This document shows, one piece after another, positions 1-64,000 of a DNA stretch of 64,000 nt. Each line of letters begins with the position of its first letter. Positions within the stretch are counted from its first letter, which is position 1. The translations under genes were made by a program, and so were the position numbers. Source of the stretch: Trichoplax sp. H2. Lineage: Eukaryota. The stretch covers positions 1,240,001 to 1,304,000 of the forward strand of contig NOWV01000001.1 of NCBI GenBank assembly GCA_003344405.1, given 5' to 3'. The notes under the pieces were generated by a model that worked only from the letters and a program-made list of their open reading frames with translations, had not been told where the DNA came from and made no database searches.

Positions 1-3000
1 TTGCACTATTGAATTACCTAAGTTTGAACTCACAAGTTGCTATCCAGTGACTTTAGAAAGTACAAGATGATTAAGCAAATATGTCACTGTTAAGTTATCC
101 AACCGATAATAATAACAATATTTTGAGTTATATAAATCACAGATATCCATCTACTTGAACAATTCATGAAAGAGCAATCTTTACAGTAAAATTTTACGCA
201 CTATCAAGAGCAGTAAATATCAACTAGTGAAAGGATCTGCATTCGTGGAAAAGTATTTTTAGAAATACAGTATTCGGTAAATTGACAGCCTATGCCAGAC
301 TCTTATCATATGCGCCTATTACTATGCGGTAAATACTGTATGTAATCTATCTCCAAGTAATTATCTTAATCTTTAACTTATTCTAACTGTATACTAGGAA
401 GAACCACACAGAACTGCTATTTAAATATTTTTTATAAATAAATGAGACAGGAAAATGAAATATCTAACTTCTTCAAAATTTAAAGAATTGACTTGCACCA
501 TTACAAGATGATGGTAACAGATCAAATATAGCTTAGCATGAAGCGATAACAATAATACTTGTACTTAACACTACCGGTATATTCTTAATGATTCGCAATT
601 TATGGGTATAAGGCTAGGTTCAAGGTTTGATTAATGCTATAAAAGCTTTGAATTTTAGGTCTCCAATAACTATGATCTTAATGCGTACCGGATATCTCAA
701 TCAATTCAGTCACGCTGTTATAAGATTAAGACGACTTATCATTTATTTATCAGGATTTTGATATCATTAGCCAGTAAAACCTTAGGAATATAAGAAATGT
801 TTATGGTTGGTGAAATGTGTGCATAAAACTATTCTATCCGGCTATATATAGCATAGTTGTACAGTAGTATAGTCATTAGCTTTTATCTATTTTAACCAAA
901 TCTCGTTGAGGAATTTCGTCCATGAGTAATTTCATTGTGTTCAATGTTACTCGAAATTGTGATCTTCATTAGGATATTTAATTATAAAGTCATGATAGCA
1001 TACTGATTTGTAGCATTTAGCTTATAATTCCTGAAATATCTTAACTGATACCAGGACCATTTATACATATTACAATTGCGCTCGATATTAGTACTCTAAG
1101 AGTATCATTCAAGGGCAACTTCCAATCCTATAAATCTACGTGCTTCGATTGATGAGCTGAAATAATTTAGAGTAAACTTGCTATTAAAAACCATTATGGT
1201 CAATTTTTTAAGAGTATATTATTCTTTCATTTTAAAATTACTGAATTAAATAATAATAACCTGTAGAATATTTTATCTAAGATTTACAGGATTAAAATAA
1301 GTAGCTAGCGTAAACCAGAAGTTCCTTAAATTTGCTATGCTATGTTACTAAACAATAGCAAACTAGGAAATATAAATACCAATTCAATAAGCAACGTTCT
1401 ATATAATTTCAAGGTTAGTTTGCTAGGCTTTGTTTTGATATTAATTAAATAATTTTCATCCAGTTTTAGCTACTTTGAGATATTGAGTTGGTTTATTCTT
1501 TGCTTGAAATTACTTTTCAATTTAAGTTAATCACCTCTAATATATAAGCGTCAATAGGATTCTTTGCATAAATTTAGTATGTTAGAAAGATAATTATCAA
1601 TAAACGATAGTATTATGGCACTGGATACGCAGATATGTTCAGAGAAGTAAATAAGAATGATATATGATCAAATTAGAACAGACTGTATCCACTATGGTGA
1701 AAATAGTAATTGATTTTATAATATGTATTACTGAATAAGTAATAACATTATGAGATTAGGTTATATTGTAATAATGCGGATATGGTCTGCTCAAGATAAT
1801 TTGTAATTTTTGGACAAACATACTTTCTATGTCATCATAGCTTTGATAAAGAGCATCACATGTATAGTGTTTGTGAATTGATGAAGACTTTCACAAAATT
1901 ATCATCATTAAAACCATGATTATATATTAGATAAAGATATAACAACTAGATGAATAGACGCCCAAGTTGGGTGCTTTTCCAATATGTTGTGATAGAGGTT
2001 AATTATAAAATCATCTCTAACCTCATTAATAAAGTATGGCATGATTAATATACGTCTTGAAAGGCATACAAGACGCGCATAGCTTGACGTAAGTAGTATT
2101 ACTGACTACCGATAAATGGTAATTATAAACGAATATAAATATATTCATACAAAAACATATTTATATATACGCATATATTTAATTATATAACATGAATATT
2201 TGAGAACTGATAAATTAAATAAATGTGCCTATATTAGCGAATAATACTTTCATGATAGTGATTAGATTTACATTCAAAGCTACATGAATGTTTTACCCGA
2301 TATGATGTCATATTTTACAATTGAAATCGAATTCCGATTTATCTTCAAATAATACGCAGTTGATTAGATATTGAATGAATAAGTATAAAAGAATTGATTC
2401 TCTACTATCATAAGCGATCATACTCACAGAGGATTATATAAAAATATATTAAAACCACTGTTTCGTAAGACTATGCTGAGGTTAGGTATTGCTATCAATT
2501 CCATAAATATATTAGTAGAGTAGATGAAATTAAAATGGTTGAAGATTACTTCAGTTTCTATCGGAAACTGAAATAATCAGTGTTGATGATATATTCTATT
2601 ATTATATTCTACGGTATAGCTTTATCTTAAATATTTTATATGATATAGTGATCGAAATAGATTCCATTCCATCTATAACTGATATGATGTATAGTTTTAT
2701 TTAAAAGTCTTGAAAGGCAAAACCAATAAGTAACCCAAAGGTTATCCATTATTTCAGTCTCCTGAAGAATATGAAAATGCTTGTTAACTTAATGTCCAAA
2801 ATGTTATAAAAATGAGAAGAATTATTTATCTTGCCATATTTAGAATGTCTAGCATCTTTAGTCATTTCGTATAATACTATAAGTATATAAGTCGTTAGGG
2901 AAAGATCATAACATATGATTAAGTGGATCAAGCTATTCTGTACCAATACGTCCACAGGATGTATCATCTTATACATAGGAAGGCTTCCGCATAATTGAAA

Positions 3001-3057
3001 ATACCGGTTTATTCTTCCACATCAATTTAGTTTCCCATTTCATTCCGACACTGTAAT

Positions 3058-4095
3058 TTATCGATAAAAGCTATTATTACTACTGTAAATTGATAACAGA
3101 GTATTTAAGTCGATAGCCTTGCGTTTATGCTTTCGGCGAGACGGTGAAGGATAGAATTCCTCATTTCCGATAGGATTTCGTACGGAATGAACTTCGCTAG
3201 GCGTATGTGAACGATTCTGTTGATTGATAACGTCGTTCACGGTCGATTTAGTTTCTACTCCGGAAGCAAGACCTGGTTTGCCATCAATGTATTCCTTTCC
3301 TTTGGATGAACTTCTACTACGACCCGATAATGGTTTATAGGACGTGTCAATCTTAGGCAGTAATTCATTCCCACTCTTGACACGGCTATTCTGTTTACTA
3401 GATGAATTCCTACCTGTAGTGGATCGACGAAAACTTGATTGACGAACTAATTCAGTATTCTTTTTACCATTACTGTCTTTAGAATTGATTGATCGCTTAT
3501 TACCGCCTTGGCAGGCATGATTTTGTTCATCATACCAACGTAACCAATCGTCAACATTGTAAAACTTGATATTATCACGAATATCGACTAAAGCTAGTCC
3601 TTGATGTCGTAGTATTCGTTCACAATAACGATGGCCATGTTTGGCTGCCATCAAAATGGCAGTGAAACCATCTTTATTGCGCGTGTTAACATCCATACTA
3701 GATTGGATCATTTTCTTGACCATAGAAGCTACAATAACGGCATTACCTGATTGACAAGCTAATATTAATGGCGTATTACCATCGCTGTCAGTAACTGATA
3801 GATCAATATTAATATCGTCCAGTAAGTATAGAGCAACTTTTTCACGACCAAGAGATGCAACGTGTGCTAACGCAGTTCGACCACTACTATCTTTAGTGTT
3901 ACAATCACATTTATGCTTAAGTAATATTTGGCATATAGCTACAGCTAGATCTTCATTATTGAGTAGGGAAGCAGTAATAATTGGCGTTCGTCCATATCGT
4001 TCTTCGCGTGCGTTCAAATTAGCTCCAATCCGGGCTAGTAGCCGCAATTGATGGACTCTCCCATCGACGATAGCCTGATGAATTAATGCTGGCAT
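3058..4095 (-). CDS. Single-exon ankyrin-repeat protein (ANKRD34/ANKRD63-like), 345 aa: N-terminal ankyrin repeats plus Ser/Arg/Lys-rich tail
   Basis: Uninterrupted ORF with ankyrin motifs GRTPIITA, GRTALAHVA, GNTPLILACQSG, GFTAILMAAKHGH. The N-terminus (LIHQAIVDGRVHQLRLL) resembles the ANKRD34/63 group; orthology is not established. Confidence 0.85.
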   Translation of the reverse strand: MPALIHQAIVDGRVHQLRLLARIGANLNAREERYGRTPIITASLLNNEDLAVAICQILLKHKCDCNTKDSSGRTALAHVASLGREKVALYLLDDINIDLSVTDSDGNTPLILACQSGNAVIVASMVKKMIQSSMDVNTRNKDGFTAILMAAKHGHRYCERILRHQGLALVDIRDNIKFYNVDDWLRWYDEQNHACQGGNKRSINSKDSNGKKNTELVRQSSFRRSTTGRNSSSKQNSRVKSGNELLPKIDTSYKPLSGRSRSSSKGKEYIDGKPGLASGVETKSTVNDVINQQNRSHTPSEVHSVRNPIGNEEFYPSPSRRKHKRKAIDLNTLLSIYSSNNSFYR

Positions 4096-7000
4096 TATGC
4101 TATGAACCGCTACTATCTAATTCACCGCAACTAGTTGGTTAGTGAAATGTTTCTAAAATTTCAGTTACGATTAATGATGTCGCAATCTTTTCTCAGACAT
4201 TGGTAAATCAAGGGCTGTAGTATCATAAATAAATAATGAATTCAGTTCTAGAAAGATGCGTAGTTTAGAAGCAAATTCGATGGTGGAGATTATAATCTAA
4301 GTGGGAAATACAATAACTGGTTGAAAGATGACTGTTAAAAGACAAGAAAACTCCCTCACTTTTTCTCCGTTGTTATTGATAAAGTGAATCTATTAATATC
4401 TTCTTAAGTTTTTTTTAACCTTCACACTATTGCAGATTTTTTTATGTTAACTTAACTGGGAGGGATTGATTCGATACCTCTTGATTATCGCCCCTATGTC
4501 TTGTAAGATTTTAAAATCTTGGGCCTCTTTCTAAATCACTACCAGTACGGTAACGGATCTTGAAGAAACGACTTTAAGGTTAAATTAAATAGTGGGAATC
4601 TACTCTTCTTAAACCAACCAATTATGCTCTTCGTGATGTAGCCATGTTGTCGTTGTTATCCTTAGTAACCATTCCAGTTAATAAAGATTTACTTAAGTTT
4701 AGCTCCAATTTAACTTTGTGTTAGCAATAAAGTGAGCCAATACTTTAATCTTGATTTTAAGTCTTATAGAACTCTTGTTAGTGCCATCCAACGCCAAGAT
4801 TCAGTACATTACGCGTAAGGTTGATCGAATATCTTTCTTACAGAAAGAACTAGCGGACAAGTAAAAATATATTAATACAATATGGCTCCAATGATCCTAT
4901 TGACTTTAATCCCGACCTTACTTTACAATTGATATTAACTGGTAACACAAGTAATTAGAAGCAAAAGCCTAGCTTTAATTTCTGTGTAAGAAAGTTTTAA
5001 AAAAATTGATAATTTTAAATTAAGATCATGAACTTAACTGTAGTCTAAATTTTATTTAAGCTATCGTATCTACCCCAGGCGAAGTAAGTACTCTCTGTAT
5101 CCTTACTAAATGTTATTGCCCTATAGTTCGTCCTCTATTAGGAATAAACACTTAACGTTAGATTAATAAGTTCCTATACAGTAGTGAACGATAGTATAGT
5201 AGACCATAATCTCTTCCAAAAAACGATGGAAAAATAGGATAACGTGGCCTTTATGAATCCCTAGTGTCATTGATTGTTAAGGTAAAAAATGACATTAAGG
5301 AAATTATTATGTAGATTATTTACTTAAAAGCATGACAATGCTTGGGTACAATGCTTAAGTCATTTGATTGAGTATAATTGCAAGTTATTAATATCGTTAA
5401 TGAAGTCGGTAACAGCTAATTGTATAGGCTTAATTGAATTGTCAAGCTAGTCTACAATTGTAAGACAAAGTTATTGATCTGAGGAACATTGTTTCTCACT
5501 TATTGACAAATAAAATCTTACATTGAAGTAGTAAAGGAAAAAAATTACGTACAGGATAAGAAAAAGTTGCCCTGGTGTCATAGTCTTACCTGCTAATATT
5601 GTCTATCTTCATCCTAACACAGTAGACAAGATTTCACTCCCTTAATTGTTCAACATGGCCATGTTGTCTGTAAATAATAATTAATTTCTGCCTGTGAAAT
5701 TTTGTTTATAGCAAATTACGAGAGCGCTAATATTATCCACATATTCAACTTGACACCAACATAATGATAGAGCATTCCCTGCATTAATTACAATTTTATC
5801 AATATTGCCATACTGGCAATTAAATTTACCTATTATCATCATGCAAGAAGGAATGCATTACTTCTGATATATTAAAGTTGTTGAGTTTCTACCTCTCATG
5901 AATCTACCGGAAGTGTCGCTTTCGTAAACTCTGTTCAATGTAATTATCAATTGTGATTTAAACGACATGATAAGCGTAATCACATCAATGCTAAACAGCA
6001 TGACTACGAGTTTCGTAATTCTTAGATTGGTTAATCGGTTAATCTCAATTAGTTCATTCACCAATAAAGAGTAGTACTACATATATAAGTAAGACGCAAC
6101 TCTACTTCTTGGGGGTTGTTAAGAGGGAGTGAGGAAAAACTCAACCATGATTTACAAATTTTACAACTTCTCAGAATTGTGAAGTAAAATCTTCTATAGA
6201 TTTAAGTAACTTTAGATGGCTATTAATGAGATAATAACATACTCCTATTGTAGTATTTCTATGAACTAAATTTTAGACATACTAAGCTCAGTCTACATGT
6301 TCTGGTTTTAATTTGTAAACTAAAAACGAGTGCTGATACGTAATATCTATTCTTATGGTCTTTATTTCATCAAGTTAACTTGATGTTGGCCATTTATAAA
6401 AACGAAAGGTAAAATTTCATACTATCAAGTACAATATATCAGTTATTATAGTCTTGAATCAACACATTAACATAGCATCTGTGCTGGCACAGATCATAAA
6501 GAATGAGTAATGCTCAACAATTGGAAATTACGTAGCCGTCGCCGTCTGTCCTCAACCTAACTAAATATTATTACAGAAAGCAATGTTGTAGGACACAACA
6601 AAAATTTAACTTAATTACCGGGGAAAATGTATTTTCCATCTTATTAGATAAAAATGTACAAGCTTAATTTACTAAGGGATCATAGATAATTTCCAACAAG
6701 ACTATAGAAATTTACTAATATAAGGGCGAATTACCATAATCTAATTTGGAAAATCAGACGTCATCACAATGGCTACCAACGACACTATTCAATTTTAATC
6801 AAATCAGATATTTGTTATTCTTGCCAATGACATCATCAATCACGTAAAATGTCAATAGGATATGCTAATAGGTAGGTAGACAACAACATCAAATTTTTTC
6901 TAATAAAATTTTCTTTAGATTGTCAATTAGAAAAAATTAGTCTACTATTAGGTCTACAAAATGAAATATTTGACTGAATAAGATGTATGCTGATCTAATA

Positions 7001-9019
7001 AAATAAATAACAGTTGCATTAGCAATGAGAAAGGATCAGAGGAAGACTATTCTATAATGACGGTCGCTCTTGAAGATTGCACTGTTAACCAAGATTAATA
7101 TAAATATTTTGCAAATTGTTAGAATAGCATTGTATATAAATCAAACATTGCATTGAAGTTATAAATTTACTCACTATATATCATTAATATTGTGCTAGAG
7201 TATAAAGTTCCATATACAGCACTTTATTGAATTTATAATTTTTGCTGAATAAGGTAGAAACATTATTGCTAATCTAAATGCTTAAGTTTTCCAAAAAGAG
7301 CATGAGGCAAGGTTTATATTATGATAGTTTAGAATTGATATACGCGTATAATGAGTAGTCTTTAACGCATGTCTTATTGCGGAAGCCGTAGGCTTGAAAT
7401 TGATTAATTGTATATGTTTTTGAAGAGTTCAGTGTGAATCGTAGATTATTGAAATAAAGTAGCGATCTAAAAGGCTAACGGAAAATGGTAGATAAACTAA
7501 AAAGGCCAATTCATATTTTGAAAAGGCTATAACCTTTGATTTACGATAATTACCCTAATCGTACATATTCATGATATCAATCGTTTCATACAGCGCAAAA
7601 TTCCTTTAAAAATACCTACTATCTAAGAGTTACAAACAAGGTCTGATTAGGATCTTAACTATTAACCTACTGAATTAGCTTTGAAAAATAATTTTCATTA
7701 AGGGATTAAGTAGTTCTGTCATTATTTATAAACAAAAGGTACTTGGAATATATAAACCTTTACCGACATACAAGACAGATAATATCAAACGAATTAAAAT
7801 GTAAATTTATCTAATAGCTAATAGAATTAGGTGGTGCGATCTTGTTGACAGTTGGAAAAAATTAATAAATTATGATATTAAAATTAAGTAAATCAGAGGC
7901 GGAAGGTATGATTGGTTGATCTATTCCGAATTGATAAACAGCTTTCGGTAACTTTGAACCTGTTTATTCTACATAAGATATCGAACATGCATAGATGAAT
8001 TTTGATAAAACAAAAATAATTTTAAGTGGGTTTGTTGATCGGCGATTTAAATAGAATAAAACGGCGTAACAACATGATGGCATCATATTTTGTATCATTT
8101 CAACCAAGTCATACTAGTTTGAGATATCAATATTGATAACATCAGAATCGCCAAAATGATTATAGCAATAACAAAATAGCCATAGACTAAAATTAGATTG
8201 TGACGTTACGGTCAAACTTAACTGAAGGGTGCGAAGTTTAAATTAGTTTGTTATTTGTAAAGCAATTTCAGATGAAAATATTAAAAGTAAACATTTTGTC
8301 ATCATCAATCATCATGGAAAAAATCATACTGTTAAGCCTGGTATTTGGATAAATCATCACCAGTACAGGCACTATCGTCGTATTGGTAGATGCATCTTGC
8401 GCCATAGGGTGGGCACGTGGACGACTCACATGAGCTATGGGAAGCCAAAGCTGTGCTACATACATATATAACCATGGAAACATATCACTTAGGGACATTC
8501 TTTACTATGTCGTTATGTAATCATGCTAATAAAAGTTGATAAAACCCCTGCAAAGTAGTGATTTGGGCAGGTGCAGAATATAAATTATTTATTTTGCAGG
8601 AAAATTGATTTAGCAGGAACTGACTGATCCGATTGCCCATACTGTACGGTGTCCAGTGTGCACGATCGTGTTGTAAATGGAATCAAATTATCGAAGGCCT
8701 GATTTATCTTATTCTAGCTAATTGTTCAAGCTTTACAAATACGCGGATAGATCCCCTAGTTAAGTCTGCCTGATAGTGAGCGTTACCAAATATTTATCAA
8801 TTTACTAGTAATATGGTACCTTTACTCTTTTACTTGCGATGTTTCCGTTAATAGGTACCTATACGTAACTATACGAGAGAGAAGCTACTTTGAACATAAC
8901 CCCCATGTCCTATTTCTCTAGATTTAACTAATACAAGACGCGCTTATTATCCTTCCGTAAAAGCACCATTACCCTATTACTTATCATTTAATAGTTAATG
9001 AACCGTTATGTAATTTTTC

Positions 9020-10426
9020 AGCTAGGTTTCAATGCGGTCATAGTACTAGATTTAGAGTATCATAGCCTACTACATACCTTTATTTAGCCGTCAACCTATT
9101 CTTTGATACTTTTACACTACTGCTTTAACTCGGAATCATAAATACATCTAACTAACAGTTGATTAAAGGGAAAATACCAGGATCTTTAGTGAATCATAGT
9201 AACTAGCCAACCTATTGTCACGGTGCGAACTACCGTGAAGAAATAGATATCTAAATTTGGTTAATATAATATAGTGATATTATATTACTGTTGATAGATT
9301 ATGTTAAGTACTTGTCGTACATTTGTAATACGTACCGAACCGAACTACGTACACTGCTGTATGTTACCATTAATACGCATTCTTACTGTATTCATTATGT
9401 ATAAATAGCCCTGCCTAATTTACAATAAAGGTTTTTCTTACAAACACGTTACAATTACAACTAGTTACTTACAATAGGAATTACTCTAATTATAAATGTG
9501 TTACAGTAAATTTATTGCTGTGCTGTAATGTGAGCTGAAATGATTCTGTGAATGGACATATTGTAGTCCGACTGTGAAAAACTAGTTAGTAGATGTTCTC
9601 ACCCAAGTATTTTTATAAGATGACTTGTGAATGTTAGCTGCTGTAGAAGGGTATATAAACCCGTCAGATAGTTGAATAAAGCAGTTCTCAATTGTATAGT
9701 TGTTTTAACGTAGAATCAAAGGCGTCTAAATTCTTGTGAGTAGGGATACTGAATCCCGGAGACTATAGAGATTTAGAGATTTGTTTTACGTTATCCTTGT
9801 CACGAAGTTGGTTTGTGACACCTATACTCTGATATTTCACTGTAGATTGCTACTTCAACTCTAAATCGTGGACTACTACGTACATCTTGACGGATAATTG
9901 ATTAAAGAGTAAGATTTCAGGATCTTTAGTCAATCGTAGTAATAAACTCCTAAACCCATTCTGAGACACTTTTAGATTGCTGTTTTAACACTGAATGATA
10001 GACTACTAAACGTATGTNNNNNNNNNNNNNNNNNNNNAGCTAGGTTTCAATGCGGTCATAGTACTAGATTTAGAGTATCATAGCCTACTACATACCTTTA
10101 TTTAGCCGTCAACCTATTCTTTGATACTTTTAGACTACTGCTTTAACTCGGAATCATAAATACATCTAACTAACAATTGATTAAAGGGAAAATACCAGGA
10201 TCTTTAGTGAGTCATAGTAACTAGCCAACCTATACTCTGATATTTTCACTATAGATTGCTACTTCAACTCTAAATCGTGGACTACTACGTACATCTTGAC
10301 GGATAATTGATTAAAGAGTAAAATTTCAGGATCTTTAGTCAATCGTAGTAATAAACTCCTAAACCCATTCTGAGACACTTTTAGATTGCTGCTTTAACAC
10401 TGAATGATAGACTACTAAACGTATGT
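9020..10426. repeat. Near-identical duplicated segment spanning a 20-N gap (probably two haplotypes assembled in tandem)
   Basis: 9020-9215 plus 9826-10017 match 10038-10426 with only a few substitutions or indels (e.g. ACACTAC/AGACTAC, GAATCAT/GAGTCAT). The N run is at 10018-10037. Confidence 0.85.
9216..9820. mobile_element. 605-bp insertion, probable solo LTR, with 5-bp target-site duplication
   Basis: Starts TGTCAC (9216) and ends GTGACA (9820): TG..CA ends and a 6-bp terminal inverted repeat. Flanked by CCTAT at 9211-9215 and 9821-9825. The empty site with a single CCTAT is at 10229-10233. Internal TATA-like GGGTATATAAA (~9649) is followed by AATAAA (~9675). No coding capacity. Confidence 0.8.
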
Positions 10427-12212
10427 TAGCTAGTAATTGATGAAAGAGTTAATTCCTGGGACTAGCGAACCCTAGTAACTAGTCACTTACAATCAGCCTA
10501 TACAGTAGAGAAACAAATCTTAATTTACTCCTATCAATTCATTATTTTTGTTTAATAATAATTTATATAATATGCCAAATATACACGTATATTAACAGTT
10601 GAAATAATTCAAATTTGGTGAATATGATAGCAATACACAGCTTCAGGTAACAAACTAAGTGAATGACTCATTGAGGCAAATATGAATTAGACCAATCTTT
10701 CATGTAGGTATAATGTCGACGATAATGAAGTTCATTGATTGTATCTAAGTTTTTTCTAGAAAATTACCCCTAATTCTCCATCACTCACAATGCGAGTGAA
10801 AGAAATTTATTAAAGTGAAGATCTTTTTGAATATGCAGTACTGTACTGCAAAGTTTCCATATTTTATACCAACTACGATACAAAATAAAGCAGTATTTTT
10901 AATCTTTCCAGTAGTCACTAGTCAGTAATGCAGTTTATAATAAGTAAATTTTATTGTTACTGTACCGGATACGATGATAAAAATTTATCGTCACAAGTGT
11001 ACCTGCAAATAAAATTGCGGAGGGGGAAGGAACGCCTTCTACGATAACAATTTAAAGGTATGGTTGAGGAATCATCTTGTTCACCTATAGGAATCTAAGC
11101 GAGGTAGAATTGTATCTTATTGCTAGCCCTTTTTTCTTGATCCGCTTTAACAGTAACGATAGAGTACTTTCCAAAGCTGTTAATCAATAACTGAAGCGCA
11201 GACAATCAACGTGCAATTGCTCAGTATCTTGGAAATACGCATGTAATATTGATTATTACATTGAACTATGAAATATTGGACCTATACGACTGGCATTTAG
11301 CATCTGTCAGTTGCAATAGATCGAGAAGTATAACAATTTTTGGTATATTAGTGGCTGATTGCTATCAGTACAATTTTGGAATAAAAATGCCGGAATCGCG
11401 CATTTTAAACGAAGCATTTGCCAAAAAGTAAATAGCTTAGAATTAACATTATACGGAAATTATGCGAGAACAGTTCAACTGTTATGCTATATCGTAAGAT
11501 TGTGCAAGCATTTCTACAGCCAAAGGGCACCATCCTATTTTAATCTTATAAATTAAGATCTTCTTCTGCAGTAGCGTTGGAATAACATTCGAGGATAAGA
11601 TACAACATTGCAGTTGCACATTCTGTATGACTACACCTTATTACGAGTGCCTTCATCTTCTTATTATAGCTAATCGGCATTCATACCGGTAGCTACCTCA
11701 GCGCATAAAAGACTGCGGTTGAGAGTTCATTCTAGGTATAGACATGGTGTACAGTACAGACGACCATACAAATTGTATAAATACAAATATCACATTGATA
11801 ATCTTCAAATGCATACCATAAACAGTGAATCATTGCAGTAATATTTTCACTGCTAAAGCGTGAATTGCGCGTGCATGAGAGGGAAGAGAAGAACCTTATT
11901 TAGAACCGAAAGACGCACAGCGCGTTCCTATAACGCCACACGTCTCGGGTTATAACTTATGAGCATCCGTGAGAGCTATTAGCCACTGAGTCTCTCCTAA
12001 TTTACAATAGATATACAACTCGAAAAAAGAAGAACGTCTTTTGGGGGAGGAGGAAGAGAGAGAGCTTAAGAGTTCGAGGGAGAAAGTACAAATTATTTCT
12101 CGAGTCCTCTCATGGACTGCCAGAAGAAAATAGCCTACTTGCAGTGAGCTCTTTGATGAATGACATCTGACAGACTGGCAGACAGATGCACCGAAATGAC
12201 AGAGCTATGACT

Positions 12213-12272
12213 TACAGTACTGCAGACTATACAGTACTTTGTACACTGTCCAGTACAGTGCAGTATACTGTA
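12213..12272. promoter_or_regulatory. Cluster of CAGTAC/GTACTG/TACAGT motifs in the probable ZNG1 promoter
   Basis: Dense ACAGTACTG, ACAGTACT, CAGTACAGTG and CAGTATACTG motifs 160-220 bp upstream of the ZNG1 start. Similar clusters lie upstream of GLDC. Confidence 0.4.
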
Positions 12273-12429
12273 AAATGGGAGGAAATCGGTACGAAAATAA
12301 TCGGAGATCGTTGACTCTATAAACTTCCTTATGTTGTATCTACTGTTGCGTACACTACATATCAGCGAAGGTAGATCGAACAAGTGACGATTCAACCATC
12401 CCGTTACATCGTTATCGACATTGAATTCC

Positions 12430-15400
12430 ATGAAGAAAATGGCCACCATGGATGAAGAAGAAGCTTGTCCAGAATTAGTCGAAGACGATGGTAGCAAAAT
12501 CCCTGTGACTATTATTACTGGATATTTGGGTAAATTGATATCCTAACGCTGTTAAGAGTCATTTCACCGGATTCTATACTGCAAAGTGATAAAATAGGAA
12601 GTGCAGCAAGGAATAAACCAATTATAATGTGTAAATAGTTGCAGTTGTTATTGACAGTCAATTGAAATTAGGTCTCCATGTTCTACTTTACATTATATCA
12701 TTACAGCAGTATTATTGTAGGATTTGACCAGAAAGAGTCTTTGATAATATCTGTAATGACCTGCTGTAGACTAAATAGAATGCTTTCGTAGGACTGCATA
12801 AAGGAACAGAATGAAGCTAGTAAGAACTATGCTCCATTTGACTCCATAAAATCACAAACTGCAAAATTATTTTAGTTATCCTTGACAATAAAGTATAGGC
12901 TTACCTCTGTATAGTAAAAATTGGACTACGAATACTATTTGCAATGCCAGTAATGTTTCATGGATTAAAAAAATATGATACATTTCTTGTCTGTAAAGAG
13001 CATGATAGAATTAAAGTAGAGATATCAGTTCTTGGCTTTATCATCAATTTTTACGAGGTGGAGATGTACCCTTATGCTTGATCTTGTTGCCATTTGCATT
13101 ACTAGACCGCATAGTCCATGCAAATTGAAGATTGCGGATAGCATTATTTCATCCATTATAAGAAATACGTTGCAAGATAGATCTTCTTCTTTTAAACTAT
13201 GTATTGTAGGTACTAGAATAGATTTACACCTGCAATACTAAATTAATGCTCAATTGATCATGATCAATGTGCTGTAGACGTAATTTCATACTTTTGAATT
13301 AAACTGAAACGATATTGGTCTAGATGTAGCAATAGGATCAGACAGCAAAGTTTATACTGCATACAAGCATACATTCGATTCAGTATATGTACCTATCTTT
13401 TCCTCCACAATGGAGGCAACAGTACAATAATACTAGTAGGCGAAGTAGCAGAACCAGAATGTTATTACTCGACTGATTATTACAAAATGTTTCCAGTCAC
13501 GATTCCATACATTTGCATTACTGCAGGTATAAAAGTAGAAGCTGACGAGAACTCACGCTATTCCCAATTTACCATAAGATTCGTGTCGTATATTTGACTT
13601 GTGCTTTCGATTAATGCAGGCGCAGGAAAGACCACTCTACTGAATTACATCTTAAATGAACAACATAACCGACGAATTGCTGTTATTATGAATGAATTTG
13701 GCCAAGGTGAGCTACTTCACGAAAGGATTATGTTAATTTTTTATTATATTAAAGGCCGGAGCTACATTTCAAGTAAAATAAAACTAATGCTACATCTAAT
13801 ACAGCACTTCAAACTTGTTTTACGGTCGACAATCTGTAGTGGACATGATATATCTTGCCTTTTTAATATGGACAATATTGCAAAAGTACTAATTTTGCAA
13901 ACAACTTTGGTACACCTAGCAGTTATACTTGATTTTTAAGAACCTTGGTAGCTGCTGTCAATGAGTTTATGAGTTATTTGCACCTTAAAATTAGCTTACT
14001 TCTCCCTATCAATGATAATATTGAGGTCGATTAGGTAGGCAACTCTATCATGCAATATAAGAAGCGATATTACAATATTTTAGCAATTAATCATTCACGT
14101 TACTCAATAATATTTTAATAGCTTTGGAATGGTATAGCCCTGTGCTAGATGAAAATGTTGGCAATATCTCCAACAAATCTCTAATATTTGTTGCTGCTCG
14201 CATAGATAGAATAATTTGCAATACAATGTCACATTTTATTTATAAATACCCTTAATTCCTTATTACTACAGCAGCATGCAATCATTGTAATGTTACACTT
14301 CAGCTAAATTATAGCTAAGTTTGTGCTAGCAAGTTAGGGAATGAAGATGTTGCAACACCAATTTCTGCTTATCTATTATTCTACCAAAATATGTAGATAT
14401 TTTCTGATGATAACGAAATAATGATCATATCATTTATTTACTCAAAAATACTGCAGGCGACTCCATCGAAAAATCAATGTCTGTTGGACAATCTGGAGAG
14501 TTATTTGAAGAATGGTTAGAATTGCGCAACGGGTGTTTATGCTGTTCAGTTAAGTGAGTATAAACAAACTATGCTTTGTCCAGCCCCCGTATAGTAAAGA
14601 CACCACATTTATAATTAATTCTTTTTACGTATATGGTTCGCTATTTGTTAGTATAATCACAAAGTGATTAGAACAGTAAATAGAGAAATCATATAAGCTT
14701 GTCAATGGCAAAAATCTGTCTTAAACTCGTGATAGTACACTATAATTGCAAATTTGAATGAGAGGCGTAGACAAATATCTCATATGTCGATTATGTACCC
14801 TTATTCGAATTTTGATCGTTAAAACCATAGAGATTCTGGAGTGAAAGCCATTGAGAATTTGATGGAAAAAAAAGGAAAATTCGATTATATTCTACTCGAA
14901 ACAACTGGCCTTGCAGATCCAGGTGATATTTTCTTATAGAAGCCGATTTCTCTTTCGTAGATAAACTATATACGAACATATGTACACTTTACCTAGGTGT
15001 GCCAAGCACTTATATATATGTTAAAAATTGCACTAATCAATTTTGATTTACCTTAGGCCCCATTGCATCAATCTTCTGGCTTGATAGTGAACTCGGATCT
15101 GAGATCTATTTAGACGGTATTCAGTTGTTGATCGTAACGACTTTGTTAAATTTCACTACGTAATGGTTGAAACTTGATTAGTTAACTATTATTTTCCTAT
15201 TTACGCGTATAGGCATTGTAACGTTAATTGACGGTAAAAATTGCCTTAGGGTTAGTTCAACACTAAATTATGATTCACAGTAAAATATCGTGTCAACGAG
15301 CTATTTATAGATATTGCTTGATAGACGTAGAAGTGATATCGATAAACTTTAATAGAGTTTAGGTGAAGAAAGACCCAAAGGAATAATAAATGAATGCGTC

Positions 15401-18400
15401 AGGTAACTCATTCTTATACCACAGTGTAATATAAACAACGTAAAAAATAGCATCTAAATTATAACATCGACTATGGAGGTTCTAAATGTAGTTTTATGCA
15501 TCTCGATTTCAGATAGATTTTGTTCTTGAAAATCTAATCTTTTCATGTCTTAATATCTCCAGACAGATAGCTTTAGCTGATTTATTGATTGTCAACAAAA
15601 CAGATCTAATAGAAGAAGACGAGTTAGTAAAGTTGAGATCAAGTATCAGGTGCCTTTTAACTCGTATACATCCAATGCCCCCCTCCAACCAAAATTTTAC
15701 GTAATTGAGATTGTGTATTGTATCTATGCAGGTCCATGAACAGCTTTGCTAACATTATAGCAACTAAACGGTCAAGGTAATATAAAAACTGGTTGTTTTA
15801 GCTATAACTGTTTGGTTTTGGCAGATCATACATTAGTATAGCTAAGTCGAACGTATATCATGTGTTGATAACTGTGCCCCATATATGATCATACTGTTAG
15901 GGTTGATTTAAATTCAATTCTCGACCTCCACGCTTTTGATTCGAAAGACAAGTGAGTGGCTTCAATAAAATATTTTGCCCTGTAAAAATAAAATTATAAG
16001 CGATAAGGATAAAATCAATTTATTTATCTAAGTGGGTTAGAAATTCTATCCAGTAGATGGTCTGATAAGGATACAACTTCTACCAGTATAAGTAATCATC
16101 TCGAGCAAGTTAGTACGGTTTTAACATAGAAACTGTAATGAACTGAAACTTGTATAGTCAATGCGTTTCTCAACTGATGTGATTATTTTTCTCTTTCAAG
16201 AATGTCAGCACCGCTCTGATTGAATTCGAAGGAAATATAGATTTGGAACCTCTAGAGACATGGTTGCAGGTTAGAAATGTAATAGTTAGTTAAAGTTGGT
16301 TTATAAATACAGCCTTTCTGCTATACTTGCATATCAAATATTAGTTTGCGATCATCTTAATTCATAGGATTTACTATGGGAAAAAAACATCAAAAATAAA
16401 AACAATGAAGTAATGGAAATTTTGCGTTGTAAGGTAACTCAGGAATGATATATTTTTATCGTCTATCAATAACCATTTTTAAAAATGTTTTTCTTCCGTC
16501 GTCTTTGCATTCAATTGGCATTATTTGCCCAGCTAATTTGTCCTTTTCATAAATTTTAATACTTCATTTAATTCTCGTCCATGCAGATTTAACAAATTCA
16601 TGAATTAAATAAATTTTTATACAATTCATTCTGTAAATAACCTATACTCTATACGCGCTAAATACATCTTATAGTAATTAGTCTCTCCTGTGTGTCATTT
16701 AATTTCGTATAGCATATTGAGCTATTATTATCTAATTAAAAGATTTATATCACTATTATGAGTGTGATACTATATAGTAACATCATTAAATTAACTTATG
16801 TAGCATAACACCAAATTCATACGTGTAGAGTTGCTAAATAGTACAGCATACGGGTATAGCTTGTTATATATGCTTATCGTAATTAAATTGTAACGGATAT
16901 CATATATCCTATATTATTGCAGCGATATCAAATGTGATCTTATTTGGAAATAATTGATTTTATATATATTAAAGTATAATGTATTATCACCTTCCTGCTA
17001 TATCAATCAGCGAATATCGCTCAGCTGGAAGCAGTTCATTTGAATCTTTTACTGAAAGTGATTATTTTATTCAGTAAAAATTATATTATTATTAAGTTAA
17101 CGTTGGAACCATTTTGGATAATTAATACAGGAACTTCGATTAGGCGCATAGATCAAATTAGCTTTAATTTTTTCCTGGAAATTGACAGGCATTGATCTAG
17201 TATATTTGCAGCAATATGTATCAAACGGTATCTTCCAAGATATCTGACCAGAAATAATGACTTATTTGCTACTGCCATAATAATTACTTAAGAAGATCAG
17301 TAATCGAATTAGATAATGAAATCGAGATGATCTATTAGTTCTGTAATCAAATCAACCTCTCAATTATTTGATAAGAAATTTCCATCTTCTTCTCTTTTAA
17401 TAGTTACTATACAGTACTATAGTACTATATTTCTAATTTATCTTCTTTTGAAAGAAATTTTTCGAATATTAACGAGCGTCTTAACCAATACAGTAAATTT
17501 AATCTGATGTTCTGATATCGCAGGGTCAGTTATCAAGTAGGGGTTGTGATAAGCGTATACTATTCCAAGCTGTGTATGAATTATATGACAAGGTAGAAAC
17601 TACGGAGTGGTTAGAAAATGAAAGAAGAATCAACAAATTAGTTTTTATCGGTAAGTCATGCAGAACTTTACAGGTTCTATTCCATTGTAGCAAATGAACC
17701 TAGTTAATGTCAGTCTTTATATTCGATCCTATTACAATTATTATATCCAGTATATTAATACTAGAAAATTTAATTATATTGCTGGACTTAATGAGTCCAA
17801 AGGATAAATAAAATGTTAGTTGAAGAGCTAATAGCGTAAACAATTATTGTGTGACAAGCTAATTTAGTTCATTATTTATTTTGTTAGAGTAAACTGTCGC
17901 TTAATGATTCCTCATTAAAGTTAAACATGAATGTGACATTTTGCAGCCTTACAAAGATGCAGTACTCAGTATTTACACTATCAGTATTATATATAGTATA
18001 ATTTATAAATAACGTAAATGCGCAATTTTTACAATACTATATTCTTAATGCGGTTGAACTAGCAGTACTTATAGTTTCATTAAATTCTGTACAGCGTTGA
18101 TAAAAACTAGTTACCAGTTATATAAAGTTAAATATACTCGTGTCTTCTCCGTAAATACAGTAGAGTTACATTTATTTAAGGAAGGTTATTTTTGATGACC
18201 TCTATTTAATATCAGGTGATTGATCTTTCATTTAATGATATCCTATAGATATTACTGCAATACAGTAGTTGAAATGGTAAGAGTCTATTTAAATACATAT
18301 AGGATAATTTCTCACTTTAGTGCCAATTTACTCCAAATTAGGGGAGATAATGAAGTAAATTAGCATTTCAATAGGGCTCCAAATCGTATTATGTCATCAC

Positions 18401-20027
18401 GAAGTTTTGTTAGTAACATATTGTTATTACTTCAATTCTTTTCAAACTTTTTTAAATGGTAATCAACTTTACTAAAGGAGCGACAAGTACTATATATAAC
18501 ATATATACGTGCACATAGATTACTAATTTGATAATAATGTATGGAAATCGCCTAGTGTCTATAGTTTTTTCTACACCGTAAGTTGGAAAATCAGCTCTAT
18601 CTTCAGCTAAGACTGTATCAAGATGATGTATATATACTAAGTGTGCGATTGGTTATGATTTAATTTACTTTATTTCAATGCATTACTGTGTTATCCTAGT
18701 TAAAATTACACGTTTTTATTACAAACTTAGTTTAGAAATAAATTATGATTATATCACACAATAGCGTAATCGCTGTTATTGTTATTTTTTATTAGCAGCT
18801 TCTTAAATCTAATAACTGTGATGCGATGTTTTTTTCGTCTCATCGATTTCGCATTTTTTTGTTTTCTCTATTCATACTGATGTTTGCACTATGGCGCCTA
18901 CTGTAGTCTATTTTAATTATCATAACTTTATGCTATTATTATCGAGATTGAAACAATTAATTAATAGATGGAAACGACTATTTAATTAAATTTAATTGAC
19001 GGAGTGAACATCAAAGTTTAAATGTTGACGCAGATACGGCAAATATTATGTTAGTTATCTTTGTTTGGTAGAAATATTGACGACAGAAAGCTGTTTTAAC
19101 CTTCTTACTATTAACTTTGATCATAGTATAGTTTATATTTGATAGAATTCCTCATTAATTGATATATATAATACATAAGGTAGAAAAGTTAATATCATAC
19201 TACTCAACTTCGTTAAATGTTTTTATCTTCTTTCTCTGTTTAACGGCTATCTACTGCATTATGTAACTCCACCCCGTTTATCGTAAATATGTAGCCGTAA
19301 TCAATCGAATCAGGCTCAATTACTATTATTCTTCCCTCCATCTAAACTCGATTATTAACTTGAATCATAGCTTTACTAGTAGGTGTGGCTATTTTAGACG
19401 GAAAACTCTAGCACACAATAACGATTTCTTATTGTGTTTACGTTGTAACACTGAAAGTTTTTTCTACCACTCGATTACTTATGTTTTATTTTAATTGGTT
19501 TATATTTCCATGTTAAGACAAGTTCAGTTGACAGTATTACCATAGTGAAGTATTTTTTATACAGATCGAAGCGATTCTTAAATACGTTTAACATCTTTTT
19601 TATGACATTAAAGTTTATTACGATTGTAACTATTTTTCCGTGTCAAGCTCTGTATTGATCAATACTACCACAGCATTTTTTATCGTTGCATACTAATGTC
19701 GGCAACATGCATTATCTAGTATGTCCGCTCTGTGTGATATCAAAGTCCAAGATATACAGTTACGGCTTTCTTTCTCTATCGATATTAATTTTTTTCTATA
19801 AATACAATCATTAATTATTGTAATAATGATAATTCTTCTCCTATTGCTATTTATGCGACCTGTTTCCGATTTGAATATATCCTTATTTCAATGCATTTGA
19901 TATTAAATTAAGTGTTAGCTAAAGTTATCTTCCCTTTTTCTCTTATATTTGGAATTGGTACTTTATAGGCAGAAATGTGGATCACGCTATATTAGCCGAA
20001 GGAATACAACAGTTTATTCTTAATTGA
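12430..20027 (+). CDS. ZNG1: Zn-regulated GTPase metalloprotein activator 1 (ZNG1/CBWD, COG0523 G3E GTPase), 15 exons, ~366 aa
   Basis: Manually spliced GT-AG exons: 12430-12529, 13620-13706, 14457-14553, 14831-14922, 15057-15116, 15213-15250, 15356-15402, 15563-15649, 15732-15776, 15901-15951, 16033-16108, 16201-16269, 16368-16433, 17524-17650, 19969-20027 (1101 nt, in frame). Motifs: CPELV, Walker A TGYLGAGKTT, NEFG, GCLCC (CxCC), [14 protein letters not shown], and CobW C-terminal ILRCKG...KLVFIGRN. Alternative in-frame ATGs at 12439 and 12448 (the latter in gccaccATGg context). Confidence 0.93.
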
Positions 20028-23000
20028 TAGATAAAATGAATTAGTCGTTAGGCGCAATTGATCGTTTTAACAATTATGTGGATAACAGAAGAAAAGAAAG
20101 AACTTGTTTAATAAATAAGTGACAGTACACATAGTCATAATTAAGGAAACAATAAAATTGAATACAACTATTTACTATAATTATCATTTACTGTTGAAGT
20201 AAATGATTTGATAGTCGTAATCGAGCGGTTAAGATATTAGGTAGAGAGTATACATATAAATGAGAAATGTGATGCACCGGTTAGCTCACAGCGTAACATC
20301 AACCATTTTTAGAGAAAAATTAATTTTTCAACTTTTCGACAATTCATCTCTTCACCATTATATACTTTAAGTTAACCTATTTTATTCGTTAATAAATGTA
20401 ATTATTGTCATCTAAACTTACCTTTAGGTGATTAGTACTATAATGATGATAATGTAATCTTCATTCGATTTATAGCTAACTGACAAGTATTGTTATTATA
20501 GATGAAGATGTTTTAGTTTTATTTCATTAGTGTCTTCCTTTCATTGATCTATTATTCTTTTGTATTATGTATATTATCCAAATTCAGGAAAGGTCAGTTA
20601 ATGAAGAATGATGGCATGATAGAGTAGAATAATGTTACTTCTACTGTTGTACAACACCCTTATTACCGGACGTATTTTATCCATTATAAATTAATTTAAT
20701 GAAAACTCTATTATCAGATGAATTGGTTGATATCTTAGTCTTGATTGCTACATATTATAGTCCAAATTATCTATCAACTGTAGTAATTCATAGCTACTGA
20801 ATGACAACATTATTCAATAAAAATGTATCAAAAACTACCTACAGTATACATAGTAATGAGGGGGAGGTGGAGTATGAAAAAAAACATTTTAAATCGTCAT
20901 TATTGTGATATAACTTTTGTTCTACTGGGTTTATCTTTTCATAAAGTTAGACTATGCTAGATAAGTTAGTTTTATTAATTTGACTATTTAACTAATAGAT
21001 CCTTTTTAGTATTGTAGCACATAGGTACGAATTTATAAAATCATCATAGTATTTGCCTTATCCTCTTCAACTTGATATAATGATAATGTCATTATTGATT
21101 GACTTACTTGACTGTCTTGCAATTTATTTGTTTTCAACAACTATTAATCAAATTTAGTCACGATAGAAGATAGAAAAAGGGTGATAATTTAAGGAAGTAG
21201 TAGGCTGGAATATCGAGAAGGAAATTAGAAAATTTTAATGCTAACATCATTAACTTCAGTGAAATTAAAATGAAAGAAAATATTATTTTTTTGACGTCGT
21301 TTGATTAGGTTTTTAATTCTATTGCTTGTCAATTTTCTCTTGGTCAACAGCAAGTAAAAATTACAGTTGCAATTCTGTCAGTCTAATGATAGAAAATTTA
21401 ATTAGATTGATTCGATTGCATTGAAAGTAATTCGATTAAGTTTGCGTTGTTCGAGAAGGGCAAAAATGTTTAACCGATGAAGAAAAATAATTTATTACAT
21501 TAGCAATAGATTGTCCAAATGAATGATTTTAAAAAATAAGCTAATGGGAGGCAAGGATAGTTAAGATCAATGATGAAATTAATTTATAATAAATTTAATG
21601 TTGAACTATTGGATGGAAAAAATAATGATCAAGTATTTTAAGGGAAATAAACTTATGATTGTTGATTAGGATAGACTTGAATGATGCGTATGATCAATTA
21701 TACCTATTTTTTGTCTAAAATACGAATTAATTTTGATTGATTCACGTGAAATAACTGAAATATTAGCCAGTACTGACTATAATAGCCATGAAAGGGGATT
21801 GAAAAAATGGCTAAGGTGATTAAAGTTGTAGTGATAGGTAAGAAGTGATTTTTTTTTAATTTATTGAAATCATGATGAGTAATATTTAGATAAGCGGGTA
21901 AATAGACGAGACGATAATAAGAACAAGTTGATGTTAGTCTACGGTAGGTTAAAAGACAGCCGCCTTTTGTCCATAGTATTTTAATTATTTTATGCACACA
22001 TTTGAACTTGATAACTACTTAGAACTGTTTACCTAAATATCAAAGACAATCAATTCTGTTTAATATGAGACATCGATGTTTAATATCATGCTATTTATTT
22101 AATTTGTTGAAAGACTTTAGCCATTATCTACTAGTTTGCGTGTCTGTCTTGATCTTACTCTAGCATTTATTTGTATCTTCTTTACTCTCATATTCCCTCT
22201 CGTTGCCATGATCGATCTATCTTTCTTTTCCTGAGCCTATTGTTTTATTATTGATGCTACTCTTCAATCGATTGCCTAATGCATTTTTCTATCTATCAAC
22301 AAATCAGTATTATGTGTAGACGTAGACGACAAAACAATACTTTTAGCTTACTTTACCCCTGTTGAATATAATAATAAGAAAGAAAATGTTGAACTTAGTT
22401 AGAAATAATTTCAATTTCTTGTATTTATCTTGTTCTATTTGATCTTTGACTAGTTGTCAACTATCGTCATCTAATTAAAATAAATAAAATCGATATAAAA
22501 ATGATGATGTCTATCTTATCTCATGAATCACTGATAATCAGAATTGATTACAGCTTACTCCTATGAGAAAAAAATAACAACTTGCTACGATTGTGAATCA
22601 TCAGAGCTAAATAATGAAATTACCAAGAGGGTAAAAACTACTCTAGGAAAAAATAAAATGAGTAACGGACAAATAGAGAAAAAATGTAAATAAGAATGAC
22701 AAACTGGCAGACTCTTTACCGTCTATGTTTGTCTAACATATTTCATTTTGAGTTAAGTGTGAAAATAAATAGAAAATGCCGTCCATTTTTTACGGGATAA
22801 TCGTTTGTCCGTTTAACTTTGAAAATTAAATTCAACAACAAGATCAATCTATCTTGAAGAGGATAAGCTAAATCATTTAGAGTGAAATCGATCGATCGAT
22901 ATTATGATATGATGTCATAATTATCAATTGAGATAGAATATGGACGTGAATGAGATCAAGTTAATTAACTGCAACTATCCTTCGTCTTCAACTTAACCTA

Positions 23001-26000
23001 TAATTTACCTATTAATATGATCTTTATCCCTTCCTTTAACTCGATTAGAGTCATTATGTAAATTATTGTATGCTTGATTAGCAGAATGATGACGCTATTA
23101 TAGAAAAAGAATTCCACACTGTGTGGAGATATCACTTAAGGCTAAATTAGAGTTCAAGGATTGAAAAGAAAATAAACTACAATCTAATCATCAAAGAGGA
23201 AAAAAGGTGGAGAATCAACAACAAAAAGAAAAAAATGAGGGGAAATGAAGTAACTTTATCCTATCAATAGATGTAGTTAAATGATGCTAAAATAAAATGC
23301 AACAACAATAATAATCAAGACGAGAATTGAAAAAATAGCTATACATTAAATAGAAAGAAAAGAAATGAATGGACATCAACTTCTTCTCTTTTTGCCTTGT
23401 ATTTTTTGCCACTGTTGAATTTATGACAATATCCAGACATTTCTATTGTCATCTTTATTTTTTATACTTATATGATGTTAATTGATTCACCTGAGGGCTT
23501 TGTTCTAGCATTTTTTATACTCTAAATCGATTGGCATTTTCGACTTAATGTGCCTGTAACCATTTGGCCTCCGCCCCGGCTCGAACGCTATGAATAAGAG
23601 CATCTTGTCTTGACTCGTTGTGTCATATACTTTTGTTTACGCCAACAGTTCAACAAGAAGTGGTTAAGAAGAGGAAAAAGAAAGATTGATTATCATTTCC
23701 TTCATGCTGCCTACTGTCTACATATGATCAATCATTGATCTTCGCTCGCGCGCGCCTTCAACGTAACAACTAGTCTCTATTCTTCCACATCGGCTATCAT
23801 CGATTATTCTTCAACCAGCAACTATTTCATCCTTTGATTGAAATTTTCCAGCTATTACCTATCCAATCTACTGCTTAAGATTCAAATTCTTCTTAACACC
23901 AGTGGTAAGTATCAATAATTTGTTTTATCATCCATTAGCTTATCTTCTATTCAATTGCTATTGAAAGCCTATAAGATAAAGATTCCCATCATGATGATGA
24001 ATAGGATTGATTGAATGATGATATCTAGCGTTTATAAACCTTTACTTTTCTCCAATGCTTACCCTTCATGCAATCCAAAATTCACCATTCCATTGACTAA
24101 CCACGTAAACATATCATGTATGCTATTAAAAAATAGGATATTGCTATTCTTTACCTTATTCGATTACAATTTAGATCAATCAATCAATGAGCTAATGTAT
24201 CCTTCCTAGTTTAATTTATTTGCAAACAGAAAAATAGACTCTGTAACTTTATTACCGGATATTAATTATCCGATCACATAATTTACCGATACAGTAGATC
24301 ATGTTGCTATCCCATAGTAGAAAATAGACTCGATAAGATTGTAATTGCTCAATAGTAATTTATATCATCAGTCAATCATCACAGATTAATGCAAATATTT
24401 TGGGGGAATAACTTCGCTTTTCCATTATCGTCTACTGTTTAATTTCATGTTGATCTCGATCCATTAACTATCTTTATTGACTAATAATATGGTATTTAAC
24501 AAGTAGAAACCAAGTATTAGACCTCATTGACTATTTTAATCGTTTTACTTTGGATCGAAAATTACTATTACAGCTAGAGTTGAGTGGAGAATTTATTCAA
24601 CATCAACTCGATGACTATTGAGTCGAGTTGATATTAATCAAAGGTAGCAGCTATGCTAATACCGATTATCATGGCTGGGCAAATGGAGCCATACACCATC
24701 ATCATTTTCATCCTTTTGCATGATGATTTCAACAGTAACCAAGTCTTACGCTTTCCTCTATTTACACTTGATGTTTATTATACCATTATGCCTGCCGATA
24801 GTAGAACTCCTTTTGTCCAATTGGCATCTTTTTTTTGTTAGCCATTTGCCAACAATTCTTACTAACTGATTATAATACAAAATATGGACTTACTAATCAC
24901 CGATCTTTACAACGTTTACCTTATGTATTGTCTCCAGTTTAGATTGTTACTATTAAACTTCGATTCCGTTATACTACCACTCTATCTATGGCGCTTTGTA
25001 GGCACCCTACTTACAATTTAATCATTTCAATAACTCTCTCTAATAGTTTGTATTATACATAGACAAATTAAAGATTACAATTTTTATATTAGTTAAATTG
25101 AATCACGCTGATATTTACATCTACGATAATTTAACTTAATCAACGGGAGATCGATCGCCAGCTTATTGATATGCAAAATTAAATATAAAGCCACTACGCT
25201 ATCGTGGACCAAAGTTCCTCTGTCTTAATACTTATTCCCATTTTAATAGCTATCATGCATATACAAGCTAATTGTTGTAGGTTTTAGCAGTTTACGATAA
25301 ATTTTCACAGTATCGCAAATGATTCAAATCAGTGACTTGTATTTCGCTCTGAGTGCTGAAATGGACCGTAAATTAGAAAAAAAAGTCTAAAATAGTCAAA
25401 GGCAATGAATAATCTTGTTACTAGATTCATCAGCTTTCAAACAGTAAATTATGAAAAATAATCCCATTCTTCCCAGCGTTTCGCCAAAGTATAATTTTTA
25501 TGTTTGCGGAACGCTGATTCTTCCTTCTTTCCGATGGTAAAAAAACACGTAGAAAAATGAGAAATGGCTTTATTGCCAAAATTAATAATGTAATTACTGC
25601 TGGTCGGTAATAATTTGCCTTTCAAATTAATTCATTATCGGTGGCTAATAATACATATTCCTATTCAATTGGGTGATAGAAGGAGATCTTCCACCCCTCT
25701 TAACATTACAAAACCGAATAGAGGATACAACGACTGCCCTCCACTTTGGATTAATTCATTATAATTATCAGCGATGGTAGATTAATTAGCAATAGGCTAT
25801 CAATTACCCTAGTCACATTTACGAGCTATCCGATTTGCTAATTCTACGCTATTATCTCCAATTTCTTAATGCAGTAACAATGAATACTGCTGTACTCCTT
25901 GACTCTTACTTTTATTTCTTATTTAACCCCTATTACGGTAGATAGCGGCAGCAGAAAAAATAGCCTTACTCTTCTTATCCCTCATTTTGGAAAGCAGTCA

Positions 26001-27189
26001 TTACTACCGTTAACAATCGCCTTAATCTTAATTTCGCCCTTTACTCTCTAGTTATGATAGCCTCGATATTGACGAAAAAGGAATAGAGCTCTTCTCTCTT
26101 ATAGCTAAAACAGATCGGCTGTCTTGTTAAATAAATCCTACCATTTCTTTTACTGCTTCGTAAGCTATATTACTGTGGTAATAGAATACAAAAAGTGATT
26201 TTGATGCAATATCGAGGTTAATACTGACGAAAATAATGTTGATGGCGTTATGGATGTGTAGAAAATTTTAAACATCGAGTTGAATAGAAGGACAAAAATA
26301 ACTCCTATTAGTTAGATTACCAAATAAAATAGGATGAAAACATTTATAGACATTGAGAAAAATAACATACATGAAATTTTCAAGACAACATAACAACTTG
26401 GGTCTCATCGTCCGTTGATTGTGTAAGCTATTGACACCTGCTATTCTATAACAACATTCCCATCTTTCAATAAATTATGACAGATAGACATTTTATTGGA
26501 GAAGATTTTCAATTACTCGTAGCAATATAGCTCTTATCATTCTTTACGCAGCATAGAGAATAGTTCTTGTTTGCACCAAGCATTTTTGCTATGTTGTTTT
26601 CTTCTGAAATGCTCCCTTATTGAATGCAACCTTTCCTCACTCACCTTGATCGATATTCAAAATGAACTCTTTCGCAGTCGTTGATGACTGTCAAGAAAAA
26701 TAGACATTTTAAATAAGGTTTAAGATATCTTTCGGTAACTTAAATGATTGCATGTCATGAAATAGATAAAATATAGTAGTATCAGTAATCCGAGCATTAC
26801 CAAATATGCCCAATCGACAATGCTAAGAGCAAAACTATATTTAGTTAGATTGTTTGCTTGGATCAATTTCAATAATTTCCCTTACTTGTCCAGTGTAAAA
26901 TCAATAGTTATCGTTCCTTGCTAATGGACTCTTTTTCCCCTCATCTATTTATTTTCTATACAAATAACCGTATAATATCTTAATTGAGATTCAAAAATTT
27001 CAATATTTTCAGTTTTGTATTTCAAAGGATTATTGCAATTGTCATTTCCCCTACGTACACCTAAACTATCAATAAGTTTGGACCTGATTCGATTTCAAGC
27101 CACCTCAGTTGCTTACTTTGCCTATGATATTGATTTATTAAGCTAAGGCTTAAAGTTGATTCGATTTTATGCCACTATAGGTAGATATT

Positions 27190-27680
27190 ATTCATGATAT
27201 TCCTTTCTTAATGGGTTGACTATCAAGCCAATTAAAATTCTACTTTATCCATGATATTTCTTTCTTAAATTCGTTGACTAAAGGAATGCAGGCCAATCAA
27301 AAATTCTACTCTATCCTCGAAATTCCTTTCTGAAATGGATTGAGTAGCAGAATGCTAGCTAATAAAACTTTTACTCTACCCATGATATTCCTTTCTAAAT
27401 GGACTGACTGGCAGGATATTAGCTTATAAAAATTCTACTTGATCAATGATATTCCTTACTTAATTATATGAGTTGACTAGCATTAAATTCTACTTTCCCT
27501 ACAATATTCCCTTTTGATTAATTGGATTGACTAGCACGATGCAATCAAAAATTTTACTTTGTCCATGATATTCCTTTCTTTAGCAGATTAACTACTTAGT
27601 ATGATGCAAGGTATAAAAATTCTATTTTATCCATGATATTGCGTTCTTTAATTAATTGACTAGCGAGCCAATAAAAATTC
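27190..27680. repeat. Degenerate tandem repeat, ~62-bp unit, ~8 copies
   Basis: Recurrent AAAATTCTACTTTATCCATGATATTCCTTTCT...TTGACTAGC with CATGATATT-like cores near 27192, 27250, 27320, 27381, 27447, 27503, 27565 and 27633. Confidence 0.8.
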
Positions 27681-30600
27681 CATCTCCGACATTTAAGGCT
27701 GTTATTGTAAGGTAACGGTGAACATTCTATTTTTTCCTTATTACCACCAGGATTAGCGAGTGATATTAAGTTATCCTTGAGCCATCAATTAAATTTGTTA
27801 TTTCATTAATTTCTTATCGTTCTAAACAAGACAAAAGATAAAATGGAACCACTCGTTATTGCTGTTGGCTATCCTATTGATGTCAAAATAGAGTTAATGA
27901 ATCGATTAGAGACATCAATCATATTCCACTTACTTAATTAAGGCAATTACCATTGCAATATACACTTTTCTATCTTTAAAATACGAAACAACGCGATAAT
28001 TTGCAAAGTGATTTCTCTTCCTGATCAAATTATTGATCCATTCACGACTAGCGCTATAGAATAAACCTTTTTTCGTGGATTTCTATCGGTAGAGTAGAGC
28101 TTAAAATTGTGGATTCTATCCGCCTCGATACCTTCTATTCTATGCTTTGTCATTGTTTTATTTTAAATGTTGCTATTCAAATCCTATTTTGCAAACTAAC
28201 TTCCTTGCAATTATCTCCGACACTCTATAGTATTTCTTATTACGGATTAATCAAGAAAATAAAAAAGAATGTCGTAATCTTCTACTTATTACGCTTAGTA
28301 TTCTTTTCCACTTTTATTGACATCTTCCCCTTAGATTGATATCAGTTAAGATTTATATTTCAATGCAAAGGAATGATCAACATAGAAAGTGAATTTATTG
28401 AGTAATGAATAAGTAGCATCTACTGTTGATTTTTCTCTCCATGGATTTTCTTGCCATTCGCTAGAGTTATTCTAGAGTGGCTATCCAAGCTATACCTTGG
28501 ACAATCTATCTAATATCATTGGATAGGATAGTTATTGCTGTGATCCATATCCTTTCAGATTTGTTTCTACCCTTTTCCTTACCTTGACCAATAACGATAG
28601 GTTGAAAGATGCTTGCTGCAATCTTTCTCATCATGACGATGGCACCCTCTACCCCATCTCGTAGACTGATTTATTCCATTCCCTTACATCATTTCTGATT
28701 AATTTCTGTTTGTAGAATAAAAATAACCAAGCGTCATTTTTTACTATTTTTTCAATAGCGAAATCGATTTAATTATCATCAAGTTACTATTGGATAAAAT
28801 GATATTTTTTTCACTTGACTGGTTTCGTTTTATTGTCTTCCGTTGATCAAGAGAGTCGATTGACTATGATCAATTTGCATCAAATATGGAACAATAAGTA
28901 GCTTTCTTCTTTCTCGATTAAAACCGCATCAAGTAGAGCAAGCATCATTGATTGTTTGTTTGCTTAGATTGTATACTTATTCACATAGTTTACAGGCTTT
29001 GAAGGGAGCTTATTTAGATTAATTATTAACTAATTTTCAACGTCGTATCCACTTGAAATTTTTTTAAGCACGATCGTAAAATCTCAATAGTCCATTCATG
29101 CGAATACTTTCGATCTACCTTGGCTTTCTTCTTGTTTTTCTCCTCTCCTTTACCATTGCCTAGTATTCCTTTTATCCCATGTCCAGATAAGCGTCTTCAA
29201 AAACTATTGATCAGACTGTCGCAAGCTAAATAATTTGATCAACAACAACAACAGTGTGAGCAAATTTTATTTGATTTCATCATCCAAATATAATATATCT
29301 AGTGTAGAGCTGTGTAAATATTGACGCATTCCTCTTCGACATTGCTTTTATTGGATCTATATCACGCGTAAGAAAGCCTTAACTAAATGTAAGAAGTATC
29401 AATATGAATATCATGATCGATCAAGCATTTACAATCAGCTTGATTAACACTATTTTTTTTTTTCTCATGCTAACTCTAAGTAAAGACAATAAACTTATTT
29501 AGGGAAAATTGAATTCGGAAATTGAAATTTTTTTGAAACGTTTATTGTAATGTTTAGGTTATCTTGACGAATTAAATAACCAATTCAACAACTTTCTTTG
29601 TCATCCGTTTGATATTACGGAAGTAAGTAAAAGATTTTCCTGTCATTTATTCCTTTGATATCAGTATTCAGTTGCCATAGAAAGAAGATTTTATAGCCTT
29701 AGACTGTACCAAAAGCGATAACTTCCTTTGCACTTCTCTTTCATACTGGGAAAAAAATTTTTTTATAGTTGAATTATTGTACTAATTTTGAACTTATCCC
29801 TCCAATCAATTTATTAGAGTATTCAAGTGCAAGGTTGCCAAAAAAAACGAAGTACGTAGACCATCACTTGTCAGTTGACATTAAAAAGAAGAGAAAGAAA
29901 ATATTTGCAATTCCTAGCCATAGGTATGTATTGATTAGCGATGTCAAAATTATGGTGTTAGTTTTACAATATATCCTTCTATCACGGTCATTCAGTTCCA
30001 TTCCATCTTGCCGAAGATAAATTATCATCGCAGGTGGCTTCTATCTGTAGTCTGACCACCCTGAGTTTTTTCGACGAGCTTTGTTTTATCGATACAATTT
30101 TATTGATGATATTTTGATTATTGGACCAATCCCAAATTAACTCATGTTGTTATTTTTTTGACAGTGTTTAGTTTATGAGTGGTAATATTGCCTAACGTGA
30201 TTATTATATGGATCACCTCATCGGAGTACTGCTGAGTTTATTGACGTTTTAAGCCAATCTTAGCCCTTGACTGTTTGGATTTCGGTCCCTTTAAGCTCCA
30301 TTCGCTATCGCCATACATTCTTACACTTTGATCATTTACTTGGATTATTCAATTGCTATCCAAATTATCAACGCAATAAGCACGTGCATCAACAAAACTA
30401 ATTCAAATAAGGCAATCCGCTAATATAAATAATAATTTGCAAAGAAAGCTCGACATTTTCCTTTATAGTCTATGTACCTTTTTTGAAAGTGATCAAAACA
30501 GTTTTAATTTTTTATTATCAAGAAAGAGTCAAATTTGCATCGCTTTCAATATCTACAACTATTTAAGCTAAGAAATCTGAAGAAAGGTTTGGATTCCCTT

Positions 30601-30801
30601 CGGACTAACGAATTAAAAGTCCAATATTTGAAATCAAGAATAATCTCTTAATTCGTCAATCGAGCGATAGAAAGCCGCCAAATTCAACCTCGATAATAGT
30701 ACACTACTTTGATCCAAATTGTAACTCAAATCAACCACCATTTTCATATTATTTTTAACAACATTTATTCTCCTCTTTCCAACAACTTACTCCAAATCGA
30801 C

Positions 30802-32373
30802 ATGGCAAATCATACATCCATCAAACGTAAACGTGATGATCATCATCAGGATGAATTGATAGATAAAAGCAAGGATAATAGCAATAATAACAATCATCAT
30901 GATGTGAAAAATTTACATGATGGTTCAAGAGATTGTAACAAGGAAAATAATCATTTGAAGTTAGTAGTCAATGGTCATACAAGAAAGAGTTTAAAATCCA
31001 GTCATAAATATGCTAGTCGAGGCGAACAAGAAGAGGATTATCATGATACTCATGAAGGTAATGATCATGACATGGAAGAAAACAACATCAGCATTGATAT
31101 GAATCCTTATCATCATCATCAACATTCTATTAAAAAGGAAAAGGCGATCAATAACGATAAATTAAATGCTAATGTCGACCATAAAGGGTTACCAACATCG
31201 TATGCTGATGGCAATAATGATGAAGAAGATGACGAAGATGATCGTTGTCATCATGATCTTGACCATAAAGACGACGATATGGATGATTTATCTCAATGTC
31301 AAGATTTAGATGATCAAACTCAAGGTGGACATAAAAAGCTACAAAAGCATAACTTAGTTAAGCCACCCTATTCTTACATTGCATTAATTACTATGGCAAT
31401 CCTTCAATCACCCCAAAAACGCTTAACCTTAAGTGGTATATGTGAATTTATTATGAGCCGTTTTCCCTTTTACCGCGAAAAATTTCCCATATGGCAAAAT
31501 TCCATACGACATAATCTATCGTTAAATGATTGTTTCGTCAAGATACCGCGCGAACCTGGCAATCCAGGCAAAGGAAATTATTGGACTCTCGATCCTGCCA
31601 GTGAAGACATGTTTGAGAATGGCAGTTTTCTACGACGTCGTAAACGATTTAAACGACAGGCATCGTCCAACGAATTAGCCGCCTATAATATTGCTGCACC
31701 TCCCTATCATCCACATCATCCACATCATCCACATCATCCTCATCCACCTAATCCATCCACTTTAAGCGCTTTTAATCCAATTGCCACACCACCTTATTTA
31801 CCTAGAGCAGCCACGGCAGCTATGGTAGGCGCAGCTCATGCATCTTTAACACCTATTGCAACATCCGCAATGGCAGCCCAAGTAGCGCCGCCATCAGCAG
31901 CAACTATAGTTCAAGCAACACCAATGCTCAATCCATCCATGTTAGCTGCAGCACCAATGTCATCTAAAGCGAAAGAATTACTCAATTCAGCTTATGCTCA
32001 GGGTCAACAAGGCAATCTTGATGCTACCAAACAACAAGGATCATCATCGCCCTCATCCAAAGATTTCTCCATTGAAAATTTAATTAGTACTGACAAGAAA
32101 AATCAATTTCAAGACGATATTAAAGCATCACCAATCCCTTATAGCATGAAAACATCATCGACCATGACACCGGTATTTCAGGCTATGTATGGCCAGCAAC
32201 AAGCTCTTCCAACTTCAGCATTCCATAATCAATCTTTAATTCGATCTGTTGTTCCTCCCACACCATACTTAACTTCAGCAGTCATGCATATAGATCCCAG
32301 TAAGCAATTTGCCGCATCACCTTACATGCCTTGTCCACCTTACCATTTAGCCATGGCTAATGGATGGCGTTAA
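30802..32373 (+). CDS. FoxD: Forkhead box D transcription factor, single coding exon, 523 aa
   Basis: First ATG at 30802 within the 30709-32373 ORF. Forkhead domain (~31357-31656) [100 protein letters not shown] is class D. An eh1 motif FSIENLI lies at 32065-32085. Confidence 0.96.
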
Positions 32374-32792
32374 TTAAAAAAATATCACAACGTGCAAGTA
32401 GCGATTGGCTAATCTAATATTCTGTTGCAGTGCTTTAACCGTACAAGGTGATAAAATGGTCCTTACATTTTTTCTGTTTTTTTTAACCTAGTAATTATTA
32501 TTTACGGATGATATTTCTCTCCCATGTGAAAGTAGAGATAAAGGAGAATGAGTATTTTGAAATTGACGAAATGTTCGTTGAATAGTATTCTGAAATTTTT
32601 CCTATAGTGTAGTCTGTCCCCACTATTCTCTCAGTCTTTTTCCTTTTTGAAGCATAAGTATAACTGTAATGATCGATAATAATATTGATCAGAGTTTATA
32701 ATTTGTATGCGAATATTATCTATCCTATAATGCAATTATCTGTTTATCCTTATATCATATCTATCGCAATATTTAAGTGCAGATATATCTAT

Positions 32793-32818
32793 TATATATA
32801 TATATATATATATATATG
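32793..32818. repeat. (TA)n microsatellite
   Basis: Direct TA run in the FoxD 3' region. Confidence 0.9.
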
Positions 32819-33489
32819 TATTAAAATATAAAAATATGCATATATGCGTACGTTACAAGATCACTCAGTCCGTAATATATATGCACATATAGGTATCAGT
32901 TTTATGTGCTTGTAGTCTTGGATTCAAAAAAGTTCAATACAATATTAAAAGTGGATTGATATAGTCCAGTTTTCATTTTTTTTATAGATAGAATACAACA
33001 GAAATTAGATAGTAGACAAGAGCTAAGTTATATGTCTAATGATCACGATGATTGGATTTAGATTCAATTTAAAAAGATGTATTTTCTCCCTATGTGTTGA
33101 AATGAATATCCTGACGGCATCAGTTATTTGTATATATATATATATCTAGTTCATTATCTCTGTAAAAAGTCAATAGAAAATCTAGTTAGGGATAGATATC
33201 TATGTGGATGTATCAGTGGGTGTTGTACATGCGTCTTGATTATACGGAATTGATAGAGATTTATAGATCAACTAGTTGGAAAAATAATTTTTTAAAGATA
33301 ATATCTTTCATCAACATGAATTTGCCTAAAAAAATGTAATTCTACCAATATTATCAAGTATTACAACATAACATAAAAGTTGTTCATATATTCATATTAG
33401 CAGTAAAAATCATGTTGGCTATGATTAACCTAGCTAATGTATTATTACTATCATTCTTATTACCTTAATGATCATTATCATCTCTCCTA

Positions 33490-33582
33490 TTATATTATAT
33501 TATATTATTATTATTATTGTTACTGCTACAACTATAATAACCAATATTATTATCACTCTTCCTCCTATTGAAGTAAGTTAAA

Positions 33583-33628
<46 letters not shown>

Positions 33629-33800
33629 GCATTATTATTATTATTACTATTATTCTTATTAATATTATTATTATTATTATTATTACTAATTACTATTATA
33701 ATTATTATTCTTGTTCCTACTATTCTTATCTTCATGATTATTATCATCATCATTATCACCAAAGTTCTTATTATCATCTTCATTATTATCATCGTCATTA
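33490..33800. repeat. (ATT)n / (ATC)n microsatellite and low-complexity tract
   Basis: Long ATT run ~33584-33690 with degenerate flanks. It explains the poly-Asn ORF 33565-33798. Confidence 0.9.
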
Positions 33801-36800
33801 TTTATACTGTATTAGTATCATCAGCATCATCAATATTCTCATTATTCAGCTAGCCGATTACATAATCGGACTTTTTTCAAATATTGAACCTCCATATCTA
33901 TGCTGCTCTATACTTTAATATCCATCTACTGTACTTACTTAGCAATCCTATATTGGTCAAATTTTTTACATGCAGTACTGTTCATTTCAGTGTATTTTCT
34001 TTCATGTTATGATGATATTATCTTTCAGGTTAATATTTTATTACAATCTGTACGCTTTTCTTTTCCTCTTTATTATCAATAAAATACTAATTCTGTCGTA
34101 AACTGTTGATAACGATTCAAAACATTTTTATAAATTATTAACGTCATTACCAGTGGAGAAGCTATTTCAACATTCATTGAAAGTTTATTGCGATTTCACA
34201 CAAACCTTACTAAATTGGCTACAGTAATAACACGATACTCCTGACTAGGAGTTAGAATAGGCAAGAAAAATGTCATAACCGTTATTACAATGGCTTTCTT
34301 AGTTTGATCATAACTTCTGAATAAAGAAGCTATGAAATGAAATACTTCTATACCATAACAGAGGATTTCATCCTTACTGTATGTACTTATTCACCGCACA
34401 ATACATGTGAGATTATTGAATATAGATAATCAATTATTTCTTGACTTCTACATCTTATTTCAATATTGCAGCTTATTGAATTTTACTTGGTTGGCAGCTA
34501 ACAAGAAAATGTTATTACACAGATACAATATATTATTTAGAATATCAGCCACCATGAGTCAATTTTTTTAATTCAAAAAATGGAATAAATTCATCATCAA
34601 TACCATATGACTCGAGCTGAAGTTTATGTGGGCTAGTACAAAATAAATTATCCACTAAGTAAGTAGTATTAGGGTATGTTAAATTACAATTGCTGCAATA
34701 CTAGCGATTTCCTATTTAATCTTAGTTATATTTATCACCACATTTTCGAAAATTTAGCGATGATGCTAAATCATATTCGTAACACAAAGACGTTTACCAA
34801 TTTCCAATATGGCTGTATAGGTAATCCTTTCAATACAGAAAAATTGATTGCATCTTAATAACTGATTTAAATTATTAGTAACGTAATGTTGACTGTATTG
34901 CATTTTCGAAATTCAAATTATATGCTTAGACGACAATTTACGAGATCATAACTAATTATTCACATGTCCATATCATAAATATATGTTCAAATACTATTTG
35001 CCGGTTTATTCTATATAAAACTATTCACTCATATACTGTAATAGAAGTACAGTAATACAAACTAGTATTCCCGAAACAACTATACTTTATTATCAGCATG
35101 TAAGGAAAGATTATCATCAAGCAAAGATGTTATTTTATTTTAAGTATCAGTTTATTAGCGTTAATATTTTACGATTTTATCGCGTCCGTTATATATATTA
35201 ATTAATAGATTGAATTAAATATTTTCAATTCCGGTCGATATTTAAGGTATCGCATGTAAGGGAAGTATCATTCTATTAATAGCACACTTTCAGGAAATCT
35301 ATTCCGTTAAAATTGAATTATTTTTTCCATTACTGAACTATAACAATTCTATCTCATTATCCAAACAAAACTTTCAATCATTTTCAACTTTCTTTTCAGA
35401 AAGCGCGAGAATTATGATAACTTTATGTTACTTTCCGGGCTTGGAATTGTTTAATATTAAATAACCCAATCATGTATTCTTTAGTAAATATTCGAGGTGG
35501 TAACTAATTTAATGAACTTTTAGTAGATTCATCAATTTTGTAAATTATGGCATTGGTTCTATTTAAGATGATATTAATAAATTATAATGCCTTCTAGTTG
35601 TGCAAAATAAACGGATATCCGATAGAGATTAATTATACAAACATTTTATTGTAGCAAATAACCATGCGTAAAATAAAACTCTGCTATCTAAACTGACCAT
35701 TGTAAAATTAAGCGAAAACAGTCGAATGAGGTCAATCTAGTTCTTAGCTTATGTTGTTAAGTAGTACAATCTTAGTTTGTTCATTTTAATACAAAATTAG
35801 CAAAGTCTTAATCCTGGGTGGAAGAGTAGAAACTTTTCAACTGTTTTTTATATTTCTAAATATGCATATTTCAAATAGCGTATTTTTTCACTGCAAGAGT
35901 AGGATCTTGATGCTTTATCATTTATTAATTAGGTGGTTCGTGGTAAGGCTATACAAGCAAATAAGAAAGCTAGCAGGGTTTTAAATATATTTATTCTATA
36001 GAATAAAGACCTTTTGTACCTTATTAATAGCGCTTTCAATGGGATGTTATCAGTATGATATTATTCGTGCTGATATTAGCCTCTCAGTCAACTTCGTTTC
36101 ATATCAGTCTACATCCTCTTATCTTGTGTAGGTTCATATGATCAGAAATGAACACTAGTGGGAATACACGCTTCAGTGGTTTTAATTTGGAAATAAATCT
36201 CTACGTATACTTAAATCTTTAGTGTGCTGCATCATAGTCTTTAGAGAGAAATTGATCAGATGTATTCGTAGAGCATTAAAAGAAGATCCAATTTTTAAAC
36301 CACTTTGGGATAAAATTTGTTTGATTAACATAGCCATGAATTACTAAAGGAAGACCTAGACCTTCTTCAAATAGTTCATGCTGTAGCTGGGTACTACAAA
36401 TAGCTACGATATCATATTAGCATAATAGTGAATAACAATGAGTCATGATTTCCCTGTGATTATTTTTTTATCTTTTAGTTCGTAAAATTTAATAGATTAT
36501 TTACTGCGATATTTCGACAGGAAATAGTTACCAGTGAATTATTGGCAAATACAGAAATATTTAGAGAATGTTATTTTGGGTGCCACTACGCCAATCATCT
36601 TAACAAAGAAAGCAATAACGTTATGCATAATCGTAATTATAGTGAACGAGTTCTCTATAAATTAAAAATTCCAGAGCATAAAACTAATCACATCGAACAT
36701 AGTAGTGGTTATGATAAAGAGGGATCTCATACATCGAAAGCTCCAGATCAAATAAAGTGGTTACACTTTGTGATATAGCTCTCGTGTAGCAGCAATTTTA

Positions 36801-39800
36801 ATTGCGCTATATTTAATCTCTTAATATCGAGAAATTGTCAAGAAATCTATATTATTTGTACTATACTGTTTATATATGACGTGCTATTTTGTTGAACTGC
36901 TTGACAATTTAGGATCTAACTACTGACAGTTATGCAGTTAGCACTAAAGTAGATAGATGCTTAACAAACTCTAGATTGTCTAAACTGGAAAATTCTCTTT
37001 ATTCAAATTAATGTATCTATAGGAATAGCTAAGTAGGCAGTACTTACGTATCATTACTCATACAGCATGAAATTTCTTTACAGATAAAGCAATCACTAAA
37101 TTCGCATGATTAGGAACGAACATGGCTAATTGTGATACTTGGATATTTGTTACATTAGCAAAATCGGCAACTCTGGCATCAATATAATTCATTTTTTTCA
37201 CCTCTTTTAAAGATGATGCACTCGTAGAGGCACTTTTAACTCAATTCTAATTCTTTTGGTGGTCGAAATTCTAGAGACATCTTTATTTACAGTTAAAATA
37301 TGACTATCAATGACTAAAATATATAGTTCTATCATATCTATTTAGTGGCTACACAACAGTACTAGTAAGTTATGCAGTCTGGCTCTTGAATTGATTTTAG
37401 AATCAATTATGCAGACGACAGAGCAACAGCTTAATATTAAGGTAATTACACAATCACAATTAGTATTGAATCTATCATGCAGTAGCCATCATTTCATAAT
37501 AAATATTCGATAGGAATCAATAACATGTAGACTAACATATTTATACTTTGTAGTTTGTACATAAATTAAAAATTTAATTGTTGCGAATTGTCATGGAAAT
37601 GCACTACTATACGTTATTTTTAGATTGTGGAGTACACTGTACACAGAATTTATATTACAGTCAGATATTTAAACTAGTCAAAAATTCAATTTTCTTTAGA
37701 ACTGAACCTTTTTTCACTTTATATTTAAATGTTTTATTATCCATTGCAATAAATATTAGATGGAATTTATTAATTCGCATAATACTGTACTTTTAGGCCA
37801 GGTAATAAATGATATTGTAATAATACGTAGTCTTCTTTGATTCGTATTTTGAAAAGAAATAGTAACATCAAAGATGTCAGATAAATTTTCACTGTTGATT
37901 GCGCCAAATTGGCTGCTAATCGTAACTAAATTCTACTTCATGTCTTAATCTTTGGTAAATTTGCTAAATTTTGTAAGATTAAGCTATCTCAATCATTTGT
38001 CAGGACATTATTATTTCTAGTATCCTTTATGCAGTATCGCAGATGAGATAAGAATCGCATCGGTGAAATCTACATACGTTGTATTTATTGCAAAAATTAT
38101 TATTACGAATCTCGAGTGCACTTATAACTGTCGAATCCATGATCGCTTGATCGTTATTTTACTCTACGGTAGAAGTGTCAAAATTCTTTAAATCGACGCA
38201 ATAATAAAATCAAGATTGCTGTCATATAGTTATCTACACATATTTTAAAGCAAAAAATGAAATTGCCAATGTTTTACTACTTTAATTAACCACAATCACG
38301 AGCTATAGCAATGTTTTCCTTTACCGTATGACATAGCTCTTCTGTTAATCAAGATTTAATTTCTTTTATTCTATAGCAACGTCTAAGTGAGAAAAGGCAC
38401 CAGGTAATTACTGTTATAAGTGTTACGGAATATTTTCATATTTCTACACGTATGCTACCCTTATCAGAGTGATTAAAACTGTCGCGATAATTCATTAATG
38501 GGCATTCGAATAAAACTGAATTAAGTTAGTACAGCAATCGCTTTTGTTTATTTGCTGTTACAATTTTATAAATTGTCTATATACAGCTTAAGAAACGGAT
38601 TTATGATGAAAACGATCGATTAAATATAGTACAGGAGTGTTAGCACATTAGCTAGGAGATTCAATAAATTTTGGTGCTTTAACTACGGTATGATTTATAA
38701 TTACTTTTTCATCTTTTATTATATTTGATCATTTCCACATCGTAGTAATTTTCCCTCAACTGTATGAATCCTATTTGATTAATATACAATAACGGGAAAA
38801 ATTAAGACTTTAAGTCAAAAAATTTTTAGCAACTATTTATCTTCATCTTGAAGTCTAAAGGTCTTTTCTATTATTATAATTTTGATGATAACTTTTACCT
38901 ATTGATATTTAATAATACCTAGAATACATTTTATTATTAAAAAATAATCATCATGATAATAATGATATACAAGTAATTAAAGAATAATGAAAAATTTTCG
39001 AAAATTAGATAAATAATATCGGTTATACCGTAACTTTAGATTAATATAAATTACATCAACCGATTTCTAATGATTAATCATTTTCAACTTTTTTTACGAA
39101 TCAACGACGATCTAGAGTATAGAACAATGCAGGTATATCTTTATTAAAATTACCGGAATTTAGCACCTAAATAAAATGAAATAAATTTTAACTTTATAGA
39201 ATTATATTAATTTCTCTTCATTTCAAAGCTATAAAACTTCGGAAGAAATAGCCTTGATCCATTTACATCTCACCCTTGTATAATAAACCAACTTTATTTG
39301 TTCTCTAAAGTAAATGTAATGGTTAAAAAATAAGTCCATTGCTGAATTTATCTATTCTTTCTACAACTGTGCATAATTGATTAATAGGATAGACCTTATT
39401 GTCTACGATAAACTGGGGAGACTAACAAATTATAATTCACAAAAAACATTAATGTATGGATGTTAGGATTTAGAAAACTACAGATGTAGATCTCAGGCCT
39501 TTTCCTGGTGTTTTCTTATCATTATAATAATCGAGCTAATTTATTGCTTAAGGAGTATAATAGTTTAAAACGACTTCTTCTTTAGACTACTTTATTCCTA
39601 TCGTTAGTAGAAAAATGTAGTATACATAAATCGCACGTTAGTAATAACACCGGTAAAAGTATTTCGATCACGCACGATGGTAAGTGATAATTTTTCTCGA
39701 TGTATTGTTCAATCATGTAACAAAGTAGTAAAAATAATAAAAATAATCAATGTTACGGTATATTGTATAGTATATTTTAATGCTCCTTTGAGAACTAATC

Positions 39801-42800
39801 AACCTTGGTTAAAGCTGGTTACTATTTATGAAGCTGATATAGAACAGAGTCAGCAGACTAATTAGTAGTTCTAAGGGAATAAGATCGTGATTCAATTTGA
39901 ATTACTATTTAATATTTAATTATGTTTCTAATTATATCACAAAATACCAGATGGTATAAATTAAAATATGGTTAGGTGATCGAATAATTTTATGTTAAAG
40001 CTATTATTGAATGTAAAAAACAATCGCATAGAAAAGAGTTGAATTTAAATATTTATAGGTCTTACTGTATGCTAATATAATTGACTGCTCGACTATGCTT
40101 GTACTTATTCTTAGTAATATTACTTATAAAAAATCAAAAAATTAACATTCAAATAATACTATGTCAATACATTAATATTTTTATATATTTGATGAAACTT
40201 TATTCCTGTGTAATTCTAAAGTTTACTTGCTATCAACATTCTATGATAGGGTAACCATCAATTATAATGTACATTGTCATTGTATTGGTAGCGATCAATT
40301 AATAATTAAACCTCAAATGGTACGAGTGCTACGCTATTTTAACAATTTAAGACAATATAGTATGGACTAATTAATATAATTTACAAGTCCATTTATTTTT
40401 AAATTGTCCATTCCTTGCCGATTTGCATCGATAAGATTACGACTTAGATAACAATTAAGAACATCAATATAAGGCCTTTTTAGCCAAATTATTATTGTAA
40501 ATTACTTTTAGATAGAAAATAATTCGATTTTCTCTACCTTTTTTGCAAAAACATCATAATTAATAATTATATATATACGGTCACGTTCATATATACACAA
40601 ATAGAATATTCTGTCGTACAAACCGTAATCCGGTATTAATTCTTACCATTCTAATGTATGCGTATACTTGAGTTGCAAAATAGTTTTACATTATAATGTA
40701 TACAAGAATTTACTCTCAGACTAGGATAATTAATTAAGAAAATTAAAATAAGCTCTATATTCTCACATCTATTTCCGCTCTAGTCGTCAATCAAATAAAA
40801 CAGTTTGTTATCTTTTATTGATGATATTAAGGTCAAGAATTAGATAATGAATGATTTTCTCTAAAAGTCATGACATAGCTTAACAATATAGCGACTAACT
40901 TGTTTGTTAGGTTAAGAACTTTGTCTCCATTAACGTTGTTTTTGACTGTAATAATTTTAGATTAGTCTAGAGGTCAGTCAAATAGTAATTTCTGGCCTTG
41001 TCGGTATTGTATACTGCACACTAGAGGTCCGTCATATGCCATTTTTTCTGACTCTAATCTGGTCTAAAATATTTACATCAATTCCGCAATCCGAGCCGTT
41101 CATGACTAAGAAGCTAGGATTACCGTTTTGAATTTTTATCCGTAATGACCTGTTAACAAATCGTAGCTATATTTAGCCCTTACAGAAAAGCAATATTGTT
41201 GTCATTACTCTATACAAATATGATTGTGACATCCGTAGCTCAGGATATTTGAAAAGTACAATGTTGCTATGTGATAAACGAATTGATCGCAATACTTTCA
41301 AAGTGCAACATCTGTTTATATATGCGATGCAATACAACAGTATACAATTATTTTTCTACAGAATATAAGTGGTATCATTAATTATTGCTTTCTCTGTTAT
41401 ATAACACCTGCATTTAGTTTGTTATCTATCGTGCCGTGGAGACGTTAAGTTCTCTAGTCTATTTTATGCTGTAGTTTAATTCATTCACATAAACCAGGCC
41501 TTGGTGAACTCACTTAGAAGTATTTCTTTGCATAAATTATTACTAGCCTTTTATATCCATTTTACCCGTCTTCATTACACTGTTATTCAAAGAGGGCAAA
41601 AACTGTTGACAAAGAGCTCTTAAAATACGACATACATGTTTTTATACTAAATACAAAATTGTTCAATCGGTATAAAATGTAAGAGAAAATAGAAAATTGC
41701 CGAGTCATTCTTAGCTTTTACTTCGATAGGCCTAAAAAGTGCAATAAATACGCGTTGATCAGGTTCATTGCGTTACTATAACATAGCTATGCCGCCCCTA
41801 TAGCTACAATTATATAAATTGTATGCTGTTCTGTGATTTACAGTACACAAATTTCACGGACATATTACCTACATCAGCACCGTTCATTATCAAATGTTTT
41901 ACTACTTTTAGAGTCAGGCAAACACAACACGACATATTTATATCAAATTCTTGAATTTCAGTAACTTTGCAAAATGAGGATGTTTTGTACTTGACAGTAC
42001 TGTATTCACTACAATTGTGCAATATCCAATAGTTTATCTACGGCATAGTATTGCATAGCCCCATTGAGCTACAAACAAATATTAATTTCTACTGCCTATG
42101 CAAATGTAGATAGCAAGCTAATAAAAAAGAAAACTACTTTTGAATATGATTTTGCGCATCGATACTCTATAGAATTATAATTACGTTGACTCTAGATATG
42201 TGCCTGACGAATGGCTGATGAATGTTTGCACGACGGTAGCATCGTATGATCTGATCGTTGCAGTAGTTAAATAAAATGGATCACCTAGTTATTTTCATGT
42301 TGTTTACGTTATCTTATCCTATCCAGTGCGTTTGTGCTAAGTTAGTTTCTTCTATTGCTGTTGAAGCTATGTTTTAAAGTTCCTCTGTCTTGATTTCCTC
42401 TTGCAATATTACAGCGTTTCTGTGTATTGAGTTGATGCAGCTAATTGAGGTCTGACCATCTTGCTCTTCCTGTAATCTCTGACAAGAGTGCAGCCTGGCC
42501 TTACATTATGCATGTCTATGTATACATATACTGTATCTTGGTATATATGTACACGTATATATATATTCATATGTATAAGCGGCGTATACATAATGTACAC
42601 ATACGTATTGGTTGTAAAATTGTGCAACGTATCCAAAAGCTTTTAAATGGCTTCAACTGAAATTAACTAAATGCCATTAAATCAAGTTAAAGTTTATACC
42701 AGCCGAGAAATTAAGTATTGCTCTACAAGTAAAATAATATAGAACAAATTCTTGGCCAGATTTGCATTTCTATTACTATATTGTTAATGTCGAAGCTAGG

Positions 42801-43179
42801 GATTGGAAGCCCATTACACTATAGAATCAACCATAGTGATTAGAACTGAATAATCTGATATAAAGTCCCCGTGTTCTACCATTCTATAGTAAGTGCAGGT
42901 TGCAGCTTGTGCCATGTGATTATCTGAGGTATATTTTATATAGCTTGTATTTTATGCGTTAGCTTACGTACGCGCATGTTGTAGTCGATAGGGAACGAGT
43001 GAATACTAATGACAGAGCTAAATACGACATCATACTGTCTCCGTATAGCAATTGCCACTGAGTTTATTTATTTATTTTAGTTTTTTGTCATTTTAATGAC
43101 ACGCATAGTATTTAAAAAATTTTAAATATGTAATACTAGATCAGATTCTATGAAATGTATTTTAAGTTATTTAATTAAA

Positions 43180-43850
43180 ATTAGACTATGTTAAACATAT
43201 TTACTTTAAAGATTGAATACACCAATAGTTATGAAATTTCCTTAGTATAGTGTAGTAACTGTTAATCAAGACTTATCATTGACAGACTTGCGGTTATCAA
43301 TTTATAGTCTGGTGTAGTGAGACTCCTTGCCGCTAATTCATTCAAATTAGACCATGTTAAAGATGTTTATTTTAAAGATTGAATATGTCAACAGTTGTGA
43401 AATTCCTCAGTCTAGTGTAGTAACTGTTCGTCAAGACTCATCATTCACAAACACGCGCTTATCAATTTATAGTCTGGCGCGGTAAGGTTCCTAGTCGCTT
43501 AACTATAATTCGACAATGTTGAACTATAGACTACTAGATTTATCTAATAGTTCATGGTGAAACATATTTTATTTTTAAGATTGAATGCGTCAATAGTTGT
43601 GAAATTTTCTTCGTACAGTATAGTGTAATAACCGTTAGTCAAGACCCGTCATTGACAGACACGCGGATTATGAATTTATAATTTTGCACGTGAAGTTCCT
43701 AGTTACTTCATTAAAATTAGACTATGTTTAATCGTGGACTACTAGATATAACTAGATATAGCTAGATAAATCTAGTAGACCATGGTTCAACATTTTATTT
43801 TGAAGATTGAATGCGTCGATCGTTGTGCCGTTCGCTTAGTATAGTGTAGC
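43180..43850. repeat. Degenerate tandem repeat, ~170-220-bp unit, 3-4 copies
   Basis: Recurrent AGACYATGTTAAA...AAGATTGAAT...AATAGTTGTGAAAT...TAGTGTAGTAAC...TCAAGAC near 43180, 43346, 43550 and 43780. Confidence 0.75.
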
Positions 43851-44729
43851 AAACACTTGATGCATGCTAGTATTAAAGTTAGACAATCGGAACTGGAAAT
43901 AAAAGCGTACTACACTACAGTACAATCGCTTTCTGCACAAGACTGTAAAGCGCAAGCGCGTCCAAACTTTGCGGACGCTCTCACCAAAGTCACCATACAG
44001 AAATACTGTACAGTACTGTACACTAGTGCAGGGCTACAATACTGTACACTGTGCAGTATATACTGTAGTCGACCGTCATTAGCTGCATGATGACAGTGAT
44101 ATACAACATTGGTTTCTATGGATTTCAGCGCTGAACAAAATACTTGCTATGATCGACAGTTGATCACTATTTTAAGCTGCTGACTACCACTGAGGAATGA
44201 AGATAATATGAGTCATATAATCAATCAAATACGTCATGTTGTCGTTGTTATTCTATTTCAAATTCAAGTTCAAGTTATAAGTTATTAGAATGACAACATT
44301 GCCAGTGTTGGATCTATCTATCTATACTGTGGATTAACCATGACGCCAGTTATAGATTTATTCCTCTTTGTAGCCTACTGTAGAGTGGAATTTGTTTTGT
44401 ATGCAAAACAGTAATACGTATGATACAGTCAATGTGTAGTGAATGAATATCAATAACGATTGCTACATTTGTAGTACAACTTGAACAAGATTGTACTCTT
44501 CCCCTCTCTGTTGTTCATAAAGTGTAGCTTATAAATGATTGATGGTATATCCTCATCATCAATACCGTAATTAAGCCTGCAATTTTTCTCTTTCATAGTA
44601 AAACACTCTCCCGACTCATAAATCAACTGCAGAACGAAAACACCAAACATAGTCCAAAACAAGACGCTATTTAGAAGTGAAACTGGTTTGGATATAAACA
44701 ATCTTTTTCTCTAACGTCATGGCCTTTAG

Positions 44730-45030
44730 CGGTCGCTGATTGGCTAATCGATCAAACCAGAACATAGATTGATGCGTCATCGGCTTTCCAGTTCTAGTGT
44801 TGTCGCTCTACAGTACAGCAATAACAGGCTCAGGCGAATACAGTACAGTACTGTACATTGTACTGTGCACTGTACACGGTACACTCTGGCCTATTTTCAG
44901 ATTGGTGGATTAGTCAGTACGTTGAGCCGGTTGAGGCACCGGTTGTCGACCATTGATACAAGCGTACAGCGCCCACCACGAGTCCTATATTGGATACAGT
45001 CTTTCTTAATACAAACTGCCATTGGTCATT
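44730..45030. promoter_or_regulatory. Probable GLDC promoter region
   Basis: Locally GC/CpG-richer. Several ATTGG (CCAAT) boxes (44739, 44901, 44989, 45021), CRE-like TGATGCGTCA (44770) and a CAGTAC/GTACTG cluster (44809-44885), 270-570 bp upstream of the ATG. Confidence 0.5.
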
Positions 45031-45302
45031 GCTAGCTACAACAGTATATATAGAACGTATGAAATTTTTTTGGATTTATGTATAGGACTAACCAATGCCA
45101 GTGAAAACATTTACGTCAAAGAGTGTTTTTTATTTTTTATTTTTGGAGGGGGTTATTGCTGTAATATAAGGCTATCATTCCATTCTTTAAACATCACCAT
45201 CTGTATTCAATTTGTAAGGACAGTTTGGGAGGAAATTTGCCTACGATAGAAATCGACTTTGATCTTGTAAAAGTATAGCGGAAAACTCACTTGGCTCTCG
45301 CA

Positions 45303-48300
45303 ATGTATCGACTCAGTCGTTACGCTCGTTTGACTACAGCCTTGGTATCGTCGAGTAGAGGCATCGTTCATCAAGGTCGACGAAGATGCGCTACAGAATT
45401 GTCAGTGGAAATGCAATCGGATTCGGCTGAGAGTAGAAATGCAATGGTGGATGCTGGTAAAAAGGGCACTATATATCAATCAGTTCTACCTGCAAGTGAT
45501 TCCTTTATCAGACGCCATATCGGTCCAGGACCACAGGAACAAGCTGCTATGTTACAAGAATTAGGCTTACAGGTAAAAAGCGTACACAACGAGTTGTTAT
45601 CTTGACTGTATTCAACAGCATAGTCTACTGTTTGTCCATGTTATTTTCACCTTGCAACGGCTCAAAAGGACAAGCACTAAATCAACTCTTGGATACCTTT
45701 TCCATCACTGGATACGCACTAACATGAGAAGTCTGTATAAAAAATTACTCCAGCCACTACCATGAACTGTCGTCGAATAAGATAACCCTATTGTCAATGA
45801 ATACAACTAGCACTCCACTATGGACAGTCAACTACAGTAAACATCATCATCATCATCAATCAATGACTTTGTCCAACTGAAACCGAGCACTCTATTGACC
45901 GACAAGAAGTAAAACTTGATCCAACTAATGCAATCCCATCTTAAGCATACGTAGTCAGGAAATGACTTTGATTGCACTACTATTGTAAGCAATTATCTTC
46001 TATTAGAAATAATGGCTGGTCAGCTACTGCACTTTACTTTCCAGGAGTCAGGAAATTAGCCACTTTTATGGTAATGGTAGTCCAAGGTTTCGTAACCGAG
46101 GTCAACTACCATGATTTTATGGGTATTTCTATCAATCCAAAAACTGCGATCACCGTAGCCCATTTCATTACTCTTTAATCGTGCAAAAGATGCCTGATGT
46201 ATTGGATACAGCAATTTCATCTTACAATATCCCATTTCGATATGAAATTTGACACATTCAATAGCATTAGATTACTAAATGATAATAATTTTATTAGTCA
46301 TGATGCAATAGACTCACAATTGGATCTTTCTGTAGTCAATTGAGGAACTAATTGACCTGTCCGTGCCGGAAAATATCCGTATAAATCATCAGTTGAATTT
46401 ACAAGAGCCTTACGGTGAGTACCACAATGGATTGTATCGAAATTTTAGAAATGTCATAGCACTTATCAACCGCTGTATAGTAATTCAACTTTTCATTTGG
46501 ATAACCTCAATGAATACCACCATTTATCCTACATGAGTCATGCATGAATGCTTACACAGTTGTGACTGAAATAAATGCCATAGTTTCTTTTGTAATTGTA
46601 CTACTGTCAATCTGATAACATCTATTACTGCATGCATTTGAACTTCTTACTATAACAGGTATTATTCAACAACACTATTGACACTTCTACACATATTGCA
46701 TCTATATCACCAGATGAACGCAAGCTTTCCCTTAGAATTCAAAAAATTGCAGAAGAAAATAGAATTTTCCGATCCTATATTGGTATGGGCTATGCCGATT
46801 GTGTCGTTCCTAAGTGTATTAGAAGAGGTCTCTTTGAAAATGCTGGATGGTAAGTGCTAAAAATGACGTACAAGCTGAATAGGTAGCAGCCAACTCAATA
46901 CCTAACTCGAAAGTATTCTTGCCAGGAATACTATCACTGCAATACTCTTAACTTATTTTATAGAAGTACATATACAGTAGAAGTAGCCATCGAGAATATA
47001 CAGTAAATACTGACCCTATGCATAAACTTTTATCAGTCGTGTACTTTAAAATTGAATTGAACGAACTTGGCGATAATACAAGCTCAGCGTTACTAATGTA
47101 GTGAGTCATCATCTGAAGCTACAAAATTGAATTTTCCAAATTATAATTCCAAGCTTGGATTGATTTCTATCTCGCAAACAAAAATTGATCAATTTCTTTA
47201 ATAAGCTAGTTATCCTAGGCAAATTAAAATTTTACGGTTATATTAGACATATTTCTTCGATATCCTCCCTGCATAAACAATACAAGAGTAGGCTGACGTA
47301 CAGTACTACAAACCTTCCTTACGTATTAATCTACTATGATTCTGATAAAATTCTAAATTTAGTGTTTATGTGCTGAATAATGCTGCGCTGTTTAATTTAC
47401 TTAATCAAGCGTACAACGCTATACAAATGTTCGAGAACGGCTAACGGTCAGCATTCTTAAACACTGTCACTTCGTATTCTCTGTGTTATAGTATCGCTTT
47501 TATTGGATCTTTAGCACTTTGTTCTAAATTCTAGTCATTAACTATAATTTCGAAGTACTAATGATAAGAACGTAACGTGCATTCCATGCTATACGTATTG
47601 CACCATTGCAAGGCATCAGAAGTATTTTTACCATTCAATTCTTTTAAAGAATGATATCTAGCGTGAATCTCTACAAGTATTACAAAATTGCTCTGATATA
47701 ACATTCTACTATCTGTGTGGTAGGCGATTCTTGATTCATACCAACATAGTTGGCTTTTAAATTTGAAGTCTTTTTCACACTTTGATCGCAACTTTAGTAC
47801 CGTGCTGGTAGCTCATATTGACCCCATTAGTGTAGACGATTTTTTATACTTTTTTTTCGACTTTCCTAGCAGTACTCATGACACCACAATTTTCGCATTA
47901 CCCATACGATATTCTCAATCACTAAATTTATGGCATCATTAGTGATACATAGTTACTAAACCTACAGTATTCCTATTGGCATCAGTTACAAGTATGATTC
48001 CCTTCACTTTATGCTCGACCACGACCAATCATGCTCATCAATACTATTGTGAGTAGAGATACACGTATTGTATGCTTATAATATTTGATTTGCATGCTTC
48101 AAATTATATTTTAAAATTTTTAATTAGGTACTGACAATAATTCTGCTAACATGATGCACAAAAATAATATTTGTTCTTGTCCTTACGACTTTATACAGTA
48201 AATCTTTCAACTATTGATTTAGGATTACCCAATATACACCATACCAGCCGGAAATCTCGCAGGGCAGACTAGAAAGTTTATTAAATTATCAAACTATGGT

Positions 48301-51300
48301 TTCGGATTTAACGGGATTGCCAATGGCTAATTCATCATTACTGGATGAAGGTACAGCTGCAGCGGAAGCTATGTCTTTGTGTTTTCGGTAAGAGCTATTC
48401 ATCATAGGATGCCTTACTTTATTTCTTGGCACATTATATTTTAGATATGTCGTGCATGTATAGAAGAAAGTTATTAATACCCTTGTCCATAAATCGTTTC
48501 TATTCAAATTTTACCAAATTTACAGTACAGAAATATACTACTGCAGGTTATATTTAGTAGCTTACATCAGTTTACACTACACTACAGATAAGCATCGGAT
48601 GTTTTACGGTACATAGTACTGATATAACTTTTAATCTGCTGTTCATCATATGCAGTGCATAAAGCAGCACATTAGAGCAATGTAGCAAATAATTAGTCCT
48701 AATATTCAGACTTCCTTAGGTTTTCAGTTTTCGAACTTGAACCAATACGTATTCATTAATTATATATTGTACCAAGTACATGCATATGTACCATATAGTA
48801 CCTAGGATTAAATTCATGTTGAAATGCGGGGCAAATAGAAGATACTCAAAAGTATTAGACGCTACTCAGCTAGTATAGCCTTCTTAAAAAAGAAATTTAT
48901 ACAAGCTAGGGTTGATGTCATGTAAATGAGTGAATTACTAAACGCTTATATTTTGTAATCCGAATGTTATGTTCAGTTTTTCTAGCATTCAGTAAGTGCA
49001 GTAGGAATTATTATTTAAATAATCTGTGCAACGATAGTACTATAGCTATCGAGATTCTTAAAGATCCAATAACATTTAAATATATTATCATAAACATCTA
49101 ATGTACAAATTTAATGATCCATAATTAAGTACTCAACGACCGACAATTTACACTCGGTATGTTTACATTGAGCACACTGATCTCTAGTACACCTCGATAT
49201 GCACTGCTGTTGTAGCCTATATGGGGACTAAATTAACTCCAATGCTGAGGTATTCGGTGTACTTACGGTGAAGTTCCGCTGATTCAATATTACTGTAACA
49301 CAAGTTCAGCCAAAAAAAACGTTAGGGGGCTACCCTAGCTTCACATAACCGTTCCTAATCAGGAGGCTCGCTAGATATCTCCCAATCGTTTCCGCTTTAC
49401 TATGCATAGGGTTGGACCCTATACAAACTGTATCAGCCGTATCTACGCATTTATAAGGTAGTCAATTATGAATTACTCCAATTATGGGATGCCGATGACG
49501 TCATCGATACAGATGGACATAAGCTTGGAAAGGGCAGCTTCTACCTTTAGTACAGTAGTCCCTGGTTACAGTATATGAATATTACTGCAAAGCCAGATTT
49601 ACGGTCTTACCACGGCATGAGTATACCTTACATTGACTTTTGAGTAGCGACATAGAATGCAATGATGGAAAAATCTGGAGTTATGAATAGCTAGGCTTAC
49701 AGTGATATCAAGCACGCCACTCGGTAAAGGGTAAATTGACTAAATTCTGTTCACTTAATCCCCTTTGCGTATATTATTTCATAAATAAATGCCGATACCA
49801 TTCCGTAATAGCCGCGATATATTCACACTATGGGCAGTAAATAGAAATACTATACTGGAGACTTAACAATTAATATATAACTTAAATTTTTAAACACTAT
49901 TATCGTTATAGGCATTTTATCAGAGATAAACATAAGAACAAATTCTTAGTGGATGAACAATGCCATCCTCAAACTATTGCTGTGGTCAAGACACGAGCTA
50001 GGTTAAGAGAATGGAAATTGACATATTTGCTTTTTCGCTATTGTTTACTATAGTTATTAAGAGATTAATTTATTGCTTGCTTTATTATAGCCCTGTTAAC
50101 GCGAAAGTAATTGTTGGTCCTTATAAAGACTTCGATTTTACTGGCGGTGACGTAGCTGGGGTACTTATTCAGTACCCTGATACCAATGGCGCTGTGTACG
50201 ACATTGAACAGTTGATACAAAAGATACATGAGAATGGGGTTTGTAGTAATTAATAATAATGTTACCTAGTGGACAAACTTTCAAAATCCACCAGCTTATA
50301 CAATTCTTATATGATGAACGGCAGGCATTAGCTGTTTGTGCAACAGATCTTCTTGCTTTAACACTCTTGAAACCACCCGGAGAATTTGGAGCTGACATCT
50401 GCATTGGTAACAGTCAGCGATTTGGTGTTCCTCTCGGTAATATTATTTGCTTTGCAATATGTTTAACTATTAGCTTTAATCTTATAGTTAGCTCTTATAA
50501 TAATGATACTATTTTTACACAAGCTATCTAATAGAAAATATGAAAATTATATTAAAAAGCCTGCTTAAATAGCATATTGTTTTAAAAAGCTCTTGTAAAT
50601 TTTCATAAAAGTGTTAAATTTCTGTGATGTAAACGTAGGTTACGGAGGCCCTCATGCGGCTTTTTTCGCTACTCGAGCAGATATGGCTAGGTTAATTCCA
50701 GGAAGAGTGATTGGAGTTTCTAAGTAAGAAAAATAATATTTTTACGCTTAGATTAAATGACTGTCACTTTCATTTTAAAAGTATTAAAGACTCCTTGCGT
50801 CATATTAACAGAGACACTGAAAACAATCCAGCCTTTCGATTGGCATTACAAACTCGCGAACAACATATTAGAAGAGCGAAAGCAACTAGTAATATTTGTA
50901 CGGCTCAGGTATATAACATAGTGATAATCACTTTAGTAACTAAAATTCATCAATGATCTCTACATTTTACCAATAAATAAATATTGTAAATCTTCTAATT
51001 ATAAATATCCCTGGTATTGAGAGGCAGTCATCGAGTTGCGTAGGAGTTACTAGCAAAGTGATGGTTTAATCTGTTATTTTCGCATCTCTAATGGCATATA
51101 AACTTACTGCAGGCATTATTGGCTAATATGTCAGCTATGTATGCAGTGTATCATGGGCCGAAAGGATTAAAAGAAATAGCTACAAGAGTACACAATGCCG
51201 CGTTATTGTTAGCCGAAGGTTAGATTTTAGCAGTTTTAACTTAAGCCGCATTTATCAATTGTATTTGCTATCTCACTAAGTACAGAACCGTTATTTTATA

Positions 51301-54300
51301 CGCTTATTAGCAATTTTCACAATTCGTTTTATAGACTGTTTCAATTATTAACACCATTTGTTACTTGGATATATTCTTACTGTATTGTATTCAAATATAA
51401 AATAGAATATTAAGTTTGCATTCGATCAAATGAATTATATCACTAAGGTTAGAACAAATCAAATTACTTTTGACTGTTAGGACTACTTCGGGCTGGTCAT
51501 CAAATTCCAGCAGAACCATTCTTTGATACTGTAAAGGTAATTTGTAATATGCATATACGCGTATACATATATCACACACAAAAAGTTTCTAATGTACGGT
51601 ATATGATCGATTTCATTAATGTACCAGTTTCTGTGTTAAAGTTCTCTTAAAAAATTAAATTAAAAATCAGATAACGCTATCCGAGAGGAACTCAACTGAA
51701 ATTATGAAAAGGGCAACCAAATGTAAATTAAATTTTCGAAAGTTCGATGAGACAACGGTACTTATGCTGAAATACGTACATTTTTATTTCTTATTCACAG
51801 TCTCCCTTTCTCCAGATTCAACTTATGTACATAGTATGACATAATTTGGTTTTTAGGTTAGCGTGACTTTAGACGAAACTGTGGACGAAAATGATTTAAA
51901 TGATTTACTTTGGGTCTTTGGCCTATATTACAACGTTGTATGTATTACAGATTTATGGTAGATATTTTCGCTTTAGGTTATAGCAAGATTATATCTTATA
52001 TTTTGCAAAGAAAGTAAATATCCTTTTACTGCTGTTCTAATACATATATATCGGATTGACAGGAAACACTAAGCCGTAAGATTGAAGCTGAAGGCAGAAA
52101 AGTTATCAGTGATGTTGTTGGCGGTCGGTTTGAAAGAGCTAGCCCATATTTACAACATCCTGTTTTTAACACTTATCACACTGAAACCGACATTGTTAGA
52201 TACATGAAACATCTTGAGAATAAGGATTTATCTTTAGTTCATTCTATGATTCCCCTGGTACGCTGGAAACATAGTGATACATACTCAGATAGCTTGGTTT
52301 TAATTCAATTTTAAATAATCTTGTAGGGTTCCTGCACAATGAAACTTAATGGATCAACCGAATTAGAGGTTAGCATTCTTTTTTAAGCTAGGAATATTCA
52401 AACTAACCTGAATTCACAAATCGCTATCTCTAATCTAGCCCTCATCTATGCCTGAATTTTCTGAACTTCATCCTTTTATACCATCGGAACAAGCACAAGG
52501 CTACCGTACACTCTTTAAAGAATTAGAAACAGATTTATGTGAAATAACTGGATTCGACAACGTTTGCTTCCAACCTAATAGGTATAGCTTTGATACTTTT
52601 AATCATACAAATACTTTAATAAGAAAATTTAAATCTTTAACTTAAAAGTCTTTGTTAATTACTTCAATATATAGTGGCGCTCAAGGGGAATATACTGGTC
52701 TACGAACAATCAAGCAATACTATGAATACCATGGGCAAGGCCATCGAAATGTAAGACGTCATTAATAAAATTAACATGTACGTACTCATGTTATGAAATT
52801 ATTTGTTCACGGATGCCTTTTGCTATATTTTAGGTCTGCCTAATACCTAAATCTGCCCATGGTACTAATCCAGCTAGTGCAACTATGGCTGGATTGAAAG
52901 TTGAGGAAGTTGCTGTTGATCAGAAGACAGGATATATTGATATGCTTGACTTGAAAAAGAAGGTTCAATCAATTAATTTTTTCTCATCATAATTGGTGTT
53001 TTGATAAGCTGTCGTATTAAATGAATCATTTATTACTTATCTTCATCTATCTTGTACTGTATTCCGTAATTAGGCTGAAAAATTTAAAGATACACTAATT
53101 TCGTTTATGGTAACATATCCTTCTACGTATGGTATCTTCGAGGAGAATATTCGGTAATTTTTAGCTTTAAATGATAATGCATACTTTTTCTGCCTCTTAA
53201 ATTATTTTTTCTATTGGTTTAAACTTTAGTGAAATGTGTGACTTAATTCATGACTTTGGGGGCCAGGTATACATGGATGGTGCAAATATGAACGCACAAG
53301 TTGGTATATGCCGCCCGGGAGACTTTGGAGCTGATGTTTCCCATCTTAACTTACATAAGACATTTTGCATTCCTCATGGCGGTGGTGGTCCAGGAATGGG
53401 TCCAATTGGAGTGTATGTAAAATTCTTTTTTTTTAAGTTGAACGATAGGTATTAGCATTAGTTGTAATCTTGAATTTGATCTTCAGGAAACGACATCTTA
53501 CACCGTTTTTACCAACCCATCCAATTACTCCTCCCGCTACTGAAGGAGAGTTACACCCTTTTGGAGTGATCTCATCATCAGCATGGGGATCTTCTGCGAT
53601 CTTACCTATATCGTGGGCTTATATTAAATTAATGGGTCGTAAAGGATTAAAGCATGCATCGGAGGTACAGTACTATAATGTGCTATGTTTGACATAATAA
53701 ATTATAACTTATCGCATTCTTGTCGTGTACAACATAGATTGCTATCCTAAACGCTAATTATATGGCGAAAAGATTAAGTAAATACTACAACTTGCAGTTT
53801 ACAGGCGAAAATGGTAAATAACCGACTGACCTTATATTCTCTTACTACAGTATTGCATCGCTATACAATATAAATATTTGATATTGATCTTATTTAAAGG
53901 TTACGTAGCACATGAATTCATACTTGATGTAACACCATTCAAAAGTGTAAAAATCGAAGCTATAGATATCGCTAAACGACTACAAGATTATGGTATAAAA
54001 TTGTATTGACTATTTGAGTAATGATTAGCGGAATTGACTATGCTTGCTAACAGAAATTATCATCAATATCGTCAATTTTACGTAATTAGGTTTTCATGCT
54101 CCTACAATGTCATGGCCTGTAGTAGGCGCTTTAATGATCGAACCTACCGAATGTGAAAGTAAAATGGAAATGGATCGATATTGCGATGCCCTCATTCGTA
54201 AGTCGTTAGTAGCTTTGCATTCTTATTAAAATACTTAAAATGCTATTTATTTACGTCGTCAATGAATTGTGCGTATGCTCAGAAATTCGACAAGAAATAA

Positions 54301-54847
54301 TGAACATTGAGGAGGGAAAAATGGATCCAGTTGTAAATCCATTGAAGGTCAGTACTTACATTCTTGCTGGTCGATTGATTGATTTACTTTGCAACATTCT
54401 GTATCATACTAAAGTGTTTTACACGAATAACAGATGGCACCACATACGCAGCAAATTGTATCATCCAGTAACTGGAATCGGCCATACTCAAGGGAGCAGG
54501 CAGTTTATCCAGCTGTAAGTTTATGGGTGTTTAAATTATATTGCTACATTAGCAGAAATCTTTTTTGTAAAATTATGTAAAAGCTACTCAGGTTTAGTGA
54601 TTTAAAAAATCTCTTGTTTGCAATCAATGTGAAAAGCTTTCATAAGCGACATAAGTTAAACTGAATCTTTATTCATTATATCTGACTCTATTAGCCGTGG
54701 TTGCGGTATAAAAAGTTCTGGCCCTCGTGCGCTCGAGTAAATGATGAATATGGTGATCGCAACTTAGTATGTACATGCCCTCCAATGGATTCATATGAAT
54801 CTAAAGCGCCTGAAGTTATCGCAGATAAAGCGAAAATGACTGCTTAA
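45303..54847 (+). CDS. GLDC: Glycine dehydrogenase (decarboxylating), mitochondrial; glycine cleavage system P protein; 27 exons, ~1037 aa
   Basis: Manually spliced GT-AG exons: 45303-45572, 46336-46414, 46714-46849, 48223-48387, 49912-50001, 50091-50238, 50325-50436, 50639-50723, 50812-50908, 51113-51218, 51481-51536, 51671-51757, 51857-51937, 52063-52257, 52327-52368, 52439-52581, 52675-52750, 52834-52962, 53074-53153, 53230-53412, 53487-53664, 53738-53813, 53900-53992, 54090-54197, 54283-54347, 54434-54514, 54695-54847 (3114 nt, in frame). Arg-rich mitochondrial presequence, [25 protein letters not shown]-lysine motif [23 protein letters not shown]-terminal [12 protein letters not shown]. 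Confidence 0.97.
49312..49319 (-). terminator. Pol III oligo-T terminator (T8)
   Basis: A8 on the plus strand directly after the 3' hairpin of the U6-like RNA. Confidence 0.7.
49312..49424 (-). ncRNA. Divergent U6-like snRNA (~110 nt, Pol III), antisense within GLDC intron 4
   Basis: Minus strand reads GUAUAGGGUCCAACCCUAUGC AUAGUAAAGCGGAAACGAU UGGGAGA UAUC U AGC GAGCCUCCUGAUUAGGAACGGUU AU GUGAAGC UAGGGUAGCCCCCUA ACG UUUUUUUU. It has an 8-bp 5' hairpin, a core colinear with U6 (AUAcUAAA..GGAACGAU-acaGAGA-agau-UAGC..CCUG..AGGA..GUGAAGC), an internal stem-loop and a U8 terminator. Confidence 0.75.
49449..49506 (-). promoter_or_regulatory. Type-3 Pol III promoter of the U6-like RNA: TATA box, PSE-like element and upstream CRE palindrome
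   Basis: TATAAAT begins at 49455, exactly -31 from the G at 49424. TCCCATAATTGGAG lies at about -65 to -52, the usual PSE position. The perfect 14-bp palindrome CGATGACGTCATCG is at 49493-49506. Confidence 0.7.
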
Positions 54848-56146
54848 GTTGATAAACATTGATAATGCGCGATATTTTGAGTGAATCGTATCTGATGATT
54901 TACAATCAAAATTTCATAAAAATTGAGCAAATAAGTCCGCAGATAGCGATTTAAATACTGAACATACTTCAAACAATCTCATGTATTTATTTGCTTAAAA
55001 TTTTAAATGGTGTTATGTATCGAATCTTTTGTTTATGACGTTTTGATAATTATGTTAGTACAATATTAGCCAACCAATTTGATTTCTAATTTAACTGGAT
55101 ATACTAAATTCCCTTGCGCACGGAAGATAGACTTTTTCGGTAGATCTGTATTTATACCAATTTGCTTAAAAGTAAAAAATCCTGCTCAAAACTTGAATAT
55201 TTAAACCCATTCTTTGCCTCCATTTGAAAATTCGTTTCTTTGAATATAATTAACGATATAGGCTGGCTCAGTTTTTAATGAGCCATGAAATTTAAATGGT
55301 CCGATCCAATTTTCTTTATATTACTGATAATGGTATATTTTGAATATAAATGACTATGCAAGATTAATGCAAACTATACTAATAAAATGTCAGTTCAGTG
55401 ATATCTGTAATCAATGCTTTTGTTGCAACTTGTACGAATCTTTTACAGGCATGAGTTTCTTTACATTATTTTAATCTAAACATATTATGTTTTCGTTATA
55501 CTTATCTATGAACACATTTAGATAAGAGATTGATAGATGGCAAATACTATTGTAAGTTACGGCATACGACGTACAAGTGTTTACTCAATATAATTCGGAA
55601 CTAATGCTGTGATCCCAACGCTTATGACGTTAAAAGATACTTCTCACTCATGAATTAAAGTTAAAACTTATCGCAACAAGCTGGTGCGATTTTCCTACAC
55701 TATAGCTGTAACAAATCTATTCAATTACTAAATTCTCTAAAAATATAAAGAAATCAAATTAAAATAAAGGACTATTAACAAGTTTATAGAAAATATGGAC
55801 GATACACTTTAGCAGTTACATCATTTATGATGCTCACTTTTAGGTATGAGTAGATCTAAGGTTGCATTAAGCCCGTATGAATAACTTAATACTGAGGATA
55901 TGTTATACATAAATATCTGCGGGTCTTTACAGGTTAAAAATGTGGAACAGACGATGCAGTATCGATAAATATAATTGACTATTACAGTTGTAGCAATAAA
56001 GTAAAAAGACCATTGTTAATCATTTACCTGTAATTAACTTAATATTCTAATTAAATTGAAACATTTCATAGGTTGTAAGCGATTGAGTCTTTAATAGATC
56101 CGAAGAAGTGATTATTACTAATTGCTTGGTAATTCATAATCATAAA

Positions 56147-56562
56147 CTCTTTAAGTTTGCTATACTAAGATTCAAGAATACAGTATATGATACCAATGCT
56201 GGCTTACTAAAGATTGTAGGGAAGTACAGATGCACATACCGCTTTCATTTTACAACTATTCAGTATATTACATCCATTCATATCTATACTCAAACAATCG
56301 ATGCTACAAGAAGACCTTTTTCTAATCTAAAATATAATATGTAGTAGTATATCAACACTCTCAAGTTTGCTATACTAAGATTCAAGAATATACGATACTA
56401 ATGCTGGCTTACTAAAGATTGTAGGGAAGTACAGATGCATATACCACTTTCATTTTACAACTATTCAGTACATTACATCCATTCATATCTATGCTCAAAC
56501 AATCGATGCTACAAGAAGACCTTTTTCTAATCTAAAATATAATATATTGTAGTATATCAACA
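56147..56562. repeat. Recent tandem duplication, 2 x ~210 bp
   Basis: AAGTTTGCTATACTAAGATTCAAGAATA...CTAAAATATAATAT is repeated almost identically at ~56150 and ~56363. Confidence 0.9.
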
Positions 56563-57699
56563 ATCTATGTTAAGTTATCTACGTTGTTGATGGTGTTGAA
56601 AAGCACCACTTGATTATGATCCCATAAATTATTTATCATTATTTTTCCTATGCTTCTTTACCAAATAATAAATGTACGACATGCACAAGTAGTCTATACC
56701 AGTATCTGAAAACAAGTCCTGTTAGAAAATAACTTCTGTGACTAAAGTACGTTACCACTAATTATTTAATACACCTTTAATTAAGCAGATCAATTCCATA
56801 GACCTTGATTTGTAGATATGTATACATCATTTTTAATTACTATCTATGCAGTATACAAGCATTTAATTAACAATTCATGTAAAAACAAAAAGTTCTTCCC
56901 GACTAAAGTAATAAGTCGGGACAATAAATAATTTATAAGGCTATGGCGATGTTGTACTCTCTGCATGGGAAATGTAGCTATCAACGTGAGAAAATATCAA
57001 TTGACTAAGTTAGGTATTGGTCTATAAATTAGCCTATCAATCGTAGTATTGCAGCAATGACGATACATTAATTCTTTGGTTGTCATAGAAACTGAAAATG
57101 CTAATTAACATTGTAAAAATGTTCATGGCCACATCTGTTATAAACAATCAATTCCTCGGGTGGGATGGAATGTTAGCAGCAAACTAGCCTACAGCAACAA
57201 AAGAGTTAGAGCATACAATTCAATATAAATTAATTCATTATTAATAACAAAAAAAAAGACTTTCATTTTACATTTATTATAGTTAGGATGGATAGCGAAG
57301 CCAATCCGTTGACGATGGTTATGCTAGTTTTGTGCCCTAACTGCAATTAATAATCTCTAGTTTATCGCCTTCTGAACAGCATTGAGCTCTGGCATTAAAC
57401 AACTGTTTTTGATCGAATGATCACTTCATTGCTGCTGTAAACATTAGAACTTAAAGGAAAGGTAAGTTTTTCTTAAATGATCGACAGGGAAGATGTACTG
57501 GATAGATAGTAAATGGTGAGTATTTACTGTTCATTTTCATAAAACGTGAAAGAAAATTGATTTTTGTTTATAATTACGTATGATATTCTAAATGTGATCA
57601 AAAATTGGGGATGTAAAATTGCGTTTGCCTGACATTATCAATCTATGAATAGCTTTTATCACCTTTACCTCGTCTTCATGACTTTGGGATAGTATAGTG

Positions 57700-58240
57700 A
57701 AGTTGGAAGTTTATAAAATGAACATCATTGGTATAACGAAGTTGATTTCTGCTCATATTACCGTAGCATAAGATGTTTTACTATAGATAATCTCAAGTAT
57801 CAAGTAGCTCTTGCATGTTTTATTGAAGTCATAAACTTATAATATGATCATAACTGCTACGTTAGCGAAGTGAATTCTTGCTCCTATATTAGCTTATTTT
57901 TTTCCAAGATTAGTTGACTGTCTTTCGTAGTGTAATAGCTTTAACTTACTGCTAAATAATCCCAAGTCTCTAGTATGGTAGCCCTTAAGTATTATGTTGA
58001 AGTCATAAACTTATAACATGATCATAACTACTACATTAATGAAACCAATTCTTGCTCAGATATAAGCTTATTCTCTTCTAAGATTAGTTTATACCATGTT
58101 TGATAGCCAACTTACCGTTCGATGATCTTAAAAGAATATAAATGTTACGATTTAACTGTCAGCTTTTAGTTTATAAAATGATCATCGTAATAATATTAAT
58201 TTCTTGCTCTTATTAACTTGTGATATTTTCAAGATTAGTT
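57700..58240. repeat. Degenerate tandem repeat, ~120-170-bp unit
   Basis: Recurrent GAAGTCATAAACTTATAA..TGATCATAACT..AATTCTTGCTC..AAGATTAGTT near 57825 and 57999, with more diverged copies near 57700 and 58170. Confidence 0.6.
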
Positions 58241-60216
58241 TATATACTGTTATGAATACAGTAACAACTTTTACTTGCTCTCTACTTATGAGGGTTTTGT
58301 AGTCAATTAAATAAGCGAAAACCTTACAGAGTCATCATTGCTGATTAAAAAATTAGAGTTTTTCTTTCCATGTTAGTATATAATTTTCTAAGTTAGATCA
58401 AATATCATTCTTCGAAATTCGATTCTGTCTACCATTATTAGTAGAGTAATAACTTTAACCTACCTTTGACTGATTGAAAGAAGTTATAAATGTTATAGAT
58501 AGGAGAATAAATTATGAAATAATCATCATCCGTGAACAAAATTAATTCCTACCGATGTTATCTGACGCTATATCTAAATAACATCAACTACCGAGTATCT
58601 TATTTCAAAAATGGATTTTAGCTTCCGTAATGGATAGAGTAGTAGCGGTTAATTTACATTTAGCTATTTTAAAAGAATTTATCAATGCTATTAGTAACAG
58701 AGCGCCTTACTAAACGACCGTCATCTGAAATTGACTCCTGATTATGCTAGTCAAAGCATTTCTAAACTAGACAAAACGTCATTTTATTTCAAAATTGGAC
58801 TTTGTCTACCTTCGTCAATTGAGCAATAGTTTTACTAATCTTTTTTGGCTGGTGTGGATACTTTTTGAATGCTACGTTTAAGACTACCTACACCGACACT
58901 GATATTTAACATTTTGATCCGATTCCTCTAGAGACTGGGATATTGACTAGATCAATCTGTGAATATTTTGAACCTCTTGAAGGAAAGAATTAAGTAATTT
59001 AATTTTCACTCTGGAAAATATTCATCTACTAATAAATTCAGATTACACCTTCGCCATTCCATCGCAAGTTGAAGAAAATTTTCCATCAATAGGTATGGCG
59101 CACGATATTGATTTACACTTTTGAAGGTTTTACACCTCTATACGATTACTTTAAATAAACTATCAACACTATTCTTACGTTGATCATTTGAGTATAAACA
59201 TATCGCCTTTGCTACTTTTTATTTAATCCGTATTATAAATTCAAATGTAACTCGTCAATCGTCGTTAGCAATCTCTAAATAGCAAAATAAACGTATAGAC
59301 AATCAGATATCGATAGTTTATCCTGCTGTATCTCTACACGATAGCACTTTTAGAATCGACGGATTAATTTTACTTCCATAATGTTATAGTACAACAAATG
59401 TAAGGTTATAATTAACCGAATAGAAATATTTTCATTCTTTTACATCAGCATCCGGCTACAATTTTATGAGTTGGAAGAGCGAAATGGTCGAGTAAAGTTC
59501 ATTAATCCTTTTATTAGCATCATTCATTCTCTGTCCAGGAATAGTTAGCAACCTATATCTACCGTTCCATAATTTATTTTAAGAGCATTAGTAAATCATT
59601 GGTTGAAATACTTGCATCAAATCAGTTCATGAGAAAGAAGATCTGGTGTTTTCTCTGATTTCACAGTATAATAAACCGACGATTGCTGTCAGTGTCCAAT
59701 GATTTGTAGAATATTTTAACTCTATCCTATAAATAGGCTTTGTTCATCAAATGATCTCCAATGTTTGCATAGGGCATTACGCGTAATGGCCAAATATTAC
59801 CGGGCAATACGCGTATTGGCCAACTTCGGGTTTTGGCCGTAACCCATGTTATATACTGTTATCCGGCCAGAATAATAATCCATTTTACGTTAGCCTTTCT
59901 TGCTTTCTTATAATATGTTGTCGGAATTCGACTAAAATAGATTATGACGTGTTATAGAATACTCTCGTAGTAGCTATACAATCAACGTAGACTCAAATAG
60001 CTTTCGATTTTTCACCCTTGTTGAGTTCTTTATTTTACCATAAAATGTCTAGAGTCAATAGCTAATAAAAGAATAGTTTGCCATATTAAAGAAAAGCATC
60101 TTCTTATCATAATAGGCTTGAATAGTTACAAGTAAACTTTCAAGATGATCTCGATAGTTATCACGATATCGTAGTCGCGATTGTACATAACTATTAATTT
60201 AATTGCCAGGCTTGAA

Positions 60217-62370
60217 AATCAAAGTTACTCGCAATTTCGGGTTCAAGCAAGCCTCAATTGCTTTCGTCTAATAATCTAAGTATTCCAATCTCATTTAAAA
60301 GAGTTTACTTACTAATATAAATACCGTCTGAAAATTTTAACACACCAATAGTGATAACCGATGATCCGGTAAATTCTTACTATGCACCTTAAGTACAAGT
60401 GCTGGTACCAAATTGTCGCTTTTAGTCTGCCATGGCGATTTAATCAAGTACAAATGAGTATAATTTAACATTTCAATTTCACCGAGTCATCTATCAATAA
60501 TTTTTTAAACTAGTCGATGGCTATTTACCGTTACATTTCGCTTATTATTTTAACAGCTTTATTTGCGAATAACGTAATAAAAATTGTCTTCGTGGCATGT
60601 ACTGGATTGTAGTAGTCTTTAGCTACTCAATTTAGGGAGAACTAATTTTCAATGGCATGTATTTGCTAGTTTGTTAGTTTATTTATTGAGAGCCAACTTG
60701 AACCTAGTAAGAAATGAATCTAATCCTTTAATATCATATCATATCTATTTATCATTTTATCGATCGGGAACCCGATTCATATCTAGCAAGAAATAAGTTA
60801 TTCTCTTTCAAGTCGTAGTCTTTCATTGTCCGTATTGGGTAGAACTAATGCCTTATTATATCTACCGATAAGTTTATTAATTTATCGCTAAGGAATCCGC
60901 TCATATATAGTAAGAAGTAAATTATGATACCTGAAGTAGTAGTCTTTAAATAGTATTGTTACATAGAACCAATTCTATATTATATCTTCTGATGAGATTA
61001 ATTATCGATTGAGAATCCGCTCTTAACTAGCAAGAAGTAAATTATTACTCCTTAAGTAGTAATTTTTAAATACTTTACAACACAGAGTTAATTCGATATT
61101 ATGCCTCCTGATTCAATTATTAATTTATCGACGGGGAATAAACTATTATCTGACAAGAAGTAAATTATTTTACCTTAAAAAGTAGTCTTTAAATACTTGT
61201 ACTATGTAGAATTAATTCTATATTATATCTCCTGATTAAATTTAATAATTTATCGATAGGGAATAAGCCCCTATCTAGCAAGATAAAGAAATTACCGTAT
61301 TATTTTTGTTGTTATCCGTTCTAGTGAATTAAAATAGAACCACACGGTAAATTTCGCCATACTATGCTTGACAAGAGATCGCCTAATAAAAAGATAATCA
61401 ACTAGATTCATCCGGTGCTAATAGAACAGATCTGTAACTATCAATTATCTGATTTGAACGGAAGAGCAGTAAACAAATACCAATCATAACAGAGCTTGAT
61501 AAACAATACTGTGAAGATTAAGATTGCACTTTTTCTTATTCAACTTGAACTCCTGTCTAGTGTAATTGTTATCATTCAATTTTACAGCATTAGAGTTTAT
61601 TTCACACTCAATGATTCTTTTAACAGTAGATGCTTAAAATTGTATTTGAAAGATTATTCTTGCTGACAAGTTGAAACCCACGACTTTCTTACAGGATTGA
61701 TTATTGACATATTTAGAACTACGCTTGATTAGTCAAGAGATAAAAGCTCCATCTTCAGCTTATCCTCCCCCGTTACTACCGTTATTGATTATATATATAT
61801 ATATATATGTAACCTATACATATATCAATAACATAGACAATTTAAAGAATCAAGTTTAGAGATCATTAGCTGAAAAGTAAGAAAAAAATCGCGTAAGAAA
61901 TCTCCGGATATTATTTCAATTTCCTCCCCCACCCATCGGAAACTTCTAAAGAATAATATAGCTAATCTTATACCAATGAAGATGATAATCTACAGTTCTA
62001 TCAATACTATTTCTGGCGTATTGTCTTAGTATGAATACAATTATTTGAAATTTAAGTTTCGAGCTATCGATTGAAAGATCTGCCCAAATTTTCGACCGTA
62101 TTTCTCCGACAATCTGTTATTTCTGGTTGTTACTTTCGTTCGATTATAATTATATGTTCATCAAGAAGATTGTCAGATTTGGAAATCGAAGTTGCTTGCA
62201 ATTTCGGGCTCCTAATTAATCAAGTCTGGATTGCTTTCGTTCTAATAATTTGGGTAGTCCAATTTCATTCACAAGAGTTTACTTATTAATATTAATTAAT
62301 ACCGGCTGGAAATTTTAACACACTAATGGTGATAACCGACGATCCAGCAAATTCTTATTATGCATCCTAA
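60217..62370. repeat. Dispersed ~180-bp duplicate pair (60217-60392 and 62183-62370)
   Basis: Both copies share GCAATTTCGGG..TTGCTTTCGT..AAGAGTTTACTTA..AAATTTTAACACAC..GTGATAACCGA..AAATTCTTA. Confidence 0.75.
60760..61290. repeat. Degenerate tandem repeat, ~120-bp unit, 4-5 copies
   Basis: Recurrent TTATCG..GAATCCGCTC..TAGCAAGAAGTAAATTAT..AAGTAGTAGTCTTTAAATA..AATTCTATATTATATC near 60760, 60883, 61003, 61126 and 61251. Confidence 0.75.
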
Positions 62371-62560
62371 AGGAGATCAATACTCAACCTATTCGATATA
62401 TTATATTCAATTCTATTGAAAGACCAGAACGAAGCTATAGCTACCTACTCAAAATTAATCTTTACTTCCATTCATTACCAATATAGCGGATACAATCCAT
62501 TTTACCTGAGCGTAAAAAAACAGTTCTCTATTAATCTATTGCATTTAAAAGATCATCGAG

Positions 62561-64000
62561 ATGGCTATTACTAAAGCTGTTGCCGAAAGGAGATGGCAAC
62601 AAGTTCGCTTATTAACTGAACTATTCTATGATGTTAATTCAAGAGATCATCGCGGATATACACCATTAATACAGACTATTTACATTGATAATGAGCGTAA
62701 AGCGATTGGTGTGGCTAAATATTTGTTAAATCACGGCGCTAAAGTTGGTATCACAGACAAGCAAGGTTTAAATGCATTAATGCATGCCTGTAAGGAAGAT
62801 CGCGAACGTTTAGCTTTACTCTTTCTAAGTGAGAGAGATTTTGATTTAAATCATAGCGATCATGAAGGAAATACTGCCTTAATTTATACCGCTATTACAG
62901 GAAATATTATTATATTAAATAAATTGCTAGCCGAGATGAAAAAGTACAAATTAACTACGGATAAAGCCAATCGTGATGGTATTACTGCTTTAATTGCAGC
63001 TGCACAACATGGCAATATTTTATGTACTAGAATATTAATTTCTATTGGTCGCGCTTCTGTTGGTATTCGCGATAATAAATATCATCGGACCGCTAAAGAA
63101 TGGGAAACCACTCGTACTAGTCGTGATTTAGCATCTAAATCGCCCTTATTTCAACTTATTGCTGCTTCCAGTAATAATTCATCATTAACTAGTTCATTAT
63201 CTAGCTCGCGATCGCAAAGTATATCTACTCCAGTGGTATCCACTCCACGTCGTCGGCCAAGATCGGCCGTGACTAATTATCAACAATCTCGATCTGTAAC
63301 CAAAAGCCGTCCAAATGAAATCATTACAAGCAAAAAACAACCTCGAGCTGTCTCTGCGGGTCCATATCGGCGCCCATTAACTCAACCATTAATGAGTAAA
63401 CGTAATGCATCTGTGGAAATTTTACCATTACGTCAATATTCGACATTAAGTAACGATGATGGGCAAAATCAAGCAGTCTTAACACCACTAAACAAATTGA
63501 TGCTAATTTATCAAGCTCAATATGCACCGTCGTATAAGGCTGGGGTTAAATCCGTTAATGATGATAAATGTTCTGGTCGTAGTTTATCGCCAGCCAGTAC
63601 CATTGATCGTGAAAATAGTGAAACAAGTGAACTTGGCCACAGTATATCATCGATTGCAAAGCGTAGGATGAGTTTAAGTCGTCTAGTTGGATTAACTCGA
63701 TCAAGGCGTGATAGTACAGCTTCCAATAGTAGCACCAGCTCATTTAGTAAATTAGCCAAGAAAGCCTTGGCAATAACCAGATCGGAAATAAGTAATAAAA
63801 TTACCGGCAATAGCCACGATGAAAGTGATCATGATCGTAAGAGTGAAAATCGTGATGATGTTCGATTGTCACGATTTCGATCTTATTCTGATATTCGTTA
63901 TGATCAGGAAAAAAGTGAAGACGACAAAGCAAGAATTCGATCAAAATTCATGGTTAAATTTCAATTATCGCAGCGTAAAGGTGGCGATTCTAATGATCAA
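62561..64000 (+). CDS. Second ankyrin-repeat protein (ANKRD34/ANKRD63-like), 3'-truncated by the window end (480 codons or more)
   Basis: Open frame from ATG 62561 to the window end: MAITKAVAERRWQQVRLL...GYTPLIQT...GLNALMHAC...GNTALIYTA...NRDGITALIAAAQHGNILCTRIL, then a Ser/Arg-rich tail. It is missing from the ORF track because there is no stop codon in the window. Confidence 0.88.
   Translation, partial: MAITKAVAERRWQQVRLLTELFYDVNSRDHRGYTPLIQTIYIDNERKAIGVAKYLLNHGAKVGITDKQGLNALMHACKEDRERLALLFLSERDFDLNHSDHEGNTALIYTAITGNIIILNKLLAEMKKYKLTTDKANRDGITALIAAAQHGNILCTRILISIGRASVGIRDNKYHRTAKEWETTRTSRDLASKSPLFQLIAASSNNSSLTSSLSSSRSQSISTPVVSTPRRRPRSAVTNYQQSRSVTKSRPNEIITSKKQPRAVSAGPYRRPLTQPLMSKRNASVEILPLRQYSTLSNDDGQNQAVLTPLNKLMLIYQAQYAPSYKAGVKSVNDDKCSGRSLSPASTIDRENSETSELGHSISSIAKRRMSLSRLVGLTRSRRDSTASNSSTSSFSKLAKKALAITRSEISNKITGNSHDESDHDRKSENRDDVRLSRFRSYSDIRYDQEKSEDDKARIRSKFMVKFQLSQRKGGDSNDQ

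Follow-up and report, generated by a model that had tools for sequence, protein, structure and literature searches.

A putative U6-like RNA polymerase III gene on the antisense strand of GLDC intron 4 in Trichoplax

In a 64,000-nt stretch of DNA from Trichoplax sp. H2 (the window) we found a compact unit that may be a divergent, probably expressed paralogue of the gene for the spliceosomal RNA U6. It would be an independent RNA polymerase III (Pol III) small-RNA gene, placed antisense in intron 4 of GLDC, and we give this reading a probability of about 0.5. Judged from the sequence, the unit is probably a real transcribed gene, and the evidence leans towards a descent of its RNA from U6; a catalytic role in splicing is doubtful. 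Among spliceosomal RNAs none is more conserved than U6, which provides the active site, and to our knowledge U6atac is its only natural alternative. If the reading is correct, the paralogue has kept catalytic elements and has changed the box that reads the splice site as well as the sequence that pairs with U4, which would mean either a new flavour of spliceosome or the re-use of a U6 gene.

The stretch is natural DNA, found in 20 of the 24 sequencing runs listed, from two organisms and in near-identical copies throughout. A GLDC exon of the window is 100% identical to a Trichoplax adhaerens protein. A joint between 48386 and 49911 with GT..AG ends is present in the RNA contigs of three of the four runs examined, and the intron so defined is intron 4 because four coding exons lie upstream (tblastn with the Trichoplax GLDC protein). 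GLDC is encoded on the plus strand and the unit on the minus strand. As the unit occurs only once within the 64 kb (blastn self-comparison), a reading as repeat or transposon was rejected. Read on the minus strand, CAGTAATATT forms a 10-bp direct repeat (49587-49578 and 49295-49286), which was judged compatible with chance. The coordinates of all features are collected in Table 1.

Table 1. Features of the candidate unit and its host intron (positions in the window; nt, position in the predicted RNA with G49424 as nt 1)
Feature	Position	Strand	Basis and remarks
Perfect 14-bp palindrome CGATGACGTCATCG with CRE-type octamer TGACGTCA	49493..49506 (about -82..-69)	.	blastn self-hit
PSE/USE-like element ATCCCATAATTGGAG	49476..49490 (-66..-52)	-	sequence; resembles USE cores of other eukaryotes
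TATA box TATAAAT	49449..49455 (first T at -31)	-	sequence; 24 nt past the 11-nt USE-equivalent
Predicted transcript body, 105 nt	49320..49424	-	sequence; internal T4 runs absent
5' stem-loop, nt 1-21, 9 bp, triloop	49404..49424	-	-10.9 kcal/mol, z -4.39
Telestem-like helix, 5' strand, nt 32-38, GGAAACG	49387..49393	-	predicted, whole-molecule MFE
UGGGAGA, nt 41-47, at the place of the ACAGAGA box	49378..49384	-	MAFFT alignment with canonical U6
AGC triad, nt 53-55, 5 nt past GAGA	49370..49372	-	invariant alignment columns
ISL-like hairpin, nt 57-78	49347..49368	-	-6.2 kcal/mol, z -1.71, 15/200 shuffles as good
GUGAAGC, nt 81-87	49338..49344	-	heptamer also in the animal-type gene U6_L007
Possible extra 3' hairpin, nt 88-102	49323..49337	-	-5.8 kcal/mol, z -1.0, 36/200 shuffles as good
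T8 Pol III terminator	49312..49319	-	sequence; T9 in X18 and X7 contigs
Host intron, GLDC intron 4	48387..49910	+	GT..AG joint 48386>49911; RNA contigs X18, X7, X15

With the G at 49424 on the minus strand taken as +1, the unit resembles a U6 gene in its control elements: the promoter is of type 3, with a PSE-like element and TATA near -30 for Pol III, and an oligo-T run stands at the end as terminator. The upstream element agrees with the USE cores RTCCCWTA and CCCRTAA and with most of ACCCATAA; these SNAPc-type cores come from other eukaryotes (Table 1 of PMC8287931). The upstream sequence ATCCCATAA likewise fits published USE cores of other eukaryotes, and its gap to the TATA box, 24 nt, equals the USE-TATA spacing of 23-24 bp given as the mark of Arabidopsis Pol III promoters in the same source (PMC8287931). 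For human U6 genes a TATA box ~30 bp upstream is reported (PMC5855946). The arrangement of TCCCWTA followed by TATAWAW 24-30 nt on occurs once in the window versus 0.19 expected occurrences. A second copy of TCCCATAA, at 56620, has nothing gene-like downstream. The CRE-type octamer occurs once in the window (0.49 expected), and the palindrome that contains it may act as an upstream enhancer of the unit. At the other end, a one-base insertion behind 49311 in the X18 and X7 contigs lengthens the terminator by one T.

The predicted body folds with a minimum free energy (MFE) of -34.4 kcal/mol (z -2.12, equalled by 7 of 200 shuffles); the antisense strand folds less well (z -1.31). Its 5' hairpin consists of eight Watson-Crick pairs and one G.U pair, with a stability reached by none of 200 shuffles, and such a 5' terminal stem-loop is the sole base-paired element of the Rfam U6 model. 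Behind it the candidate reads AUAGUA versus AUAUAC, the capping motif of U6, which is only in part retained. The 5' strand of the telestem-like helix pairs in the MFE structure with nt 104-110, that is, with CG and the first part of the U tail. The ISL-like hairpin has an upper and a lower stem of 4 bp each, a GAUU loop and, on the 3' side, a bulge of 2 nt; its sequence is unlike the invariant canonical ISL, and the bulged base is not a U. The 3' hairpin has a UAGGG/CCCUA stem in common with the 5' hairpin and is absent from the whole-molecule MFE structure. Leaving aside the 5' hairpin and the telestem, the predicted structure does not surpass that of shuffles.

A preliminary description of this DNA had proposed most of this anatomy, which was confirmed. 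The location on the minus strand of GLDC intron 4 agrees with the RNA-contig joint and the tblastn exon order; the PSE-like element, TATAAAT at -31, the G start and T8 are all found on the minus strand, and the claimed type-3 spacing is matched by published Pol III promoters in both the USE-TATA gap and the TATA position. The 5' hairpin followed by AUA has 9 bp instead of the claimed 8 bp, and the body, put at ~110 nt, measures 105 nt before T8. The core GAU-UGG-GAGA-UAUC-U-AGC was located at nt 38-55, and GUGAAGC lies near the 3' end as described. The statement that the hairpins are preserved stood for the 5' hairpin (z -4.39); it did not stand for the ISL-like hairpin (z -1.71), the 3' hairpin (z -1.0) or the remaining body taken minus 5' hairpin and tail (z -0.12).

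Ten canonical U6 genes served for comparison, the reference being an animal-type gene, U6_L007 (L007:1089-1195(-), 117.9 bits with the Rfam U6 model); real U6 genes reach 59-118 bits in the Rfam search that was used for the candidate. MAFFT aligned the candidate with the 10 genes with zero gaps in the candidate over 113 nt, and the invariant columns that it shares with all of them include G33, A35, C37, G38, A39, T40, G44-A47 and T52-C55. A gapless comparison with U6_L007 at offset 0 from the TATA-defined +1 gave identities of 33/60, 41/77 and 49/105, each being the single highest score of the ~127,800 window positions on both strands, and offsets of 1 to 4 nt in either direction gave merely 9-19/60. 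Overall identity is 52% to the animal-type gene (58/111 columns) and 38-47% to the nine other U6 genes. In the candidate, as in U6_L007, GAGA begins at nt 44, and the AGC triad characteristic of U6 follows 5 nt downstream of the box. The box ACAGAGA itself, invariant in 10 of 10 canonical genes, is replaced in register by UGGGAGA, so that four of seven bases (GAGA) are kept. The MFE topologies of the candidate and of U6_L007 (z -1.37) are alike, with a 5' stem-loop, a linker and a telestem that encloses the ISL; in both predicted folds the 5' strand of the telestem ends at nt 38, and for both an internal stem-loop with a 3'-side bulge is predicted after AGC.

Profile searches did not place the candidate in a known family. 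It gave no match to Rfam U6 (RF00026) at the gathering score of 44 bits, and across all Rfam families, U6 and U6atac included, there was no match at E<=10 for either positions 49100-49700 (601 bases) or the 121-nt body. An nhmmer profile of the 10 canonical U6 genes yielded 11 weak matches in the window (E<=1000), none at the candidate site. Against an assignment to U6atac (RF00619) also speak the presence of a 5' stem-loop and the box AUUGG. A reading as tRNA or tRNA-Sec was rejected, ARAGORN having found 0 tRNA genes in the window and the Rfam tRNA model nothing. Two further claims of the preliminary description therefore hold: the gapless register with U6 is real by both the MAFFT alignment and the offset-0 scores, and by the Rfam search the unit is neither canonical U6 nor U6atac. 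Both of these are reported from elsewhere in the Trichoplax genome, with two U6 genes and a U6atac gene (PMC2655684, PMC2396436), and a probe for the canonical U6 core is described as detecting Trichoplax U6 transcribed in vitro from the published sequence (PMC6239192). A search of the literature on U6-like variants, the Trichoplax PSE or U6 promoter and placozoan small RNAs gave no description of the candidate; further Trichoplax ncRNAs may be listed in supplements.

We considered several alternatives to a U6 paralogue. First, common AT-rich motifs (a TATA box and a T run) could coincide, without any gene being present, with a hairpin and a U6-like string that both arose by chance. Units consisting of TATA, a purine start and a T5 terminator are found at chance frequency (66 in the window versus 91 in simulations), and the unit was chosen post hoc by a reader seeking such features. 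Window-wide, its sequence similarity to U6 is not significant: the mean maximum gapless identities of simulated windows (32.1, 37.7 and 47.9) are similar to its best scores, and when five further U6 genes, none of them of animal origin, supplied the core, it ranked first only once, in a tie. A site at 34044 (minus) also reaches 24/39 identity to U6 nt 22-60; yet it has no promoter, hairpin or terminator, and thus no other feature of the unit. It is the combination that exceeds chance. Simulated windows hold 1.2 such units with a 5' hairpin of at least 8 bp and 0.35 with GAGA-N5-AGC, and none of 200 simulated windows contained a unit with both, whereas the real window contains one, the sole unit of this kind, starting at 49424. 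Coincidence also has to account for the exact register with the start site, the stability of the 5' hairpin, a predicted topology equal to that of real U6 and a GC content of 0.46 in the 113-nt unit including T8 versus 0.35 in the intron, and we regard it as very improbable. The other units with TATA and hairpin (starts 14584, 46934 and 49851) are without a U6-like core and offer nothing else notable. When metagenomes were scanned with a 20-nt core string, three loci were found, which we take for chance matches because they belong to one unrelated GC-rich family and have unlike flanks.

Second, the unit could be the decaying remains of a U6 gene that was duplicated at the DNA level together with its promoter, either silent or transcribed without function. 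Identity to the animal-type gene is just 52%, the functional ACA and the U4-pairing sequence are lost, neither Rfam nor nhmmer matches the site, and a transcript was not demonstrated in the run contigs. The last point concerns four runs (X18, X7, X12 and X15), all examined as contigs, in which a small RNA cannot be recognised. Those of X18, X7 and X15 span the whole intron at a depth of 5.7-22 versus 190-355 on the exons; X12 is DNA-like, with splice joints absent. The X18 contig that carries the unit has a depth of 22.3 versus 12.3 and 18.3 in its neighbours, a whole-contig mean that is uninformative on the unit. Differences from the window were seen in the intron at 48601, 49164, 49301, 49311 and 49491 and none within 49312-49490 in the four runs, which is uninformative as only ~0.7 would be expected. 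Decay to about 50% identity, however, should have wrecked the external promoter, the terminator and the helices too. Instead TATAAAT, the USE-like core with its spacing of 24 nt and T8 are intact, and no T4 run interrupts the body; the 5' hairpin is a perfect 9-bp stem though 12 of its 21 bases differ from U6_L007, and the telestem and the extended ISL pairings are predicted to have re-formed from different bases. In a retroposed copy the upstream type-3 promoter would be missing altogether. A relic therefore seems unlikely to us.

Third, the RNA could belong to another or a placozoan-only class of Pol III small RNAs, for instance the missing Y, vault or 7SK type, and have no role in splicing. 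Its likeness to U6 would then come down to common signals of biogenesis, with gamma-methyl capping at a 5' hairpin and La and LSm binding at a U tail, plus some chance identity. PMC2655684 describes Y RNA, vault RNA and 7SK as expected in Trichoplax but not found there, and a later paper states that there is evidence for 7SK in Trichoplax (PMC10848712, citing Marz et al. 2009). The lack of any Rfam family match and the non-significant window-wide similarity to U6 would fit such an RNA, and so would the UAGGG/CCCUA stem of both terminal hairpins, which is absent from U6 and could bind some other protein. Y RNAs have a 5'-3' terminal stem with a bulged C, vault RNAs an internal A/B box and 7SK a GAUC motif in its 5' hairpin. 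By eye we saw none of these in the candidate, and the Rfam models of the three families were silent at E<=10. The identity with U6, moreover, sits in the catalytic core (CGAU, GAGA, UAGC), outside the signals for capping and tail binding, and the start-site register is exact, with 33/60 at offset 0 against 9-19 at neighbouring offsets. We hold this explanation to be a minority possibility.

Finally, two 7-mers of the CCCTAA repeat (AACCCUA and CCCUAAC, nt 12-18 and 98-104) could be read as the telomere C-strand-like template of a Pol III-transcribed placozoan telomerase RNA. In plants, ciliates and Hymenoptera telomerase RNA is reported to be expressed from type-3 Pol III promoters (PMC8287931 among the sources). 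This idea is close to refuted. An H/ACA-type telomerase RNA with T-PK and CR4/5 is already described for Trichoplax adhaerens (PMC8480181), and the smallest known telomerase RNA is given as 135 nt (PMC11892584), longer than the candidate's 105 nt. A telomerase RNA is expected to have a single-stranded template of at least the repeat plus one base, a pseudoknot and, in animals, CR4/5 and H/ACA domains; in the candidate both 7-nt strings lie inside hairpin stems, and we saw no pseudoknot.

Returning to the divergent U6 paralogue, its external type-3 promoter would recruit Pol III through SNAPc and the TATA box and give an RNA of ~105-110 nt with a U tail. The RNA would retain the U6 layout in exact register: 5' stem-loop, telestem ending at nt 38, GAGA, AGC, a bulged ISL, GUGAAGC and the U tail. 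The part of the ACAGAGA box by which U6 recognises the 5' splice site, ACA, and the invariant ISL sequence with which U6 pairs to U4 would have been replaced in the paralogue, together with the four bases of helix Ia. The U tail would be bound by La and then by LSm2-8, and the 5' hairpin would be bound too, in a U6-like manner.

Pairing was assessed with U2 and U4 stand-ins from contaminant contigs, which are not Trichoplax sequences. On the stand-in U2 segment GCUAAGAU the candidate forms a helix I of 7 bp with one bulged base, at -6.1 kcal/mol versus -5.3 for canonical U6, and 6.5% of shuffles do as well. In animal-type U6 GUGAAGC provides one strand of helix II, the 5' end of U2 being its partner; with the stand-in U2 helix II reached -3.6, and shuffles were equally good. 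Against three stand-in U4s the candidate core gave shuffle fractions of 0.013 (L017), 0.30 and 0.20; the long-range RNAduplex structures of 54-nt cores with U4 and with U2 are unrealistic and carry no weight here. Its short U4-pairing segment, compared with L017 alone, gave 0.010. By eye, the canonical U4/U6 stem II pairing is broken. Pairing with U2 would thus still be possible through a helix I shifted by one base, and the canonical U4/U6 stem II could not form, so that we envisage one of two modes of action: a variant catalytic snRNA with an altered 5' splice-site preference and its own partner, or a U6-like RNP in competition for factors of U6 or U2.

The former leads to the boldest interpretation, a third U6-class catalytic snRNA in placozoans beside U6 and U6atac. 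In full it would keep a metal-binding core made up of GAGA, AGC and the ISL, as well as helix I with U2; UGG would read another 5' splice site, and the RNA would have its own U4-like chaperone or none. The preliminary description had raised this idea of a third class of U6-family RNA. We consider it a live yet improbable hypothesis and not a result, because the similarity to U6 is not significant window-wide and statistical support for the hairpins is limited to the 5' hairpin. If true, an early-branching animal would turn out to possess a splicing sub-system not seen before. Additional U6-family RNAs in the Trichoplax lineage would also bear on an open puzzle, since the box of the Trichoplax U6atac, a 'CC variant' with [GU]CCGA, is described as misfitting the accepted pairing with U12-type 5' splice sites (PMC2396436). 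Should the unit turn out to be silent, it would still illustrate how far a promoter-plus-terminator pattern can mislead.

Compared with known systems, the candidate is closest in plan to U6. It shares with it the external promoter with TATA near -30 and an upstream PSE/USE, the T-run terminator, a length of ~105 nt, the 5' stem-loop (nt 1-21), the string AACGAU ahead of the box, GAGA at nt 44-47 with a 5-nt spacer before AGC at nt 53-55, GUGAAGC further on, the predicted topology and, with the stand-in U2, a putative helix I complementarity. It differs from U6 in having UGG for ACA, UAUC for the helix Ia bases AGAU, and another sequence in place of the otherwise invariant ISL and U4 stem II sequence. 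Its ISL-like hairpin differs in a 4-nt loop and an AC bulge, GUGAAGC starts at nt 81 as against nt 89 in U6_L007, and there is a possible additional 3' hairpin and no Rfam match.

U6atac is described as lacking the 5' stem-loop, with its core near the 5' end and an additional 3' stem-loop (PMC5855946). As a putative Pol III RNA of the U6 family with GAGA, a 5-nt spacer, AGC, an ISL-like hairpin, a possible additional 3' stem-loop and three altered bases before GAGA relative to U6, the candidate resembles it; in contrast to U6atac it begins with a strong 5' stem-loop and carries the core at nt 41-55, and its box AUUGG is neither AAGGA nor the [GU]CCGA of Trichoplax. From the type-3, SNAPc-dependent Pol III genes (U6, 7SK, RNase P/MRP and the telomerase RNAs of plants and ciliates) the candidate is set apart by its RNA body, which fits no described family of that class. 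Its promoter is of their kind: internal A/B boxes are absent, and the unit has the xCCCATAA-type USE/PSE, the 24-nt USE-TATA gap, TATA at -31 and the oligo-T terminator in common with them.

The peptide of the exon at 53231-53413 is 100% identical to Trichoplax adhaerens TRIADDRAFT_27926 (NCBI protein). The exons of this protein were located by tblastn on the plus strand from 45444 to 54844, and four coding exons precede the gap containing the U6-like unit. The joint 48386>49911 with GT..AG ends was found in RNA-run contigs from three studies. The exon order and the RNA joint therefore place the unit antisense in intron 4 of the glycine dehydrogenase gene (GLDC) of a placozoan, as the preliminary description had stated. 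All four public runs compared consist of assembled contigs, and the runs carrying this stretch are near-identical to one another. Contigs of the runs X18 (random-primed RNA), X7 and X15 extend across the entire intron with a depth of 5.7-22, compared with 190-355 on the exons. End-to-end cover of the intron is the pattern from a retained intron or pre-mRNA and masks any small RNA. One X7 contig (depth 5.7) shows an alternative plus-strand joint, 49729>49911 (GT..AG, 181 bases skipped), possibly a minor splice form, or else a recursive step within the intron. Downstream of GLDC, two adjacent open frames at 56087-56552 (plus strand) have near-identical translations (...YDTNAGLLKIVGKYRC.YRFHFTTIQYITSIHIY.QTIDATRRPFSNLKYN..) and represent a stretch of about 290 bp duplicated in tandem.

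The candidate unit is present as a single copy within the window. All items of the anatomy described from the sequence alone (upstream element, TATA box, G start, hairpin, body, T8, core and GUGAAGC) were found where they had been placed. The GC content is 0.46 in the 113-nt unit versus 0.35 in the host intron; a patch at 49187-49686 has a GC content of 0.38-0.45 versus 0.26-0.37 in the remaining intron.

Features of the candidate gene (nt 1 = G49424)
Feature	Position	Strand	Basis or value
Perfect 14-bp palindrome with CRE-type octamer	49506-49493	minus (reading)	sequence
ATCCCATAATTGGAG, PSE/USE-like element	49490-49476 (-66..-52)	minus	sequence
TATAAAT	49455-49449 (first T at -31)	minus	sequence
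G, taken as nt 1	49424	minus	start predicted from TATA box
Body, 105 nt, without T4 run	ends 49320	minus	sequence
T8	49319-49312	minus	sequence
5' hairpin, 9 bp	nt 1-21 (49424-49404)	minus	-10.9 kcal/mol, z -4.39, 0/200 shuffles as good
UGGGAGA	nt 41-47	minus	sequence
AGC	nt 53-55	minus	sequence
Possible hairpin, 2-nt bulge on 3' side	nt 57-78	minus	z -1.71
GUGAAGC	nt 81-87	minus	sequence
Weak possible 3' hairpin	nt 88-102 (49337-49323)	minus	z -1.0

The USE cores of distant eukaryotes read CCCRTAA, ACCCATAA, AACCCRTAA and RTCCCWTA, and the distance between USE and TATA in Arabidopsis is a mark of Pol III at 23-24 bp and of Pol II at 32-34 bp (PMC8287931). The candidate element is ATCCCATAA, the reference cores being those of distant eukaryotes. 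The gap from its 11-nt USE-equivalent to the TATA box is 24 nt, within the spacing of the Arabidopsis Pol III genes. A clear PSE common to Trichoplax snRNA genes of both the Pol II and the Pol III type has been reported (Hertel et al., PMC2655684). In the window, TCCCWTA followed 24-30 nt on by TATAWAW was observed once versus 0.19 expected. Further upstream, the minus strand has ATTGCAT at 49657-49663 (about -239), which lacks one base of the octamer ATTTGCAT; the distal element of vertebrate U6 genes sits at about this distance. A second PSE-like word, GTCCCCATATAGG, lies at 49216-49243 (minus strand), 80-100 bases downstream of T8, and is preceded by ATTGGAGTTAATT, a near-repeat of ATTGGAGTAATT from the first element. 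This second word has neither a TATA box after it nor an Rfam match; about 100 nt beyond it the string AAAUUUGUA shows a loose likeness to an Sm site.

We considered whether the unit could be a coincidence. A TATA box with a purine start and T5 within 70-350 nt, without internal T4, was found 66 times in the window versus a mean of 91 in simulated windows; the frame of promoter and terminator by itself does not exceed chance. Among such units in the simulated windows, a 5' hairpin of at least 8 bp occurred 1.2 times and GAGA-N5-AGC 0.35 times per window. Both together occurred in none of 200 simulated windows and in the real window only in the unit at 49424. Although these tests were devised after the unit had been seen, a chance coincidence is considered unlikely given the large margin.

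No Rfam match at gathering score was found in the window, and neither U6 nor U6atac matched the candidate at E<=10, whether 601 bases or the 121-nt body alone were searched. By the standard definition the candidate is outside Rfam U6 and U6atac, bearing out the earlier claim that it is neither canonical U6 nor U6atac. The Rfam U6 model contains base pairs in the 5' hairpin only, the remainder being a sequence profile, and therefore a diverged relative scores nothing. Real U6 genes were taken from 20 loci obtained by scanning prokaryote assemblies with an 18-nt U6 core; they score 59-118 bits (Rfam). Many of the loci lie on contigs from contaminating eukaryotes that carry clusters of snRNA genes. 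Seven of them filed under bacterial MAGs (L004, L006, L009, L011, L017, L020 and L022) carry dense clusters of U1, U2, U4, U5, U6, SRP RNA, 5S rRNA and tRNA genes and are eukaryotic contamination of prokaryote genome bins, probably from protists.

The gapless alignment of the core to U6 was reproduced with MAFFT, in which the 113-nt candidate aligned with 10 distinct canonical U6 genes without a gap of its own. The invariant columns common to all include G33, A35, C37-T40, G44-A47 and T52-C55. The identity to U6_L007, an animal-type canonical U6 gene, is 58 of 111 columns (52%; by region 9/21, 24/39, 12/26 and 7/17), and to the other nine genes 38-47%. Of the 11 weak matches that a profile of the 10 genes (nhmmer, filters off, E<=1000) gave in the window, none lies at the candidate. 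When about 127,800 positions were scored, the candidate had the single highest gapless identity to U6_L007 (33/60, 41/77 and 49/105; runners-up 31, 37 and 46), and an identity of at least 33/60 was reached at 1 of 127,882 positions, the candidate itself. The mean best identities in 300 simulated windows were 32.1, 37.7 and 47.9, and in five further comparisons, each with the core of another U6 gene, the candidate ranked first in the window once only, tied. The window-wide similarity is thus not significant. The telling part of the U6 likeness is the exact register with the independently predicted start: the best match to U6_L007 lies at offset 0 from the TATA-predicted start, and a shift of 1-4 nt in either direction lowers it to 9-19 of 60. 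The start of GAGA (nt 44) and that of AGC (nt 53) are the same in U6_L007 and the candidate.

The 113-nt RNA is predicted to fold with -34.4 kcal/mol (z -2.12, 7/200 shuffles as good; opposite strand z -1.31); the real U6_L007 gives z -1.37. Both share a minimum free energy topology of 5' hairpin, unpaired linker, long-range helix and enclosed extended stem. The 5' strand of the long-range helix ends at nt 38 and its 3' strand takes in the start of the U tail; the U6 literature calls such a helix the telestem (PMC5855946). The enclosed stem pairs the AGC region and has the apical ISL hairpin at its end. The candidate helices are built from other bases than those of U6, which for this single sequence is only suggestive. 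With 5' hairpin and tail removed, the stability of the body does not exceed that of shuffles (z -0.12). That the unit is a decaying duplicate is, on balance, unlikely.

One stem, UAGGG with CCCUA, recurs in the 5' hairpin and in the possible 3' hairpin, which agree at 11 of 17 aligned bases (own count). Crosswise pairing, of the 5' strand from one hairpin with the 3' strand from the other, could give an end-to-end alternative fold. Nucleotides 45-52 (49373-49380, minus strand) form a perfect 8-nt palindrome, AGAUAUCU, which takes in the last part of the GAGA box together with the helix Ia position and could serve pairing between two molecules or as a protein site. The stem strings are also pieces of the TTAGGG/CCCTAA telomere repeat. 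Two telomere-like 7-mers prompted a reading as telomerase RNA, but the Trichoplax telomerase RNA has been described as H/ACA-type (PMC8480181), and this reading is therefore practically ruled out.

Full major and minor snRNA sets including two U6 genes have been found in Trichoplax by blastn (PMC2655684), and its U6atac is reported with a '[GU]CCGA' variant box (PMC2396436). Canonical U6 and U6atac are thus on record elsewhere in Trichoplax, and the unit is accordingly a further putative gene, distinct from the housekeeping U6 and U6atac. A probe to the canonical core detects in vitro transcribed Trichoplax U6 RNA (PMC6239192); by our own count against the probe as published, the candidate differs at 12 of 30 positions. 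In the 2009 survey, Y RNA, vault RNA, 7SK and U7 were not found in Trichoplax (PMC2655684). A Pol III RNA of another class is a rather unlikely reading of the unit. The candidate resembles U6 in layout, core elements and predicted fold. In our best reading, to which we give a probability of about 0.5, the unit is a real gene of the type-3 Pol III kind that encodes a diverged paralogue of U6.

Compared with U6, the candidate is changed in the ACA of the box (to UGG), the helix Ia bases and the ISL/U4 stem II sequence. The ACA reads intron positions +4 to +6. The ISL/U4 stem II sequence is invariant in 10 of 10 canonical U6 genes and replaced in the candidate, in which, as judged by eye, the canonical U4 stem II cannot form. 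On GCUAAGAU of a stand-in U2, the helix I segment pairs over 7 bp, one base being bulged (-6.1 kcal/mol versus -5.3 for canonical U6), with the register shifted by one base and 6.5% of shuffles as good; helix II is no better than shuffles. When three stand-in U4s were compared, pairing surpassed that of shuffles with one of them. Of U6 the candidate keeps AACGAU, located upstream of the box, the last GA of GAGA, the 5-nt spacer, the AGC triad, GUGAAGC and the U tail. In U6 the last GA of the box forms the catalytic triplex with AGC (PMC5855946).

Follow-up and report, generated by a model that had tools for sequence, protein, structure and literature searches.

Background

A short locus in Trichoplax sp. 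H2 raises the question of whether a U6 snRNA gene can be duplicated and then given new recognition sequences while its catalytic residues are kept. To our knowledge no spliceosomal RNA is more conserved than U6, and among its known paralogues U6atac alone has altered recognition sequences. A literature search of limited scope turned up no further U6 paralogue in which the ACAGAGA box is altered. The window discussed here is the whole stretch of DNA that was analysed (64,000 nucleotides of contig NOWV01000001.1, positions 1,240,001 to 1,304,000), which is animal DNA with a G+C content of 28-39%. The original prediction was that both specificity elements of a U6-like RNA had been swapped at this locus, and it argued from the swaps to a spliceosome with partners of its own. 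We believe the prediction holds several questions that should be taken separately: whether the locus descends from U6, whether it has been maintained, and which partners it would need.

Results and Discussion

The locus and its surroundings

The U6-like gene lies antisense inside an intron of a glycine dehydrogenase gene, a multi-exon gene on the plus strand that runs from about 45.4 to 54 kb by its exon peptides. The features that the argument depends on are these, in window coordinates:

48388 to 49910, plus strand: host intron of the glycine dehydrogenase gene, GTAAGA...TTATAG, from the exon peptides and the sequence
49470 to 49491 (-67 to -46), minus strand: candidate proximal sequence element (PSE) CATCCCATAATTGGAGTAATTC, a role suggested by its position
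49449 to 49455, minus strand: TATA box TATAAAT, first T at -31
49316 to 49424, minus strand: predicted small RNA of about 105-110 nt, from the G at 49424 into the T run, collinear with U6
49404 to 49424, minus strand: 5' stem-loop of 9-10 bp with loop CCA, from RNA folds
49385 to 49403, minus strand: single-stranded stretch like U6 positions 22-40, with AACGAU at its end, from the nhmmer alignment
49382 to 49384, minus strand: UGG where the ACAGAGA box has ACA, by comparison with the Rfam U6 consensus
49378 to 49381, minus strand: GAGA, as in U6, by the same comparison
49373 to 49377, minus strand: UAUCU where U6 has AGAUU (helix Ia and U4 stem I strand), by the same comparison
49380 to 49373, minus strand: palindrome AGAUAUCU, which includes UAUCU; self-duplex of the palindrome region -9.8 kcal/mol
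49370 to 49372, minus strand: AGC triad, as in U6, by comparison with the Rfam U6 consensus
49343 to 49371, minus strand: internal stem-loop (ISL) right after AGC, 11 bp, loop GAUU, 2-nt bulge AC, from RNAfold
49338 to 49344, minus strand: GUGAAGC, shared with animal-type U6 (U2/U6 helix II strand), by sequence comparison
49323 to 49337, minus strand: possible extra 3' hairpin UAGGG/CCCUA, whose arms repeat words of the 5' hairpin arms, from an alternative fold
49312 to 49319, minus strand: T8 run, like a Pol III terminator

Together these features are arranged as in an animal U6 gene. The predicted RNA is 109 nt long, against 106 nt for the animal-type U6 that serves as our main reference (L004). 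The window has 346 occurrences of TATAWA and 127 T runs of at least six, and the T8 run is one of 14 runs of at least T8 on both strands. The TATAAAT at 49449-49455 is among 25 TATAWA sites that are followed by T6 or more 110-175 nt downstream. Of these 25 TATA-to-T-run units only one, the U6-like gene, has a hairpin of at least 8 bp at its predicted 5' end. Hairpins of at least 10 bp give 85 records on both strands of the window (12 of them with at least 3 G-C pairs) and ten-pair hairpins are thus frequent enough that the 5' hairpin alone is weak evidence.

With up to 3 mismatches allowed, the candidate PSE has no second copy in the window, and the shorter word TCCCATAA within it occurs 3 times against 3.1 expected. 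For Trichoplax, Hertel et al. (2009, PMC2655684) report a pair of U6 genes, one gene for each of the remaining major and minor snRNAs, and a clear PSE. We considered a likeness to the insect PSEA and rejected it, as the positions given in the relevant part of PMC1761439 do not fit the candidate element. The 64-kb window has no tRNA and no Rfam family at gathering anywhere. It also holds a single-exon FoxD-type forkhead open reading frame at 30802-32370 that has no close named relative; its best named matches span 17-61% of the query and are centred on the forkhead domain.

Does the locus descend from U6?

The more telling comparison is an ungapped one. Starting at 49424, the locus matches the first 65 positions of the L004 U6 at 37, which is the unique maximum among 127,872 window positions (the next best is 32, with a mean of 17.1 and a standard deviation of 3.5). 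A Poisson-binomial calculation expects 0.0105 such matches per window, and only 1 of 300 simulated windows reached 37/65. This gives a family-wise p of about 0.003-0.01, a value that holds only for the animal-type U6. Over the 46 nt common to all the U6 references the locus is the unique top position for two of ten, tied for the top for five, and not at the top for three.

Model-based searches do not see the gene. The Rfam U6 model (RF00026, threshold 44 bits) has no match at gathering in the window, and neither U6 nor U6atac appears at E ≤ 10 in the 401 nt or the 128 nt around the gene. The sole Rfam match at that level in the 401 nt is to an unrelated lncRNA model (E 6.1). The 128-nt gene matches no Rfam family at all at E ≤ 10, the models of other type 3 Pol III RNAs (7SK, Y, vault, RNase MRP) included. 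A scan of public collections gave us a reference set of ten distinct U6-bearing loci scoring 93-118 bits, and we built a covariance model from ten of the real U6 genes, with 12 ISL pairs. The locus is absent from the 19 window matches of that model at E ≤ 10; scored directly, it reaches 4.0 bits in a shifted, wrong register, compared with 93-118 bits (Rfam) for real U6 genes. With nhmmer the locus comes first for 7 of 12 U6 queries (3 of them identical copies) at E-values of 0.66-57. A semi-global alignment to U6 is equalled or bettered by 265 of 2000 shuffles. In the ACAGAGA box, UGGGAGA at 49384-49378 agrees at 4 of 7 positions. The 23-nt core (U6 positions 34-56) agrees at 14 of 23, a score equalled at 58 of 127,956 window positions; by itself the core is no better than chance.

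It could therefore be argued that the likeness is a chance one in AT-rich DNA, and that the locus is some other Pol III-type small RNA gene or no gene. The failure of every model-based search (best nhmmer E-value 0.66), the 58 positions that equal the core, the plentiful TATAWA sites and T runs, and the fact that the finding was originally picked by eye all speak for this. What speaks against it is position, together with the rarity of 37/65 in simulation. The best U6-like position in the window lines up in register with both TATAAAT (-31) and T8 (+106), so that start and end both fit a 106-nt U6, and the unit it falls on is the only hairpin-bearing one of the 25. By our own estimate the chance of the best match falling on such a unit is about 25 x 5 / 128,000. 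It is this coincidence of register that leads us to judge the locus, from its sequence, a likely descendant of U6; an origin unrelated to U6 seems to us quite improbable.

What has changed and what has been kept

The letters behind the original prediction are there. On the minus strand the locus reads AACGAT (49390-49385), TGG (49384-49382), GAGA (49381-49378), TATC (49377-49374), T (49373) and AGC (49372-49370). The Rfam U6 consensus gAACgAUACAGAGAAGAUUAGCAUGG reads AACGAU ACA GAGA AGAU U AGC, so in ungapped register ACA has become UGG and AGAU has become UAUC, while the blocks GAGA, U and AGC are the same. The further claim that the differences from U6 are concentrated in these two segments does not survive the comparison with the animal-type U6. 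There, 28 of 65 positions differ and they are spread throughout: some fall in the 5' hairpin, some ahead of the box, some in the region of U4 pairing and the ISL, and some in the 3' part. It is more accurate to say that islands have been kept (AACGAU, GAGA, UAGC, CCUG and GUGAAGC) in a molecule whose 5' stem sequence and whose ISL loop and lower part are divergent, and whose 3' part is rearranged.

The logic applied to the first swap is sound: going by base pairing, an RNA with UGG at the ACA positions would be expected to pair with a CCA that occupies intron positions +4 to +6. The second swap needs correction. Helix Ia is indeed changed, and the register claimed for the change is off by one base; the proper comparison is of canonical GAUU with AUCU here, so that 3 of the 4 letters before AGC differ.

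Folding and the case for maintenance

Two features expected of a U6-type RNA are present: an AGC triad followed directly by an asymmetrically bulged stem-loop, and a stem-loop of 9-10 bp (49424-49404) at the RNA start. RNAfold gives the structure.((.((...(((.....)))....)).)) with -5.3 kcal/mol for the canonical ISL, and.(((((((((((....))))..)))).))) with -7.0 kcal/mol for the candidate. Every canonical pair has a paired counterpart in the candidate, in a comparison of one sequence with an invariant family that was fitted to the structure by the analyst. CCU/AGG is the same in both, C.A has become U-A, G.A has become C-G, G-C has become G.U twice, and U-A has become A-U. The bulge, a U in the canonical ISL, is AC in the candidate. 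According to passages of a U6 review, U80C and U80A are tolerated in yeast and tertiary structure outweighs sequence there (PMC5855946). In the whole-molecule fold the strand UCUAGC, which holds helix Ia and AGC, pairs with a downstream GCUAGG, comparable to the pairing of GAUU with AAUC in canonical U6. The fold with the extra 3' hairpin has -31.9 kcal/mol against -33.7 for the minimum free energy structure. Overall stability is ordinary: z is -1.55, and 17 of 200 shuffles do as well.

We believe that an ISL kept through changes that preserve its pairs argues for a maintained RNA. The same can be said of the 65 nt of ungapped collinearity which, together with an intact TATA box and an intact T8 at such divergence, are hard to square with neutral decay.

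The opposing position is that the locus is an inactive or decaying DNA-level duplicate of U6, a pseudogene that is perhaps weakly transcribed and has no function of its own. There is a good deal to be said for it. The U6 family is near-invariant, and about 43% of positions 1 to 65 are different here. The ACAGAGA box is broken, and passages of the U6 review describe that box as essential (PMC5855946). Surveys of insects describe snRNA homologues that carry point mutations and have weaker promoters, and judge them to be on the way to pseudogenes (PMC1761439). The sequencing contigs described below give no sign of an abundant RNA, though they are blind to RNA levels. Neutral decay would not be expected to leave TATAAAT, T8, 65 collinear nucleotides and a fully paired ISL in place, and the 5' hairpin is a new perfect stem of 9-10 bp rather than a degraded U6 stem. 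We regard a pseudogene as rather unlikely. That the locus is a diverged and probably maintained U6 paralogue, still organised as a Pol III small-RNA gene, is a reading to which we give an even chance. A possible decayed U6-like stretch at 11251-11342, which has no box, ISL or TATA box, offers a picture of what decay might look like.

Sequencing runs and relatives

The stretch is contained in 20 public runs, two of which are recorded as RNA. Contigs were compared for four runs, these two and two more that are guessed to be RNA. One of the guessed-RNA runs spans the 1,201-nt stretch in a single contig and the other three have gaps. The U6-like gene is not marked out in the contigs of any of the four, and such contigs are blind to RNA ends as well as levels. 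The runs differ at 49164, 49301, 49311 (T9 in one RNA-library contig) and 49491 and at zero positions in the RNA body, differences too few to mean anything.

A scan of viral contigs with a degenerate core plus GTGAAGC gave 0 matches. A scan of metagenomes for non-ACA variants gave 3, none of them an orthologue: two (L001 and L003) are chance matches in GC-rich bacterial sequence and the third (L002) is a tRNA-U6 chimera from another organism. No orthologue of the locus was found in the viral contigs or metagenome collections scanned. We also considered telomerase RNA on account of the words AACCCUA and CCCUAAC in the hairpin arms. They sit in stems and do not form a template of one and a half repeats, and by reasoning alone we rejected the idea; Pol III-type telomerase RNAs are treated in PMC9841428.

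Would the RNA need partners of its own?

The original prediction called for a variant spliceosome or trans-acting RNP new to science, in which the RNA would work with dedicated partners of the U4 and U2 kinds and on CCA donors. This is a special case of the paralogue reading rather than a competitor of it, and it has real attractions. GAGA, AGC and a bulged ISL have been preserved, whereas ACA and helix Ia have not. This is the same pattern that separates U6 from U6atac. U6atac is called a diverged paralogue in passages of the U6 review (PMC5855946). The possible extra 3' hairpin would fit as well.

The partners are where the argument can be made concrete. As test partners we used real U2 and U4 genes found beside U6 on contaminant eukaryotic contigs in bacterial MAGs. 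With one of the two U4 RNAs tested (L011), the strand 49372-49345 forms a duplex of -24.6 kcal/mol over the 5' 22 nt of that U4; the mean of the shuffles is -9.6 and none of 2000 is as good. The register is that of the cognate U6, and cofolding gives the usual junction of stem I and stem II with a gain of -4.7 kcal/mol against -4.1 for the cognate pair. Pairing with a consensus-like U4 (L014) is not significant, at -13.6 kcal/mol with 274 of 2000 shuffles as good, and this failure of the stem II strand is a point in favour of a special partner. As for the prediction about U4, the stem II strand is unlike that of canonical U6, and one of the two real U4 RNAs pairs with the locus as well as with its own U6; logically, then, a U4-like RNA reserved for it need not exist. 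A partner of the kind needed falls inside the natural variation of U4 5' ends, and the resident U4 may or may not serve.

The U2 pairings are less informative. The helix Ib strand AGC, which pairs with GCU of U2, is kept. AUCUAGC can pair with canonical U2 GCUA(A)GAU, AUCU with the AGAU of GCUAAGAUC, one base out of register. From 136 to 185 of the 256 possible tetramers would match this shifted helix Ia pairing, so it says nothing either way. In helix II, GUGAAGC forms 7 bp with the 5' end of an animal-type U2 (L010) at -9.9 kcal/mol, compared with -14.4 for the cognate pair.

The statement that no partner gene is visible nearby is correct: by Rfam there is no gene of the U2, U4 or U6 families in the window, and no segment elsewhere in it is complementary or similar to the RNA. 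A 13-nt word common to 24018 and 47651 stands in dissimilar contexts and was taken as chance. This absence of a partner gene weighs against a variant spliceosome, as does the fit of the L011 U4, which makes a special partner unneeded in principle. The single confirmed intron junction here, that of the glycine dehydrogenase intron, has an ordinary GTAAGA donor; the junction appears as a loose end in the contigs of two RNA libraries. Nothing of the kind came up in our literature search of limited scope, and decades of snRNA surveys leave the prior low. On balance we find a variant spliceosome with partners of its own hard to credit.

A proposed history for the locus

We propose that the locus is a duplicate of a U6 snRNA gene that has diverged and is still laid out as a Pol III small-RNA gene. 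Transcription by Pol III would yield an RNA of about 105-110 nt, whose 5' hairpin and U tail would recruit the proteins that usually handle U6. The RNA would alternate between its ISL and pairing with a U4-type RNA, in the manner of U6 and U6atac. With UGG in the place of ACA and 3 of the 4 helix Ia letters changed, normal GUAAG donors should not be readable as they are by U6, and entry into the spliceosome would demand another donor class.

In its boldest form the proposal adds to U6 and U6atac a third catalytic snRNA of the U6 type. Such an snRNA would combine a metal-binding core of GAGA, AGC and a bulged ISL with a UGG that reads a new donor and a U4 partner of the CAGGAGGC type. A dedicated U4-like partner would begin approximately UUCCUAAUCAGGAGGC and would have a stem I strand complementary to AUCUAGCG. 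The RNA would then belong to a specialised spliceosome peculiar to its lineage, or to an RNA-processing RNP of a related kind. We think this form of the proposal a long shot.

It is worth considering what is at stake. If the paralogue is maintained, it is a second one, and would show that re-targeting of the spliceosome's catalytic RNA is not limited to a single case; it would also be a natural experiment that separates the positions U6 needs for catalysis from those it needs for recognition. If it is a mere relic, it is an ordinary U6 duplicate, though an unusually well preserved one. There is also a blind spot to be recognised, in that Rfam and our purpose-built model both miss the locus and such paralogues would therefore escape standard annotation.

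Comparison with known U6-type RNAs

Canonical U6 (RF00026) shares with the locus an upstream TATA box, a T-run end, size, a 5' stem-loop, AACGAU, GAGA, UAGC, a bulged ISL and a 3' GUGAAGC. It differs in that the locus has UGG for ACA and UAUC for AGAU, together with another stem II strand, loop and 5' stem sequence. After the 5' stem U6 reads AUAUAC whereas the locus reads AUAGUA, and the locus falls below every U6 model threshold.

The closest parallel in kind is U6atac (RF00619). The box of the locus, UUGGGAGA, differs from the U6atac box, and U6atac lacks a 5' stem-loop, which the locus has. In the passages of the U6 review that describe it, U6atac is a U6 paralogue with the AGC triad and a homologous ISL, and with a changed splice-site box, helix I and stem II (PMC5855946). 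The same passages give it an extra 3' stem-loop (PMC5855946), whereas the locus has a 3' hairpin only as an alternative fold.

Variant U6 genes and pseudogenes resemble the locus in being diverged copies of U6 whose function is uncertain. A human U6 variant with nine substitutions and one deletion is cited in the review passages on such variants (PMC5855946). Those variants have few changes and keep ACAGAGA, whereas the locus has changed about 43% of the first 65 positions while keeping its gene signals and its fold.

Other U6-like sequences

The contigs that supplied our U6, U4 and U2 references (L004-L014) are filed as bacterial metagenome-assembled genomes (MAGs), and they are in fact mis-binned eukaryotic DNA, because they carry eukaryotic gene clusters with U1, U2, U4, U5, U6, 5S rRNA, SRP RNA, U3 and tRNAs. 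The scan for U6 variants without ACA gave another metagenome contig, L002.

L002 240-420, minus strand: U6, 96.9 bits

In this U6, GCAGAGA replaces ACAGAGA and AAUACU replaces AAGAUU. It is fused directly to the 3' portion of a long-arm tRNA with a shortened T stem. The locus appears to be a tRNA-U6 chimera or retrocopy that belongs to a different organism.

The window itself holds a second U6-like stretch, weaker than the main locus.

11251-11342, plus strand: second U6-like stretch, found with our own U6 covariance model

It ranks first for that model in the window search (19.3 bits, rough E 0.13) and carries AUAUUGGACCUAUAC, UUAGCAU and GCAAUAGAUCGAGAAGUAUAACAAUUUUU. Its 3' part has 20-21 of 29 identities to two U6 references and is the unique best position for those two. 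The ACAGAGA box, the internal stem-loop and an upstream TATA box are all absent from this stretch. It is possibly a decayed copy of U6.

Other features of the window

30802-32370, plus strand: FoxD-type forkhead gene, single exon
10018-10037: assembly gap, 20 N
43168-43852, 27231-27662 and 60841-61247: three diverged tandem arrays

The forkhead gene has long tails rich in His, Asn and Pro. Its named relatives align over 17-61% of the query, with little outside the forkhead domain; this limited match points to an isolated lineage. Two direct-repeat pairs (183-196 nt, 98% identical, within 9020-10426) flank the gap, and the arrays have units of about 120-230 nt with mutual similarity of 60-86%.

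Palindromes and terminal hairpins of the U6-like gene

49493-49506: perfect 14-nt palindrome, CGATGACGTCATCG, in the sequence as read
49373-49380: 8-nt palindrome within the RNA, AGAUAUCU
49416-49421 and 49332-49337; 49407-49411 and 49323-49327: arm-word sites (UAGGGU/CCCUA) of the terminal hairpins

The longer palindrome includes the CRE-like word TGACGTCA, lies at -69 to -82 relative to the predicted start, and adjoins the possible PSE on its upstream side. The internal one has a computed self-duplex energy of -9.8 kcal/mol. UAGGGU and CCCUA are common to the 5' and 3' terminal hairpins, so the ends of the RNA are also able to pair with each other, and fold prediction places such alternatives within 2-3 kcal/mol of the minimum. 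These arm words resemble the telomere repeat TTAGGG and its complement.
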